From a bacterium (GTDB lineage Bacteria > UBA8248), in assembly GCA_965213625.1 (NCBI GenBank), contig CBDBZU010000004.1, positions 3,744,001-3,808,000 of the forward strand: 64,000 nt of DNA. The letters run 5' to 3'. Shown piece after piece: positions 1-64,000 of the stretch (its first letter is position 1; the number at the start of each line of letters is the position of its first letter). A program made the position numbers and the translations under genes. Under the pieces are notes generated by a model. That model made no database searches. It was not told where the DNA came from and saw only the letters and a list, made by a program, of their open reading frames with translations.

Positions 1-5
1 AAGGG

Positions 6-1481
6 ATGAACGCCGTATTCCCGCTCTTCGTCGTCCTGCCGCTGGCCACGGGCACGTTCCTGTTCCTGGTGAGGAAGAGCCGCCCCATCCAGGAATCGGT
101 GAGCCTGATAGCCTTGCTGGTGAACCTCATCTTGGCGGGAATACTGCTTAGCGCGACGGCGGACGGGACGATATTCGTCCACCGGATGGGCCTCTGGCCC
201 TTCCCCTACGCCATCGTCCTGGCGGCGGACAGGCTCACCGCCACGCTCTTGTGTCTCTCCTCCTCCATCGTGGGGGCGTGCGCCGTCTTCGCGGGGAGCT
301 ATCTCACGGATGCGCAGCGGAAAGAGGCCTTTCACCCCCTGCTGCACTTCCTGCTCATGGGGATGCAGGGGTGTTTCATCACGGGCGACCTGTTCAACCT
401 CTTCGTCTTCTTTGAAGTCATGCTCATGGCCACCTACGCGCTGCTGGGCTTCTATTACAACCTCGACCAGCTCGAGATGGCCTTCAAGTACACCTGCATG
501 AACCTCATCGCATCGGCGCTCTTCCTGCTCGGCGTCGCGCTCCTCTACGCGCAGGTGGGCACGGTGAACATGGCCGACTTGGCCGTGAAGATAAAGCTCC
601 TGGGCCCCACGCCCCTGATCGTGGTGACCGCCCTCATCTTCGTCTTCGTGTTCAGCGTCAAGGCGGCCATCTTCCCGATGCACTTGTGGCTGCCCTCCGC
701 GCACTCGATATCGCCCACTCCCATCAGCGCGATCCTGGCGGGCGTGCTCGTCAAGGTGGGCATCTACTCCATCATCCGCTGCGCCACGCTCATCTTCCCG
801 GCCGCTTTCCTGATATTACAGCCTGGGCTCATCCTCCTGTGCCTCCTGACCATCGCCATGGGCGCGCTCGGCACCCTGCCCCAGACGAGTCTGAAGCGCA
901 TCCTCGCCTACAGCACCATCAACCAACTGGGCTACATCGCCTTTGGTATCGCCCTGCTCTCACAGGCGGGCCTCGCGGCGGCGGTCTTCTACATCGTCGG
1001 CCACGCGTATCTCAAAAGCGCGATGCTGCTCGGCGCGGGCCTGAACCAGAAGCTCACCGGCACGGTGGACCTCGAAGAAATGGGCGGCATGATGGGCAAG
1101 GCGCCCTTCGCGAGCCTGCTGATGCTCGTGGGATTCCTGTCCCTGGCCGGCTTTCCGCCCTTCACGGGCTTTTTCGCCAAACTCTTCGTGCTCCAGGCGG
1201 GCTTCTCACAGGGCGCGATTCTCGCGACGGGGATCGCCCTGGGATTCGGCGTCATATCGCTTTATTATAATTTCACGACGTACCAGCGCTACGCCTGGGG
1301 AACGGGCGGCGGTGAGGTCGGCGCGGCGGGCGCAGGGATATACGGCTCGGTCGCCTTCCTCTCGGCCTTCGCGGTCATCTTCGGACTCGGCGCGTACTGG
1401 CTCTTCGAGTGGGCGCAGCTCGTGGCCGCCCAGATCACGAAGCCCGAACTCTACATCGCCGCCATGCGGGACTTGGGCTAG
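6..1481 (+). CDS. mrpD: Mrp Na+/H+ antiporter subunit D
   Basis: Polytopic NuoM/N-like protein with DLFNLFVFFEVM, HLWLPSAH and LAYSTINQLG motifs; followed by mrpEFG. Confidence 0.92.
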   Translation: MNAVFPLFVVLPLATGTFLFLVRKSRPIQESVSLIALLVNLILAGILLSATADGTIFVHRMGLWPFPYAIVLAADRLTATLLCLSSSIVGACAVFAGSYLTDAQRKEAFHPLLHFLLMGMQGCFITGDLFNLFVFFEVMLMATYALLGFYYNLDQLEMAFKYTCMNLIASALFLLGVALLYAQVGTVNMADLAVKIKLLGPTPLIVVTALIFVFVFSVKAAIFPMHLWLPSAHSISPTPISAILAGVLVKVGIYSIIRCATLIFPAAFLILQPGLILLCLLTIAMGALGTLPQTSLKRILAYSTINQLGYIAFGIALLSQAGLAAAVFYIVGHAYLKSAMLLGAGLNQKLTGTVDLEEMGGMMGKAPFASLLMLVGFLSLAGFPPFTGFFAKLFVLQAGFSQGAILATGIALGFGVISLYYNFTTYQRYAWGTGGGEVGAAGAGIYGSVAFLSAFAVIFGLGAYWLFEWAQLVAAQITKPELYIAAMRDLG

Positions 1482-1491
1482 GAGACGCACG

Positions 1492-1965
1492 ATGCCGCTC
1501 GCCACGCTCGCATTCACCATCGCCACCATCTGGATATTCCTGCACGGGAGCGCCACGCCCGGACATTTCTTCGTCGGCCTCGTCATGGCGTTCTTCATCA
1601 TCCGCTTCTTAAAGAAATCCTACTACCAGGACAGAACGTTCTTCCGCATCGGCAGCTATTTCAGATACTTGCGAAGCTTCACCTGGGAGCTTCTGATCGC
1701 CAACGTCCAGGTACTGAAGATCGTGCTCTCGCCCCGGCTGTCGATCCGCCCGGGCATCATCCCCTACAAGACGGTCTGCAAGACCCCCCTGGGCGTGACG
1801 ATGCTGGCGAATACCATCACCCTCACGCCCGGCACGCTGAGCATCGACGTGTCGGAGGATGATGAGACGATATTCGTCCACACGCTGGACATCGACCACC
1901 CCGACGAGGTGGCCGAAAGCATCCGCAAGGGGCTGGAAGAACCCATCGTGGGAGCCGTGGAATGA
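1492..1965 (+). CDS. mrpE: Mrp antiporter subunit E
   Basis: LANTITLTPGTLSID motif; ATG 1492 after GGAG (ORF track start is too far upstream). Confidence 0.92.
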   Translation: MPLATLAFTIATIWIFLHGSATPGHFFVGLVMAFFIIRFLKKSYYQDRTFFRIGSYFRYLRSFTWELLIANVQVLKIVLSPRLSIRPGIIPYKTVCKTPLGVTMLANTITLTPGTLSIDVSEDDETIFVHTLDIDHPDEVAESIRKGLEEPIVGAVE

Positions 1966-2231
1966 TCGAGACGGCCGTTCAGATAAGCCTCGCCATGATG
2001 GGCGCCTCGGTGCTCCTGGCGTTCATCCGGCTCATCAAGGGACCCACGACGTCGGACCGCGTGGTGGCGGCGGACACCCTCGCCACGAACGTGCTGGGCG
2101 TCATCGCGTTGTTCGCCATCCAGACGCACAACAAGCTGTTCATCATCGCCGTGCTCGCCCTGGCCATCCTGAGTTTTGTGGGCACGACGGTTTACGCAAA
2201 ATTCCTCGAGAGGGGGAAGATCATTGAGTGA
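1962..2231 (+). CDS. mrpF: Mrp antiporter subunit F
   Basis: RLIKGPT-SDRVVAAD motif, 3 TM segments, ATGA overlap with mrpE. Confidence 0.92.
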   Translation: MIETAVQISLAMMGASVLLAFIRLIKGPTTSDRVVAADTLATNVLGVIALFAIQTHNKLFIIAVLALAILSFVGTTVYAKFLERGKIIE

Positions 2232-2595
2232 AGCACTCGCCGCCGTCCTGTTGCTGGGAGGCTCGTTCTTCATGCTGGTCGCCAGCATCGGCCTCATCCG
2301 CCTGCCCGACGTCTATTGCCGCATGCACGCCGCCACCAAGGCGACCACCTTCGGCATGGGCGGCATCCTCCTGGGCGCGAGCATCATCTTCCAGAGCGCC
2401 GCCGTCACGACGCAGGCGCTCCTGGCCATTTTCTTCCTGTTCCTGACCGCGCCCGTCGCCGCGCACCTGATATCGAGGGCGGCCTACAAGCGCGGGCCCG
2501 ACCTCTGCGCCGAGACCACGCACGATGAATACGGCAAATACCTGGAGGGGCAAAAGACGGAGAAAGAATCCTCACCCGGATATGGAGACGCGTAG
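2224..2595 (+). CDS. mrpG: Mrp antiporter subunit G
   Basis: IGLIRLPDVYCRMHAATK and LTAPVAAHLISRAAY motifs; TTG start inferred. Confidence 0.9.
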   Translation: MSEALAAVLLLGGSFFMLVASIGLIRLPDVYCRMHAATKATTFGMGGILLGASIIFQSAAVTTQALLAIFFLFLTAPVAAHLISRAAYKRGPDLCAETTHDEYGKYLEGQKTEKESSPGYGDA

Positions 2596-2665
2596 CAGAA
2601 CATCGCATACTAGAGAGAATCGCCGCCGTTTTTCATCCAACGCATTCATATGGAGAACGAGACTC

Positions 2666-3265
2666 ATGAAACGATTTGTGAAACTTGCAGCGATGATAAT
2701 CGCGGCGGCATGGCTGGTAGCTCCCGCCCTCTCGCACGCCGCTGAGTGGAGAATCGACCCCACCCACACGACGGTCTCCTTCAAGGTACGCCACCTGGGC
2801 GTCACCTGGGTGCAGGGGGAATTCCAGCGGGTATCGGGCACGGTACGCTACGACCGGAAGAACCCCGGGGCCGCGGCGGCGGACATCGTCATCGACGCCG
2901 ACTCGATCAACACGCGCAACGCGCGGCGCGACAACCATCTGCGGACCGACGACTTCCTGCTCGTCGAGAAGCATCCCAACATCACGTTCAAGTCCAAATC
3001 CGCGAAGAATGCGGGCGCTGACAGCTTGGAGATGGTCGGCGACCTGACCATACGCGGCGTCACGAAAGAAGTGGTCCTGAAGGTGGCCGACATCAGCGGG
3101 GAGGTCAAGACTGGTCGCGGGACCGTCAAAATGGGCGCGAGCGCCACCACCCGCATCAACCGCAAGGATTTCGGGGTGAAGTTCAACCGCCTGCTCGAAG
3201 CGGGTGGGCTCGTCGTTGGGAACGAGGTGCGCATCACCATCGACGTGGAGTTGAACAAGCAATAG
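2666..3265 (+). CDS. yceI: YceI-family periplasmic polyisoprenoid-binding protein
   Basis: Signal peptide; WRIDPTHT, RDNHLR and GDLTIRGVTK motifs. Confidence 0.9.
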   Translation: MKRFVKLAAMIIAAAWLVAPALSHAAEWRIDPTHTTVSFKVRHLGVTWVQGEFQRVSGTVRYDRKNPGAAAADIVIDADSINTRNARRDNHLRTDDFLLVEKHPNITFKSKSAKNAGADSLEMVGDLTIRGVTKEVVLKVADISGEVKTGRGTVKMGASATTRINRKDFGVKFNRLLEAGGLVVGNEVRITIDVELNKQ

Positions 3266-3361
3266 CGCGAGGGCGCTCTTCGAACTCTCGCGAGCCGCCT
3301 GACGGCGCGCGTCACGCTTGCGTCTACAGCATAGTTTTCGCCGCTTTTTTCGCATGATTTG

Positions 3362-3370
3362 TGGTATAAT
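3362..3370 (+). promoter_or_regulatory. Extended -10 promoter element for the ABC operon
   Basis: TGgTATAAT about 90 nt upstream of the ATG at 3460. Confidence 0.55.
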
Positions 3371-3459
3371 AATATGTTCCAGTATAGCTCTGATCCATCG
3401 GGTATCATTGACGCCTCAACACACAACTCCCCTTAGGGAAAACGCGGAGGAATAAACCA

Positions 3460-4809
3460 ATGACCATCAGGAAAACCACTTTCTGGACCATCGTCTTCGG
3501 CTTCGCGCTCGCCGTCCTGGCGGCGCCCCTCGGCGCAATCGCGCTCGAGAAGAAGCTCATCATCGTCACGTCCTACCCGCCGGACACGACGACCACCGTC
3601 AAGAAGGCTTTCGAGAAGAAACACCCCGGCGTCAAGGTCGAGATGCTCAAGAAAAAGACGACCGCCGGCATCAAGTATCTCCAGGAGACCGCCTCCAACA
3701 ACCGCTCCGACATGTTCTGGGCCTCAGCACCCGACGCCTTCGAAGTGCTCAAGGGCGACAACCTCCTGCAGAAATACAAGGTGAAGATAAAAGGCATTCC
3801 AAAAAATGTCGGCGCCTTCCCGATCAACGACCCCGAGGGCTATTACAAGGGCTTCGCGGCGTCTGGCTACGGCATCATGTGGAACACCCGCTACCTCAAG
3901 GCCAAGAAGCTGCCCGCGCCCAAAACCTGGGCCGACTTGGCCATGCCCGTCTACCACGGCCACGTCGGCATGAGTGCGCCCTCGCGCTCCGGCACCACCC
4001 ATCTCACAGTGGAGACGCTCCTGCAGGGCAAGGGCTGGGAAAAGGGCTGGGCCGAGTGGAAGGCCATCGCCGGCAACTTCAAGACCGTCACCGAGCGCAG
4101 CTTCGGCGTGCCCGACGGCGTGAACTCGGGCCAGTTCGGCCTCGGCATCGTCATCGACTTCTTCGGGCTGTCGTCCGAGGCTTCGGGCTTCCCCGTCAAA
4201 TTCATCTACCCGCCGGTGACGACGCTGGTGCCCGCGAACATCGCCATCGTCAAGAACGCGCCGCATCCCAAGGCCGCGGCTGCGTTCATCGAGTTCCTGC
4301 TCTCGCCCGCGGGCCAGGAAGTGCTGCTCGACAAGAAAATCCGCCGTCTGCCAGTCAACCCGGCGACCTACGCCAAAGCGCCCAAAGACTTCCCGAATCC
4401 GTTCAAGGACAAGTCCATCGGCTCAGCGGTCAAGTTCGACCTCCAGCTCTCGAAAAACCGCTACAACGTCATCAATTCGCTGTTCGACGTGATGGTCACC
4501 TACCGTCTGAACGACCTGCGCGCGGCGACCAAGGCCATCCAGGCCGCCGAGGCGCAAATGAGCGGCAAGAAGAACATGGCGGCGAAGAAGCTGATCGACG
4601 AGGCCAAGGCGCTGGTGGCCAAGGTGCCGATCACCGCGGCCCAGGCGAGCAAGAAGGAATTCAACGCGATCTTCAAGAAAAAGCGCAAGAAGGCGACAAC
4701 GAAGGTGACGGGCCGCCAGGCCGAGGTCGAACGTGAATGGGACGCGCAGGTCAAGGCGAATTACGCCAAGGCCAGGGCGCTGGCAGAGAAGGCGGCGTCC
4801 ATGCTCTAG
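3460..4809 (+). CDS. ABC substrate-binding protein, Fe3+/PgtC-like (SBP_bac_6 type)
   Basis: Signal peptide, SAPSRSGTTHL and AAAFIEFLLSPAGQ motifs; heads a permease-ATPase operon. Confidence 0.8.
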   Translation: MTIRKTTFWTIVFGFALAVLAAPLGAIALEKKLIIVTSYPPDTTTTVKKAFEKKHPGVKVEMLKKKTTAGIKYLQETASNNRSDMFWASAPDAFEVLKGDNLLQKYKVKIKGIPKNVGAFPINDPEGYYKGFAASGYGIMWNTRYLKAKKLPAPKTWADLAMPVYHGHVGMSAPSRSGTTHLTVETLLQGKGWEKGWAEWKAIAGNFKTVTERSFGVPDGVNSGQFGLGIVIDFFGLSSEASGFPVKFIYPPVTTLVPANIAIVKNAPHPKAAAAFIEFLLSPAGQEVLLDKKIRRLPVNPATYAKAPKDFPNPFKDKSIGSAVKFDLQLSKNRYNVINSLFDVMVTYRLNDLRAATKAIQAAEAQMSGKKNMAAKKLIDEAKALVAKVPITAAQASKKEFNAIFKKKRKKATTKVTGRQAEVEREWDAQVKANYAKARALAEKAASML

Positions 4810-4838
4810 CCTGAAGCCTGCGCGGAGAAGGGGAAAGA

Positions 4839-6554
4839 ATGTCTCTGGAAGCGATGGCGCGCGGCCAGTGGGGGCCGGCGGCGGTGGGCCTCATTGTCGG
4901 CCTGTTCCTGCTCGCCTTCCTGGTCGTGCCTGTCGTGAACGTGATCTACGTCGCCTTCCAGGACCCCAACACGGGCGCGCTGACGCTCATCAACTTCGTG
5001 GATTTCTTCAGGAACAACCTGTTCCAGGAATCCGCCATCAATTCGATCTACGTCGCCCTGATGTCTGTGGTGCTGGCGTCGTGCTTTGCGCTTCCACTCG
5101 CCTACTTCACGACGCGCTTCAATTTCGGCGGCGCCATCCTCATCCAGACCCTGGGTGTGCTCCCGCTCATCATGCCGCCCTTCGTCGGCGCCGTGGCGAT
5201 GCTCCTGCTGCTCGGCGAGAACGGCTCGGTCAACCTGCTGCTGGATGAATGGTTCGGCTTTAAGGTCCCCTTCATGGAGGGGTTGAACGGCGTCATCCTG
5301 GTCGAGAGCATCCACTATTTCCCGTTCATCCTCATGAATCTCTCGGCCTCGCTCAACAACATCGACCGGTCGATGGAGGAATCCGCCCAGAACCTGGGAG
5401 CCAGCGGAATGCGCCTGTTCCGCCGCATCGTGTTTCCACTGGCCATGCCCGGCTATGTCGCGGGCGCATCCCTGGTGTTCCTGAAGGTGTTCGACGACAT
5501 CGGCACGCCGCTGCTACTCAACATCAACAACATGCTGGCGCCCCAGGCCTACCTGCGCATCGCCTCCATCGGCATCTCGGACCCCATGGGTTATGTGATC
5601 TCGGTCATCCTGGTCATTTTCTCCCTGCTGGCGCTCTGGACCTCGTTTCTGGCGCTGCGAAACAAGGACTACGCGACCGTGCAAAAGGGCGGGGGCGGGC
5701 TGATGAAGCGCGACCTGAGGCCCTGGGAGAAGGCCGCCTGCTACGGCGTCGTCGTCTTCATCCTGCTGCTGGTGCTCTCGCCGCACTTCGGCCTCGCCAT
5801 CCTCTCTCTCGGCACGGTCTGGTCGTTCAGCGTGCTGCCCGACGCCTACACCTACGCGCATTACCTGCGGGTGATCTCGGACTCATCGGAATTCATCACC
5901 AACACGCTGCTCTACGCGGGCCTCGCCGCGGGCATCGACGTCGTCTTCGGCACGGCCATCGCCTACATCGTCCTGCGCACCGGGCTGGCCGGCCGGCAGT
6001 GGCTTGATTACGCTGCGATGGGGGCGGTGGCGATCCCCGGCGTGGTGCTCGGCATCGGCTATTTGAGGACCTTCTATGCGTTCAACGTGCCGATTATAGA
6101 TAAACCCCTGGCCTCGTGGTGGGTCATCATCGTCGTCGCCCTCGCCATCAGACGCCTGCCCTACGCGCTGCGCGCCTGCATGGCGGCGCTGCAGCAGCTG
6201 AGCGTCATGCTCGAAGAGGCCGCCGAGAATCTGGGGGCGACCAAGGGCCGAACCATCTACCGGGTCGTCGTGCCGCTCATGTCGGGCGGCATCGTCGCGG
6301 GCTTCATCACCAGCTTCGCCACCGCGGCGGTCGAGCTGTCGACGACCATAATGCTCGTCTCGCAGGAATCGGACGCGCCGCTCGCCTTCGGGATTTACGA
6401 GTTCATGCAGTCGGCGGCGGGCCGCGGCCCGGGCGCCGCGCTGGGCATCATCGCCGTGGTCATCGTCGGCGTCGCCACCTACGTCTCGCACCGCTTCATC
6501 CAGCGCATAGAGACGAGCCAGACGCCTGACATGGCCATCGTCGCGGGAGTATGA
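4839..6554 (+). CDS. ABC permease with two BPD_transp_1 domains (FbpB/ThiP type)
   Basis: Two EAA-type loops (EESAQNLGA, EEAAENLGA); about 12 TM segments. Confidence 0.9.
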   Translation: MSLEAMARGQWGPAAVGLIVGLFLLAFLVVPVVNVIYVAFQDPNTGALTLINFVDFFRNNLFQESAINSIYVALMSVVLASCFALPLAYFTTRFNFGGAILIQTLGVLPLIMPPFVGAVAMLLLLGENGSVNLLLDEWFGFKVPFMEGLNGVILVESIHYFPFILMNLSASLNNIDRSMEESAQNLGASGMRLFRRIVFPLAMPGYVAGASLVFLKVFDDIGTPLLLNINNMLAPQAYLRIASIGISDPMGYVISVILVIFSLLALWTSFLALRNKDYATVQKGGGGLMKRDLRPWEKAACYGVVVFILLLVLSPHFGLAILSLGTVWSFSVLPDAYTYAHYLRVISDSSEFITNTLLYAGLAAGIDVVFGTAIAYIVLRTGLAGRQWLDYAAMGAVAIPGVVLGIGYLRTFYAFNVPIIDKPLASWWVIIVVALAIRRLPYALRACMAALQQLSVMLEEAAENLGATKGRTIYRVVVPLMSGGIVAGFITSFATAAVELSTTIMLVSQESDAPLAFGIYEFMQSAAGRGPGAALGIIAVVIVGVATYVSHRFIQRIETSQTPDMAIVAGV

Positions 6555-7639
6555 GAATGGCATCGCAAAACGCCGCAAGCGTCGTCATCGAGCAACTGAG
6601 CCTCGCCTACGACACGACCGACGTGCTGAAAGACGTGGACCTTCGCATCGAACCGGGCGAGTTGTTCACCTTCCTGGGGCCGTCGGGGTCGGGCAAATCG
6701 ACTCTCCTGCGCGCCGTCGCGGGCTTCGGCCCCGCGCCCCGGGGGCGCATCCTGATAGGCGAGGACGACGTGACGCGGCTCCCCCCCTGGCGGCGCAACG
6801 TCGGCATGGTGTTCCAGTCCTATGCGCTCTGGCCGCACATGACGGTGCGCAGGAACGTCGCCTTTGGCCTGGAGGAACGCAAGACGCCCGCCGCCGAAAT
6901 TCCCAAGCGCGTCGACGCCGCCCTGGACATGGTCGGACTCCTGGAGCTTGCCGAGCGCCGTCCCTCGCAGCTGTCCGGCGGACAGCAGCAGCGCGTAGCG
7001 CTGGCGCGCACCATCGTCGTCGAGCCCCGCGTGCTCCTGCTCGACGAGCCGCTCTCGAATCTGGACGCCAACCTGCGCGTACAGATGCGCCGCGAGATTC
7101 TGGACTTGCAGCGCGAACTGGAACTGACCACCATCTTCGTCACCCACGACCAGGAAGAGGCCAACACCATCTCGGACCGCATCGCCGTGCTCGACGACGG
7201 CATACTCCAGCAGGTGGGAGCGCCCATGGAACTCTACGACGAGCCCGTGAACCGATTCGTCGCCCACTTCCTGGGCACGGCGAATCTCATGGACGGGCGG
7301 ATCGAGACGGGGGCCGATGGCGCGCGCTTCGCCGCTGCCGGCGGCATCGCCGTGCCGCTTTCGGGTGAGGTCCACGCGCCCGGTGAGGAGCATACCGCCG
7401 TGTTCCGGCCCCAGGATATCGCCATCGCCGCACCGGGCGAGACGCTCCCCGGTATCGTCCTGACCGGCCGGGTGCAGCACCGCGAGTTCCTTGGCAACCT
7501 CCTGCGCTACTCCGTCGTCATCGGCGAGGACACCCTGCTGGTCGACGACACCCACCATCCGGGCCGCCGCGCCTTCTCCGTGGGAGATGATGTCGCCGTG
7601 GGCCTCCGAGGCGAGCAGGTGCGCATCCTGGGGCGTTGA
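6551..7639 (+). CDS. ABC ATP-binding protein (PotA/FbpC type)
   Basis: GPSGSGKST, LSGGQQQR and LLLDEP motifs; TOBE-like C-terminus. Confidence 0.93.
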   Translation: MRMASQNAASVVIEQLSLAYDTTDVLKDVDLRIEPGELFTFLGPSGSGKSTLLRAVAGFGPAPRGRILIGEDDVTRLPPWRRNVGMVFQSYALWPHMTVRRNVAFGLEERKTPAAEIPKRVDAALDMVGLLELAERRPSQLSGGQQQRVALARTIVVEPRVLLLDEPLSNLDANLRVQMRREILDLQRELELTTIFVTHDQEEANTISDRIAVLDDGILQQVGAPMELYDEPVNRFVAHFLGTANLMDGRIETGADGARFAAAGGIAVPLSGEVHAPGEEHTAVFRPQDIAIAAPGETLPGIVLTGRVQHREFLGNLLRYSVVIGEDTLLVDDTHHPGRRAFSVGDDVAVGLRGEQVRILGR

Positions 7640-7959
7640 GAGGAGCGCTCTCCCGCAGGATTCCTGGCAAACCCGATTGGACCTGCAAGGACTGGCCTCC
7701 GTGCCTGTCCCTGCAAAACCATCGCGCTTGCGCTGCGGAGCACGGAATAAGAAATCCCGGAAATCGGGCCGCTTGATTTGATCTCGCCGCCGAATTGGGC
7801 TACATGATTTCCGGGTGGCCCGGTGGAGATTCCACCCCTCGATAAAATCCAAAATTCAAAACGACATCCTGAAACTGGAGCGAGGCGAATCCCGGAAACT
7901 GAGAGCGTTTTCTAGTGAGGGGATCGTCGAGTTCCAGACGACGAGACGAGGGAGATTCC

Positions 7960-8436
7960 ATGCGCCATATTCTCGTTCTTTGCACGGGCAACTCGGCGCG
8001 CTCGATACTCGCGGAAGCCGTCCTGAACCGCGACGGCGTGGGGAGGGTGCGGGCCTATTCGGCGGGTTCCCGCCCGACAGGCCGGGTCAATCCGGGCGCG
8101 GTTCGCCTCCTCGAGCGGCTGGGCCTGCCGACGGAAGGCTACCGCTCGAAGAGCTGGGATGAGTTCGCCGCCCCCGGCGCCCCCAAAATGGACCTCGTCG
8201 TCACCGTCTGCGATTCGGCGGCGGGCGAAATCTGCCCCGTCTGGCCCGGCGCGCCGCTCACGGCGCACTGGGGAGTGGACGACCCCGCCGCTGCGCCGGA
8301 AGACCAAATCGACTGGGCGTTCCGGGTCGCATACCACCGCCTGAGCGCCCGAATCAACGCCTTTCTGGCCCTTGACTTCGAAGACATGGACCGCGCGGCG
8401 CTCAAGGCGCGCCTGGACGCCATCGCCCGAATATGA
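7960..8436 (+). CDS. arsC: Arsenate reductase, LMW-PTP family
   Basis: LCTGNSARS P-loop, VTVCDSAAGEICPVWPG and HWGVDDPA motifs; ATG 7960 after GGGAG. Confidence 0.9.
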   Translation: MRHILVLCTGNSARSILAEAVLNRDGVGRVRAYSAGSRPTGRVNPGAVRLLERLGLPTEGYRSKSWDEFAAPGAPKMDLVVTVCDSAAGEICPVWPGAPLTAHWGVDDPAAAPEDQIDWAFRVAYHRLSARINAFLALDFEDMDRAALKARLDAIARI

Positions 8437-8448
8437 GGAGGTAACCCG

Positions 8449-9102
8449 ATGAGCCGCAAACTACTGGCCGAAGCCGTTGGAACCGCGTTCCTGCTCGCCG
8501 CCATCGCAGGCTCGGGCATCATGGGCGACGCCCTCTCGAACGGGCAGGCGGGCGCGGCGCTATTGCCGCACTCACTCGCGATCGGCGCGATCCTCTTCGT
8601 GATGATCACCCTGCTCGGGCCCGTCTCCGGCGCGCACTTCAACCCCGCGGTCACAATGGTCTTCGCCTTGAATGGGGAGATGGAACGCAGAGAAGCCATC
8701 CCCTACGTCGCCGTCCAGATACTGGCGGCAATCCTCGGCGTGCTCGCCGCGCACCTGATGTTCGACTTGGATATCGCCCAGGTCTCGGCGAAAACGCGTA
8801 GCGGCATCGGCCAGTGGTCGGCGGAAGTCATAGCGACGGCGGGGCTGATCTTCGTCATCCTGGGCGGACTACGCACGAACCCCGCCCTCATCCCCGCGAT
8901 GGTCGGGCTATACATCATGGCGGCCCTCTGGTTCACGGCCTCGACCAGCTTCGCCAACCCGGCGGTCACGATCGCGCGGGTTTACACCAACACGTTCTCG
9001 GGCATTCAGCCGTTCGACGCGCCCGCCTTCATCATCGCTCAGTTTATAGGCGCGCTAGCGGGCTGGAGCCTGGCGCGCGCCGTATGGCCCGAGGAGCGTT
9101 GA
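8449..9102 (+). CDS. MIP/aquaporin channel, AqpS-like (arsenite efflux)
   Basis: SGAHFNPAVT and TSFANPAVT NPA boxes; directly after arsC. Confidence 0.88.
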   Translation: MSRKLLAEAVGTAFLLAAIAGSGIMGDALSNGQAGAALLPHSLAIGAILFVMITLLGPVSGAHFNPAVTMVFALNGEMERREAIPYVAVQILAAILGVLAAHLMFDLDIAQVSAKTRSGIGQWSAEVIATAGLIFVILGGLRTNPALIPAMVGLYIMAALWFTASTSFANPAVTIARVYTNTFSGIQPFDAPAFIIAQFIGALAGWSLARAVWPEER

Positions 9103-9230
9103 CGCCTGGAACCCGAACGCGCCTTCAGGGGCCGGGCATCCGAGGGGAATGCCCGATAAAAAAGCCCTCCTCGCTCGAAATTGACCACCGCCGGAATGAC
9201 GATGCCTTTGCTCGGTCGATAAACAAGAAT

Positions 9231-9319
9231 GTAGCGGACAGGCCCCTGTGCCTGTCCGAGGTCGCGACCTGTCCCGGCCCCTAGCCGGTCTTGTCAGGGG
9301 TGCTTTTTCAACAACCCCT
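9231..9319. repeat. GTAG-tagged REP-like palindrome plus a solo TIR-like end
   Basis: GTAGCGGACAGGCCCCTGTGCCTGTCCG, then CTTTTTCAACAACCCC matching the element ends at 28.8 and 43.7 kb. Confidence 0.6.
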
Positions 9320-9440
9320 TAAAACGACCATCTGAAAGCCCGCCAGAACGCGAACCCCTGACAGACTTGCCATTCCCGCGCTTATGGTGGATTCTCCCTC
9401 GAAATCTGAATCGGCCTCATCGAATCTGGAGTCAAGACGA

Positions 9441-10313
9441 ATGTCGGAACCAAAGAGCGTATTCATCGAAAGAGACGGCGTGCGGCTTCACGCCCTGGAC
9501 CACGGAAGCGAGGGGGAGGACAAGCCCGTTATCCTGATGCTGCACGGCGCTGCGGCCCACGCGCGCTGGTGGGATCACATCGCCCCCGGTTACACGGACA
9601 TGCTCCGGCCCGTGGCGACGGATCACCGCGGCCACGGGGACACCGGATGGCAGGATGAATACGTCTTCGAGGACCTGCTGCGCGACGTGACGGCCTGGGT
9701 GGAATGGGCGGAAGAAGAGAGCGGACGAAAGCCCTGGCTGCTGGCGCACTCGATGGGCGGCGTCATCGCGCTGAACCTCTTCGCCCTCGAGCCGCCCGAC
9801 GTCGAGGGCATCATCATTGTGGATTCCCCGCTCCGGACGACGGACGCGATTCTCGCCGAGGTGCGCGCATTCGGGAACCGGCCCGCCAGACCCTGGGCGT
9901 CGCGAGAGCTTTTCGTCGAGAAATTCAGGCTCCTGCCCGCATCGGACAAGGTGAATCCCGAAACGATCGCCCATATCGCGCGCCACGCCGTGCGGCAAAA
10001 CGGCGACGGTACCTGGACGGTGAAGGCGGACAGGCGTTTTCACGCGTCGCGCCCCGAAACGGATCAGCGCGCGGGCTGGCAGCGGGTCGAGACGCCCGCC
10101 CTGCTCGTGGCGGGAGAACTCTCGGATCGCCTGAAATCAGACTCTCTCGAATGGGTGCGTGAGAAGGTTCCCCACGTCGAAACCGCCGTCATCCCCGGCG
10201 CGCACCACCACGTCTTCATGGACGAACCGGACGCCTTCATCCGCGTGACGCGCGAGTTTCTGGCGAGGAAGATTTCTTCAATCAGCGAACGGAGCGCATC
10301 CCGGACGGTTTGA
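9441..10313 (+). CDS. Alpha/beta hydrolase
   Basis: LHG, DHRGHG, AHSMGG nucleophile elbow and C-terminal GAHHH. Confidence 0.9.
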   Translation: MSEPKSVFIERDGVRLHALDHGSEGEDKPVILMLHGAAAHARWWDHIAPGYTDMLRPVATDHRGHGDTGWQDEYVFEDLLRDVTAWVEWAEEESGRKPWLLAHSMGGVIALNLFALEPPDVEGIIIVDSPLRTTDAILAEVRAFGNRPARPWASRELFVEKFRLLPASDKVNPETIAHIARHAVRQNGDGTWTVKADRRFHASRPETDQRAGWQRVETPALLVAGELSDRLKSDSLEWVREKVPHVETAVIPGAHHHVFMDEPDAFIRVTREFLARKISSISERSASRTV

Positions 10314-10335
10314 TGACTCCCCGATAACTGTTCTT

Positions 10336-10529
10336 GGGGGTTATTGAATTAGCCGGAGTGTGGAAATTTGTTTATGTGTAGGGGTCGCATATATGCGACC
10401 CTATTTATTCACCCACTACAAGAGCCGCATGTAGGTCGGACATATATGTCCGACCTACAAAAACCGCACCTTCCCTGGTAGGTTCCATTCGCCGAACCAC
10501 GCGGAGTCACGACTTTCTCAACAACCCCC
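10336..10529. mobile_element. MITE-like element containing GTAG REP palindromes
   Basis: Ends GGGGGTTATTGAA and CTCAACAACCCCC; internal palindromes at 10378-10402 and a perfect 28-bp one at 10431-10458. Confidence 0.65.
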
Positions 10530-10538
10530 TGTGCCTCC

Positions 10539-12218
10539 CTACTCCGTAACAGCCAAAGGCGCCATGGCCTCGATGTCGCTCACGCAGTCGATGACGACGG
10601 GCCTGTTCGCGCTGAACGCCTGGTCGAGCGCGCTTTTCAGCTCACCCGGTTTTTCCACCCGGATGCCCAGCGCGCCCATGGATTCGGCGATCTCGGCGAA
10701 ATTCACCGCGTTCAGCTTCCAGAGTTCATAGGCCTGTTCGGTCTGCTCGCCGCCGTAGGCGCGGTCGAAGCCGCGCTTCGATTGATTCCCAGAAGCGTTG
10801 TTGTTCACCAGCGTCACCGCGTTTATCTTCCAGCGCACGGCGGTCTCGATTTCAGACAGGTGATACCAGAAGCCCGAATCGCCGTTGAAGGCGAGCACCG
10901 GCCTGTCCGGCACGGCGCACTTGGCCCCCAGACCCGCCGAGAAGGCCCAGCCCAGGTGGCCCGCGCTTCTCATGTAGCTTTGCTCGGGGTGCGAGAGGTC
11001 GTACATGCCGCCCATCCACATGCCCGAATGGCCCGTATCGCCCAGCACGACGCAGTCCGAAGGCAGAGAATCCGTCAACTCCTGGCAGATGCGCTCGGGA
11101 CGCATGGGGGCTGCGTCCGATGCGAGATATTCGCTGAATTCATCGCGCCATCCCTGCACGAAGCCCTGTGCTCGCTCGACCCAGCCCGCGCGCGAGGCGG
11201 CGGAATCTCCACTCGTCGCATCGGTCATCTTCTTTAGACTCACCCTGGCGTCGCCCAGAACCGCGGCTTGTAAGGGATAGTTGCGCGCCAAGGCTTCGGG
11301 TTCGATGTCGAGCTGGATGGCGGGCGTGCCGATGGGCGGTACGGCCCAGAAGTGCGTCGTCATGCCGCCTGTCTCGGTGCCGACGAAAAAGACCAAGTCG
11401 GCTCCGTTCACCACCCGGTTCGCGCTCTTTCTCGAATAGGTGCCCACCACGCCGACGGAGAGCGGGTGGTTGCCCGGAATGTTGTCCTTGCCGTTCAGCG
11501 ACGTCGCCACCGGTATGTTCAGCTTCTCGGCCAGTGCGATGAGTTCCTTGGAAGCGCCCGATGAGCGAACCCCGCCGCCTGCGACGATAACGGGGCGCTC
11601 CGCCTTCTCCAGCAGTTCGACTGCTTTTTTCACGCGCGCCATCTCGGGTTCAGGCCGGTAGGGAGGGAGTTCCTTGAAATCTTCTTCGATGATCACCTCC
11701 ATCTCGGCCTCTCCGATGTCGAGCTGGCCCTCGTTGCCTGCGAATTGCAGGTGCACCGGCCCCGGGCAGCCCGAGGTGGCTACGCGGAAGGCTTGCCGGA
11801 GCATGTCCGGGAAGCGCGAGACGTCGTCCACCGTGGCGTTGAACTTCGTCACCGGCTCGAAGGCGGGAACGTCGTCCACTTCCTGGTAGACCTTGCGGAA
11901 CTTGGTCTCGGGCACGCGCCCGCCCGTGAAGGCCAGGACGGGAGCTTTCGCCAGATAGGCATCCCGCAAGCCCGCCGCCAGGTTCAGCGCGCCGATGACC
12001 TGCGCCATGCAGACGCCCGGCTTCTTGCCCGCGCGTGCGTAGCCGTCCGCCATGTAGGCGGCGGATTTCTCGCCGTGCGTCTGGATACGGGCGATGTTCG
12101 TGCGCTCTTCCATCTCGGCCATCGAGCGCCTGAGAACAGCGGGAACCAGAAAAGTGTGAGTCACGCCATAGCCCTTGAGCATCTCGGCCATGACCTGGGC
12201 GCCTGTCATTTTCGGCAT
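10539..12218 (-). CDS. Thiamine diphosphate-dependent enzyme (AHAS-like)
   Basis: EKSAAYMADGYAR, PGPVHL and GDSGF..NN ThDP motif. Confidence 0.9.
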   Translation of the reverse strand: MPKMTGAQVMAEMLKGYGVTHTFLVPAVLRRSMAEMEERTNIARIQTHGEKSAAYMADGYARAGKKPGVCMAQVIGALNLAAGLRDAYLAKAPVLAFTGGRVPETKFRKVYQEVDDVPAFEPVTKFNATVDDVSRFPDMLRQAFRVATSGCPGPVHLQFAGNEGQLDIGEAEMEVIIEEDFKELPPYRPEPEMARVKKAVELLEKAERPVIVAGGGVRSSGASKELIALAEKLNIPVATSLNGKDNIPGNHPLSVGVVGTYSRKSANRVVNGADLVFFVGTETGGMTTHFWAVPPIGTPAIQLDIEPEALARNYPLQAAVLGDARVSLKKMTDATSGDSAASRAGWVERAQGFVQGWRDEFSEYLASDAAPMRPERICQELTDSLPSDCVVLGDTGHSGMWMGGMYDLSHPEQSYMRSAGHLGWAFSAGLGAKCAVPDRPVLAFNGDSGFWYHLSEIETAVRWKINAVTLVNNNASGNQSKRGFDRAYGGEQTEQAYELWKLNAVNFAEIAESMGALGIRVEKPGELKSALDQAFSANRPVVIDCVSDIEAMAPLAVTE

Positions 12219-12318
12219 TTGCAATTTCTCCTTGTCTTTACACAATATTTTCTTGGGACGACGAAATACGAAACCACCAGTTTCGGATTTTTCAGGGAAT
12301 ACCGCATAGAATTATCAG

Positions 12319-13236
12319 CTAAGGAGCGAAAAATCCAGCGCCCAAGGCATCGCGCACGGCGTCTGGAATCTCGCGCATATCCTCCACAACAGTAGCGCCC
12401 GCTTCCCTTAACAGCGCCTTTTTCCGGGCCGGCGAACCCTCGCCGCGCTCGATGATGGCCGCCGCGTGGCCGAAGCTCACACCTTGGGGAGCGGACTCGT
12501 TCACCATCCCCGCGATGAAGGCGACCACAGGCTTGGTGAATCCCCCCTCGCCCATCAGGCGCGCCGCGTCCTCTTCGGCGCACGAGCCCGGCTCGCCGAA
12601 CAAGACGACGCACTCCGTATCCGGATCGGCTTGAAATATGGGCATCAGTTCCGAGAAGGGAGCGCCCACCATGGCGTCTCCCCCCACGCTCACGTAGGTG
12701 CTCTGGCCGATGCCCTCCCGGCTCAGGAGCCAGCATGTCTCGCTGCCCATCCCCCCGCTTCTGCTCAGAACGCCCACAGGTCCGCGCCGGAACAGGAGGT
12801 TCGTGACGGGCAAATCCCCGCCCGTGCCGCCCATCTTCGCGCGTCCCGGGCTAATGATCCCCTGGCTGTTGGGGCCCACGAGCCGCACCCCTGCGCGCCG
12901 TGCGTGGGCGATCATCCGCGCCACGTCGTGCTGGGGCACGCCCTCGGCGCATACAAGAATCATCGGGACACCCGCCTCCGCCGCCTCGATGGCCGATTCC
13001 GCCGCAGCGGCGGCCGGCACGAACAAGACGGCGGCGTCCGCCGGGTGTTCATCCAGAGACGATGCGAACGAATCGTAGACAGGCACGCCGTCACAATCCT
13101 CGCCCGCGCGTCCGGGCACCACGCCCGCCACCACGTGCGTGCCGTACCTGCGCATGAAGCCTGTGTGGGCGCGCGCCTGCCAGCCGGTGATGCCGGCCAC
13201 GACGACGCGCGTGTCCTCATCGAGGAGGATGCTCAT
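12319..13236 (-). CDS. Succinyl-CoA synthetase alpha-like CoA ligase subunit (divergent)
   Basis: GITG, RLVGPNSQG, SRSGG, GIGQST, and phospho-His motif SFGHAAA. Confidence 0.85.
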   Translation of the reverse strand: MSILLDEDTRVVVAGITGWQARAHTGFMRRYGTHVVAGVVPGRAGEDCDGVPVYDSFASSLDEHPADAAVLFVPAAAAAESAIEAAEAGVPMILVCAEGVPQHDVARMIAHARRAGVRLVGPNSQGIISPGRAKMGGTGGDLPVTNLLFRRGPVGVLSRSGGMGSETCWLLSREGIGQSTYVSVGGDAMVGAPFSELMPIFQADPDTECVVLFGEPGSCAEEDAARLMGEGGFTKPVVAFIAGMVNESAPQGVSFGHAAAIIERGEGSPARKKALLREAGATVVEDMREIPDAVRDALGAGFFAP

Positions 13237-14480
13237 CGCACGCCTCCCGCGCTCATCCACGGCTCCCCGCGCTTGACGGCTTCCACCTGGGCGATAATGT
13301 GCTCGGCGGCCTCTTCGAGCGTCACATCGTCTCCCAGATACTGAAGGCCCGGACAGCTTGCGGCGATCTCCCTGGCTTCCTCCCCGCCCGCGCCCGCGAA
13401 ACGCACGATGAAGGGGAATTTTGAGAGGTCGACCTCCGACTCCTCCACCGCGCGGGCGATGGCGCGGACTTTTAGCTGAACGCGCGAGAAACTCGTGATG
13501 TTGCTGCCCGCGAGCACGCCCTTCACGTTCGGCATCGCGAGGATCTCTTTGGTGATCTCGAAATACTTCTCCTCAAGCGGCCCCGGCGTGATGTCGAACG
13601 CCGTGGCGGGCGCGCCGCCCAGGCGCGCCATCGTGTCCAGCAGATACAGGCCGCCCCCGCCCCCGCTCCACATGAGGGCGATCTCCCCGTCCTCGATTTC
13701 GGTAAAACGCGCCGTATTAAACGGAGGGATATTTGCGTCGATCTCCGCGACCCTCGCCTCCACGGGAGTGGGGGGACGCCAGCCGCCGTCCGAGTCTTCA
13801 TCCAGCAGTTCTTTGAGGTCTGCGTGGCGGAACAAGGCGTCCGCGTCCAGATCGAGCACGCACGCGGCGGCGATTACTTCGTCCGTATCCGTCAGGACGA
13901 GCGGATTCACCTCCAGCACCCGAGCCTCGGTGCAGCGAAAAAGCGCGTAGCAGGCCTCGAGCGCCATTGCCGCGCGGTAGAGGCCCTCCCCGTGCACGCC
14001 CTGGGCACGCAGAAAGGAGATGCACCGCTCCTCGCTCAGGCCTTCCAAAATATCGACTTCGAGCCGCTTCAAGGCATCCGGGTTATCTTCCAGGAGCGCC
14101 TCTATCTCCACGCCGCCCTCGGTACTGAACATGACGAGCGGCCCGCGCGATGCGCTGTCGAAGGCGATGGAGAGATACCACTCCTGCGCTATCGCGACCC
14201 TCTCCTCCACCAGCAGGCGTTTGACGGGGAAATGGTGCACCACACGGCCCAGAAGTTCCTGCGCCGCTCCCTTAGCCTCATCGGGCGTATCCGCAGCGAG
14301 AATTGCCCCCGCCTTCCCGCGTTTTCCTACGGGTACCAGCGCCTTCACCATCACGGGGCCGCCGATTACGCGCGCCGCTTCTTCCGCTTCGGCGGGTGTA
14401 GTCGCCGAGCGGCCATGCGGTACGCGCACGCCTGCATCGCTCAAAAGCGCTTTGGCCCTGTCCTCGAACACGCGGGGCAT
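13233..14480 (-). CDS. Succinyl-CoA synthetase beta-like ATP-grasp subunit (divergent)
   Basis: VKA..GKRGKAG, STEGGVEIE and LEVNPL motifs; ligase domain has WSGGGGGL in place of the canonical NGAGL. Confidence 0.85.
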   Translation of the reverse strand: MPRVFEDRAKALLSDAGVRVPHGRSATTPAEAEEAARVIGGPVMVKALVPVGKRGKAGAILAADTPDEAKGAAQELLGRVVHHFPVKRLLVEERVAIAQEWYLSIAFDSASRGPLVMFSTEGGVEIEALLEDNPDALKRLEVDILEGLSEERCISFLRAQGVHGEGLYRAAMALEACYALFRCTEARVLEVNPLVLTDTDEVIAAACVLDLDADALFRHADLKELLDEDSDGGWRPPTPVEARVAEIDANIPPFNTARFTEIEDGEIALMWSGGGGGLYLLDTMARLGGAPATAFDITPGPLEEKYFEITKEILAMPNVKGVLAGSNITSFSRVQLKVRAIARAVEESEVDLSKFPFIVRFAGAGGEEAREIAASCPGLQYLGDDVTLEEAAEHIIAQVEAVKRGEPWMSAGGVR

Positions 14481-14511
14481 GATTATCTCACCGGATTCAG
14501 AAAGAGTGGGT

Positions 14512-15306
14512 TTACAGGATGGCCACGGGACGGACGGGCGAGCCCGTGCCGCCGCGAATCTTGAGCGGCAAGCAGACGAAGAGAAACTCATGGGCGCGCG
14601 CCTGGCTCAATTCCTCCAGCACGGACACCTCGAGCAGATGGATTCCCCTGTCCACCAGCATGTGGCAGTGCACCGGCATCGTGGGGGCGGGCAGCACCTC
14701 GACTGCGAAGGTATCGCTCCCGACCATGAAGATTCCCTGGTCGGAGAGCCACCTGGCGGCGTCAATGTCTATGCCGGGCACGCCGCCTTTCTGGAAATAA
14801 TAATTCCGGCCCGGCCAGTTTTGCATGTGGCCCGTGCGCACCAGAACGACGTCGCCCTCTTCCACCTTAACCCCCTGTGCAGTGGCTGCGGCGTCTAGTT
14901 CTTCTTTCGTGATGGGCCGGGCCGCCTCTAAAACGTCTTTTTTCAAGTAAGCCGCCACGTCGATAAACACGCCGCGCCTAACCACGGGCGCTACGGTCTC
15001 GATGCCGTGGGCTTTCAGCCCTTCGGTCTTGCTCTGGTGTTCGGCGACGTCCAGGCCGCCGTGGAGCTTCATGTCCTTTGCGACGTGGCCCAGGGCGTCG
15101 ATGTGCGTGCCGGTGTGGCCAGTGCAGAAAATCGCCTCAACCGCGGAGCACGCCCCGCCTGAATACATGTGGTCGCCGTGTTCCCTGATCATCGAATACC
15201 CGAACGGGCCGTGGAGCGGCACGTGGGGCATTCCGGGAAAAAGCTCTATCCCTAAATCGAATACTCTGCTGCCGCGCGCGATGGCTCGTACGTCTTCTAT
15301 GTTCAT
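14512..15306 (-). CDS. Cyclase family metallohydrolase (kynurenine formamidase-like)
   Basis: HTGTHIDALGH, LVRTG and GGTGSPVRPVA motifs. Confidence 0.9.
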   Translation of the reverse strand: MNIEDVRAIARGSRVFDLGIELFPGMPHVPLHGPFGYSMIREHGDHMYSGGACSAVEAIFCTGHTGTHIDALGHVAKDMKLHGGLDVAEHQSKTEGLKAHGIETVAPVVRRGVFIDVAAYLKKDVLEAARPITKEELDAAATAQGVKVEEGDVVLVRTGHMQNWPGRNYYFQKGGVPGIDIDAARWLSDQGIFMVGSDTFAVEVLPAPTMPVHCHMLVDRGIHLLEVSVLEELSQARAHEFLFVCLPLKIRGGTGSPVRPVAIL

Positions 15307-15454
15307 CGTGACCTCATCAGAAAATTATGGAACTGCGGGCCGGTGAGCCGGATTCGCGTTTCGGCTACTATAGCTTTGCGTCTCGCCATCCGGCAAGGTA
15401 AACAAGGGTGAATACGAAAACGAGGTTTCTCGAAACCCTCTGGAGCTGGGACGC

Positions 15455-15877
15455 ATGAATTACTGGGCGTACGTCCATCCGACTTTTCAGATCGCGACGC
15501 TCTCGCTGGGCCTGATCACGCTGTCGAACGGCTTGCGGGTGAGGCGCTCGCGCAAGGGGGGAGCCGGCCCCGAGACGGCGCGGGTCGCCCGCCTGCACAT
15601 GCGGCTCGGGCGTTGGTTTGTTGCTCTTTTTTCCGTGGGTTACGCACTGGGGTTGGGGGGTATGCGCTTCGCCCTGGAAGGACCTCTCTACGAGACGGCG
15701 CACAGCTATTTCGCCACCCTGTCCCTGGTACTGTTCTGGTCGACGGCCTATCTGGGCCGGAGGCTGAGGAGAAACCTGGGCAACGAGGATTTAAGGCAGA
15801 TTCACTCCTATTGCGGGTTCCTGGCCGTCTTCATCGCCCTGTTCGTCGCCGTTCTGGGGATGCGGCTGCTCCCCTAG
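15455..15877 (+). CDS. Four-TM membrane protein (DUF4079/cytochrome b561-like)
   Basis: Four hydrophobic helices with spaced His residues (VHP, RLHM, TAHS, QIHS). Confidence 0.6.
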   Translation: MNYWAYVHPTFQIATLSLGLITLSNGLRVRRSRKGGAGPETARVARLHMRLGRWFVALFSVGYALGLGGMRFALEGPLYETAHSYFATLSLVLFWSTAYLGRRLRRNLGNEDLRQIHSYCGFLAVFIALFVAVLGMRLLP

Positions 15878-15938
15878 CATCCCTGATGAAGCGAATCGCA
15901 TCTCTCCGCGAATCACATGGTGAAAGCGGCATTCCCGC

Positions 15939-16790
15939 TCAGGGGCCAAACCTGTATATGAACACCAGGCGCGCGGAGGCCAGTTCTGCGTCGATATGGT
16001 AGGGGCACGCCCGCCGGGGCATACCCGGCCCGCAGGGGTTATCGCCCGAGCGATTGACGTAATGGGTGCTCCGCCCGAAATCCATGTAAGACCCTTCTAT
16101 GCGCATCGTCCAGGAATCGGCCAGCGGGAACTCGAATCCTAAGCCGATCGTCCAGCCGAACTCGGTCGTTACGTCGCGAAAGGAATCGTCGGGATCAAAG
16201 CGCGGCGGCGCGTCCGAGCTGAAATCGATGTCGGTCACCGAATGCTCGAACCGGGCGGCTGCGATTCCGCCGGAAACGAACGCCTTCACGGGGCCGATGG
16301 GCTGCTCGAACCCGGCGCGCGCCGTCGCCATCCACCGGATATCCGAATCCACAGTCTCATCCATCCCTTGCGGATCCAGCCTGTTCGACGCCGCCTTGAC
16401 GTCCCCGAACGTAGCGTCCACTTCAACCCGGAGCGGCAGGCCGCCGAGGTGGAATTTCGCGCCAATCAACCCGCCGGCAAGGAAACCGGAATCTCGATAA
16501 TCGAGCGCCGACCCGGCATTGCCCCAGTTCGCGAACCCGTCGACGTCGACGATCCGGTTTTCCGTACGCGCGAAGCCGGCGTACGCGCCCGCGTACGTCG
16601 AGGCCCACCCGAACCCGGCGTCGCCCTCCCCGGCGCTTGCGGGAGCCGCGAACGCCAGCGTCAAAATGATGGAAAGCGCTATCACTACACGGCGCCATGC
16701 GCCGCACCGCCACAAATTTTCTGTCACCGTTGCCGTCCTTTCACTCATGAGTTTCACCAACGCGCGCATCATAGCAATTTTCACCCGCAA
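15939..16790 (-). CDS. Outer-membrane beta-barrel protein (Omp25/Omp31-like); start uncertain
   Basis: Signal-like segment, W...YAG, GWTIGLGFEF and terminal IYRF. Confidence 0.75.
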   Translation of the reverse strand: MRVKIAMMRALVKLMSERTATVTENLWRCGAWRRVVIALSIILTLAFAAPASAGEGDAGFGWASTYAGAYAGFARTENRIVDVDGFANWGNAGSALDYRDSGFLAGGLIGAKFHLGGLPLRVEVDATFGDVKAASNRLDPQGMDETVDSDIRWMATARAGFEQPIGPVKAFVSGGIAAARFEHSVTDIDFSSDAPPRFDPDDSFRDVTTEFGWTIGLGFEFPLADSWTMRIEGSYMDFGRSTHYVNRSGDNPCGPGMPRRACPYHIDAELASARLVFIYRFGP

Positions 16791-16928
16791 TCAATAACCT
16801 CGCCACTCCACTTAATTACTCCATTTTGATACAATTTGCTCGGCGCCGCCGCACCGCGAGGCAAAATGCATGACGACATTCCCTTTCATATTGCCGCATA
16901 GAATTCACTTCCCAGAAGAGGAAGAACC

Positions 16929-17891
16929 ATGCTGAGAAAATCGAGGTTCGTCCTCCTCGTTGCGCTTTTTGTCGCCTCGTATTGGGCGGCCCTTCCGGTT
17001 TATGCGGCGAATCAATCCAAGAATCCATGCGCTGGCAATCCCTGCACGGCGAAAAATCCCTGCGGGGCCAACCCCTGCACAGCTAATAATCCGTGTGCGG
17101 CGAAAAACCCATGCGCGGCCCAGAAACCGGGTGCGGCCAATAACCCCTGCGCGGCGAAGAACGCTTGCGCAAGATCGACAAAAAGCCCCGGGAGCGGCAA
17201 CCAGCTTACCCCCCCTTCGGGCGTTGGGACCCAGGCAAAAAGCAGTATACCGGCCATCACGGATCCACCTCATTTCTACACCCTGAAACGTGACGCAAGC
17301 GTGAAGGACGCCGTCGCCCGGGGCAGGAAACTTTTCCGCAGCATCGGCTGCGTGAGCTGCCACCCCAGAGGCCGCACCATCCGAGGCACCGCGGTGGACG
17401 TAACGGGCGTGAGACACCCGGTGCCCATCCCGACCCTCATCGGAGCGGCGGAGCACTTCCCGCGCCTGAACCCGGTGGAACAGGTAGCGAACGTCGGGCA
17501 GTTCAACGACTGGTGCGCCACGACGTTCATCGGCAACCCGCCCATGGACTCCAAATCTCAGGATTACAAGGACCTGGAAGCTTATGTGGTTTCGCTCTCC
17601 CCCGCGCGCTACAAGCGCATGCTCGAGTGGGAGGCGAAACGTAAGGCGTTCATGAAGACGGTTCAACCCACAGCCGGAGGCGGAAACCCCGGCGGAAGCG
17701 GTGCGGGCGAGCCGAAAATTCCTGTCGGGAATGCTCCCGTAGCCAAGAACCCGTGCGCGCCCCAAAACCCGCCCGCTGCCAAGAACCCCTGCGCGGGGCA
17801 GAATCCGCCTGCTTCCAACAACCCGTGCGCCGCTAAAAACCCATGCGCGAACAACCCATGCGCCGCCAGGAATCCTTGCGCGAAAAAATAA
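16929..17891 (+). CDS. Secreted monoheme cytochrome c flanked by Asn-Pro-Cys repeats
   Basis: Signal peptide; CVSCH; 7 NPC (plus 1 NAC) units N-terminal and 6 NPC units C-terminal. Confidence 0.85.
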   Translation: MLRKSRFVLLVALFVASYWAALPVYAANQSKNPCAGNPCTAKNPCGANPCTANNPCAAKNPCAAQKPGAANNPCAAKNACARSTKSPGSGNQLTPPSGVGTQAKSSIPAITDPPHFYTLKRDASVKDAVARGRKLFRSIGCVSCHPRGRTIRGTAVDVTGVRHPVPIPTLIGAAEHFPRLNPVEQVANVGQFNDWCATTFIGNPPMDSKSQDYKDLEAYVVSLSPARYKRMLEWEAKRKAFMKTVQPTAGGGNPGGSGAGEPKIPVGNAPVAKNPCAPQNPPAAKNPCAGQNPPASNNPCAAKNPCANNPCAARNPCAKK

Positions 17892-18023
17892 TAGTGACCT
17901 AACCGGTATACTCAGGTGAGTATCCAGCGCGCTCGTGTTCAAGAAATTCCTCCTCCACCGAACGGGGAGGCGACCTGTACGCCTGCCGCCACATCAGCCG
18001 GAAAGACGACAGAGGTCAGGAGA

Positions 18024-18824
18024 ATGAAATTGTTAAAGAAAGGAGGGTTGTGGATTGTCCTCTCTCTCGCGCTGAGTCTTACCGCGCCCGCCGCCTCCCT
18101 TGCGGCCAAGAGAATCCCCCCAAATCCCGAGACGGCGAAACAAAACGGCGGGGACTACTGGCGAGGCAAGAAGATATACGGGGAAATCTGTTTCTCCTGC
18201 CACGGTGTGAAGGGCGACGGCAAGGGACCGATCTGGCGGACGGTGAGGCCGAGGCCCCAAGTGTTCCTCAGCCCCTATATGAAGCGCATGACGGACGACT
18301 ACATGTTCTCCGTCGTGAAGTTCGGCAAGATGAACGTGCTGAAAAACCAGACCAGGGGCTACAAGATTAAAAACGGCGTCCCCACCGCCATGCCCTCCTT
18401 CGGTGAAGCGCTCGAAGACGACCAGATAAGAAAACTCGTCAAGTGGGTGCGCAGCTTCGGAAAAAGCGAACACCCGAAAGATGCGCAGAGTAGAAAAATC
18501 TTCGCCGACGCCTGCTCCCAGTGCCACGGAAAAAAGGGCCTTGGGGACGGAACCCGCCCCGTGGAGGATCAGGACCCCGAAAAGGCGTTCATCAGCCACA
18601 TTCAGCCGCCGCCGATGAACTATCACCTGAAGGAGCAGATGACGCGCTTCGACGACGGGTTCTTGTTCTGGAACATCAAACTCGGCCGCATCGATGTCAC
18701 TGAACTGAAGAAATACGACTTCATGAAGTCCTACGGCCACCTGCTGAATGACAAGGATATCTGGTCGGTCATCCGCTACATTCGAGAGACGTTCATCAAC
18801 GGAAAGCCGCGAAAGAAAAAATAA
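18024..18824 (+). CDS. Secreted diheme cytochrome c
   Basis: Signal peptide; CFSCHG.KGDG and CSQCHG.KGLG, each followed by a distal Met (AMPSF, FMKSY); ATG after AGGAG. Confidence 0.88.
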   Translation: MKLLKKGGLWIVLSLALSLTAPAASLAAKRIPPNPETAKQNGGDYWRGKKIYGEICFSCHGVKGDGKGPIWRTVRPRPQVFLSPYMKRMTDDYMFSVVKFGKMNVLKNQTRGYKIKNGVPTAMPSFGEALEDDQIRKLVKWVRSFGKSEHPKDAQSRKIFADACSQCHGKKGLGDGTRPVEDQDPEKAFISHIQPPPMNYHLKEQMTRFDDGFLFWNIKLGRIDVTELKKYDFMKSYGHLLNDKDIWSVIRYIRETFINGKPRKKK

Positions 18825-18872
18825 GGGACGCCCGATAACCTCCCTGCTCCGGCCGCCGCCGGGTGATGAAAG

Positions 18873-19301
18873 ATGCGCTTGTGGAGTCTGCATCCCGAAT
18901 ATCTGGACGCAAAGGGCCTCGTCGCCCTGTGGAGGGAAGCCCTGCTCGCCCAGGCGGTTCTTTCAGGTAAGACGAGGGGCTACCGCCGCCATCCCCAACT
19001 CGAGCGTTTCCGCGCAGGCGGCAGGCCTGCCACCCTTATCGCCGAATATTTGAGAGCCGTATACGCGGAATCCATAAAGCGGGGTTATCATTTCGACTCG
19101 GAGAAAATAGGTCGCAGCCGCACTTCTGCACAGCTAGACGTTACAAGCGGCCAGCTAGAATTCGAATGGCATCACCTGATGAAAAAGCTCGAATCTCGCG
19201 CGCCCGAGCTACACCAAAAATTCGCATCGACGGCGTCGCCCGAACCCCATCCCCTCTTCCGCGTCATGTCGGGCGGTGTCGCCGACTGGGAGCGGCCGTA
19301 A
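18873..19301 (+). CDS. Pyrimidine dimer DNA glycosylase/endonuclease V family protein
   Basis: MRLWSLHP.YLD.KGLVALWRE.LLAQ and GYRRHPQL family signature. Confidence 0.85.
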   Translation: MRLWSLHPEYLDAKGLVALWREALLAQAVLSGKTRGYRRHPQLERFRAGGRPATLIAEYLRAVYAESIKRGYHFDSEKIGRSRTSAQLDVTSGQLEFEWHHLMKKLESRAPELHQKFASTASPEPHPLFRVMSGGVADWERP

Positions 19302-19392
19302 GGTCCCGTTTCAGGGCGAGACGCGGGGCGTTGTTTGTGAGAAAATACGCGCGTTGTCCGACGCAAACCTGAATTTAGCAGGGAGTATCATT

Positions 19393-19704
19393 ATGCGTTT
19401 GAACATCGAGGCATCGCGAGATGATATCGCCGCATTTTGCGAACGCTGGCAGGTAACGCAACTCGCCGTCTTCGGCTCGGCGTTGCGCGAAGACTTCGGG
19501 CCCGAGAGCGACGTCGACCTCCTCGTCAGCTTCGATGAGAATGCACGCCATACGCTCTTCGACATGGTTCGTATGGAGGAGGAACTCAATAAGATATTCG
19601 GGCGCGAAGTCGACCTTGTCAGCCGACGCGGCATAGAGAGAAGCCCCAATTATATTCGCCGGAAGGCGATTCTCGAATCTGCGGAACTCGTTTATGGATC
19701 GTGA
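19393..19704 (+). CDS. MNT nucleotidyltransferase antitoxin (MntA-like)
   Basis: FGSALREDFGPESDVDLLV (GSx10DxD); overlaps the downstream HEPN gene. Confidence 0.9.
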   Translation: MRLNIEASRDDIAAFCERWQVTQLAVFGSALREDFGPESDVDLLVSFDENARHTLFDMVRMEEELNKIFGREVDLVSRRGIERSPNYIRRKAILESAELVYGS

Positions 19705-20032
19705 CGTTCAGTATTTGCTGGATATCCTCGCTTCAGCACGGATGGCACGAACCTATGTCGAAGGCGTCATGCAACACGAATTCCTCCGCGACACAAGATT
19801 ACAAGATTCCGTCGTTCGCCGCATAGAAATCATCGGTGAGGCGGCGGGGCGCATCTCATCTGCATTTCGAGATGAAAATTCTGAAATTCCGTGGAACGAG
19901 ATTCGGGGTATGCGTAATCGAATGATCCATGCCTACGACGATATTGATATGGATATCGTTTGGGAAACAGTGCAACAGGACATCCCCCAACTTATTTCCC
20001 AACTCGAACAGCTCGCACTACCGGAGTCTTAG
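19694..20032 (+). CDS. HEPN RNase toxin (HepT/DUF86)
   Basis: IIGEAA, IPW and RNRMIHAY (Rx4HxY) motifs. Confidence 0.9.
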   Translation: MDRDVQYLLDILASARMARTYVEGVMQHEFLRDTRLQDSVVRRIEIIGEAAGRISSAFRDENSEIPWNEIRGMRNRMIHAYDDIDMDIVWETVQQDIPQLISQLEQLALPES

Positions 20033-20034
20033 CC

Positions 20035-20862
20035 TTAAGCTCTCTCATCCCCCGCCCAGAGTTTGACGAGGGTGTGAAACTCCCCGTTTTCACCGAACCG
20101 GTCGATACGCTCGGGCAAGGCCGTCATCATCGCGCGGTCGAAGCGCTGTCCAACGCGTACTATGCCCAGGGCTTCTTCCGTCACCGCCGATACTTCGCAG
20201 ACTGCGCCGCTCGCTTCCAGGTCATCCATCAGCGCCTCATACGGCGCGCCCCACAGCGGGAAGTGAAGCGATGCGCCGCAAGACGCGGCTAATTCTCGAA
20301 ACGCCTCCACGCGCCAATCGCGAATGTGCTCGAGGTGCAGGTCGCCGAAGACGAAGCGGGCAATGCGCGGAATCATGCGGGCCGCCTCGCCAATGCGGAC
20401 CTCATACGCCTCTCCCGGATGGAGGGGCACGCCCAGCAGCGGGACTCCCATGTGCTCGGCCTGGCGCGCCACCAGTTCGATACCGATCTCCTGGTGCGCG
20501 ATCTTGCGGCTCGCCGCATCAAAGGTGGTGAACAGAACGATTGGCCTTCGGCCTTCGCGCTGCAAGGCCCGGTAGGTGAGAAAGCTGTCCTTCCCGCCGC
20601 TCCAGAAGAGCACGTCGGCGGGTTCGGTGGGCGGGCGGACGCCGGTCATCCAGGCGGGCCGGCGGGCGAGGCGGGGGCGCTCTTCCACCGGAACCGCTTC
20701 ATGCGCATAGGGACAGTGGCGGCAGCCGCTGCCGCAGCAATTCCCGCGCCGCCTGAGCCCGACCTCGGTGAAAACGCGCCAGCCCGTCTCGGGGTCGATG
20801 TAGAACTCCTCCCCATCGCGGCAAGCGCGCTCATGGAGAGTCGACCAGTTATCCTGGTTCAT
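20035..20862 (-). CDS. Cys-rich DUF5522-like domain fused to a Dph6/DUF71-like PP-loop ATP pyrophosphatase
   Basis: RGNCCGSGCRHCPY, then WSGGKDS, FGDLHL and GENGEFHT. Confidence 0.8.
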   Translation of the reverse strand: MNQDNWSTLHERACRDGEEFYIDPETGWRVFTEVGLRRRGNCCGSGCRHCPYAHEAVPVEERPRLARRPAWMTGVRPPTEPADVLFWSGGKDSFLTYRALQREGRRPIVLFTTFDAASRKIAHQEIGIELVARQAEHMGVPLLGVPLHPGEAYEVRIGEAARMIPRIARFVFGDLHLEHIRDWRVEAFRELAASCGASLHFPLWGAPYEALMDDLEASGAVCEVSAVTEEALGIVRVGQRFDRAMMTALPERIDRFGENGEFHTLVKLWAGDERA

Positions 20863-20889
20863 GGCTCTTTCGGTTCGCTCCGGTGGATA

Positions 20890-21834
20890 TCAGGCCGCGC
20901 CCGTTTCGAGACGCTCCCAGCCCGCGCCCTCGTGTCCGAAGGAGAAGACATCGGGATGCAGAATCTCCGCCAGAATCTCGGCGGATTCGACCAGCCTGGG
21001 TCCGGGGCGGTTGAAGAACTGGTTGCCGTCGGTGACGAACACTTCTCCCCTTTGCACGGCTTCCAGGCGCACCCACTCCGGCCTTCCGGTGAGCGCGGCA
21101 AGCTCTTGGCGCGAACGGGGGATGTCGAAACCGCACGGCATGAGCACGATGGCCTCAGACCTGGTCTTTTCCAGAGCCTCCCATTCGAGCCAGGCGGAGT
21201 GTTCGCCTCGAACGCCCAGAACGTCCTCCCCGCCCGCGATCTCCACGAGCTCGGGCACCCAGTTGCCCGCTGACATGAGCGGGTCGTACCACTCGATGCA
21301 GGCCACTCGCGGCCTGCGGCCTATTTCCTGCGCGCGCCCGGCGATGGCGTCGAGCCGCCCACGCAATTTCGCCAGCAGTGACTCGCCGCGCTTGCGGACT
21401 CCCAGGGCATCGGCCACCGAGGCGATATCTCGCCAGACGTCGTTTAGTTCATTCGGTTCAAGCGAAAGAACGTCGGGTTTCGAGCGCACCAGTTTCCGGA
21501 CGGCCGCCTGAACGTCCGCCAGACTCACGGCGCAGAGTTCGCACTGTGACTGCGTGACCACCAGGTCCGGCGCCAGTTCGTCGAGCAAAGCGGTGTCGAC
21601 GCTGTAGACCGAGACGGCTTCTTGCAGCACCGCCTTCACGCGCTCGTCAATCTCGCGGCTCGTGCCGTTCGTGTCGAACTTGGGCGCCGTGCAGGGAGGC
21701 AGCGCATCGATTCCGGAGGGATAATCGCACTCGTGCGAGCGGCCCACGATGCGGTCGCCACATCCTAAGGAGTGGATGATCTCGGTGCTGCTCGGCAGGA
21801 GCGATACGACGCGGTTCAAGAACCCACCCTCCAT
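20890..21834 (-). CDS. BtuF-like (cobalamin/Fe-siderophore type) binding protein with no signal peptide
   Basis: RVVSLLPSSTE, GRSHECDYP, TQSQCELCAV and NRPGPRL motifs. Confidence 0.82.
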   Translation of the reverse strand: MEGGFLNRVVSLLPSSTEIIHSLGCGDRIVGRSHECDYPSGIDALPPCTAPKFDTNGTSREIDERVKAVLQEAVSVYSVDTALLDELAPDLVVTQSQCELCAVSLADVQAAVRKLVRSKPDVLSLEPNELNDVWRDIASVADALGVRKRGESLLAKLRGRLDAIAGRAQEIGRRPRVACIEWYDPLMSAGNWVPELVEIAGGEDVLGVRGEHSAWLEWEALEKTRSEAIVLMPCGFDIPRSRQELAALTGRPEWVRLEAVQRGEVFVTDGNQFFNRPGPRLVESAEILAEILHPDVFSFGHEGAGWERLETGAA

Positions 21835-21973
21835 AAACGATGAAATTCGACCACAAGAATCCTAGCACACCATGATTTCTTATGCCGTCGCTCTTTCGTC
21901 GCCACTTCGCCATAAGCTTTAAGGAGAAGTGAGGGATCAGGTTTTTTCTAGGCCATTCAGAAATAATTCCTCT

Positions 21974-22393
21974 TCAAGGCTTCACCTCATCGCTCAGTCG
22001 TCTCTCCACTTCCCGCGTTACCCGCAGTAACGCGGCAATGAGTTCCTCACCCACATCCAACACACCCTCATACTCGGCGAGGTTGCGTTTGCGATGGGCG
22101 TTATCCAGCACGCGCCACTGCGCCTGCGGCAGGTCGATGGTGTGCTGGAGACATTGAAAAACCAGATAGCGCGAGTCGGAGCGGTAGTTTCGCCTGCGCA
22201 ACGCGGCGAGCGCCAGTGCGTGGGCCGCGTTGTAGGCCAGATCGAAACGGCTCTCCAGGCTCAGTTCTTCTCGCTCGGCGTCGTTCAGGCGGCGAACGCC
22301 AGAGCGAATCAGGCCTTCGATTTCCTCATCGGCTGCCGGCTCACTCTTGAGCCTGCCAATACGCACCAGATTATCCAGTTGTGGGTGCGTCAT
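21974..22393 (-). CDS. HEPN-like protein, partner of the upstream MNT
   Basis: RFDLAYNAAH and KRNLAEYEG (Rx4Y variant); overlaps the MNT gene. Confidence 0.7.
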   Translation of the reverse strand: MTHPQLDNLVRIGRLKSEPAADEEIEGLIRSGVRRLNDAEREELSLESRFDLAYNAAHALALAALRRRNYRSDSRYLVFQCLQHTIDLPQAQWRVLDNAHRKRNLAEYEGVLDVGEELIAALLRVTREVERRLSDEVKP

Positions 22394-23033
22394 CTTCCTC
22401 TCCAATGAGGATGATGTGTTCACCGGCGAGCACGTTCGTCACAAAAGGGTTTCCGGCGGCTCTGCGTTCATTGAACTCCCGGGAAGTGTAAAGCGTGGGA
22501 CTGATCCTACGGGAAAGACTGATCTCCACCGGCGAGAGTGCGGTATATACTTCCTCCAGCATCACACTGTCGGCGACAACGAGCAGGTCGACGTCGCTAC
22601 CCGCAGTTTCGGTCCCCTCTACGACCGACCCGTACACCAAGGCGAGCTTCACACGATCGAATAGCGGCTCCAACGCCCGCCGGATCGGTTCCGCCGGGGC
22701 GAGCGTCTTGCGGACGATGCCGCTCATCTCCTCATACACCGGACAGTCTGGATTGGCCTGGTAATGCTTCTGCCTGCCGATAGGTGTGACGCTTACCAGA
22801 CCGCTGGATGCGAAGCGCTTGAGCTCACGCTGCACGGCGCCGGAGCCGGACCCCGTCAACCGGATCAATTCGCTGGCGAAAAAGCTCCGTCCGGGTTGGC
22901 CGAACAGGAGCGCCAGGAGCCGCTGCTGGGTGGTGGTGAAAAGCGCATCCGCAAGACCGGTAGTTGCAGCGTCGGACCCGGACGGCTTGCGGCGAGTGAT
23001 GCGTGAGAGATGTGTTGTCGTTATATTTCCCAT
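22371..23033 (-). CDS. Winged-HTH + MNT nucleotidyltransferase (antitoxin/regulator); start uncertain
   Basis: GSGAVQREL HTH segment and VYGSVVEGTETAGSDVDL. Confidence 0.8.
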   Translation of the reverse strand: MGNITTTHLSRITRRKPSGSDAATTGLADALFTTTQQRLLALLFGQPGRSFFASELIRLTGSGSGAVQRELKRFASSGLVSVTPIGRQKHYQANPDCPVYEEMSGIVRKTLAPAEPIRRALEPLFDRVKLALVYGSVVEGTETAGSDVDLLVVADSVMLEEVYTALSPVEISLSRRISPTLYTSREFNERRAAGNPFVTNVLAGEHIILIGEEDDAPTTG

Positions 23034-23063
23034 AATGGGCATTATGATGCCCATTTTAGGCAT
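23026..23063. promoter_or_regulatory. Tandem palindromic operator-like boxes
   Basis: TTTCCCATAATGGGCAT and ATGCCCATTTTAGGCAT, 21 bp apart, overlapping the MNT start region. Confidence 0.55.
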
Positions 23064-23193
23064 ATTGCAAGCAGGGATATCGAATTATCCCGATGCTCGA
23101 CACACGGCAAGTCGTTCCCTCCCCTTGCCGGGTCGCCTCCCCTCTGCTAGTTTTTTGGAAAATCCAACCATTCTTTTCAGGAGGAAGCGCGCG

Positions 23194-23718
23194 ATGGCGG
23201 AATTCACCGTAGCCAATTTCAAGGACGTATCCGGGGGTCTGCAAGAGGGCCAGTTCGCAGTCGGCGAGCGGAAGAAGGCCAGCGGTCTGGCGGATATTGA
23301 CCCCATCTATAGAGATTTGCTCGATAAGCCGATTACGGTCACGCTGGGCCTCATCGGCCCCGACGGGCGCGTGAACATGACGCCCATGTGGTTCGACTAC
23401 GAGGGCGACACGATTCTGGTGAACACCGCCGCTCATCGCGCAAAATGCGGATGGATACGAAACAACCCGCAGTTGACGATCCTGCTCGTGAACCCCGAGA
23501 ACCCCTACCACTGGATGAGCATCAAGTGCACGGTGGTGAACGAGATACGAGAGGACGGGCCGGGCGGCGAGAAGGCGACCGAGCAACTCGACCGCATCTG
23601 GACAAAATACACGGGCGCGGACCCGCCCTATGCACTCAGGGACCCCGTGATCGACGAGAAGCGCGTACTCTTTGAGTGCCGCGTGGACCGGGTCGCCACG
23701 TTCGGAAAACCGGCGTAA
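23194..23718 (+). CDS. Pyridoxamine 5'-phosphate oxidase-like (PPOX/FDOR) protein
   Basis: DGRVNMTPMWF, NT...RAK...IRNNP and PENPY motifs. Confidence 0.8.
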   Translation: MAEFTVANFKDVSGGLQEGQFAVGERKKASGLADIDPIYRDLLDKPITVTLGLIGPDGRVNMTPMWFDYEGDTILVNTAAHRAKCGWIRNNPQLTILLVNPENPYHWMSIKCTVVNEIREDGPGGEKATEQLDRIWTKYTGADPPYALRDPVIDEKRVLFECRVDRVATFGKPA

Positions 23719-23827
23719 CGAAGTACGATCCGAGGAGTCGGTTCCGAGCGACGTAAGGGATATTGCGAGCCGATATTTTCCCCGTACCCGGGCTTTCGCA
23801 AACCCTCCTTCATCGGTCGGGGCTGAA

Positions 23828-24958
23828 CTACCAGACGCAGCCGCGCGCAGCCACGGGGATCACGGCTTCGAGGACGCCCTCTTCCATCCCGCCGCGAACG
23901 CCGTGGTAGACGTCGTAGAGGTTGATGGTCGGGTCGCAGTGGCTGGGCTGGAACAGGAGCGTCTCGCTGATTTCTGGACGCCTCGAGGCCGGGGAAAGTT
24001 CCAGCACGCCGTGTTCATCCGATGCCCGCGCGTGCACGGCGCCTTCGAGTTCCAGGCAGGGTGCCAGCCCGCTGTCGGAAGAAAGCGCCTTGTGACCGGC
24101 GTCCATCACCACGTGTCCGGGACCGGGCGCGCTCACCACGGTCGTCAGCACGAACAGGCTGGGCTTGAAGTCGTCATAAATATCCGATTCCTCGCCGCCT
24201 ATGCTGCGGTAGTGCGAATCCATGAAGAGATAGCTCCCCGCCTGAAGCTCGTTCAACACGCCCGATTCCGCGTCCCAGCGCCATGAACCCGTGCCGCCGC
24301 CGCTCCTGATTTCCATCGGAAGCCCGGCGGCCTCGAATGCGTCCACCGTCTCGCGCATCCGCGCTATGGCCTCGGCGTAGACTTGGCGCCGCTCGGCGAA
24401 TCCGTCCACGTGCTGGGCGCCGCCCTGGTAGGCCTGAATCCCCTTGAGTTCGAGTCCTTTCGCCGCCTCCACACGCCGGGCCAGTTCTACCGCCACCTCT
24501 CCCGGCGCCACGCCGCAGCGGCCCTGGCCCACATCCACGTCGACGAGCACGCCGATGTCCGCTCCCGCCGCCGTCACGGCTTCTGCGAGCATCGCCACCC
24601 CCTGGGGGTGATCCACCACCACCATCAGGCTCGTATGGCGCGCGAGCGCTGCCAGACGCCTGAGTTTCGAGACGGCCGTGACCTCGCTGCTCACGAGTAC
24701 GTTCTCGATACCGCCCTCCACCATCACCTCGGCCTCGCTCACCTTCTGGCAGCACACGCCCACGGCGCCGAGCGCCATCTGCTTTCTCGCGAGCCAGGGA
24801 CTCTTGTGCGTCTTGGCATGGGCGCGAAGACTGACGCCCGTACCTTCCAGGCGCTTCGCCATCAGGGCGAGGTTCTCCTCCATGACGTCGAGGTCGACTA
24901 TCAGGGCAGGCGTTTCGATTTCACGCACCGGCGTTCCGATGCTCTGGGTGGAGGGCAT
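23828..24958 (-). CDS. DSD1/D-threonine aldolase family PLP enzyme
   Basis: ETPAL, RAHAKTHK (PLP Lys), GGGTGS, ELQAGSY and HCDPTINL motifs. Confidence 0.9.
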   Translation of the reverse strand: MPSTQSIGTPVREIETPALIVDLDVMEENLALMAKRLEGTGVSLRAHAKTHKSPWLARKQMALGAVGVCCQKVSEAEVMVEGGIENVLVSSEVTAVSKLRRLAALARHTSLMVVVDHPQGVAMLAEAVTAAGADIGVLVDVDVGQGRCGVAPGEVAVELARRVEAAKGLELKGIQAYQGGAQHVDGFAERRQVYAEAIARMRETVDAFEAAGLPMEIRSGGGTGSWRWDAESGVLNELQAGSYLFMDSHYRSIGGEESDIYDDFKPSLFVLTTVVSAPGPGHVVMDAGHKALSSDSGLAPCLELEGAVHARASDEHGVLELSPASRRPEISETLLFQPSHCDPTINLYDVYHGVRGGMEEGVLEAVIPVAARGCVW

Positions 24959-25128
24959 GAGAAATCTTCCTCCGGGAGAAATCGCTAGTAATTATCATGA
25001 GCGCTTCATCGAAGAATATCACCTAACAGGCGGGGCGGGAACCGGCTTGCCCGCCGCCCTCTCATGACGCATGATTGATTTTCCTGATCTCAGGCAATTT
25101 TTTTCTTGCTTCCGGAGGGTTTTTCTTC

Positions 25129-26019
25129 ATGCGCACCAAGGCGGACGATCTCCTCGAAGGCGCCATCGACGTTCACGCCCACATCTTCCCCCAGGTATTT
25201 TTAGAGGAACCCGGCCGCGTGCTGGACCATGAATGGGCCGAACTTGCGCGCGAGGTCGGCATGCGCGGCTTCGTGATGAAGAGCCACCTGTGGCCCACCA
25301 TCGCCCAGGCCAGGATCCTGAACGAGGTCTATCCGGGCGTCACGGCCTTTGGCGCTATTACCCTGAACGCCAACGTGGGCGGGCTTTCACCATTCGCGGC
25401 GGAAAGCGCGGTGCGCCTCGGCGTAAAAGTCATCTGGATGCCCACCTACTCCGCGGCGAACGACATCGCAGTGGGAGCCTACAGCAAGCGCATCGCAGAG
25501 GCCTATAGCCAGCCCCCGCCCGCGCAGGGCCTGACGATTCTCGACGGAAACGGCGTGGTATGTCCCGAGGCGGACGCCATACTCGAAATCGCGCGCGACG
25601 GGGATGTGGCCGTGGCCACGGGACATCTCTCCGCAGAGGAGGGCGTTGCCCTGGCGAGGCGCGCGAAGGAGATAGGGGTGAAAAAATTCATCTTCACCCA
25701 CCCGATCATCTTCATCGTCAATGCGAGCGAGGCGCAACTTCGCGAGGTGGCGGACCTGGGCTACATCGTCGAGTTCACGTGGATTTCGGCTTTCCCCATG
25801 TGGCGCGACCTCGACCCCATGAAAGTCGCCGAAACCGCGCGCGCCCTCGGCCCGGAGCGATGCGTGATGAGCACGGACGCGCAACTCGACCTCAACCCCC
25901 CGCCGACGGAAATGCTGCGCATGTTCATCGCCACGATGCTGCGCCTGGGGTTCGAGGACGAGGAGATACGCTGGATGGTGCAGCGAAATCCCGCCCGGCT
26001 GATGGGTCTCGAAGAATAA
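25129..26019 (+). CDS. Amidohydrolase-fold protein (DUF6282-like)
   Basis: AIDVHAH, MKSH, WMPT, ATGHLS, STD and NPARL motifs. Confidence 0.8.
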   Translation: MRTKADDLLEGAIDVHAHIFPQVFLEEPGRVLDHEWAELAREVGMRGFVMKSHLWPTIAQARILNEVYPGVTAFGAITLNANVGGLSPFAAESAVRLGVKVIWMPTYSAANDIAVGAYSKRIAEAYSQPPPAQGLTILDGNGVVCPEADAILEIARDGDVAVATGHLSAEEGVALARRAKEIGVKKFIFTHPIIFIVNASEAQLREVADLGYIVEFTWISAFPMWRDLDPMKVAETARALGPERCVMSTDAQLDLNPPPTEMLRMFIATMLRLGFEDEEIRWMVQRNPARLMGLEE

Positions 26020-26197
26020 GAAGCACTCGCGAAAAACACCTTGCAACTTAACGCGAAAGAGGGTTACTGCCTTCCACCCGTATCATCCTGATTTTTTTCT
26101 TGACTCTCTCAAAAAATTCCTTACACAATCTTAATGTTGCATCGCCGCCTTCGTTGATACCATATCAACAGGTTATTCAGGCGGGAGAAGCAATTCC

Positions 26198-26908
26198 ATG
26201 AACCAGCAAGACTCCATCCTGATCGTCGAGGATGAGAAGAACATCGCAGCGCTCATCGAAAAATCTTTACGCCGAGAAGGTTTTCACACCATCATCGCTC
26301 ATGACGGTGAGCGAGCATTGCAACTGGCGCGCCAACTCGAACCGTCTTTCGTCGTACTCGATCTGATGCTCCCGCAGATGAACGGGTGGGATGTCTGCAA
26401 ACACCTCCGGGAAGAGTCCGACGTACCCATCCTGATGCTCACGGCCAGGGAAGGGGAAGTCGACAAGCTGTTCGCCTTCTCGCTGGGCGCCGATGATTAC
26501 GTCGTCAAACCCTTCAGCCCGAGAGAGCTCGTCGAACGCGTCAAAGCCATCCTCAGGCGCACGAAAAACACGCCCATGTGCAGGAAGACGAAACTCTCTT
26601 TCGGCGATTTGCTCCTGGAGCCTGAAAAACACAAACTCACCCGAAACGGCGAACCCGTATCGCTCACCCCCTCGGAATACGTGCTGCTCCTGACGCTTAT
26701 GAGCGCGCCAGGGCGCGTTTTTTCCCGCCACGAACTGCTATGCAAGCTCTACCAAACTTCGGACGCCGTGGTCGCCCGCGTGGTGGACGTTCACATCGGA
26801 AAGATACGACAAAAAATCGAGTGTGACCCCGCCAAGCCCCATCTCATCTTTACGGTGCGCGGCGTGGGGTATCGTTTCGCAGATACGGAAGAACAAGGAG
26901 AACGTTAG
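26198..26908 (+). CDS. OmpR-family response regulator
   Basis: IVEDE, LDLMLP, GADDYVVKPF and TVRGVGY motifs. Confidence 0.95.
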   Translation: MNQQDSILIVEDEKNIAALIEKSLRREGFHTIIAHDGERALQLARQLEPSFVVLDLMLPQMNGWDVCKHLREESDVPILMLTAREGEVDKLFAFSLGADDYVVKPFSPRELVERVKAILRRTKNTPMCRKTKLSFGDLLLEPEKHKLTRNGEPVSLTPSEYVLLLTLMSAPGRVFSRHELLCKLYQTSDAVVARVVDVHIGKIRQKIECDPAKPHLIFTVRGVGYRFADTEEQGER

Positions 26909-26909
26909 C

Positions 26910-27974
26910 ATGAAGAATCGCCTGCTCTGGAAACTCCTGGCCATCAACCTGCCGGTCATCGTACTGGTCATTCTGGTTGTCTGGCTGTCGATTGATTTCC
27001 TCGCCGCCGATTATTTCGCCGCCCTGATGCGCAATTACAACATCTCGCCTACGGAAATACACCGAATGTTCCTGGACGCCGTGTATTATTCCATCCTCAA
27101 TGCGAGCGTGCTCGCCGTGATAATGGCCATAGTCTTGAGTTTTTTCCTCACCCGGAGGGTGCTGCGCCCACTCTTCGCAATAGCAGAAGTATCCAGGAAA
27201 GTGTCGCGGGGCGATTTCACCGCGCGCGTGGAGATTTCTTCGAAAGACGAGGTCGGACAGTTCGGACTGACGTTCAACCAGATGGCCGAAAATCTGGAAA
27301 AAATCGAAACCCTCAGAAAAACCATGCTGGGAGATATCGCCCATGAACTGAGAACCCCACTCACCACGGTGCGCGGCTATCTGGAAGGTCTGTATGACGG
27401 CGTCATCCCGCCCGCCAAGGATACGTTCGGCATGCTGAAGGAGGAAATTCTGCGCCTCGTGCGCATGGTCCAGGACTTTCAACAACTCACCCAAGCCGAA
27501 GCCGCCAAGGTCTTTCTCAGGCGAGAAGAGGTCGAATTAACTCAATTAGTGAAGTGCGTCATCGAACTGTATCGGCAAGATTTCGAAGTCAAAAATATCG
27601 GTGTGCCCGTGGATTTCAGCGACGACACAAACAAAGTACAGGCGGATAGGGACAAAATTCTTCAGGCTCTGGGCAATATCGTTCAGAACGCATGGCAGTA
27701 TACGCCCGAGCATGGGAAGTTCCGCATCCGGGCCGAGAATTATAAGGACGGGGTGAAGTTCATTTTTTCAAATACTTGCGAAGATTTCCCAAAGGAAGAC
27801 GTCGGACTCATCTTCGAGAGGTTCTACCGCGCGGAAATATCGCGTTCGCGCGACAGCGAGGGAGCAGGCATCGGACTCTCGATAGTGAAGGCTCTCGTCG
27901 AGGCGCATGGAGGCGAAGTGGGCGCATCGTATGACGAAGGCGTTATCCACGTCTGGTTCAGCCTCCCCACCTGA
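26910..27974 (+). CDS. HAMP sensor histidine kinase (BaeS-like)
   Basis: Two TM segments, HAMP, AHELRTPL, FERFYR and GAGIGL. Confidence 0.93.
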   Translation: MKNRLLWKLLAINLPVIVLVILVVWLSIDFLAADYFAALMRNYNISPTEIHRMFLDAVYYSILNASVLAVIMAIVLSFFLTRRVLRPLFAIAEVSRKVSRGDFTARVEISSKDEVGQFGLTFNQMAENLEKIETLRKTMLGDIAHELRTPLTTVRGYLEGLYDGVIPPAKDTFGMLKEEILRLVRMVQDFQQLTQAEAAKVFLRREEVELTQLVKCVIELYRQDFEVKNIGVPVDFSDDTNKVQADRDKILQALGNIVQNAWQYTPEHGKFRIRAENYKDGVKFIFSNTCEDFPKEDVGLIFERFYRAEISRSRDSEGAGIGLSIVKALVEAHGGEVGASYDEGVIHVWFSLPT

Positions 27975-28152
27975 TCTTTTCGTTCACGATCTATTTGACT
28001 TTTTTCATCATAGCGCCAGATCTTTTTGGTATGCTCCCATGAGCGTGATTACGTAAAGGCACACGTCGATCATCAAAAACAGCCGCCTGCCCATGAATCA
28101 AATGGCATCAAAACCGGAAGAATCGAAAACACAGCAGAAAAAGGAACAAGCC

Positions 28153-28617
28153 ATGCCAAACTTACACAAAGCGCTCCTGATCCTCCTTGCGGCATCTTTA
28201 CTTCCCCTCGCACCGTCTTTCGTGAACGCCGCCGAGCCGACCGTCATCACCCTCACGCAAACGGGTTGCCAGTTCACCGAACCCGAGGGCAAGGACCATG
28301 ACTTCAAAACCAAGGGATCGGCCGATTGCAAGAAGATCAACGCCCAAAGCGGGGAAAAGCGCCTCGCCAATGCCAAGACCATCACGCTGAAACCAGGCGC
28401 CTACATTTTCCGGGTGACGAACAAGAACGTGCCGTATCAACTCGGGTTTTATCTCAGAGGCGCAGGGGTCGGCCGCCTCACGCTGCCGAAGGTTTCGGGA
28501 GGCGGCCTCGTCAAAGGGAAATCGAGGGATTACCACATCACGCTCAAAGAGGGCGACTATCATTTTTCATGCCCGCTGAACCCCACGCCCGACTACAGAC
28601 TGAAGGTGACGAACTAG
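28153..28617 (+). CDS. Secreted cupredoxin-like protein
   Basis: Signal peptide, LKPGAY and LKEGDYHFSCPLNPTP. Confidence 0.6.
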   Translation: MPNLHKALLILLAASLLPLAPSFVNAAEPTVITLTQTGCQFTEPEGKDHDFKTKGSADCKKINAQSGEKRLANAKTITLKPGAYIFRVTNKNVPYQLGFYLRGAGVGRLTLPKVSGGGLVKGKSRDYHITLKEGDYHFSCPLNPTPDYRLKVTN

Positions 28618-28626
28618 AACCTATAC

Positions 28627-28973
28627 GGGGTAGTTGAAACAACTCAAAGATGGAGCGCGCTAAATATCACTCCTCCCGTGAGGGGTTGTTGAAAAATTCC
28701 GCAGAAGGAGGAATGGCGGTTGTAGGGACAACCCTCCGTGGTTGTCCTTTGCAGGATGATTACAATCAAAACAGGCGCGGGGACCTCGAACAGGCACGGA
28801 GGCCTGTCCCTACGGGATCATCACGCCGCCGACCGGACGCATAGTGGGCTTTTTCAACAACCCCTCAATTGGGGAGTGGTTGGAGGCGCTCAGCGAGGGA
28901 GGAGTAAAGCTTCATCCATCCTAGGTCGGCTCCATACGTGAAATCACGAAAGCAGGACTTTTCCAACAGCCCC
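28627..28973. mobile_element. Nested MITE-like/REP composite
   Basis: Outer TIR-like pair 28627/28973, inner pair 28679/28867, innermost inverted GTAG REP pair 28722-28813. Confidence 0.65.
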
Positions 28974-29155
28974 GACCGTACGCAATGCCCCAAATTCGTT
29001 TCTCGTGTTATCACGCAATAATGCCAACTGAATAATACCGGACGCGCTAGAGCCGCACATCGCCTTACTTTATAATCATTTCATAAAATCTCATTTACGT
29101 GGATTAAGATCGGGAACCATACTCCCATGCACATGAAGCCGTACGGAGAAAGCTT

Positions 29156-30061
29156 TTGAGCCTGGAAAATTCTCCTACCGTCTGCGTCCTAGGGTTCGGC
29201 ATGGCGGGCAGGCCCATCGCCCAGGGGCTGGCGGGAGCCGGCGTAGCGCAGGTTCGCGTCTGGAAAAGACCGCCCTGGAGACCGGAGCACACCGACGCAT
29301 CCGCCCACCCGGCGATACGGATGACGCAGTCCATCGAAGATGCGCTACAAGGCGCAGACCTCGTTCTCTCGCTCGTCACGCCGGAAAGCGCACTGGAGAC
29401 GGCGCGCAGCGCCTCTTCTTTCATCCGGGATGCCGTGTACCTGGATTTGAACACCACGACGCCCGATACCAAGAAGGAGATCGGCCGCATCATCGAGACG
29501 GGTGGAGGCCGGCCTATTGACGGGGCGATATGCGACCCGGCGGAAGTGTACGGGCACAAGGTCGTCACGTTGATCTCGGGGCCAGAGGCCAGGCGCCTGA
29601 GTGAGGCCATGGCGCGCTACGGGATGCAGCTTCAGGTGCTCAGCGAGCGCGTGGGAGACGCCTCCGCCCTCAAAGTCGTGCGCAGCGTATTCACCAAAGG
29701 GCTGATGATGACTTTCCTGGAAGCCATCGAGGCGGCGAGACGCTGCGGGCTCGTGGAGGAAATGCTCGATTCCATCGCCGGCACCGTGGAGGGCCTTCCT
29801 CTCCGGGACCTGGCCCTGAGCCTCGCGGGCACGAGCCTCATCGTCGCCGAAAGGCGCGCGCAGGAGATGGAAGACGTCGTTTCGACCCTCGAATCGCTGG
29901 GGGTGGACTCGCGCATCAGCGCCGCCTCGCTCGAGAAGTTCCGTTGGCTCCAGGGGTTCGATTTCCACGAAGAGCTCGGGGGCGTACCACCAGAATCGGT
30001 CGAAACCATGCTCCGCGCGCTCGGGAAAATTTTCGACGCCTCCCCGAAACAACCGAGCTGA
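29156..30061 (+). CDS. NAD(P)-dependent beta-hydroxyacid dehydrogenase family protein (DUF1932 C-terminus)
   Basis: LGFGMAG, DLNT, GDASALKVVRSVFTKG and RRAQEM motifs. Confidence 0.82.
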   Translation: MSLENSPTVCVLGFGMAGRPIAQGLAGAGVAQVRVWKRPPWRPEHTDASAHPAIRMTQSIEDALQGADLVLSLVTPESALETARSASSFIRDAVYLDLNTTTPDTKKEIGRIIETGGGRPIDGAICDPAEVYGHKVVTLISGPEARRLSEAMARYGMQLQVLSERVGDASALKVVRSVFTKGLMMTFLEAIEAARRCGLVEEMLDSIAGTVEGLPLRDLALSLAGTSLIVAERRAQEMEDVVSTLESLGVDSRISAASLEKFRWLQGFDFHEELGGVPPESVETMLRALGKIFDASPKQPS

Positions 30062-30258
30062 AAACACACTCACCTGGCTGAGAAATAATCTCGATTTTGT
30101 GCATCTCTACCCTTGATTTTCCCGAACGGCATCTGGTAGCATCGCTCTGCGCTTGGGGTATCCAGGTGAATTTGAATACAAAAACGTGAATCGCCAAGGG
30201 TCGTTCCCTCGGGGTTCCAATCGCAAAAATCTTCATCATCCGTAGGAGGGAATCATCC

Positions 30259-30570
30259 ATGACATTTGTCATCGGGGAAAAATGCCTGGGCGAGCGCTAT
30301 GCGACGTGCGTGAGCGTGTGTCCCGTGGATTGCATGCACCCAGGCGAGTACAAGGGGGAACCCTTCCTGATCATCGACCCCGAGGAATGCATCGACTGCG
30401 GCGTCTGCCAGCCGGAATGTCCGATTGACGCCATTCTGGAGAGCGAAGACGACGATCCCGTATGGGCGGAAATCAACGCGGAACTCACCGATGAATTCAA
30501 GAACAACGAGCCGGTCGAGCCGCGCCCGGCGAATGACCCGCCGCGAAGAGCAGACAACACGCTACGCTAA
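30259..30570 (+). CDS. Dicluster (7Fe-type) ferredoxin
   Basis: C-x7-CVSVCPVDC and CIDCGVCQPECP. Confidence 0.92.
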   Translation: MTFVIGEKCLGERYATCVSVCPVDCMHPGEYKGEPFLIIDPEECIDCGVCQPECPIDAILESEDDDPVWAEINAELTDEFKNNEPVEPRPANDPPRRADNTLR

Positions 30571-30590
30571 GCTCCATCCTGCTGATTCAA

Positions 30591-30622
30591 ACACCGCGGT
30601 CATCGGGCCGCGGTGTTTTTTT
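30591..30622 (+). terminator. Intrinsic terminator after the ferredoxin gene
   Basis: ACACCGCGGTC-ATCG-GGCCGCGGTGT followed by a T run. Confidence 0.8.
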
Positions 30623-30684
30623 ATTGCGCCAAGCGCATTTTCATACACCTCACCCTCCGGCAACGGGGACACCCTGAGGAAGCC

Positions 30685-31665
30685 ATGGTCTTGAGTCCAC
30701 CCGCAACAGACGGCCCGCTCATCGCCGTCGCCGGAACGCGCTTCGGCCCCCCCACGGTCGAGGAGGAGATACTCTCGCCACTGGGTTCCCGCCTGCGCCT
30801 GGGCATGGGATCGGACCCAGAATCCCTGGTCGAACTCTGCGCGGAGGCGGAAGGCGTCATCATCGGCTCGATTCCTACCTTCACGGCCGAGGTCATCGCG
30901 CAACTAAAACGCTGCAAAATTCTCGCGCGCGGCGGCGTGGGTGTGGACAACGTCGACATGGAAGCCGCAACAGCCAAAGGAATTCACGTCACTTACGTAC
31001 CGGATTACTGCGTCGATGAGGTATCGGACCACGCCATGGCGCTCATCCTCTATTTCGCCAGAAAACTGGAGCAGGGGATCGCGGAAGTCAAAAAAGGCGG
31101 TTGGGGAATCGCTGCTTTGAGACCCATCGCACCGCTTCGGGGCGCGACGCTGGGCGTTGTGGGAATCGGGAGGATCGGCGCGACACTGGCCAGAAAAGCG
31201 CGCGCATTCGGGATGCGGATCATCGCGCACGACCCCTTCGCGCCCGAATCCGTTTTCGAGGAATCAGAGGCCGAGAACACAGCGCTTTCGCAGATATGGG
31301 AGGAGTCGGACTACATCTCCCTTCACGCGCCCTTGACGCCTGAGACACGCGGCCTGGTGAACGTCCAAGCGCTCGATCGCATGAAGACGGACGCCGTATT
31401 GATCAACGTGGCGCGAGGCGAACTCGTGGACGAGAAGGCGCTGGCCAATGCGCTCAAGAAAAACGCCATCCGGGGCGCGGGCCTGGATGTACTCGAAGAA
31501 GAACCCCCGCGTCCGAATCATCCGCTGCTCGGGCTTCCCAACTGCCGTGTCACGCCGCACAGCGCGTGGTACAGCACGGCCGCCCTGGAAGACATGAGGC
31601 GAAAGGTGGCGACTGACGTATTGCGCGTCCTTCGAGGCGAGGAGCCGCGCTATCCCGCGAAATAA
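30685..31665 (+). CDS. D-isomer-specific 2-hydroxyacid dehydrogenase (CtBP-like)
   Basis: GVGVDNVD, VPDYC, GIGRIG, INVARG and TPHSAWYS motifs. Confidence 0.9.
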   Translation: MVLSPPATDGPLIAVAGTRFGPPTVEEEILSPLGSRLRLGMGSDPESLVELCAEAEGVIIGSIPTFTAEVIAQLKRCKILARGGVGVDNVDMEAATAKGIHVTYVPDYCVDEVSDHAMALILYFARKLEQGIAEVKKGGWGIAALRPIAPLRGATLGVVGIGRIGATLARKARAFGMRIIAHDPFAPESVFEESEAENTALSQIWEESDYISLHAPLTPETRGLVNVQALDRMKTDAVLINVARGELVDEKALANALKKNAIRGAGLDVLEEEPPRPNHPLLGLPNCRVTPHSAWYSTAALEDMRRKVATDVLRVLRGEEPRYPAK

Positions 31666-31693
31666 TTGCCCTGCCAGGGACAACCCTGCCGCG

Positions 31694-32542
31694 TTATTTT
31701 TCTATCGGAAAACCGACGACGCTCCCCCACTCCGTCCATGAGCCGTCGTAAATCTTCACGTCTGCATAGCCCAGCATATACCGCATGGCGAACCAGACCA
31801 GACTGGCCCGGTGGCTGAGGCGTCAGTAGAGGACAAGTTCAATCTCATCATCGCTTGCTGCGCCCGCGCCGCTAAGAATCCGCGCAAGCTCATCCGTGCT
31901 CTTGTAGGTGTCGTCCTCGTTCAACAGCTCCCGGAAGAACAGGTGTACGGCCCCTGGTATGCGTCCGGCGCGCTCGGCCCCGTGGTCGAAGCCCGGCGGA
32001 GGCATCACCCGCTCGCCCCTGTATTCCTCGGGCGAGCGCACGTCGAGCAGCACCCTGCCCGGCGCGCCCAGTTTCTCGCGAATATCGTCCCTGCCCACGC
32101 TCAGGACCTCTCCCCCATCCGGCGCGGGGTGAGAGACGGCCGCAGCATCCGGCGCCTCACTCGAGACGGGCATCCCGTCAGCAATCCACTTTTTCTTGGA
32201 GCCGTCGAGCAGCTTCAGATTCGAGAAACCCGCCATCTTGAGGACCCAGAACGCATAGGTCCCGAACTGCACCGGATCGCCGTACAGGACGATTTCATCA
32301 TCCGGGCCGATACCCATCCCGCCCAGACGCTCGGCCAACGCTTGGGGCGTGGCGAATGCGCGGTCCGTCTCGTGCCAGAGCGCCCCTTTCCAGAACCACC
32401 AGTGCGCGCCCGGAACGTGGGCTTCGCGGTAGGAAGCGTCGTCGCCGGCGGATGAAACCTCGATGACGTGGAGACCCGGACTCCCCAGGCGTTCTGCGAG
32501 CCACGCCGTCGAAACAAGGGCGGAATTATCAGTTTGCGTCAT
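31694..32542 (-). CDS. Tandem-domain sulfurtransferase (SseA/rhodanese) with probable selenocysteine at codon 240
   Basis: Frame continues past TGA (31823-31825) as RLSHRASLVWFAMRYMLGYADVKIYDGSWTEWGSVVGFPIEK to TAA 31694; the TGA sits at the catalytic Cys position. Confidence 0.88.
31792..31812 (-). promoter_or_regulatory. Candidate bacterial SECIS hairpin
   Basis: ACCGGGCC-AGUCU-GGUCUGGU stem-loop beginning at +11 after the UGA. Confidence 0.7.
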
Positions 32543-32648
32543 GTCTAAATATCCTCACAAGAAAAAAGACTATGAAAAACGCGTCACGAAACGAGCTTTT
32601 CCTATTGGAATACCCGATTCCTTCCCCAAAATCACTTCCCTTGGGCGT

Positions 32649-32971
32649 CCCTCGATACGGCCCTTCGGGCCTACTCGGGATGAGGGGTATTTTGTTCGAA
32701 ACGGGAGGGAGACAACCACATCTCTCAAACCTCTCCTTCACCCTGAGCAAAACGACCGCCTCCCCCGGACCAGCGCGAAATACCCTTCGCCCCAAGCAAA
32801 ACGACCTCCTCCCCCCGACTGGCGCGAAATCCCCTTCGCCCCCATCCTGAGCAACACGGCCCCCCACCCAAGGAGACAGACAAAACTATCCCGATTGACT
32901 TTACTCCCACCTCGAGCGACGCGACCTCCCATCCCTCACCCTGAGTAGCCGCGAAGCGGCGTATCGAAGGG
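32649..32971. repeat. Inverted pair of CCTCA(T/C)CCYGAGTAG-hairpin-CGTATCGA repeats enclosing ~49-bp tandem units
   Basis: Copies at 32649-32686 and 32933-32971; AGCAAAACGACC...GCGCGAAAT.CCCTTCGCCCC repeated at 32746 and 32795. Confidence 0.8.
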
Positions 32972-33058
32972 CGTCTGCCCGGAATGCGGGAACCACTCGA
33001 CCGTGCCTGCGCCGACCCATCACGCTCCGCCATCCAAGCACCCGTTTCCCGACAAAAA

Positions 33059-34483
33059 TCACCCGCCGCACATGGGTGGCTTCTTATTCCGTATATCCGG
33101 CGTGGCCTCTTCGAACGCATGGGACACCTGCAGCACGCGGGCCTCCTCCCAGGGCGGTCCCACGATCTGCACCGACACGGGCAGGCCGTCCGCGCTGAAG
33201 CCCGAAGGCGCAGACATGACCGGGAAACCGAACAGGTTGTAAGGGCCGGTCTGCGGTCTGCCGAGGCCCGTGAAGGAGAGCTCCTTCCCGTTCACCGTGC
33301 CCATCTCCGTCGCAATGAACCCCGCGGGGCAAGGATAGCCGGGCGCCAGGAATATATCGATCTCATCGAACACTTTTTCCATTTCGCGGGTGAGCGTGGG
33401 CCGTTCTCTCATAGCGCGCGCGTATTCATCCAGCGTAACGCGGCTCGATATCTCCAGGCGCTCGCGGACGTCGTCGCCGAATTTTTCGGGATTCGAAGCG
33501 AGTCGCTCGCGGTGAACCGACGCCAATTCGGCGCTGGCGATGATGCGCCGCACCTCTCTCATTCTATCCGCGTTCGGGTAACGCACATGGACGACCACGC
33601 CGCCCAGAGCCTTCATGGTCTCTATCGCATTCTCAAAGCCTTTCTGCACCGAAGCGTCGTTTTCCGGGAGATAGAGGTCCTCGCAGACGCCAAAACGCAT
33701 CCCCTTGACACCCTCGCCTATCAGGGCGCAGAAATCGGGCGTTTCGCGATCCTTGGAGCCGGCGTCCGTCGGGTCGTAGCCCGCCATGGCCTGCAGCATG
33801 ATGCCGCAATCGCGCGCCGTCCTCGCAAGCGGGCCGGCGTGGTCGAGAGTCGTAGAGTTCGGAAAAATGCCGCGAACACTCACGCGGCCGTAAGTCGGTT
33901 TCAAGCCCATCGTGCCGCATGCGCTCGCAGGCCCCCGGATAGAGCCGCCCGTATCGGTCCCCACTGCACCGGGGCACATGAAGGCCGCAACCGCCGCGCC
34001 CGAACCGCCGCTCGAACCGCCCGATACCCGCTCGGGATTCCAGGGATTGCGTGTAGGGCCGTAGTGGGGGTTCACGGTGGTGGAACCCGCCGCGAACTCG
34101 TGCGTATTGCATTTCCCGACGATGACGGCGCCCGCTTCTTTCAGCTTTCTCACGCACTCGGCATCCGCCGCCGGGACATTATCCGGGAAGAAACTCGACC
34201 CCTGCGTCGTGAGGACACCCGCGGTATCGATGATGTCCTTGATGCCGACCGGCACGCCGTGCAAAGGGCCGCGGTAGTGACCACCCTGAATCTCACTTTC
34301 CAACTTTGCCGCGTCCTCACGGGCCTCGTCCGCGCATACGGTGATGAACGCGTTGAGTTCGGGGTTCAGGGCCTCGATTTGCCGCAAATGCGCATCCACC
34401 ACTTCGCGCGGGGAGATTTCCCTGCTCTCGATCTGTTGGGCGAGTTCAGATATTGAAAGTAAATTCAGTCCATCGGCGCTCAT
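33059..34483 (-). CDS. Amidase signature family protein (GatA-like)
   Basis: GVPVGIKD, GGSSGGS and GTDTGGSIR motifs. Confidence 0.92.
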   Translation of the reverse strand: MSADGLNLLSISELAQQIESREISPREVVDAHLRQIEALNPELNAFITVCADEAREDAAKLESEIQGGHYRGPLHGVPVGIKDIIDTAGVLTTQGSSFFPDNVPAADAECVRKLKEAGAVIVGKCNTHEFAAGSTTVNPHYGPTRNPWNPERVSGGSSGGSGAAVAAFMCPGAVGTDTGGSIRGPASACGTMGLKPTYGRVSVRGIFPNSTTLDHAGPLARTARDCGIMLQAMAGYDPTDAGSKDRETPDFCALIGEGVKGMRFGVCEDLYLPENDASVQKGFENAIETMKALGGVVVHVRYPNADRMREVRRIIASAELASVHRERLASNPEKFGDDVRERLEISSRVTLDEYARAMRERPTLTREMEKVFDEIDIFLAPGYPCPAGFIATEMGTVNGKELSFTGLGRPQTGPYNLFGFPVMSAPSGFSADGLPVSVQIVGPPWEEARVLQVSHAFEEATPDIRNKKPPMCGG

Positions 34484-34674
34484 TTCCACCTCCATTCCAC
34501 CTGAGTGAATTACATTCCGCTTCCACCTGATTGATGAAACGCAAGCTTACCACGACGAGGCGGCTTTCGCTTTCTCCGGAGGAGTTTCTCTCCTCTTTCA
34601 GGTCCTACGTGCACCCGGGTTTTATAGCTCCAGTCGGATACGGCATCAGTAAGGTGCGAGAGCGTTTTGTAGTG

Positions 34675-34840
34675 GTAGCCCCCTCAGGGCTGCCCCACAG
34701 GTCACGACCTGTCCCGACCATTTATCCACCCCACAATTCGCGATTCTCCTCTATAAAATAACGGGACGCATGTATGCGTCCCCTACGGAGCCATCGCCGT
34801 TCACGGATTTGCTGTCGGGGCCGCATATATGCGGCCCGTA
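34675..34840. repeat. Cluster of GTAG-type REP palindromes
   Basis: GGGACGCATGTATGCGTCCCCTAC and GGGCCGCATATATGCGGCCC, related to copies at 10.4 and 43.8 kb. Confidence 0.65.
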
Positions 34841-35005
34841 TGGATAGGGACAACCCAGCAAAATCCCGACCCCTCAAGAAGCGCACTTGGCGGAGGCGCG
34901 CCGATTTGTTATGGATGATCCCACATAGATGACGTGAAAAGGTCTGCCCGCACCGTGAAAGCGGAAATCTTGGTGCGCAACCACTATCCCACGAGGTCAT
35001 CCCCC

Positions 35006-36157
35006 ATGAACGGCGATACTTACGACGCCCTGGTCATCGGCGGCGGTATCAATGGACTCTCGGCCCTTTATCACCTGAAACGGCTGGGCGCAGCGCGCGT
35101 CGGGCTGGTGGAGCGCTTTGAGATCGGCCACGACCGGGGCAGTTCGCACGGCGCGGCCCGCGTCACGAGAAGCGCCTACATCGCGCCTGAATACGTGCGC
35201 CTGATGCAGTGGGTTCACGCCGAAGAATGGCCAAGGCTCGAAAAAGACTTAAGAAAAAAACTCGTCTATTCCAATCCCGGCATCTTCACCGGGCCTCCTT
35301 CCAAGCGTTTCGAGCGCTACATCAACGCTGTGGCCCAAGAGGGCGTGGACGTGGAACTCCTCTCTGCGGACGAGGCGCGGGATCGGTTTCCCCAGTTCAG
35401 CTTCGAGAACGCCGAGTGCGCCCTGCTGGACAATACGGGGGGCTACATCGCCTCGAAAGAAGCCATCGACTCGCTCGCCGCCCTGGCGCGTGAAAGCGGC
35501 GTGATCGTCCATGAGAACACCGTCGTCCACGAAATCGACCCGGCGGCTGACCCCGTGCGGGTCGAAACGAGTGGGGGGACTCTCGAGGCTGGGCGCCTCG
35601 TCGTGGCGGCGGGGCCGTGGGCGCGTGATCTGTTGCCGTTCCTGAAGCCAAAACTCAACGTCGCCCGCCAGACTGTTGCGTACTTCACGCCCGAGGACGA
35701 CCTGGAAGCATTCCGGCCCGGACGATTTCCGGTGTGGGTGTACATGGAGCAGGACGAGAACCATCTTTTTTACGGTATGCCCGAATTCGGCCGCCCGGGC
35801 GTCAAGGTGGGCCACCACATCAGAATCGGGGTGGATGACGATCCGGACAACCCGCCCGACGCCATCGAGCAGGAAAAGATAGACGATCTGGAGCGCTTCC
35901 TGCCGACTTTCTTCACCTGCAAGAAATGGACGCTCGCGGGCGCTGAGAATTGTCTTTACACAAACGCGCCGAATGAGGATTTCATAATCGACTTACACCC
36001 AGAGAACCCGCGTATCGCGTTCGGCGCTGGCTTCTCGGGCCACGGATTCAAGTTCGGCCCCCTCACGGGAAGGCTCCTGGCCGAACTGGCGTGGGAGGGT
36101 GAAACGTCCATACCCGACGCCGAACTGGCGAGGCGCCTTTTTTCACTCAAGAAATAA
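35006..36157 (+). CDS. Monomeric sarcosine/N-methyltryptophan oxidase family FAD enzyme
   Basis: IGGGING, GSSHG..R, CLYT and GFSGHGFKF motifs. Confidence 0.9.
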   Translation: MNGDTYDALVIGGGINGLSALYHLKRLGAARVGLVERFEIGHDRGSSHGAARVTRSAYIAPEYVRLMQWVHAEEWPRLEKDLRKKLVYSNPGIFTGPPSKRFERYINAVAQEGVDVELLSADEARDRFPQFSFENAECALLDNTGGYIASKEAIDSLAALARESGVIVHENTVVHEIDPAADPVRVETSGGTLEAGRLVVAAGPWARDLLPFLKPKLNVARQTVAYFTPEDDLEAFRPGRFPVWVYMEQDENHLFYGMPEFGRPGVKVGHHIRIGVDDDPDNPPDAIEQEKIDDLERFLPTFFTCKKWTLAGAENCLYTNAPNEDFIIDLHPENPRIAFGAGFSGHGFKFGPLTGRLLAELAWEGETSIPDAELARRLFSLKK

Positions 36158-36313
36158 GGCTTTATCTCTCCTGATGAGGGTCCGCGTCCCTCCTGCGGTG
36201 TCGGGTATGGACACCCTCAAAGCGAACACAGGAAAACAATCAGAGCCGCACGTTAGACACTCCCTGAAATTCCGTCGCACATCCCTAAAATTTCGAGATT
36301 TCCGATTTTTCTC

Positions 36314-36360
36314 TTGACAAGAAGAGGTTTCTGATAGATAGTTAATTATTAGTTAACTAT
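36314..36360 (+). promoter_or_regulatory. Sigma70-like promoter with overlapping palindromic operator
   Basis: TTGACA-17-GATAGT; inverted repeat ATAGTTAA-N7-TTAACTAT at 36338-36360. Confidence 0.6.
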
Positions 36361-36475
36361 ATATACATCGCATTAACTTCATGGCTGGTTTTGGGTGATT
36401 CGCAAGTTGGAGGACTTGCAAGCAGGCCAGATTGGCCGCCCAATATGAAATAGCCGTGAGAAGATAAAATATGTC

Positions 36476-36551
36476 CCGCCCCGCCACCCCGTTATCGCCG
36501 TATTACCCCCACGATCCGGCGACCGATGCGGGTGGCGGGGCGGCGGTTTTT
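36476..36551 (+). terminator. Long GC hairpin with T tract
   Basis: CCGCCCCGCCACCC ... GGGTGGCGGGGCGG followed by CGGTTTTT. Confidence 0.55.
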
Positions 36552-36560
36552 CCGAAAGCC

Positions 36561-37385
36561 TTATGACGCCCCATCCGCAATGAGCGCCCTCAGATTCTCA
36601 GCAGCCAGCCTCGCCGCCGTCTGAATGTCGGGCTTTGAGACGATCTGGCACGTCAGGTATCCGTCATACCCTATCGAGCGTAGCGCCCCAATGATTTCGC
36701 CAAAGGGAATGTGCCCGCCGCCGGGATAGTAGCGGTTATTCTCGGCGATGTGCATGTGGCCCAGAAGCTCTCTCGATTCCAGTATGGGAGCCGTGAACGA
36801 CGCTTCATCCACGTTCATGTGGTAGGTGTCGAGCATGAGCACGAACGCCTCGTGGTCGAGTTCCCGGCAAAGCGCCACGCCTTCGGCAGCCGTAGTCACG
36901 TTGTTGATCCAGTGGCTGCACAAGGGTTCGAGATAGAGCCTGGCCCCCCGCGAGGCGGCTTCATCCGAAAGACCCAATAGCGCGTCGCGCATCCAGCGGA
37001 GAGAATCATCGCGCCGCTCATCCTCACAGAGATTCCCGCGCGAGGAGCCGATCACCATGCCGCAACCGAATCTCTGCGCCATATCGAGCGCGTCCAGGTG
37101 GCGGCGGTAGGACACGTCTCTAATCTCGGGCACGGGGTGGCACAGCCATATCCTGTCCTGAAAGCCCATGGCTGCGGTGTGGATCATCGAGACGGAGAGT
37201 CCCCGGCTATTGATTTGCTTCTCTATCTCGCCCAAATCGAGTTCATCGGGTTTTCGCACCGAAAGCTCCACCGCCTCGAAACCCGCCTCGGCCACGCAGT
37301 CCAGGTTTCCCGCCAGAGTGCCCTGCGCACTGGGGAGGTTGGGCGTGGAAATATCCGGCGTGGCGATCTGGTAGCTCAGTTTCAC
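36561..37385 (-). CDS. Sugar phosphate isomerase/epimerase (AP_endonuc_2 TIM barrel)
   Basis: GFEAVEL, LEP, LDTYHMN, HMHIAENNR.YPG and GYDG motifs. Confidence 0.88.
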   Translation of the reverse strand: MKLSYQIATPDISTPNLPSAQGTLAGNLDCVAEAGFEAVELSVRKPDELDLGEIEKQINSRGLSVSMIHTAAMGFQDRIWLCHPVPEIRDVSYRRHLDALDMAQRFGCGMVIGSSRGNLCEDERRDDSLRWMRDALLGLSDEAASRGARLYLEPLCSHWINNVTTAAEGVALCRELDHEAFVLMLDTYHMNVDEASFTAPILESRELLGHMHIAENNRYYPGGGHIPFGEIIGALRSIGYDGYLTCQIVSKPDIQTAARLAAENLRALIADGAS

Positions 37386-37387
37386 AA

Positions 37388-37840
37388 TTAAAGCTCCTCT
37401 GTATTCATCGCGCCCCAGAATGCGGCGCGGTGCGGCGTTATCTCTATCATCCAGGCGTGGATTGTGATGGGGCCACGGTACTGCGCGTATTTCTGCCGGA
37501 GAAGCGCCGCCGCCGCCTCATACGCCGCAGCGTCCGCCTCGGCGTGGATGACCCGCGCGCTCCCGAAGATGAGAGCGAAACCGAGTTTCGCCCAGTCATC
37601 CTCGTAGTGATCCACCAGAAATGTGACCTGCGGGTTCTCGCGGATATTATCGAGCCTTTTGAGCCGCTCGATGTCTTTTTTCTGCTTGCCGTCCACAGGC
37701 ACGTAAATTTTCCCGTCCACGACGGCGAAAACGACGGGAACGACGTGCGGCGCGGCATCCCTGCTCGCCGTCGCCAGCCGCGCCACGCGCGCACGCTCCA
37801 CGAACGCCCAGGCGTCACCTGAGAGCAGAGGCTTCGTCAT
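37388..37840 (-). CDS. PPOX-class putative F420-dependent oxidoreductase (Rv0121-like)
   Basis: ARVARLAT, PHVVPVVFA, VDGK and LKRLDNIRENPQVTFLVDHYEDDW; start overlaps the upstream stop. Confidence 0.82.
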   Translation of the reverse strand: MTKPLLSGDAWAFVERARVARLATASRDAAPHVVPVVFAVVDGKIYVPVDGKQKKDIERLKRLDNIRENPQVTFLVDHYEDDWAKLGFALIFGSARVIHAEADAAAYEAAAALLRQKYAQYRGPITIHAWMIEITPHRAAFWGAMNTEEL

Positions 37841-39381
37841 TCCGCCTCCCCGTAGCCCCCGCCGCCCGGCGTGATGAGCGTGAGGGTATCGCCCGGCTCC
37901 ATGTCGGTGGTGCCCTTGGGGTCGATTTCTTGCTCGTTGATGCGCACCTGCCCCCGCCCGCCTTGCCCGCCGCCGAACAGGCCAGGTGCTGCCGATTTCG
38001 TGCGCTCGGCCATGAACGAGACAGTGATGCGCGCGGGCGAATCGTTGCGGAAGACGATGCGCTGCCCGCAGCCGCCCCGGAACTGCCCGGCGCCGCCGGA
38101 ATCTCTCAGTATCGTCTTCTCGATGAGCGTGAAGGGCGTGATGCGCTCGATGACCTCTATGGGCGTGTGGGAGACGTTGCTGGGATAGCTCAGGCACGCA
38201 TGCCCGTCTCCGCGCCCGGTGGCGCCCGTGCCCCCGTTCTGGAAGAAGAGCCCGGCCGTCCGCACCCCGCGCTTGTCCAGCCCCGTATAGTTCACGCACC
38301 AGAGCGGAGAGCCGCTCGCCGCGGGCACCTCCTCGGGGATGACGGGTGCGAGCGCCTCGAAAACGGCGGCGGGCAGATAGTGGCCCACCAGCATCCGGCC
38401 GCCTCCCGCGGCGGGATGGAGCGGCTCCAGGATGCTGCCCGGCTCCGTCCGCACGTCGATGGGCCTGAAACACCCCTCGTTGTTGGGAACCTCGGGGCAC
38501 AGGACGCACTTGATGGGGTAGACCGAATAGGCATAGGTGTAGTTGTAGGCCACGTTCACGGCGCGGTCGACCTGGGGCGAGGAGCCCGCATAGTCGATCA
38601 CCAAGGAATCGCCTGTCTTCTCGATTCTCGTCCGCACCCGTATGGGTTCGGCAAGTCCGTCGGTCTCGATCTCGGACACGAATTCCCCGTCGGGCAGACG
38701 GCGCAGGGCGTCGCGCATGGCTTTCTCCGAGCGTCCCTGTATCTCCTTCGTCAGCGCGCGCAAATCATCGAGACCGTATTCATCCAGCAGATCGCCGAGG
38801 CGCTTTTCCGCCAGGCGGTTCGCCGTGAGCTGGGCGTTGATGTCGCCCATCACCAGGTCGGGCACGCGCACGTTGTAGCGGATGAGGTCGATGAGCGTCT
38901 GGTCGGGCTCGCCGCGCCGGTACATCTTCATCATCGGGATCTGGAGGCCCTCCTCGTAGACCTCCCTCGGGTCGGGGGAGCGGATTTTTCCGCCGATATC
39001 CGGCAGATGGGCCGTGCTGGCCGAGAAGCCGATGAATTTGTTTCGGTAGAACACGGGCTTCACGATGTTCACGTCGGGGAGATGGCCCGTTCCGTACCAG
39101 ATGTCGTTGGTGATGAGGATGTCGCCGGGCTCTAAAGTTTCGGGCGGAAACGCTCTTAAGAAATGGCGAACCGTTATCGGCAGGGTGCCGATGAACGAGG
39201 CGATGCTGGCGGAGGACTGCACGAGGGAGTGGCCCTGATCGTCGGTGATCACACAGGAGAAATCGTTCGATTCGCGCACCAAAGTCGAGAAAGAGGTGCG
39301 CACCAGCGTCGCCGCCGCCTCGTCCACGATGCCGATGAGGCGCCGCCAGAGCACTTCCAGCGTGATGGGATCGAACGACAT
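37837..39381 (-). CDS. Hydantoinase B/oxoprolinase subunit
   Basis: DPITLEV, ESNDFS, TGHLPD, DSGGAGQFRGG and TPGGGGYG motifs. Confidence 0.92.
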   Translation of the reverse strand: MSFDPITLEVLWRRLIGIVDEAAATLVRTSFSTLVRESNDFSCVITDDQGHSLVQSSASIASFIGTLPITVRHFLRAFPPETLEPGDILITNDIWYGTGHLPDVNIVKPVFYRNKFIGFSASTAHLPDIGGKIRSPDPREVYEEGLQIPMMKMYRRGEPDQTLIDLIRYNVRVPDLVMGDINAQLTANRLAEKRLGDLLDEYGLDDLRALTKEIQGRSEKAMRDALRRLPDGEFVSEIETDGLAEPIRVRTRIEKTGDSLVIDYAGSSPQVDRAVNVAYNYTYAYSVYPIKCVLCPEVPNNEGCFRPIDVRTEPGSILEPLHPAAGGGRMLVGHYLPAAVFEALAPVIPEEVPAASGSPLWCVNYTGLDKRGVRTAGLFFQNGGTGATGRGDGHACLSYPSNVSHTPIEVIERITPFTLIEKTILRDSGGAGQFRGGCGQRIVFRNDSPARITVSFMAERTKSAAPGLFGGGQGGRGQVRINEQEIDPKGTTDMEPGDTLTLITPGGGGYGEAE

Positions 39382-41468
39382 TATCCGTTCACCTCGATGA
39401 CGATGTGGCCGCCCGCATCTTTCCGAAAACGCGCGTCTTCGGGCACCACGATGGTGGATTCACGCTCCTCGACGATGGCGGGGCCGGAGAATTCCTGCCC
39501 GGCGGGCAGCGAATACCGATGATACACGCGCGCCTCACCGAAACCACGCTCGGGACCCGCGTATATCTTTCTCCTCCCCTTATCGAATTCCGCCTCGTCC
39601 GTGAGCGGCGCGACGTCCATGCCTTGAGGACCCGGCCCCAGCATCGTCAGCCGCCACGCGGCCACCTCTGCCGCCACGTTCTCGATTTTTCTCAAATACC
39701 GCCGCTCATAGGCGCGCTCGAAGGACTCCTGCATATGTGCGCTATCGCGAACCGGCATCCCGCCCGCCTCGGGCAAGGGGACGCTCACCGTATCCGTCTG
39801 CCCCCGGTAGCGCATGTCGGCTGCGCACAGAAACTCCCAGCGTCCGTCCACGCCGATTCTATCGCCCAGGGAATCCTTCATCTGAGCGGCCATCTCCCGG
39901 TACAACGCCTCGACACACGTCCAGTCGACGGCATCCACGTCGGACACCAGGACGCGGACAGCGTCCGCCCTCGGCCTTGCCGCCAGAAGGCCGGCCGCCG
40001 ATGCCACGCCCACGTCCGGCGGGCAGACGATACGGCGGATGTAGAGTTTTTTCGCCATGTGGCAGGCATGAAGCGGTGCGGCCCCGCCCGTGGCGATCAA
40101 GGCGTAGTTCCTGGGGTCGCCCCCTTTTTCGGCGATGTGCACGCGCGCGGCGCTCGCCATCTGCTCTGTGATGATCTCATAAATGCCCCACGCCGCATCC
40201 TCGATGCGCATGTCCAGCTTACCGGCCAGGGACGATACGGCCTCTCGCGCTCGTTCTGCGTCTAGCCGCATGGCGCCGCCCAGGAAAAAATCGGGATTGA
40301 GATAGCCCAGGAGCAGGTTCGCATCCGTAACGGTGGGCTTAACGCCACCCTGGGCGTAGCAGGCGGGCCCCGGCATCGCGCCAGCACTCTGGGGACCGAC
40401 CCGGATCAGCCCCAGGTCGCTTATCTGCGCGATGCTCCCGCCGCCCGCGCCAATCTCGACCAGATCCACCGTGGGCGAGAGGATGGGCAGTCCGCTCCCC
40501 TTTTGGAACCTCGATGTCCGCGCCACCTCGAAGCGGTTCTCCGTCGCGGGTTCGCCGTCTTCGATCAGACAGATCTTGGCCGTGGTGCCGCCCATATCGA
40601 ATCCCAGGGCGTGGGCCTCGCCCAGTGAGCGGGCGATTTGCGCCGCCGCGAGCGCGCCGCCCGCAGGCCCCGACTCGATGATGCGCACCGGATGCTCGCG
40701 CACGCTGTCAATCGTGGCGAAGCCGGAATTGGAGAGCATGATGAAGAGATCGCCCGCGAAGCCCAAATCCCGCAGGCTGGCGAGCAGGCGCGTCAGGTAC
40801 GCATCGGCGATGGGCCGCACGTAGGCGTTCGCCGCCGTGGTGGAGGTGCGCTCGTACTCACCCGTCTCCGGGGCCACCTCGGATGAGATGGAAACGGGCA
40901 TATCGCCCGCGACTTGCTCGATGGCCGCCTGAGCCGCCCTTTCGTTCGCAGGATTCACGGGCGCATGGAGGAACGATACGGCGATGGATTCCGCCCCCAG
41001 CTTGAGGAGTCTTTCCGCCTCGCGCTTCACGGCCTCTACGTCCAGAGCGGCCACCACCTCGCCATCCACGTGGACGCGTTCGGGCGCCTCGGCCCGCAAC
41101 TCCCCGGGAACAAGCGGCTCGGGCATCTCCTGGTGCAGGTCGTACAGGTCGAAGCGCTTCTCACGGCCGATCTCGATGACGTCTGAGAACCCCTTTGTGG
41201 TGATGAGGCCCGTGCGCGCTCCCTTTCTCTCGATAAGCGCGTTGGTGATAAGGGTGGTGGCGTGCACGATGCTCGCGAGGCCGGACGCTTCAAGGCCTGC
41301 GGACTTTAATATGTTTTGAAAACCTGTAAGCGTGCCCTCGGCGGGATCATCGGGCGTGGTCAGCACTTTGGCGATATGGACCGCGCCGCGCGCCTCGTCG
41401 ATGAGCACGAGGTCGGTGAACGTGCCCCCGATGTCTATCCCTAAGCGAATTTTCATATTTTTACTCAT
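39381..41468 (-). CDS. Hydantoinase A/oxoprolinase subunit
   Basis: DIGGTFTD, ESGPAGG, DMGGTT, GAGGGS, PTVTDA and DMRYRGQ motifs. Confidence 0.92.
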   Translation of the reverse strand: MSKNMKIRLGIDIGGTFTDLVLIDEARGAVHIAKVLTTPDDPAEGTLTGFQNILKSAGLEASGLASIVHATTLITNALIERKGARTGLITTKGFSDVIEIGREKRFDLYDLHQEMPEPLVPGELRAEAPERVHVDGEVVAALDVEAVKREAERLLKLGAESIAVSFLHAPVNPANERAAQAAIEQVAGDMPVSISSEVAPETGEYERTSTTAANAYVRPIADAYLTRLLASLRDLGFAGDLFIMLSNSGFATIDSVREHPVRIIESGPAGGALAAAQIARSLGEAHALGFDMGGTTAKICLIEDGEPATENRFEVARTSRFQKGSGLPILSPTVDLVEIGAGGGSIAQISDLGLIRVGPQSAGAMPGPACYAQGGVKPTVTDANLLLGYLNPDFFLGGAMRLDAERAREAVSSLAGKLDMRIEDAAWGIYEIITEQMASAARVHIAEKGGDPRNYALIATGGAAPLHACHMAKKLYIRRIVCPPDVGVASAAGLLAARPRADAVRVLVSDVDAVDWTCVEALYREMAAQMKDSLGDRIGVDGRWEFLCAADMRYRGQTDTVSVPLPEAGGMPVRDSAHMQESFERAYERRYLRKIENVAAEVAAWRLTMLGPGPQGMDVAPLTDEAEFDKGRRKIYAGPERGFGEARVYHRYSLPAGQEFSGPAIVEERESTIVVPEDARFRKDAGGHIVIEVNG

Positions 41469-42433
41469 CATTCCGCGTTCAGGAGTATCTCGCCGTCTTT
41501 GATAATGGCTTCGCCGTCGAACCAGACAGAAGGCGCGCGGATGATGGCATCGAAGTGGGTCTTTGCCTGCACGTCGCCGCCCAGCATGGCGGAGGTGCCG
41601 ATACCGATGTGGATCGTGCCGTTCACGCCCTCATCGTTCAGCATCTCGCCGGTGAAATCCTTGCATTCGGGATTCAGGCCCATCGCGAACTGCGCAATGT
41701 TGTAGACCCACTTATCGTTCTGCGCGGCCAGAAGTTTTCGGAGGAAATCCGCCTGCCGCCCGCCCGATATCTCCCGCACGAAGCCATCCTCAATACGAAA
41801 AGTAACAGGCTCCTCGATAACCCCCACGCCGTAATAGGGAATGCTGCCGTCCACCACGAGCGCGCCGTTCGTCGTCCCGTCCAGAGGCGACGTGTTGGCC
41901 TCGATGTTGGGAACGGCAGTGAAGCCTGGGCCGTCGAGCACGCAGGCATGACTGTTGCCCGCGCGTCCTTCAATAGAGAGCGTAAGTTCGGTGCCCGCCG
42001 GGTTGGTGACGCGCACCTCAGTCGCCTCGCTCAAACGCGCCGCCAGGGCGTCGCAAAGCGGTTTTCTGGCCCTGAAATCCGCCATCAGGCCGCCGTGTTC
42101 CATCTGGCCGGGCGTGAACGCCGTCATCGAGAGCACGCGCGCGCCCGCGCCGACCGCCTCCCTCGTCGCCCGCGTATGGGCCAGAGCGTGGGTGACGGGC
42201 AGGAAAACCACGTCGGACGCCCGCATCGCCTCAGCCACGGCGCGCGGCGGCTCCTCGTTGTCGATGCTTCTGGGTGGCGAGACGGCGATGGTGGCCCGAG
42301 CGCCCAAGTCTCCCGCCTCGGCACTTAGCGCCTGCGCGATGAGAAGACGCTCGGCGTCTGTTACGATGAGCACATCCTCGCCTTCCTTCACGCCGGCGCA
42401 GTCGCCCACAAGAATTTTCGCACCTTTTTTCAC
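41468..42433 (-). CDS. Peptidase M29/aminopeptidase T-like metalloprotein
   Basis: EPP..VAEAM, GTELT, NIAQFAMGLNP, DEG..GTIHIGIG and HFD; GTG start after AGGA. Confidence 0.8.
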   Translation of the reverse strand: MKKGAKILVGDCAGVKEGEDVLIVTDAERLLIAQALSAEAGDLGARATIAVSPPRSIDNEEPPRAVAEAMRASDVVFLPVTHALAHTRATREAVGAGARVLSMTAFTPGQMEHGGLMADFRARKPLCDALAARLSEATEVRVTNPAGTELTLSIEGRAGNSHACVLDGPGFTAVPNIEANTSPLDGTTNGALVVDGSIPYYGVGVIEEPVTFRIEDGFVREISGGRQADFLRKLLAAQNDKWVYNIAQFAMGLNPECKDFTGEMLNDEGVNGTIHIGIGTSAMLGGDVQAKTHFDAIIRAPSVWFDGEAIIKDGEILLNAE

Positions 42434-42604
42434 GAAACGTTCCTTTTCCTGAGTTGTGAATCCATGATTGCGAAACGCGGTTCGCCTGTATCGCCTACCC
42501 TGTGGCGTAACGAAACCACGCAAGGGCTATGAATGCGTCTTTGCGCTGCGCCGTCTGCCCATATAAAAGTAGGAATCTACACCACGGGCTTGAGAGAGGC
42601 GAGT

Positions 42605-43321
42605 ATGACACAGGGAAAATCATCAGCACCGATATCCGGTATCGAGCGAGAGCGCCTGATGGATATCTACGAACGCCTGTATGCGCGCTTCGGTCCGCAG
42701 AATTGGTGGCCCGGCGAGACGACGCTCGAGATTTGTATTGGAGCCATTCTGGTCCAGAACACCTCGTGGACGAACGCGGCGCGCGCGATCGAAAACCTTA
42801 AAAAAGAGGGCCTCCTGACGGAGGGCGCGCTCGAGAAAGTGCGACGCGACCGCCTCGCCCGCCTCATCCGGCCCGCCCGGTTTTTCAACATGAAGGCAAA
42901 AAGAATCAAGGGGTTCATCGCCTACCTCTCGAAACGCTTCGAATGTGACGTGGACAATTTTTTAAGCCTGCCGACGGATGAGTTGCACGCGGAACTCATG
43001 GGCCTGGACGGCGTGGGGCGCGAGACGGCCGATTCCATTACGCTCTACGCCGCAGGGAGGCCCGCTTTCGTGGTGGACGCCTACACGAAGCGCATATTCT
43101 CCCGGCTCAGGCATTTTGCGGCGTCTAAAAACGGGGACAGGGACTACCTCGCCTTACAGGAGAGCCTCACGGCGCATTTGCCCGAAGATGTGGCCCTATT
43201 CAATGAATACCACGCCCTTCTCGTGCGCCTGGGGCATACCTTCTGCCGCCCCACGCCCAAATGCGGCGAGTGCCCGCTCCGGGCGGTGTGTCCGTATCCT
43301 GGAGATGACGCGGAGGGATGA
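42605..43321 (+). CDS. Endonuclease III-related HhH-GPD glycosylase
   Basis: WWP, GAILVQNTSW, GVGRETAD, VDAY and FCRPTPKCGECPLRAVC (Fe-S motif). Confidence 0.9.
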   Translation: MTQGKSSAPISGIERERLMDIYERLYARFGPQNWWPGETTLEICIGAILVQNTSWTNAARAIENLKKEGLLTEGALEKVRRDRLARLIRPARFFNMKAKRIKGFIAYLSKRFECDVDNFLSLPTDELHAELMGLDGVGRETADSITLYAAGRPAFVVDAYTKRIFSRLRHFAASKNGDRDYLALQESLTAHLPEDVALFNEYHALLVRLGHTFCRPTPKCGECPLRAVCPYPGDDAEG

Positions 43322-43353
43322 CGGGGAGAGGGGAGAAATTAGTCCTCCATTGA

Positions 43354-43770
43354 GGGGTCTGTTGAAAAAGTCATTTCCACCTCATCCTGAGTAGCGGCGA
43401 AGCCGCGTATCGAAGGATTGACCCGATTGAGGAACGAGGGTCGGAACGGGGCACGAGGCGTTCGGCTCCCCTCGTCCCACGATACGGCCCTTGCGGGCCT
43501 ACTCGGGATGAGGAGGTTTGTTACGCGCGCGCTTTTGAATTTCACTCCCCACTTGAGGGTCGGTCTATCCTCCTCGGGTAGACCGACGATGAAGCCGAGC
43601 GGTTTGTGCGAAGGCTGAATCGGTGGGGGGGTAAAATGCGATTTATCGCCATTCCGAGTTATACCCCCCACCGAATCGCTTTCGGGCTTACGCCCTCAGC
43701 TCTTCGACTCCCCCTCAAGGGGGGAGTGAAATTCAGTGCGCTCCTTCTGTAGGACTTTTTCAACAACCCC
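43354..43770. mobile_element. MITE-like element carrying two other palindromic repeat families
   Basis: Ends GGGGTCTGTTGAAAAAGTC and GACTTTTTCAACAACCCC; inverted REP pair 43380-43513; AATTTCACTCCCC...GGGGAGTGAAATT unit at about 43538-43733. Confidence 0.7.
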
Positions 43771-43793
43771 AATAAGAGAGGATGTAATTCAGT

Positions 43794-43882
43794 GTAGGGG
43801 ACGCATACATGCGTCCCGCATGCCACGAGCCGGTCGGGCGGCCGCATTTAAGTAGCGCTCCCATGAAGGGAGCGCTACCTAC
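43794..43882. repeat. GTAG-type REP palindromes
   Basis: GTAGGGGACGCATACATGCGTCCC and GTAGCGCTCCC-ATGAA-GGGAGCGCTAC. Confidence 0.65.
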
Positions 43883-44002
43883 AAAACCGCATATTCTAGC
43901 TCGTTAATGGGTTAGATTTCCCGCAACGATTTGTAATCGCCCTACGCGCTGCTCCCTCTCCGAATCTCCCGAAAGAAACCCCGCGCACCGAAATCCCCGA
44001 GC

Positions 44003-44785
44003 CTACACGACCGGGCAGAAGCCCCCGTCGATGTTCACCGCCGTCCCGGTGATGAAAGACGCGGCGTCCGAGGCGAGAAAACAGGCCATGTTGGCGTATT
44101 CCTCGGCCGTTCCCATCCTGCCGAGCGGAATGTCGCTCCCCGCATCGGCGACGTATTCCTCAAACGAAACTTCCGGATTTTCCCGCTCGTAGCGCCGCGC
44201 GATCTGATCCGTCACGATGCGGCCCGTGCACAGCGCGTTCACGAGCACGTTGTAGGGCGCGCCTTCGCCCGCCAGCACCTTGGTCATCGCCATGCCAGCG
44301 GCGCGCGAGACCGACGTGGGCGCACTCGTTGCGGGCGGCGCCTTTCCCGCCACCGTCACGACGTTGATGATGCGGCCCCAGCGGCGCTCCTTCATCGCGG
44401 GGAAAGCGAGGCGGCAGGTCCTGATGGCGCCGAAGAGTTTGAGCCCCAGGTCCTCCTCCCACATCTCGTCGGTTATCTCCTCGAACGGCCCCCGGGTGGA
44501 GGTGCCTGCGTTGTTGACCAGTATGTCGATTTGCCCCAAATCCCCGAGCGCTGCGGCCCACATCGCCTTGATCGATTCGGCATCACCCAAATCGCATGAG
44601 TAGGCGAAAACTTTACCGCCGGTGGCGGCTTCGATATCGCGCCTCGTCTCCTCCAATACGTCGGGCCGCCTCGCGACGATGGCCACCTCGGCCCCTGATT
44701 CAGAGAACTTGAGCGCCATGCCCCGGCCCATGCCCCGGCTGCCGCCCGTGATGAGCGCTTTTTTTCCGTCCAGACGAATGTCCAT
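44003..44785 (-). CDS. Short-chain dehydrogenase/reductase
   Basis: TGGSRGMG and LVNNAG; atypical catalytic segment (TSVSR instead of YxxxK). Confidence 0.9.
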   Translation of the reverse strand: MDIRLDGKKALITGGSRGMGRGMALKFSESGAEVAIVARRPDVLEETRRDIEAATGGKVFAYSCDLGDAESIKAMWAAALGDLGQIDILVNNAGTSTRGPFEEITDEMWEEDLGLKLFGAIRTCRLAFPAMKERRWGRIINVVTVAGKAPPATSAPTSVSRAAGMAMTKVLAGEGAPYNVLVNALCTGRIVTDQIARRYERENPEVSFEEYVADAGSDIPLGRMGTAEEYANMACFLASDAASFITGTAVNIDGGFCPVV

Positions 44786-44901
44786 GGTGAAGCTCCTCGA
44801 TTATTGAGTGGTTATTTATCCGTGGTAGCAAAAGAAAGATGTAAAAATTTTATCAGGCGTGGAGAAACTTCTTCGAGACGCGAATCCGCCCGAGCGTCCC
44901 C

Positions 44902-46587
44902 CTATGAAATCTTTGGCAGGGGCTGCTCGCGCGTCATGACCTCGACGATGGCCGGCTTGCCCGCAGAGAGCGCCGCCTCGATGGCTTCGTCCAGGTCGGC
45001 GGGGTCTTCCACCCGCACACCGAACGCGTCGAAAGAGCGCGCCATATCGGCGAAGTTTGGGCTCTTGAAGTCGCAGCCGTAGGCCGCGCCGTAGAGATTT
45101 TGCTGCTGGCGGTCTATCTGGCCGTAGGAGCCGTCGTTCAAGACAATCATCACGATATTGGCACCGTATTCGCTCGCCGTCACGAAGTCGCCGATGGTCA
45201 TCAGGAACGCGCCGTCGCCCACCAGGCCGATGACGTCGCGCTCGGGATATTCCATCTTGGCGACGATGGCCGTGGGCAGCGCGAAGGACATGGCGTTCCA
45301 CACGCCCGACTGCATGAAGGAGAACTGGTTCGTGAGCGGCACGTAGTAGCGCGCGAACATCTGGCAGTTGCCCACGTCGGAGACGACGATGGCGTCGGGC
45401 TTGATGTGGGCGGCTAGCTTTTCCATCAACAGCGCCGGGTGGACCGGCGTCTCGCTCTCATGGCCCTCGATTACCGTCAGAGCCTGCCTCCTCAAATCCG
45501 CTTTGCCCTGCGCGATCTGCTTTCTTACTTCGTCTTTCGCGCGTCCGTTCTCTTTCGCGAGATGCTCCTCCAGGGCGCTCAGGAACATGCCGGGGTCGGC
45601 GACGATTTCGTCCGTGCCTGTGTAGTTCGCATCCTCCGCGTCGTCGAAGCCGATGAATATCCGCCCTTCAGGCGCGTAGGGGTCGATGTGCTCCACCTCC
45701 GCGGTGGCGGCTCTCAGGCCGATGAACATCATCAGGTCGCACTTCTCGGTGACGCCGTCCATGAACGAATTATTTCTAAAAGCGAAATAATGCCCTACCG
45801 CCAACGGATGTTCCTCCGGGATGACGCCCATCGCGTCCTGGGGGTAGATGACGGGAATCGAAAACTTATCGGCGATTCGCGCGAGTTCTTCCATCGCCCC
45901 TTTGCGCATCACCCCCTTGCCCGCGCAGATAACGGGATATTTCGCCGCCAGCAGCCTGCGCGCGTACTGGGCGACGTCCTCCGCATTGGGGGCGACGACT
46001 TCCACCGGCTGCGGCGCGTATTCCGGCAGCGCGATGGGGGCTTCCTGCAACAGATGGGGGCTGTAGTCGGTGAGTCTCGGTATCTCTACGTGCACCGGAC
46101 CCGGCCTCCCGCTTCTTGCGACCTGGAACGCCCTGGCCATGACGCCTGAGATGTCTTCCATACGCTTCACGCGAACACTCCACTTGGTGACCTTCCGGAA
46201 CATCTCGACCAGAAATTCGGGGTCGTCCACCCCGTGGAACGCCTCGCGCGACGCATCCAGCGGCACGGAACCCGTGATGTGCACCATCGGCGACGCCGCG
46301 CCATAGGCCTGGGCCACGCCCGCGATGGAGTTCGCACCGCCGGGCCCCGCCGTGAGCAGGCATACGCCGGGCTCTCCGGTGAGCCGCCCGTAGGCGTCAG
46401 CCATCAGGGAGGCGTTCGGCTCCTGCTTGCAGGTGACGAGACCGATGGAGGGGGCTTGCCTCAGCGCATCGTAGAACTGAAGAAGATGAGAACCGGGCAG
46501 GCAATACAGCCTTTTGACGTTTTCCCTGACGAGCGCGTCTACAACTATCTGGCCCGCGTGCGCGGGCGCTCCGACTTCAAATGGCAT
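44902..46587 (-). CDS. Thiamine diphosphate-dependent enzyme (AHAS-like)
   Basis: QEPNASLMADAYGR, GPG, RPGPVH and GDGAF..ND motifs. Confidence 0.9.
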   Translation of the reverse strand: MPFEVGAPAHAGQIVVDALVRENVKRLYCLPGSHLLQFYDALRQAPSIGLVTCKQEPNASLMADAYGRLTGEPGVCLLTAGPGGANSIAGVAQAYGAASPMVHITGSVPLDASREAFHGVDDPEFLVEMFRKVTKWSVRVKRMEDISGVMARAFQVARSGRPGPVHVEIPRLTDYSPHLLQEAPIALPEYAPQPVEVVAPNAEDVAQYARRLLAAKYPVICAGKGVMRKGAMEELARIADKFSIPVIYPQDAMGVIPEEHPLAVGHYFAFRNNSFMDGVTEKCDLMMFIGLRAATAEVEHIDPYAPEGRIFIGFDDAEDANYTGTDEIVADPGMFLSALEEHLAKENGRAKDEVRKQIAQGKADLRRQALTVIEGHESETPVHPALLMEKLAAHIKPDAIVVSDVGNCQMFARYYVPLTNQFSFMQSGVWNAMSFALPTAIVAKMEYPERDVIGLVGDGAFLMTIGDFVTASEYGANIVMIVLNDGSYGQIDRQQQNLYGAAYGCDFKSPNFADMARSFDAFGVRVEDPADLDEAIEAALSAGKPAIVEVMTREQPLPKIS

Positions 46588-46659
46588 GGTTGAACTTTCT
46601 TATACTAATAGTAACGATGAAAAAAGCTGGAATTCGTCGAACCAAGGGAGATGTCTTAC

Positions 46660-46992
46660 TCATTCCTCCGCCCTGTTCGTCCGCCTGATGAGTTCGTGAA
46701 ACGCCGCTATGCTTTCATCGTGCTTCGCCATGGTTTCCCTGTGATTCTTGTCGATTTTTTCCATAGATTCCTTGTGGTTCGCCATGAATTGCTCGTGGTT
46801 CGTCATGACTTCTTCGTGATTCGTTCTCGTGCCTCTGATGAGTTCGTCGAGCGCTTTTTCTCTCATGATCAAATCGCGGCGCATCATGACGAGGCCCCCG
46901 CCAATGAGCGCGCATTGCGAAAACCCGACCAGGGCAGCAACCAGCACGCCCATTCTCTGCACCGCCAGCGTCGCTATTTCGAATTCCGTCAT
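46660..46992 (-). CDS. Small membrane-anchored coiled-coil protein with His heptads
   Basis: N-terminal hydrophobic helix, then NHEEVMT-NHEQFMA-NHKESME..NHRETMA-KHDESIA. Confidence 0.65.
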   Translation of the reverse strand: MTEFEIATLAVQRMGVLVAALVGFSQCALIGGGLVMMRRDLIMREKALDELIRGTRTNHEEVMTNHEQFMANHKESMEKIDKNHRETMAKHDESIAAFHELIRRTNRAEE

Positions 46993-47151
46993 CTTGCGAA
47001 CCCCTCTTTTAAGGAAGGGTCCTCATCGCCATGTTAGCGACCGCAATGGCCTCTGACAAGGGAGCCCATCGCCTCGGCGGCACTTGATGGCGCATCTTTC
47101 GGCGGCTTGAAACAAGCGAATCAAAAACTGGAAACCGTATAATCCTCAATA

Positions 47152-48231
47152 CTACGCGCCCGATTTTTCGATGTGCGCGCAGAGGTAATCGCCCACTTCC
47201 CGGGTATTCAGCGAACCGCCGAGATCGGCCGTGGTCTTTTTCTCGCGGACGGCGGAGCGTATCGCCTCCCAGATCATGTCCGCCGCCTTATCGAGACCCA
47301 GCGTGTTCAGCAAGATTCTCCCTGTGAGGCAGACCGCGAAGGGGTTCGCGATTCCCTTGAGTGCGATATCGGGCGCTGTGCCGTGGACGGGCTCGAACAT
47401 GCAAACGCGGCCCGGGTGGATGCACCCGGACGCCGCCAGCCCCACGCCCCCCACGAGGCCTGCGCAGAGATCGCTCAGGATGTCGCCGAACATGTTGTTG
47501 GTGACGATGACGCCGAATTCCTCAGGCTTGAACAGGAGATCCTGGCACAGGGTGTCGATGAAGTAGTGCTCGCCCTCAACGTCTGTGAATTCCTCCGATA
47601 CCGCCCAGAAAACGCGCTGCCACAAACCGTGCGCGTGGATGATGGAGCCGTGCTTGTCCGCCATGGTCACCTTGGGGTAGCCGTGTTTTCGCGCGTATTC
47701 GAAGGCGTAGCGGCAGATGCGCGAGACGCCCTTATAGGTGTTGACGTCCTCCTGGATGGCGACTTCATCCGGCGTTCCCTTCTTGAAGTTGCCGCCCACG
47801 CGCACGTTCAACCCTTCGGTGTTCTCGCGCACGACGACGAGGTCGATCCGGGCGTCCCTCTTCAGTGGAGAAAAATCCGGGTGCAGGAGCGGCGCCGGCC
47901 TTAAGTTCACGTACAAATCCAGTTCGAAGCGAAGCGCGCGCAGGAGATCGCGGCAGTTCACGTCCGCAGGAATCCTGGGGTCGAGGCCGGCGCTTCCGAA
48001 CAGGATGGCGTCGTGTTTGTCCGCCAGACCCCGCACCAGGCCTTCCACGTCTTCCGGCAGCGGGGTTCCGTGTTCGAGATAGTGGAGCGCGCCGTAGTCG
48101 TATACTTGCGGCTCGACGGCCACCCCCTCGGCGCCCGCCGCCGCCCGGATTACCTCCGTCGCCACGGGCAGCACGTCGTGCCCTACGCCGTCGCCCAGAA
48201 TCACCGCCAGGGAAATCGATTTGTCGTTCAT
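47152..48231 (-). CDS. Isocitrate/isopropylmalate dehydrogenase family protein
   Basis: GDGVG, VNLRP, RENTEG, NMFGDILSD and FEPVHGTAPDIA motifs. Confidence 0.9.
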   Translation of the reverse strand: MNDKSISLAVILGDGVGHDVLPVATEVIRAAAGAEGVAVEPQVYDYGALHYLEHGTPLPEDVEGLVRGLADKHDAILFGSAGLDPRIPADVNCRDLLRALRFELDLYVNLRPAPLLHPDFSPLKRDARIDLVVVRENTEGLNVRVGGNFKKGTPDEVAIQEDVNTYKGVSRICRYAFEYARKHGYPKVTMADKHGSIIHAHGLWQRVFWAVSEEFTDVEGEHYFIDTLCQDLLFKPEEFGVIVTNNMFGDILSDLCAGLVGGVGLAASGCIHPGRVCMFEPVHGTAPDIALKGIANPFAVCLTGRILLNTLGLDKAADMIWEAIRSAVREKKTTADLGGSLNTREVGDYLCAHIEKSGA

Positions 48232-48244
48232 TGGATTCCCCCGA

Positions 48245-49420
48245 TTACAGGTGTTTGATTACCTTGAGGCGCTGTACGGAGTCGCCCGCCAGATGCGTCC
48301 AGACAATCGCGTCGCGAACGAGTTTCTCCACGCCCTCGTCCTTCATGACGCCGGCGCCCCCGTGGATGTCCATACACAGGTGGGTGACGCGCTGGATAAC
48401 GTCCGTCGAGAAATTCATGAGCAGGATGTTGTGCTTCATGTCGCGGTCCGCACCCTTTTCGAGATCGCACGCGGTGCGCATGACGTAGGAGCGCAGCGCC
48501 TCGGTGAGCATGTGCATCTCGGAGAGTTTGAGCTGTATGGCCTGGTGCTCGATGATGTATTTGCCGCCCTGCCAGCGCGTTCTCGCGTGGTGCATCGCCA
48601 TGTCGACGGCCGCCTGGCACACGCCCAGCCCGTTGGAGGAGAGTTCCAGGTCACCGAATTCGGACGTATCGCCCTTTCTCGCCTGGATGCCCCGGTTCAC
48701 CTCGCCCACTATGTTGGCGTGCGGCACGCGGGCGTCCTCGAAAATGAGCTCGGCGTTCTGGTAGAACCGCCAGCCGATCTTGTCGTACACCTTCCCTACC
48801 CGGAAGCCCGGCGTATCCGTCGGCACGAGGAAGAGCGTGGTGCCATTCGAAATGGGTACGTCGGGGTCGGTTCTCCCATCGATGAAGAAGAGCTTGCCCA
48901 CGCTCCCGTTGGCGATGTAGCGCTTGCGCCCGTTCAGCACCCATTCGTCGCCTTCGCGCACCGCCTGTAGCTTCCAGCCCGTGCGGGGGTCGTCCGAAGG
49001 CATGCGGTTGTCAGAACCCGCCGACTCCTCGGTTCCGCCTTTTCCCAAGAGATAGGTGTCGTCCTCCAGAAACGGCTTCAGGAACCTGTCTTTCTGATCC
49101 TCCGTGCAGGAGGCGGCGATGAGGTGGCTCCACTTCCAGCACTGGCTGAAGGTCTTGGATATCGCGCTGTCCCCGCGCGCGATCTCTTCCATCACCAGCG
49201 CCTGCGTAACGAAATCGATGCCGTGGCCCCCGCGTTCTTTGGGCACGACGGCGGTGCGAAAACCGAGCCGGGAGCCTTTCTTGATGATCTCCCAGTCGAA
49301 GGTCTCGCGCGGGTCGGAAATCAGGTCCCGCTCGAGCGATATGGGAGCGACCTCTTCGGTCGCGAATTTTCTCGCCTTATCGCGCCACGCCTTTTGTTCT
49401 TCGCTCAAATCGAAATTCAT
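48245..49420 (-). CDS. Acyl-CoA dehydrogenase family protein
   Basis: TE..AGSD, WVLNGRKRYIANG, HQAIQ and IHGGAG motifs. Confidence 0.9.
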   Translation of the reverse strand: MNFDLSEEQKAWRDKARKFATEEVAPISLERDLISDPRETFDWEIIKKGSRLGFRTAVVPKERGGHGIDFVTQALVMEEIARGDSAISKTFSQCWKWSHLIAASCTEDQKDRFLKPFLEDDTYLLGKGGTEESAGSDNRMPSDDPRTGWKLQAVREGDEWVLNGRKRYIANGSVGKLFFIDGRTDPDVPISNGTTLFLVPTDTPGFRVGKVYDKIGWRFYQNAELIFEDARVPHANIVGEVNRGIQARKGDTSEFGDLELSSNGLGVCQAAVDMAMHHARTRWQGGKYIIEHQAIQLKLSEMHMLTEALRSYVMRTACDLEKGADRDMKHNILLMNFSTDVIQRVTHLCMDIHGGAGVMKDEGVEKLVRDAIVWTHLAGDSVQRLKVIKHL

Positions 49421-49497
49421 AAAAACTCGTCCTCATCTGTGAAAGGAGAGCGGACTTGACCCCAAGTCCGCCCGTATGATCAGAAAATCCTTAGAAG

Positions 49498-50640
49498 TTA
49501 GACCGAGACCCCCTGGCTCAGGGGCAAGAACGCCTCATCCTCCTCATGCACGAGGCCCATTTCCCTCTCCATCTCGCGCACGAGGGGAATCACGTGCCTG
49601 CCCACGGTCTCGCATTCGCGGTGCAGGGGGAAGCCCGAGAGAATCAGCAAGTCGATGCCCGCCTGTTCGATCTCGATGATCTTCTGCGCGCATTCCTCAT
49701 AAGAACCCACGATGGCGACGGCCGAGCCCGAGCGGATGCGGCCCATGCCGGCCCAGAGGTTGGGACCCACCATCTCCTCGCGCGTGCGGGCCTGCTGGTC
49801 CTTCGTGCCCTTGCTCTCGAACGAGGAGATGACCTTGCCGCGATGCGCCAGCACCTCGGGGTCGACACGGCTCATCACCTCTTCCGCCGCCTCGAAGGCC
49901 TCATCTTCGGTTTCGCGCGCGAATATCTGAAAGCGCGTCACGTACTTGAGCGGTCGCGCCCTTCCGGCCCGCTCGCATTTATCGTTCATGTGCCGGACGC
50001 GCTCGGCCACCTGCTCAGGCGTTTCCCCCCAGAAGACCGAATACTCCGCCCGCCGGATAGCGATGTCCTGCGCGATATCGGAAGCCCCCGCCATGAAGTA
50101 GGGAATCCTCGGCTTCTGCACGGGCCGGGGATAGACGGTGGCGTCATCCAGGCGGTAGAACTTCCCCTCGAAGGAGTATTTCTCCTGCGACCAGAGGCCC
50201 TCCAGAATTTCCAGAAACTCATCCGTGCGCTCATAGCGCGTATCGTGATCCAGCGTCTCGCCGTAGCTCGCGAGCGCGCCGCCGCCCGTCACGATGTTGT
50301 AGAGGATGCGCCCGCCCGTGAGTTCATCGAGCGAGGCCATCATCCGCGCGCAGATGGCCGGGTCGATGATGCCCACCCGCACGGCGAGGAGCAGTTTTAT
50401 GGTCTTCGTCGCAGGCCCTATGACCGCGGCGTTCACCATGCTGTCCCACGTCGGGGCCTGCGGCCCGTAGTGGCCGCTTACCTGCGACGTCGGCACCAGG
50501 ATGGTGGTGAAGCCGCTGCGCTCGGCGTTTTGCGCGATGCGGGTGAAGGTTTCATAGCTCGGGGGATGCTCGGCGAACATCTGGCCGATGTACGCGCTGT
50601 CGCCGTCACATGACATATACCATGCAAGTTCTATGGCCAT
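49498..50640 (-). CDS. Luciferase-like (LLM) flavin monooxygenase, SsuD-like
   Basis: AERSGF..ILVPT, GGRILYNIVTGG, GPNLWAG and AIVGSYEE motifs. Confidence 0.88.
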   Translation of the reverse strand: MAIELAWYMSCDGDSAYIGQMFAEHPPSYETFTRIAQNAERSGFTTILVPTSQVSGHYGPQAPTWDSMVNAAVIGPATKTIKLLLAVRVGIIDPAICARMMASLDELTGGRILYNIVTGGGALASYGETLDHDTRYERTDEFLEILEGLWSQEKYSFEGKFYRLDDATVYPRPVQKPRIPYFMAGASDIAQDIAIRRAEYSVFWGETPEQVAERVRHMNDKCERAGRARPLKYVTRFQIFARETEDEAFEAAEEVMSRVDPEVLAHRGKVISSFESKGTKDQQARTREEMVGPNLWAGMGRIRSGSAVAIVGSYEECAQKIIEIEQAGIDLLILSGFPLHRECETVGRHVIPLVREMEREMGLVHEEDEAFLPLSQGVSV

Positions 50641-50870
50641 GAGGCTCTCTCCGGGTGGATTCGGTTCCCTTGATTGAGGCGCCAGTATATCCCCACCGAG
50701 GGCGTTTCGTCACTTGAGATCGGGGTTTCGCGCGCGGGCATGTCGATGGCGGGCTCGGAACAGGCTACTTCGAGGTGCTCGGGGCAGATTCCTTCTACAA
50801 GATCAGGACAGGTTCTCGATACGGCTCGCAGCCATCTTCTTGCGCCTCGGTGGGAGATGTCGCCGTACAG

Positions 50871-51104
50871 TCACTCCGATGTTCCCGCCGCCGCCACTTC
50901 CACAGTGTCGGCGGTCGCTTGAGGCTGTGGCGCAGGCTCGCCGTGCTCGCACAGACTTTCAAGATGCAGTTCGATGGCATCGCGGATCTCCGCCAGCGTC
51001 TTCTGCCGGGTGCAGCCCGTCGCGACGCAGCCCGGCAGATCGGGGACATAAGCCGCGTAGTTGTCAGGCGATTTCTCGATAACGACCGTGTATTTCACGC
51101 TCAT
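50871..51104 (-). CDS. HicB-family antitoxin (short form, no adjacent hicA)
   Basis: YTVVIEK..NYAAYVPDLPGCVATG.T......IRDAIELHLE. Confidence 0.88.
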   Translation of the reverse strand: MSVKYTVVIEKSPDNYAAYVPDLPGCVATGCTRQKTLAEIRDAIELHLESLCEHGEPAPQPQATADTVEVAAAGTSE

Positions 51105-51110
51105 GAGCGT

Positions 51111-51395
51111 CCCTCGATACGGGCCTTCGGCCCTACTCGGGATGAGGTTTTTTTGTCCCAATTTGTCTACTCGGGATGAGGGGGTTTTTCCGTTTCCCAA
51201 GCAGCCTGCTCGGGATTAGGGGGTTTTTCCGTTTCCCACTCAGGATACTCGGGATGAGGCGGTGATGTTTTCATATTCCGGTTTTCTCAACATCATTTCA
51301 ACACCCAACTCCCTCACCCTGAGTAGCGGCGAAGCCGCGTATCGAAGGGCCTGCTTGGGATGAGGGAATGTATTCCCTCACAGGCTGTCCCAGCA
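51111..51395. repeat. Composite palindromic repeat block 1
   Basis: CCCTCGATACGGGCCTTCGGCCC, then TACTCGGGATGAGG-type units at 51134/51168/51207/51246, then an inverted copy at 51311-51349. Confidence 0.85.
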
Positions 51396-51449
51396 ATCTC
51401 TTCATCCTTTCCGCTTGAAATCCTTCTTCGCCGCTTGCTTCAGCCCGTT

Positions 51450-51713
51450 CTAGTCCCCGTCAATCAGGGCGCGTTTCTTGCGGCGCGACCAGCTCTTGAT
51501 CCGTCGCTCCGCCGCGACGGCGTCGCTCGACAGTCGAAACGTCTCGCACCAGACGAGCTCAACCGGCCTTCTGCTGAACGTATAGCCCTCGAGCGCACCG
51601 CTGTTGTGCTCGCCGACACGCTCTTCGAGCGGCCGCCGAGTGACGCCGGTGTAGAAGCTACCGTCGGCGCAGCGCAGCATATAGACGAACGTCGGTAGCT
51701 CATTCGGTGACAT
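51450..51713 (-). CDS. Small GIY-YIG nuclease (YhbQ-like), possibly truncated by a nonsense codon
   Basis: FVYMLRCADGSFYTGVT, ERVGEHN, YT..RRPV and AERRIKSWSRRKK motifs. Confidence 0.9.
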   Translation of the reverse strand: MSPNELPTFVYMLRCADGSFYTGVTRRPLEERVGEHNSGALEGYTFSRRPVELVWCETFRLSSDAVAAERRIKSWSRRKKRALIDGD

Positions 51714-51720
51714 GGCGTCC

Positions 51721-51956
51721 CCTTCGACAAGCTCAGGGCAGGCTCTCGATACGGGCCTTCGGCCCTACTCGGGATGAGGAGTTTTTTTACTCTCCACTCA
51801 GTCTACTCGGGATGAGGGGTCCTTTTCGATTTCTGGTATGTTCAACTTTCTCCTCAACCCGTGTAGCGGATGCAAAACCTTCCCCTCATCCAACTCCCTC
51901 ACCCTGAGAAGTGGTGAAGCTATGTATCTAATGGCCTGTCCTGAGCCTGTCGAAGG
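51721..51956. repeat. Composite palindromic repeat block 2
   Basis: Bounded by the inverted pair CCTTCGACAAGCTCAGGGCAGG / CCTGTCCTGAGCCTGTCGAAGG; internal units at 51766 and 51804. Confidence 0.82.
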
Positions 51957-51961
51957 GCGCT

Positions 51962-52310
51962 CCCTCGATACGGGCCTTCGGCCCTACTCGGGATGAGGAG
52001 TTTTTTTGCTCCCCACTCGGTCAACTCGGGATGAGACGTTTTTTGCTTCCCACTCGGTCAACTCGGGATGTGGCGTTTTTTGCTTCCCACTCAGGATACT
52101 CAGGATGAGGCGGTGATGTTTTCATATCCCGGTTTTCTCAACACCCTCTCTTCATTCTTGTCCCTTACTCTGAGTAGCCGCTGCCTAAACCCTTCCTCAC
52201 ACTGAGTAGCCGCCGCCTAAACCCTTCCTCACCCTGAGTAGCGGCGAAGCCGCGTATCGAAGGGTCTACTCGGGATAAGGGCATATGTTTCCTCACAGGC
52301 CATCCCGGCA
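51962..52310. repeat. Composite palindromic repeat block 3 (homologous to block 1)
   Basis: Units at 51985/52023/52060/52097; shared spacer CGGTGATGTTTTCATAT.CCGGTTTTCTCAACA; three TGAGTAG units 32 bp apart. Confidence 0.85.
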
Positions 52311-52339
52311 AGCCGGACATATCTACATGTTCGCGAACA

Positions 52340-53200
52340 TCATCCGTCGAGAAACGAACCAATCTGGCGGCGGTAGTCGGCGTCGTTCATGTATTTCTTC
52401 ATGAAATCGCCCGTGGGCACGTTTTCCAGGTCTTCGGGCTCTACGCCGTCTCTAAGCGCCTTTAAGGTGGAATAGGCCGCCCCCGCCGCCGCCATGATGG
52501 GCTGGTGGCCCTGGAGCGCGACGCGCACGCCGAGACTCCCGAGATAATCCAGCCCCCGCACCTCCTTAGCACTCCCGCCCAGGATGATGGGAAGGCTCAC
52601 CGCAGCCGAGATGGCTTCAAGCTGCGCACGGCTCTGGACGCCCACCACGAAGATGGCGTCCACGCCCGCCGCCTCATAGGCCGTGACGCGCGCGACGGCG
52701 TCCTCCGTACTCGTGACGCGGGGCGCGCTCGTCCGGCCCGCAATCACCAGGTTCGGGTCCTGGCGTCCCTCGAGAGCGGCGCGCATTTTGCCCACACCCT
52801 CCTCAACCGTGCTGAGCTGCGCTCCATCCGCGCCGAAGGGCTGGGGGAGCACCGTGTCCTCGATGGAGAGGCCCGACACGCCCGCGGTTTCCAGTTCCTG
52901 GACGGTGCGCTTCACGTTCAGCGCGTTGCCGTAGCCGTGATCGGCATCCACCATCAGGGGCATCCCGGTCGCGCGGTTGATGCGCAGCGCCTGGTCGGCA
53001 AATTCCGTCATAGTGAGCAGGATGAAGTCGGGCGCGCCCAGCACGGTGAGCGAGGCGGTGGAGCCAGCGAACATCCCGACCTCGAAGCCGATGTCCTCCG
53101 CCATGCGCGCGGTGAGTGGATCGTAGACCGAACCGGGGTGCACGCATTTATCGCCTGCGAGCAGGGCGCGGAATTTCTCTCGTCTTGGCGTCCAGTTCAT
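52340..53200 (-). CDS. Isocitrate lyase/PEP mutase family protein (oxaloacetate decarboxylase-like)
   Basis: VDADHGYGNALNV, IEDT.LP and AYEAAGVDAIF motifs. Confidence 0.88.
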   Translation of the reverse strand: MNWTPRREKFRALLAGDKCVHPGSVYDPLTARMAEDIGFEVGMFAGSTASLTVLGAPDFILLTMTEFADQALRINRATGMPLMVDADHGYGNALNVKRTVQELETAGVSGLSIEDTVLPQPFGADGAQLSTVEEGVGKMRAALEGRQDPNLVIAGRTSAPRVTSTEDAVARVTAYEAAGVDAIFVVGVQSRAQLEAISAAVSLPIILGGSAKEVRGLDYLGSLGVRVALQGHQPIMAAAGAAYSTLKALRDGVEPEDLENVPTGDFMKKYMNDADYRRQIGSFLDG

Positions 53201-53589
53201 ATGACTTCGCGGCCTCCGTCGGAATAGGTGATCTTCATCGTCACCGTGCCTTCGTTCATGAGCCAGGGGCGAATGGTGAACGCCCGCGCGCCGCTCGCAT
53301 GCATGGGGTCTGACTCGGCGATCTTCCGCGCCTCGGCGAGGGAGCCTGCGCGGATGATGATCATCCCCTCCCCCTCCCAGCGCTGCTCATCGTCGGTCCA
53401 GAAAGGCCCCGCGCCGAACATGACCCCCTTCTGCTCGAGTTCGATCTGGAACTTCAGGTGATCTTCGAGATTCTCCATCACGGGTCCCAGGCCGTTCACC
53501 GGTTTCGTGAAATAGACGTACATCTGCTTTTGCAGACAGCCAGCGCTGGCGTTCAGGATGTCCTGCACGCTGATTTGCGGCTCGCTCAT
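53197..53589 (-). CDS. YciI-family protein
   Basis: HLKFQ..LE..G..FGAGP, GMIIIRA, DPMH and PWLMNEG motifs. Confidence 0.85.
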   Translation of the reverse strand: MSEPQISVQDILNASAGCLQKQMYVYFTKPVNGLGPVMENLEDHLKFQIELEQKGVMFGAGPFWTDDEQRWEGEGMIIIRAGSLAEARKIAESDPMHASGARAFTIRPWLMNEGTVTMKITYSDGGREVI

Positions 53590-53704
53590 GGTTCGCTCCT
53601 ATGAAGGGGATGATTGTCATTTCGATTTATGGCCGGGGCACTATAGCACTTTTCATCGCGCCGGCCAGCGGCTCGGTGGCATCGCAAGAATGCGCTGCGC
53701 ACCG

Positions 53705-54562
53705 CTAGCCCGACGCCAGCATCACCATACCCAGGAGGATAAGACAGGCCCATCCCATGCGCCGGCGCAACTCGCCCTCGCCCAGCAGAATAGACCCCAT
53801 CGCCACCGTGATCAGCACGCTGACCTCGCGCCCCGGCGCGACGTAGACGATCGGCGTGAAGACGAGCGCCGTCAGCACCAGCATATACGCAAGCGGGGTG
53901 AACACGGCGATTCCGAGCACGGCGAACTTGTGTTCGCGCCAATGCTTCGCGACGGCCTGCTTGCGCGTGACGGCGTAGGGAATCAGAAACAAGGCGCGCG
54001 CCAGGTTCGACCCGTAATCGAGCAGTATCGGCGGTATGGCGAGCGCGCTTACGGCATAGGCGTCCCACACCGTATAGCTGCCGATGAGCACGCCGGTGGA
54101 AACCCCGAACAGCAGCGAACTCGTGCGCCGCGTCGAGGACCAGTCGAAGCCGCCCGTCAGGAACACGATGCCGACGATGATCGCCAGGCCGCCGAGGGCA
54201 GTCTGTATGGTCAGATTCTCGCCCAGGACGGAGACGGCGAACAGGGTGGAGAGGAACGGTCCGGTAGCCCGCGCAACCGGGTAGACCAGGGACAAATCGC
54301 CCCTGCGGTAGCCCTGCTGGAGAAGCAGGAAATAGGCCATATGCAGTGCGGCGCTGCCGACGTAAAATCCGACCTCCCGCCACTCCATGAGGGGGCGTTC
54401 GATAACATAAACGACCACTACGACCGGCAGGTAGATCAGGACCGAGAAGACGGAAAACAGCCATACGAGTTCCGGCCCGCCGTTGATGCGCTTGACCAGC
54501 AGGTTCCAGGTGGCGTGACAAAAAGCGGCGGTAAGAACCAGCGAGAGGGCAAGGAAAGTCAT
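53705..54562 (-). CDS. DMT/EamA-family transporter
   Basis: HATWN, GDLSLVYPVAR and RE.SV motifs; about 10 TM segments. Confidence 0.9.
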   Translation of the reverse strand: MTFLALSLVLTAAFCHATWNLLVKRINGGPELVWLFSVFSVLIYLPVVVVVYVIERPLMEWREVGFYVGSAALHMAYFLLLQQGYRRGDLSLVYPVARATGPFLSTLFAVSVLGENLTIQTALGGLAIIVGIVFLTGGFDWSSTRRTSSLLFGVSTGVLIGSYTVWDAYAVSALAIPPILLDYGSNLARALFLIPYAVTRKQAVAKHWREHKFAVLGIAVFTPLAYMLVLTALVFTPIVYVAPGREVSVLITVAMGSILLGEGELRRRMGWACLILLGMVMLASG

Positions 54563-54640
54563 GGGGGCACTTTACGGTCTGGAGAACGGACGCGCCAGAC
54601 CTATCCACCACTTTGGTGAGACAACTCCCTCCCCCTTGAA

Positions 54641-54757
54641 GGGGTTGTTGAATAAATCCAATGCGGGAGGATTTGCTTTTGCTGTAGGGACAGGCCTCCG
54701 TGCCTGTCCTGATTGCAACCATCCTGAAAAAGGACAACCACGGAGGGTTGTCCCTAC
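54641..54757. repeat. REPIN-like inverted GTAG REP pair plus solo TIR-like end
   Basis: 54684-54757 matches the reverse complement of 28722-28813, including part of the spacer; GGGGTTGTTGAA at 54641. Confidence 0.75.
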
Positions 54758-54794
54758 AAATAACCTGTGACAACTAAAGGTACGGGCCGCTTCA

Positions 54795-55247
54795 TCAGGT
54801 ACACGAATCCCCACTCTCCTCCCGCCGCACCGTGCCGCCTACGGCGACCGCCGCGCTCAGCAAGATGAGGTTCTTGATGATGTATTGCCCCTCCAGCGTG
54901 GGGGCGAAGGGTATCTGCGTGAAGCAGACCTCGGGCAGCAGGAACAGCGGCAGAACCGTCCCCGGCATCTGCAGGAAGAGCAGGAACAGGGCGACGCGGA
55001 TGAGTGGGCGGAAGAGCAGCCCCACCCCTATCGCCACCTCCCACCAGCCGAGCAGGGGGATGAAAAAATCGGGCGGCAGCCAGTAGACCGTGCGGCGCAC
55101 GAGCTCGGCCGCTGCGCTCAGTCCAAGGGGCTTCAGAATGCCGAACCAGATGAAGACGACGGCGAGCGATATTCGGAGAAACAGCCGGCCGTAGCGGTTC
55201 ATCCAGCCCGAGATGCGGCGATCGATTTGGTCGATGTATGTGAGCAA
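54795..55247 (-). CDS. DoxX/DUF417-like membrane protein
   Basis: LRISLAVVFIWFGILK, GWWEV.IG and TLEGQYIIKN motifs. Confidence 0.8.
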   Translation of the reverse strand: MLTYIDQIDRRISGWMNRYGRLFLRISLAVVFIWFGILKPLGLSAAAELVRRTVYWLPPDFFIPLLGWWEVAIGVGLLFRPLIRVALFLLFLQMPGTVLPLFLLPEVCFTQIPFAPTLEGQYIIKNLILLSAAVAVGGTVRREESGDSCT

Positions 55248-55542
55248 AGGGAACTCCGGCCCGGCGGCGGGATTTGGAGCGCGACTGCATCTGCGAATAT
55301 AGCCGTTTACCGCGCGTGGGGAAATTGCCCGAGGCCATAAAATGATTCAGGTGAGAGGATTTATCCACTCTTCCCGTCCGACACTTTAGCGGGAGAGATA
55401 CGAAAGCCATCACTTCTTCAAATTGAAAAATTCAAATCATTCGCGCATAATTTCTACACATTCTATTTATGCGCAATAGCGGAAAGAGCGGGCGGCCCCG
55501 CCTCGGGAGCCGCGGCCTCATTCTCAAACCCAGGAGGTGTGT

Positions 55543-57270
55543 ATGATTATCGAACGTGATCTGCCCGTCGAGATGGATGACGGGGTGGTGCTGCGGGTCG
55601 ATGTATTCCGGCCCGACACCAAGGCGAAGGTACCCGTCGTCCTGGCCGGCGGCCCCTACGGCAAGGGCGTCAAGTATCAGGAACACTACAAGCCGCTCTG
55701 GGATTCGCTGGTGAAGATGCACCCCGACATCCTGGAAGGCTCGCAGCACCGCTGGCTCACCTGGGAGACGGTGGACCCCGAAATATGGGTGCCCTGGGGC
55801 TACGCCTGCGTGCGGGTCGATTCGCGCGGTGCGGGCCGCTCGCCCGGCTATCTGGACATCTTCTCCCCGCGCGAGACCAAGGACTTCGCCATCGCCATCG
55901 AGTGGGCGGGGCAGCAGAAGTGGTCAAACGGCAAGGTGGGCCTGAACGGCGTCTCCTACTACGCCATCAACCAGTGGCAGGTCGCGGAACTGCAGCCCAA
56001 GCACCTCACGGCGATGATCCCCTGGGAGGGCGCCGCCGACCACTACCGCGACTGGGCGCGCCACGGGGGCATTCTCTCCAACAAGTTCATGGAAATCTGG
56101 TATCCGCGCCAGGTCGAGGCGGTACAGCACGGAAACCCCAAGGGTCCGCGCGACCACTGGATGGAGACGCGCTCGACGGGTCCGGCGTCGCTTACGAAGG
56201 AAGAACTCAAGGACAACCGCGCCGACACGCTCGCAAACTTCCTGGCGCGCGAGATGGATGACGACTGGTACCGCTCCCGCTCGCCCGACTGGTCGAAGGT
56301 GAAGGTACCCTTCCTGAGCGCGGGAAGCTGGGCGGGCTTCGGCCTCCACCCACGCGGGAACTTCGAGGCCTACACGCAAGCGGCGTCAGAAGAAAAATGG
56401 CTCGAAGGCCATCCGGGCAGGCACGAGGAGTGGTTCTATCTCGAATACGGCATGGAGCTTCAGAAGCGCTTCTTCGACTATTACCTGAAAGGCGAGCAGA
56501 ACGGCTGGGAGAAAGAACCCCGCGTATGGCTGAACCTGCGCCGTCCGTTCACCGACGAGGTGGAACTGCGTAAGGAGCACGAGTGGCCGCTCAAGGGCAC
56601 CAAGTGGACGAAGCTCTACCTCCACGCCGGCGGCAAAGGGAAACTGGACGCCAAACCGCCAAAAGCCAAACGCTCGAAAACCTTCCGGGCGCTCACGCGC
56701 GGCATCACGCTCAGGACGGCGCCACTCAAGGAAGAGACCGAGATTACCGGCCCGATGTCGGCCAAACTCTTCATCTCCTCATCCACGGTGGATGCGGACC
56801 TGTTCGTCACTGTCCAGGCGTTCTCGCCCAAGGGGCGGGAAGTGTACTTCCAGGGAACGGTGGACCCCAAGACGCCGCTCGCACAGGGGTGGCTGCGCGC
56901 CTCGCACCGGAAGCTGGACGAGGAGCTGTCCGAACCCTGGCGGCCCTACCACACGCACGACGACAAGCAGCCGCTCACGCCGGAGCGGATTTACGAGCTC
57001 GACGTGGAAATCTGGCCCCAGTGCATCGTGCTGCCCAAAGGCTTCCAGCTTTCCATCAACATCGCCGGGCAGGATTTCGACCGGCCGGGCCCTGCGGTGG
57101 AGGCCTACGTGCCATCGCGCGGGTCGGGACCGTTCTTACACGATCACCCCGTCGACCGCTGCAAGGAGGTGTTCGGCGGGCGCACCACGCTGCATTCGGG
57201 ACCAGACCACCAATCTCACCTGCTCGTGCCGATCATCCCGAAACGTCGGCCCGGCGCGGTGGCAAAATAG
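55543..57270 (+). CDS. CocE/NonD family serine hydrolase
   Basis: MDDGVVLRVDVFRP, DSRGAGRS, GVSYYA and GWLRASHR motifs; ATG after AGGAGG. Confidence 0.92.
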   Translation: MIIERDLPVEMDDGVVLRVDVFRPDTKAKVPVVLAGGPYGKGVKYQEHYKPLWDSLVKMHPDILEGSQHRWLTWETVDPEIWVPWGYACVRVDSRGAGRSPGYLDIFSPRETKDFAIAIEWAGQQKWSNGKVGLNGVSYYAINQWQVAELQPKHLTAMIPWEGAADHYRDWARHGGILSNKFMEIWYPRQVEAVQHGNPKGPRDHWMETRSTGPASLTKEELKDNRADTLANFLAREMDDDWYRSRSPDWSKVKVPFLSAGSWAGFGLHPRGNFEAYTQAASEEKWLEGHPGRHEEWFYLEYGMELQKRFFDYYLKGEQNGWEKEPRVWLNLRRPFTDEVELRKEHEWPLKGTKWTKLYLHAGGKGKLDAKPPKAKRSKTFRALTRGITLRTAPLKEETEITGPMSAKLFISSSTVDADLFVTVQAFSPKGREVYFQGTVDPKTPLAQGWLRASHRKLDEELSEPWRPYHTHDDKQPLTPERIYELDVEIWPQCIVLPKGFQLSINIAGQDFDRPGPAVEAYVPSRGSGPFLHDHPVDRCKEVFGGRTTLHSGPDHQSHLLVPIIPKRRPGAVAK

Positions 57271-57321
57271 AACGCAAAAAAGCGGCTTAAGGCCTGGCCC
57301 GAGCCGCTTAAGATGAAACAA

Positions 57322-57354
57322 ACCGGGGGTGGGGAGATATTTCCCACCCCCGGT
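57322..57354. terminator. GC-rich hairpin downstream of the CocE gene
   Basis: ACCGGGGGTGGG-loop-CCCACCCCCGGT. Confidence 0.5.
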
Positions 57355-57572
57355 GTCATTGTGGCCCGAGGGAGCCCCCGGGTATCTTAAGGGGCCAATC
57401 CATTATCTGAGGGGGTTGTTGAAAAAGTCCCTCAATGCGACAAAACCACCTTCATTCCGAGACCCACGCTCCGGCGTGGGTTTTCGCGTTTTTACGAGCT
57501 TGGGCTGAGCTTTGACTGACATTGCAAATCTAGACGCCAGTCGAAGGAGTGGAATCCGGAGTGAATATGCGA

Positions 57573-57648
57573 TGGTGGGCGGGAGAGGACTCGAACCTCC
57601 GACTTGTGCCTTGTAAGGGCACCGCTCTTCCAGCTGAGCTACCCGCCC
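57573..57648 (-). tRNA. tRNA-Val (TAC)
   Basis: 76-nt cloverleaf GGGCGGGTAGCTCAG...GTGCC-CTTACAA-GGCAC...GGTTCGAGTCC...CCA. Confidence 0.96.
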
Positions 57649-57734
57649 GTCTAGAAATGGCGCGTGGAGAATAGCATTTTGAGAGTGGGGCGGCTATCCC
57701 CAGGGCCGAAGAGAATCTGGATTTTGAGGCTCGG

Positions 57735-58834
57735 CTAAATCTGGAGTTCCCCGTCCTTCGAGAAGAGCTTTCCGTCCACGTAGACCTCGCCGCCGTCCCT
57801 TAAATCGCACACCATGTCCCAGTGAAGCGCCGAGTTGTTCTTCGATCCGCTCTGGGGATACCCCTTGCCCAGGGCCAGATGCAGGGTGCCGCCGATTTTC
57901 TCGTCGAACAGCGTGTTCTTCGTAAAGCGCTGGATGCCGGCGTTCAGGCCGAAGGCGAACTCCCCCACCCTCTTCGCGCCATCGTCCATGCCGATCATCG
58001 ATTTCATAAACGCCTCGTTCTTCTCCGCCGTCGCCTTGACGACCTCGCCCTTCTCGAATTCGAGCTCCACGCCGTCCACCTCGCGCCCCGATATGCAGGC
58101 GGGGAAGGAGTAGCGGATTTTGCCGTCGATCCTGTTCTCCTGCGGGCCGGTGAAGACTTCGCCGTCCGGGAAATTGTTGTGTCCCGAGCAGTTCATGAAC
58201 GGACGCCCCGCGATGCCGACGCGCAGGTCGGTGCCGGGCGCGCCGATTTTCACCACCTTGCGGCCCTTCAAGTAGCGGATGACGCGCGCCAGCGCTTGAT
58301 GCCGCCATCCTCGTTCGCGAAACAGGCGCCGAAGACGAAATTCTCATATTCCCGGATCCCCATCTCGGCGTCCTGGGCGTAGGCGTCGGTGGGGAACAGG
58401 GTGAGCGTCCATCTGAGACCACCCTTGCCCTTTGTTTCATGTTCTGCGGCGCGCTTCATGAAGGTCTCCATGATGGGCTGCCTGGTCTTCGAGGCGAGCG
58501 CCTGTTTCTTGGGGTCCGCGCCGGAGAGACGCCGGGTGTTCGTCTCGGAGAGTATGGAGATGACGACGTCCACGTTTTCGACTTCGAATTTCCGCATGGG
58601 CGAGAGGTAGGATATCTGCCTGCGGCTCGCGTGTTCGTAGAAAATCTCCTCGAGCCCAGGCAGCGACACCTCGGCATGGACGTGCGCGCCGCGACGGACG
58701 CACTCGGCGTACAGCGCGCGGATGAGGGGAGCGGCGGCCGTGCTGCCCCGGATGCCCACGAGATCATCCCGCTTTATTTTTGAGGAATACCCCGTGATGA
58801 TCTCCGCCATCCGCTCCACGCGTACATCTTCCAT
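57735..58834 (-). pseudogene. Aminopeptidase (M29, AmpS/PepS type), frameshifted near 58285
   Basis: N-half (RWTLTLFPT..AQDA) and C-half (NFPDGEVFTGP, LFDEKIGGTLHLALG, SALHWDMV) lie in different frames. Confidence 0.85.
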
Positions 58835-59400
58835 CGCTTTCTCTCCCTTGATGATTTGTTCCGGTAATGCCGTAGACGGCTTCACTCGATTCACGGCCCG
58901 CACCTAACGACGCAGGGAGCCGCGATGAATCCTGAAGGCATGATACAACAAAACGGCGGCGGGGTTCAGGGGGCGGGGGGTTCGCGCGTGATGGAAATCA
59001 CTTCTAACGGTTTGCACTAGAAGGAGCGAGTCAAAATATCCTCCGCTTCACCCCATGTAATGAGGCGAGTACTCCATAGGAACCAACCCATTCGCCCGCC
59101 CATATTTCGCATTGATCATCAATTCGAGTGCAAGGGACAATCTCCTCTTGAGATTGATACCAACTTTCGCACCCTTGCGCAGGGATAGATTGCGTTAATC
59201 GCAGTTCCTTCTTCCTTAGTCGGAACTGTCCACATCGATCCGTAAACGCTCCTTTCCAGCAGAGTCGATTTCCATCGCCACGACAGCTTGCGCGGCCAGT
59301 ACGAGTCGGAGTAGATTGCCTGCCGCCGGAAAAAATCTCAGCTACATCGTTGGCGCAAGTTTATTTGGCAGCTACGGGTGAGGACCACTTCGCCCCTGGT

Positions 59401-61035
59401 ATGGATATCGACATGCTAGCAGATGCGCTATTGTCCGTCGGCGTGATGATCGTCGTCGCCAAACTGGCCGAGGGAATCTTCAGGCGCTTTCGTCTCAACT
59501 CGATCATCGCCTACACGTTGACCGGCATTCTTCTCGGACCCGTTCTGGGATTCGTCGATCTCAGCGACCACATTTACGTCTTGCTGGGCCTCGGCATCTT
59601 TCTCTATTTCTTCCTGATCGGTTTGGACGAAATCGACGTGTCGGGGTTCATGGCGGCCATTCGCGGCCGGTTTTTCGTGGCTGCGCTCATCTCGGTCATC
59701 ATCCCCCTCCTGGCCTCCCTGGTCATCACCCTGGACTTGTTCCACGATTTCGGGCTGGGGCTCGACTTCGACGGCTCACTGGCAATCGCGGGCGTCTTGT
59801 CCCTGACCAGCCTGGGGGTTCTCGCCAAGGTGCTGATCGATTCCGATCAGTTGCGGCAGCCCGTCGGGATCGAGATGTTTACGACCGCGCTCATCGCCGA
59901 GTTGCTGGTGCTGCTGCTCGTGGGATTCACCATCGGTGATTTCACGCACACCCTGAACTGGAAGGGGGTGCTCATCCTGTTGGGGCAGATCGCGGGCTTC
60001 ATCGTGGTGACCTGGGTGCTGGCGGGCCAGGTCATTCCGCGGCTGATCGAAGCGCTGGAGCGCATGCTGCGCGTCCCCCAGCTTTCATTCGGCCTGATCC
60101 TGGGCATCCTGCTCATCGTGGTCGTGTGCTCCGAAAAATTCGGCCTGCATGGCACTCTGGGAGCGTTAGTCCTCGGCGTCGCCTTCTCGAGGCTGCCGCA
60201 TCAGGTGCAGCGGGACATCATCCCGAGCCTGAGGAGCATCGCCGACGGTTTTTTCGTGCCGCTTTTTTTCTCCTCGGCCGGGCTGCACGTGGACCTTTCG
60301 TTCATCGAGCTACCTGTTCTGACCATTGCGGCCCTGATGGTTGCGCCCCTGATAGCGAAGTTCGCCGGGGCGTCTTTGGGCGCGCTCGTAGTGCGGCTCG
60401 ATGCGCCTTTCACCATCGCAACCGGGCTGATGGCCAAAGGCGTCGCCGAAATCGCCATCCTGCTGGTGCTACACGAACATGACGTCATCGGGCGGCCCGT
60501 ATTCTCCCTTCTCGTGCTCATCATGCTGGTCTACATCCTTTTCGCGCCGCCGCTCATCAGCTTCGCGGTAAACCGCGCCAAACCTCACGGACGCTTCAGG
60601 CCACCACAATCCCTGCCGCCCACCCTGGTCCGTTACGCCCTGGACGATGTCACAGTCGGCGACGTCATCGACCGGGAGCACGTATATCCCGGGCCGGAAC
60701 TCTCGGTGCGCGAGTTCGCCGATGAGTGGATCGCGCCCCACCAGCACGACTACGTGGTGGCGAAGGAAGAAGAGCTGGTCGGCGTCGTCTCGCTTACGAT
60801 GCTCAGCTATCTGCCCAAACACTCGTGGTTCGAGACCCCGCTCAGCAATATGGCGCGTGGAAACACGCCGAACACGTTTCCGGATGAACACGTCGAAGAC
60901 GCCCTGCAACGGATGATGGAGTACTCACAGACGGTGATTCCGGTCCTGGAGCGGGGGTCACGCAAGTTCGTGGGCGCGATTTCCAGCCAGGAGATTCTCG
61001 AACTCATGACCGCCGAAGCCAGGGGCGGGTATTAG
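59401..61035 (+). CDS. CPA2 cation:proton antiporter with C-terminal CBS pair
   Basis: GILLGP, LSLTSLGV, FFVPLFF and GLMAKG motifs; CBS-like tail. Confidence 0.85.
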   Translation: MDIDMLADALLSVGVMIVVAKLAEGIFRRFRLNSIIAYTLTGILLGPVLGFVDLSDHIYVLLGLGIFLYFFLIGLDEIDVSGFMAAIRGRFFVAALISVIIPLLASLVITLDLFHDFGLGLDFDGSLAIAGVLSLTSLGVLAKVLIDSDQLRQPVGIEMFTTALIAELLVLLLVGFTIGDFTHTLNWKGVLILLGQIAGFIVVTWVLAGQVIPRLIEALERMLRVPQLSFGLILGILLIVVVCSEKFGLHGTLGALVLGVAFSRLPHQVQRDIIPSLRSIADGFFVPLFFSSAGLHVDLSFIELPVLTIAALMVAPLIAKFAGASLGALVVRLDAPFTIATGLMAKGVAEIAILLVLHEHDVIGRPVFSLLVLIMLVYILFAPPLISFAVNRAKPHGRFRPPQSLPPTLVRYALDDVTVGDVIDREHVYPGPELSVREFADEWIAPHQHDYVVAKEEELVGVVSLTMLSYLPKHSWFETPLSNMARGNTPNTFPDEHVEDALQRMMEYSQTVIPVLERGSRKFVGAISSQEILELMTAEARGGY

Positions 61036-61041
61036 GTCGAG

Positions 61042-62760
61042 TCAATTCAAAGACTGGAGGCTCATTCTTTCGGGAACGACATCGCTCTTTACGCGGACGT
61101 CCACAACCGCCGGCAGCGTGCTTTCGAGGGCTTCCGACAAGGCGCCTTCGAGGTCGCCGCTGCGCTCGACGCGGACACCTGCGCAACCGAATGCGCGGGC
61201 AATGGACGCGAAATCGAGTTCGGAAAACTCCGTCGAGATGAAGCGGGACTCGTAAAGTGAGCGCTGATTCTCCCTGATGTACTGGAGGTTCGAGTTATTC
61301 ATGATGCAAACGGTGATATCGGCGCCGCTTCTAAGCGCAGTCTCCAACTCCTGGATAACCATCGCGAACCCGCCGTCGCCGCATAAAGCGACTACTCTTT
61401 GGCCTGGGTTCGCCAGAGAATGCGCGATAGCAGCAGGCAGCGAGAATCCCATTACGCCGAAACCGCGCGGACCCATATAGCTTCGCCCCGGTTTTCTGAC
61501 TTCGAAATATTGCCCGCCCCAGATTTGGTTGAAACCGGAATCGCAGACAAGAACGTCTTCCGCACTCATCGTATTGCGCAGCGCGCGAATCACCTGAAGC
61601 GGGTGGACGGGCGATGTCTCATCGTCCCGGGCGACAGCGGAGTCGACCCCGCTCTCCTGCCGCCATCGCGACGTGAGCGCCGAAACTTCTTCGCGCCACG
61701 AATCATTCGTGGCGATGGCGCCTTTGGACCTGATGATTTCCAGCATGGACCGTAGAACGGCTTTTACATCTCCGGGCAAGGCTAAATCTACGAAATAGTT
61801 GCGGCCGATCTGGGTCGGTTCGATATCGATCTGAACAATCCGCGTCTTCTTGTCCGGAATTCGCCACGCCGCCGTGTCGACATTGGTGAACCGTGTCCCC
61901 AGAGCCAAGGCGAAATCGGCGCCCAGCACATACTCATTCGTTGCCGGTCGGCCTATCAAGCCGAAGGGACCAATGCACAAGGGGTGGTTCTCCGCCAACG
62001 CGCCCTTTCCCATGAACGTGGTGGCGACGGGGATTCCCAGCAACTCAGCGAGTTCCTTTACTTCTTCCGACGCATTCGACGCGACCGCCCCGCCTCCGGC
62101 CAAAATTATCGGATGCTTTGCAGCCAGCAACGAATCGGCGGCGGCGGAAATATCTTCTTCTGGCGGCGTCAGCCGGTTCGCCGGAAATCGGCCATAACGC
62201 TCATCCACTTCCAATTCTGACGGGCTGAACTCGCGCCGACCCTTGAGGGCGTCCAGGGGAAAGTTCAGAAGCACGGGTCCGGGCCTGCCCGTCGTGGCGA
62301 TTTGAAAGGCGCGCGCCATGAATTCCGGGATACGCGCGACATGGTCCACGGAGAAGATTTTTTTCGTGATGGGCCTGAAGACACCGACCTGATCGATCTC
62401 CTGGAAGGAATCCCGTCCGCGCCAATCGGTTCGGATGTCCGATATCATGGCGATGACGGGGATGCCGGAGGTGAAGGCTTCCGAGATGCCGCTGACCAGG
62501 TTGGTGGCGCCCGGCCCGACCGCGGCGTCACAAACCCCGACCTTGCCGGTCGCTCTCGCGTAAGCGTCCGCCATATGAGCCGCCGCCTGTTCGTGCCGCA
62601 CCAACACATGACGGATGTCGGAGCGATGATAGATGGCATCATAGATATGCGTTTGATCGCCGGGCAAACCGAACATCATATCGACGCCGAACCTGCTCAG
62701 CATCTCGACCACGGCTGCGCCGCCGGTCATCATTTGATCACCTGCACTTGGAGTCTGCAT
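61042..62760 (-). CDS. Thiamine diphosphate-dependent enzyme (AHAS-like)
   Basis: RHEQAAAHMADAYAR, GPGATN, GRPGPV and GDGGF..NN motifs. Confidence 0.92.
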   Translation of the reverse strand: MQTPSAGDQMMTGGAAVVEMLSRFGVDMMFGLPGDQTHIYDAIYHRSDIRHVLVRHEQAAAHMADAYARATGKVGVCDAAVGPGATNLVSGISEAFTSGIPVIAMISDIRTDWRGRDSFQEIDQVGVFRPITKKIFSVDHVARIPEFMARAFQIATTGRPGPVLLNFPLDALKGRREFSPSELEVDERYGRFPANRLTPPEEDISAAADSLLAAKHPIILAGGGAVASNASEEVKELAELLGIPVATTFMGKGALAENHPLCIGPFGLIGRPATNEYVLGADFALALGTRFTNVDTAAWRIPDKKTRIVQIDIEPTQIGRNYFVDLALPGDVKAVLRSMLEIIRSKGAIATNDSWREEVSALTSRWRQESGVDSAVARDDETSPVHPLQVIRALRNTMSAEDVLVCDSGFNQIWGGQYFEVRKPGRSYMGPRGFGVMGFSLPAAIAHSLANPGQRVVALCGDGGFAMVIQELETALRSGADITVCIMNNSNLQYIRENQRSLYESRFISTEFSELDFASIARAFGCAGVRVERSGDLEGALSEALESTLPAVVDVRVKSDVVPERMSLQSLN

Positions 62761-62767
62761 CTTCTTC

Positions 62768-64000
62768 TCAAGGAACGTGGATGGCGTTGGGCAGGAGCTC
62801 GTTCTCCAGATACTCTTTCGCATCTGCGTGGGTGAGAAAGTTCGGCGGCGGGAACTCGGCGGCCATGTCCCAATCATCGCCGGTCGCTTCCATATGGGCG
62901 GCGATGCGGGCGTCGAACTCATCCATCAGTGATGTGCGGTCCGGGTCGTCCACGAGGTTATTCTGCTCGTGGTAATCCGAGCGCTCATCATAGAGCATCA
63001 CCCGGCGATCCTTATGTCGCACATAGAGCCAATCCTTCGTACGAATGCCTCGCTGCGCGTAAGGCGCATACTCGCCCTTCTGGCCATCGGTTTGATGGAA
63101 GACCTGGTACATGATCGCATCACGCGCCTCTGAAGCATCGCCGTCAAGGACGGAAAGGTAGCTTTGGCCGTGCATTTCTTCGGGCGGGGCCGCGCCGCAA
63201 AGGTCGAGAAGCGTCGGCATCATATCGACACCCACGTCGACCATGGCTTCGGACTTCTGAGGTGCGAAGCGGGCGGGGTAACGGACGATCAAAGGAACGT
63301 GCATGGACGCGCGATAGGCCTGGCACTTGATACCGCATAAGAAACCGTGCTGGCCGAACATGTCGCCGTGATCGCTCAGGAAAACAACCATCGTATCATC
63401 CGCGATCCCGAGACTGTCGAGCTGGTTCAGGATCCTTCCGAGGTTCCAGTCGATATTATGGATCATGCCGTAATACTCGGCGATGAACTGTCGTATCTCG
63501 GCCTCGGTTTCCGGTTCACCCGGGGGCTTGGTGTCGTAGGCAGCGTGGCTGTGATGCAGCGACCGGGGGTCGCCGCCGCAATAGACCTCTTTTCGAAACT
63601 GCTGGAACGATCGCTGCAATTCCGGATTCGGAACGCCGGGAGGGAGTGGAACTTCATCCGGGCGATAGACGTGGCGCAGATACTCGGGCATATCCATCGG
63701 GAAATGTGGCGGACCGTAGCTTACATAGCCGAAGAAGGGCTTGCCGTCCCCGGCGAGCGCAGCGCTCTCGATAAACTCCATGAACTGATCCGTCTGGTAA
63801 TCCGGCTCATAGCGCTCCGAGTGATAGGCTTGGCCGTCATCGTCGAAATAAATCGATGAGAGGTAATCGTGTCCCCGATTGAACCCGACGAAGTGCTCAA
63901 AACCAAATCGTCGGTCCGGCGGCACGAAACCCGGCTTCGGTCCACCCTCGAGATGCCACTTCCCGACGTAGCCCGTCCGATAACCCGCATCTCTCAGACA
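62768..64000 (-). CDS. Sulfatase (5' end outside the window)
   Basis: Frame is open to the edge: LRDAGYRTGYVGKWHL, PPHFP, FLSDHG and VPLIVRYP. Confidence 0.9.
   Translation of the reverse strand, partial: CLRDAGYRTGYVGKWHLEGGPKPGFVPPDRRFGFEHFVGFNRGHDYLSSIYFDDDGQAYHSERYEPDYQTDQFMEFIESAALAGDGKPFFGYVSYGPPHFPMDMPEYLRHVYRPDEVPLPPGVPNPELQRSFQQFRKEVYCGGDPRSLHHSHAAYDTKPPGEPETEAEIRQFIAEYYGMIHNIDWNLGRILNQLDSLGIADDTMVVFLSDHGDMFGQHGFLCGIKCQAYRASMHVPLIVRYPARFAPQKSEAMVDVGVDMMPTLLDLCGAAPPEEMHGQSYLSVLDGDASEARDAIMYQVFHQTDGQKGEYAPYAQRGIRTKDWLYVRHKDRRVMLYDERSDYHEQNNLVDDPDRTSLMDEFDARIAAHMEATGDDWDMAAEFPPPNFLTHADAKEYLENELLPNAIHVP

Follow-up and report, generated by a model that had tools for sequence, protein, structure and literature searches.

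Sec-containing rhodaneses are not a new kind of protein, and COG2897 selenoproteins have been in print since 2005. In the sections of the sources on which we draw, a Sargasso Sea study describes a 'rhodanese-related sulfurtransferase, COG2897' as a new selenoprotein family with three sequences (PMC1088965), and a 'sulfurtransferase COG2897' appears again in the symbionts of Olavius (PMC1976440). Reviews of 2022 and 2026 distinguish several rhodanese forms with the motifs UxxS, UxxG, CxU and UxxxxU, the 2026 review (PMC13188914) giving a rhodanese 'form' with the motif UxxG. In the BSepDB text, three of the ten genomes richest in selenoprotein genes are MAGs that bear the label Nitrospinota, Nitrospinaceae or Nitrospinae (GTDB UBA8248), with 48-54 such genes each. 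As our criterion for a selenoprotein we used an in-frame UGA that aligns with Cys in homologues, as in PMC1088965.

Here we describe a gene on the minus strand of a bacterial genome that is almost certainly, judging from the comparisons below, a selenoprotein gene. Positions are those of the window, the whole 64,000-nucleotide stretch of DNA that was analysed, unless a contig is named. The gene very probably encodes a cytoplasmic tandem-domain rhodanese (SseA/COG2897) whose catalytic Cys is replaced by Sec, inserted by way of a hairpin past the UGA. The original prediction had called this a hidden selenoprotein, but as biology it is not hidden, since Sec COG2897 sulfurtransferases have been published since 2005.

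Reading frame and domain structure

The ORF listing gives the rhodanese gene 239 codons, ending ...IELVLY* at the TGA at 31825..31823. Past this TGA the same frame is open for 42 more codons, with YDGSWTEW as codons 265-272, and the 282-residue frame running on through the UGA that had been predicted was recovered in full, with the TGA as codon 240. The features of the gene are as follows.

31694 to 32542, minus strand: the whole rhodanese gene, of 282 codons and a TAA stop, residue 240 being Sec, from translation with TGA read as U
32552 to 32556, minus strand: ribosome-binding motif GAGGA, 9 nt ahead of the ATG, found by inspection of the sequence
32542 to 32540, minus strand: start codon ATG
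32168 to 32521, minus strand: N-terminal non-catalytic rhodanese domain, residues ~8-125, from the second Pfam stretch, the own-genome PF00581 match at 3776180-3776512 and alignments
31697 to 32092, minus strand: C-terminal catalytic rhodanese domain, residues ~151-282, in which the UGA interrupts ORF calls, from the best Pfam stretch and the structural model
31823 to 31825, minus strand: in-frame UGA, codon 240, at the catalytic-Cys position, from the TGA column shared by 20 of 20 same-genus sequences
31805 to 31825, minus strand: active-site loop codons U-R-L-S-H-R-A, residues 240-246, from alignment
31696 to 31694, minus strand: TAA stop of the full frame

The N terminus MT(Q/P).. is kept in 20 of 20 orthologues, and inspection by eye of MTQTDNSALVST... 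revealed no evident signal peptide. As for the possibility that reads might show TGC or TGT at the UGA, assembled contigs (not raw reads) of three runs, X1, X2 and X4, from one study that is possibly the source of this DNA, are identical over 31650-32600. The X7 contig represents a relative with 90 differences, none of which, among the differences listed, falls between 31778 and 31828.

The gene encodes two tandem rhodanese domains of the SseA/COG2897 type, with the catalytic site in the C-terminal domain. Pfam PF00581 matched two stretches of the read-through protein (E 4e-30), the better of which covers residues 152-273 and spans the TGA. In the alignments the N-terminal domain has Asp (LYGD) at the site equivalent to the Sec of the catalytic domain, Sec240 stands in the column where 10 Cys homologues have their Cys, and Y239-A246 is invariant in a 29-sequence alignment that includes Cys homologues. 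Full-length sequence matches were obtained to the Thermus thermophilus rhodanese 1UAR and to CysA2/CysA3/SseA (3HWI, 3AAX, 3HZU), with E-values from 2.4e-60 to 3e-50; for 1UAR (E 2.4e-60, loop CRIAERS), residues 8-282 align to 8-282. Together, the homologue and PDB alignments confirm that the UGA stands in place of the catalytic Cys. An AlphaFold2 model of the read-through protein, built with Cys placed at position 240 and a 29-row alignment, had a pLDDT of 87.5 and a pTM of 0.89, with low confidence only at residues 1-3 and ~270-282. In this model a strand (235-240) ends at the Sec position and a helix (243-256) comes next. Foldseek superposed the whole length of the model on 1UAR and on Mycobacterium tuberculosis CysA3, CysA2 and SseA (TM scores of 0.85-0.87), in agreement with the sequence matches.

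Thiosulfate-type rhodaneses carry the loop CRxGx[R/T], and mercaptopyruvate-type enzymes carry CG[S/T]GVT. Compared with the thiosulfate type, the loop U-R-L-S-H-R fits at Arg +1 and Arg +5 and has Ser instead of Gly at +3, where 1UAR has Ala. Judged by its loop sequence, the gene appears to fall in the thiosulfate-sulfurtransferase-like branch with the loop C-R-[ILM]-[GAS]-[EH]-R. The loop of human TST is given as CRKGVT in the text of PMC9369223. The NCBIfam model for 3-mercaptopyruvate sulfurtransferase (PRK11493) scored 95 bits, below its cut-off of 250. The model for the rhodanese_LYCAU (seleno)protein (NF041203; 'form 3', CxU) was rejected at 36.4 bits against a cut-off of 115, and its CxU motif is absent here, the local sequence LVLYURLS having no Cys two residues before Sec.

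Sec and Cys forms and selection past the UGA

We searched 41 whole genomes with stops read through. Twenty genomes of the same genus contained a full-length orthologue, at 76-91% identity, with exactly one TGA each. In genome G003 the gene lies in two parts at the ends of two contigs, the C-terminal part containing the TGA, and in G017 (79% complete) only the last 36 residues of the rhodanese were found, short of the TGA site. Homologues outside the genus were without the stop (61% identity in G023 and 46-50% in five genomes of other families). When the gene was aligned by codon with 19 same-genus relatives, the TGA fell in one column in 20 of 20 sequences, all with ...Y-TGA-RLSHRASLVWFAM..., and G009 was alike. 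A second scan, of named genome records whose titles read Nitrospinota bacterium or uncultured Nitrospinaceae bacterium, gave 36 loci, 34 covering the UGA site and 2 not. Of the 34, the 19 loci with at least 76% identity carried TGA and the 15 with no more than 63% carried TGC or TGT; the named records are largely of the same species as the searched genomes, so the two TGA counts are not independent. The codon at the UGA site is thus TGA in close relatives and TGC or TGT in those further away. Among the best 120 protein-database matches listed, the full-length Cys homologues (57-66% identity) had CRLSHR in 99 of 99, followed by A in 97 and by G in 2, so the loop is not the unusual one that the original prediction had taken it to be.

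The expectation that the gene would be misannotated proved correct. All of the 21 closest protein-database relatives (74-98% identity) are cut at the TGA, at 237-239 residues, and end ...L(V/T)LY; one shortened record bears the name 'rhodanese-like domain-containing protein'. Because the records examined (21 of 21) stop at the UGA, the databases lack the catalytic residue together with the 42 residues that follow it, and the practical value of the present analysis lies in the annotation of the gene and its orthologues.

Amino-acid-variable columns in the 20 orthologues numbered 121 of 239 upstream of the TGA and 9 of 42 downstream, and 21 of the 42 downstream columns had synonymous variation only. 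No frameshift or further stop was found downstream of the TGA in any of the 20 sequences, which have their stop position in common and begin to diverge after it. This pattern of substitution shows purifying selection acting on the 42 codons past the UGA, and by the same comparison the part dropped by ORF callers is the most constrained part of the rhodanese. Gene callers and public records do stop at the TGA, with all 21 close relatives recorded in the short form, as they would if a nonsense mutation had inactivated a Cys-rhodanese and left a pseudogene; but 20 of 20 species, at protein identities of 76-91%, have this TGA in common, the codons beyond it are better conserved than those before it and the stop position is kept, and the chance of a pseudogene is vanishingly small. 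Alternatively, termination at the UGA might be usual, with the 239-residue product as the main or a regulatory form and the full-length protein made only at plentiful selenium. Sec insertion competes with release factor 2 in bacteria, which speaks for such an arrangement; the shortened product would, however, on the structural model, be without the catalytic loop, helix 243-256 and strand 262-266, and selection on the downstream codons shows that it is the full-length form that counts for fitness, which makes habitual termination distinctly improbable.

It is also conceivable that the UGA is decoded but not as Sec, either as Cys through a tRNA-Sec-like tRNA and a SelB-like factor or as Trp by near-cognate read-through. 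UGA-to-Cys recoding systems are described in some bacteria, and the residue inserted at a UGA is not readable from sequence alone. We searched the genome (4.15 Mb in 4 contigs, 96.6% complete) for the Sec machinery, which the original prediction had named as a check, and all four of selA, selB, selC and selD are present over curated cut-offs. Each of the three refuting checks that it had proposed, on the machinery, on close relatives and on reads (here assembled contigs), thus spoke for Sec. The score of selA was 564 bits (cut-off 268) and that of selB 388 bits, over its curated cut-off and covering model positions 1-580 of 581; selD, at 333 bits and likewise over its curated cut-off, itself has one in-frame TGA. 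There is one tRNA-Sec, at 75.9 bits (gathering score 47), which ARAGORN called as tRNA-SeC with anticodon TCA. TGA closes 708 of the 1,499 stop-to-stop frames of at least 400 codons, and the genetic code is not reassigned at TGA. Decoding as something other than Sec is thus very improbable, given selA and selD well above their cut-offs and a tRNA that passes as tRNA-Sec by both methods; moreover, Trp at the catalytic position would inactivate the enzyme, which clashes with the strong purifying selection. The selD gene (locus L011, C4:1518852-1519814, plus strand, outside the window) has its TGA at the VKAGG-U-GSK site, so that SelD would itself be a selenoprotein.

The hairpin past the UGA

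Insertion of Sec at codon 240, the reading we prefer, would call on a hairpin that lies within the coding sequence shortly after the UGA. Its parts and surroundings are listed below.

31784 to 31813, minus strand: 30-nt block, codons 244-253 (CAC...ATG), with no substitution in any of 20 sequences, synonymous sites included
31792 to 31812, minus strand: SECIS-type hairpin, nt 14-34 from the U of the UGA, from the fold of a 24-nt window (-12.6 kcal/mol)
31812 to 31804, minus strand: 5' arm of the hairpin, ACCGGGCCA
31803 to 31801, minus strand: hairpin loop GUC
31800 to 31792, minus strand: 3' arm of the hairpin, UGGUCUGGU
31802 to 31804, minus strand: Ser247 codon AGU, with its G and U at loop positions 23 and 24

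After a 10-nt spacer the stem begins at the 11th base past the UGA and can be drawn with 9 bp and the loop GUC or with 8 bp and the loop AGUCU, which agrees with the predicted hairpin of 8-9 bp at +11 with the loop AGUCU. A 24-nt fold of -12.6 kcal/mol or lower was seen in 83 of 20,000 random genome windows and, at the same offset from random TGA triplets, in 38 of 9,248, about 0.4% in both backgrounds, but the wider 71-nt fold is ordinary (z = -1.03; equalled or bettered by 32 of 200 shuffles), so the thermodynamics of the hairpin are suggestive and not decisive. Gene-wide, a single codon is used in 29 of the 139 amino-acid-invariant degenerate columns; eight consecutive ones lie over the hairpin (label permutation p = 0.00015), and synonymous sites vary in the three codons before the 30-nt block and in codons after it. 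Since the hairpin is invariant, covariation is impossible, and what the alignment demonstrates is conservation of the sequence and not base pairing.

Among the 15 Cys-form loci this stretch shows free variation, with folding energies between -1.9 and -14.1 kcal/mol and a mean of -6.3. Strong stems also occur in some Cys forms (-12.8 kcal/mol in L049 and -14.1 in L085), and L049 has the same stem with the loop UCUCU; because comparable stems occur in these Cys forms, the stem alone is not diagnostic of Sec. In part, the stem follows from the codons of H-R-A-S/T-L-x-W. The hairpins of the Cys forms L049 and L083-L085 could be SECIS remnants, an argument that is made in general terms in the text of PMC1794560. 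The Ser247 codon is AGT in every Sec form, and ACN (Thr) or TCN (Ser) in all 24 Cys-form rows examined. We infer that the codons of H-R-A-S/T-L-V-W may nearly form the stem already and that AGU may complete the working loop.

The likeness to the apex of the fdhF SECIS that had been predicted was upheld by a position-by-position comparison with Escherichia coli K-12 fdhF. Counting the U of the UGA as 1, fdhF has GGUCUG at 22-27 and the present gene AGUCUG at 22-27; G19 C20 and G23 U24 C25 U26 G27 are identical in place, and both hairpins lie within coding sequence. G23 and U24 are nucleotides that we take to be the SelB contacts in E. coli fdhF. Unlike fdhF, the present hairpin has the loop AGUC or GUC instead of GGUC and an uninterrupted 9-bp stem with two G-U pairs, without the bulged U of the fdhF SECIS. 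An Rfam scan of 31600-32000 with E-values up to 1 returned no match.

By analogy with fdhF, SelB-GTP-Sec-tRNA(Sec) would bind the hairpin through its loop nucleotides G23 and U24 and insert Sec as the UGA occupies the ribosomal A site. Without selenium, translation would yield a 239-residue fragment from which the catalytic loop is missing, along with the final helix and strand. In the full-length enzyme, following known rhodanese chemistry, the selenolate would take a sulfane sulfur from a donor to form an enzyme Se-S(-) intermediate, and this sulfur would then be passed to a thiophilic acceptor in a ping-pong mechanism.

The genome holds at least 14 other TGA-containing candidate selenoprotein genes. 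On C4, outside the window, there is a set of AhpD-like genes (TIGR01926) with an in-frame TGA in 12 of 14 matches (for example 2711603-2712121 and 2409923-2410450); 11 of the TGA genes have a C-x-x-U motif and one match has two TGAs. This is an unusually large paralogous set within one selenoprotein family. Local hairpins follow the UGA in these genes, many with a GGUC loop ~25 nt beyond it. The other SECIS-like hairpins of the genome have AhpD coding sequence in common and are variable in spacing; most differ from the rhodanese hairpin in having GGUC loops and in lying 2-3 nt further from the UGA.

In a second two-domain rhodanese paralogue, ~31% identical (locus L044, C4:3027968-3028744, plus strand, outside the window), the catalytic site also has a TGA, with the motif U-Q-T-G-Y-R. 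All of the 21 genomes examined have this TGA, G023 of the sister genus among them, and the hairpin that follows is near-invariant (ACCGUGC, loop GGC, GCACGGU) and begins at nt 14 from the UGA, the same offset as in the gene under study. A third two-domain paralogue (C4:995729-996568) is a Cys form, so Sec forms account for two of the three two-domain rhodaneses of the genome. There is also a 543-codon open frame (C4:2169352-2170776, plus strand, outside the window) with four rhodanese domains and no internal stop. The two Sec-rhodanese paralogues might be selenium relays that hand Se(0), as Se-Se(-) perselenide, to the Sec-containing SelD, and not general sulfurtransferases. This notion, which is drawn by analogy and which we consider unlikely, extends an in-vitro perselenide form of a Cys-rhodanese mentioned in PMC9369223; if it is true, the relay would serve a selenoprotein-rich lineage as a dedicated selenium supply line.

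Origin of the Sec form and relation to known systems

A maximum-likelihood tree of 43 rows, given a midpoint root for display only, groups the 19 Sec rows in a single clade (100/100), and one label change is enough; every other CR(L/M)SHR row, like every CRIGER row, is a Cys form. Gene order is kept across the genus, with an amidase and the rhodanese followed by a convergent 2-hydroxyacid dehydrogenase, a ferredoxin and a DUF1932 oxidoreductase. Of the Cys-form loci under Nitrospinota or Nitrospinaceae titles, five retain the neighbouring dehydrogenase, and in four of these five the ferredoxin is retained as well; because these neighbours are in common, the Sec and Cys forms are positional orthologues. 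Most parsimoniously, the Sec form would have arisen once from a Cys ancestor, at the same locus and at the base of one Nitrospinota-labelled genus. If the hairpins of the Cys forms are SECIS remnants, the direction of change could be less clear than parsimony suggests, the tree having a midpoint root only. The sister-genus genome G023 has Cys in the orthologue of this gene and TGA in the second paralogue, which indicates that the switch from Cys to Sec occurred in a lineage already decoding Sec. Such a switch fits the general Cys-to-Sec trend discussed in PMC1794560. From the aligned codons, the change needed looks small: TGY to TGA, and a Ser AGU codon that places G and U in the loop of a near-formed stem.

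The neighbours of the rhodanese (an AtzE-like amidase, a 2-hydroxyacid dehydrogenase, an FdxA-like ferredoxin and an N-methyl-Trp-oxidase-like flavoprotein) are generic enzymes that give no sulfur or selenium link and no clue to a substrate. Scans of 31500-33100 found no promoter-like site and only two terminator-like sites, both on the plus strand near 33059 and no more than in shuffles. Three direct repeats of ~34-49 nt, spaced 49 and 55 nt and 74-84% alike, lie at 32732-32869, in the 516-nt gap from the amidase gene to the rhodanese start; by blastn they occur nowhere else in the genome, and they could be a regulatory region. Elsewhere in the window, a hydantoinase/oxoprolinase A and B pair adjoins a PNPOx-like protein at 37388-41471 (minus strand), a case of ordinary metabolism, and a second PNPOx-like ORF is found at 22786-23718.

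None of this should surprise a selenoprotein specialist. The present case adds three things: within one Nitrospinota-labelled genus, a positional orthologue appears to have switched from Cys to Sec a single time; the Sec forms alone have a Ser AGU codon, which supplies the loop G and U; and the genome contains a second Sec rhodanese paralogue. With both forms at the same locus in sister lineages, and with a SECIS that overlaps the codons of the active-site loop, the locus offers a clean natural experiment on why and how Cys becomes Sec. It also provides a Sec/Cys pair in a simple enzyme for comparing sulfur transfer by selenolate and by thiolate, of which we found no characterisation for Sec COG2897 rhodaneses in the portions of the literature consulted.

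The gene resembles the published Sec COG2897 family in its two-domain SseA/COG2897 architecture, in having Sec at the position of the catalytic Cys, in the wide occurrence of Cys homologues and in a small hairpin with a loop G directly past the UGA. Unlike the UxxG motif in print, it has U-R-L-S (UxxS) and belongs with the CR[ILM][GAS][EH]R branch, the representatives having been compared by motif only; the second paralogue (UQTG) fits the printed UxxG motif better than this gene does. With 1UAR and CysA2/CysA3/SseA the protein shares an inactive N-terminal domain with Asp and a six-residue catalytic loop with Arg at +1 and +5, whereas those enzymes have Cys in the loop CRI(A/G)ERS and the gene described here has Sec in the loop URLSHRA.
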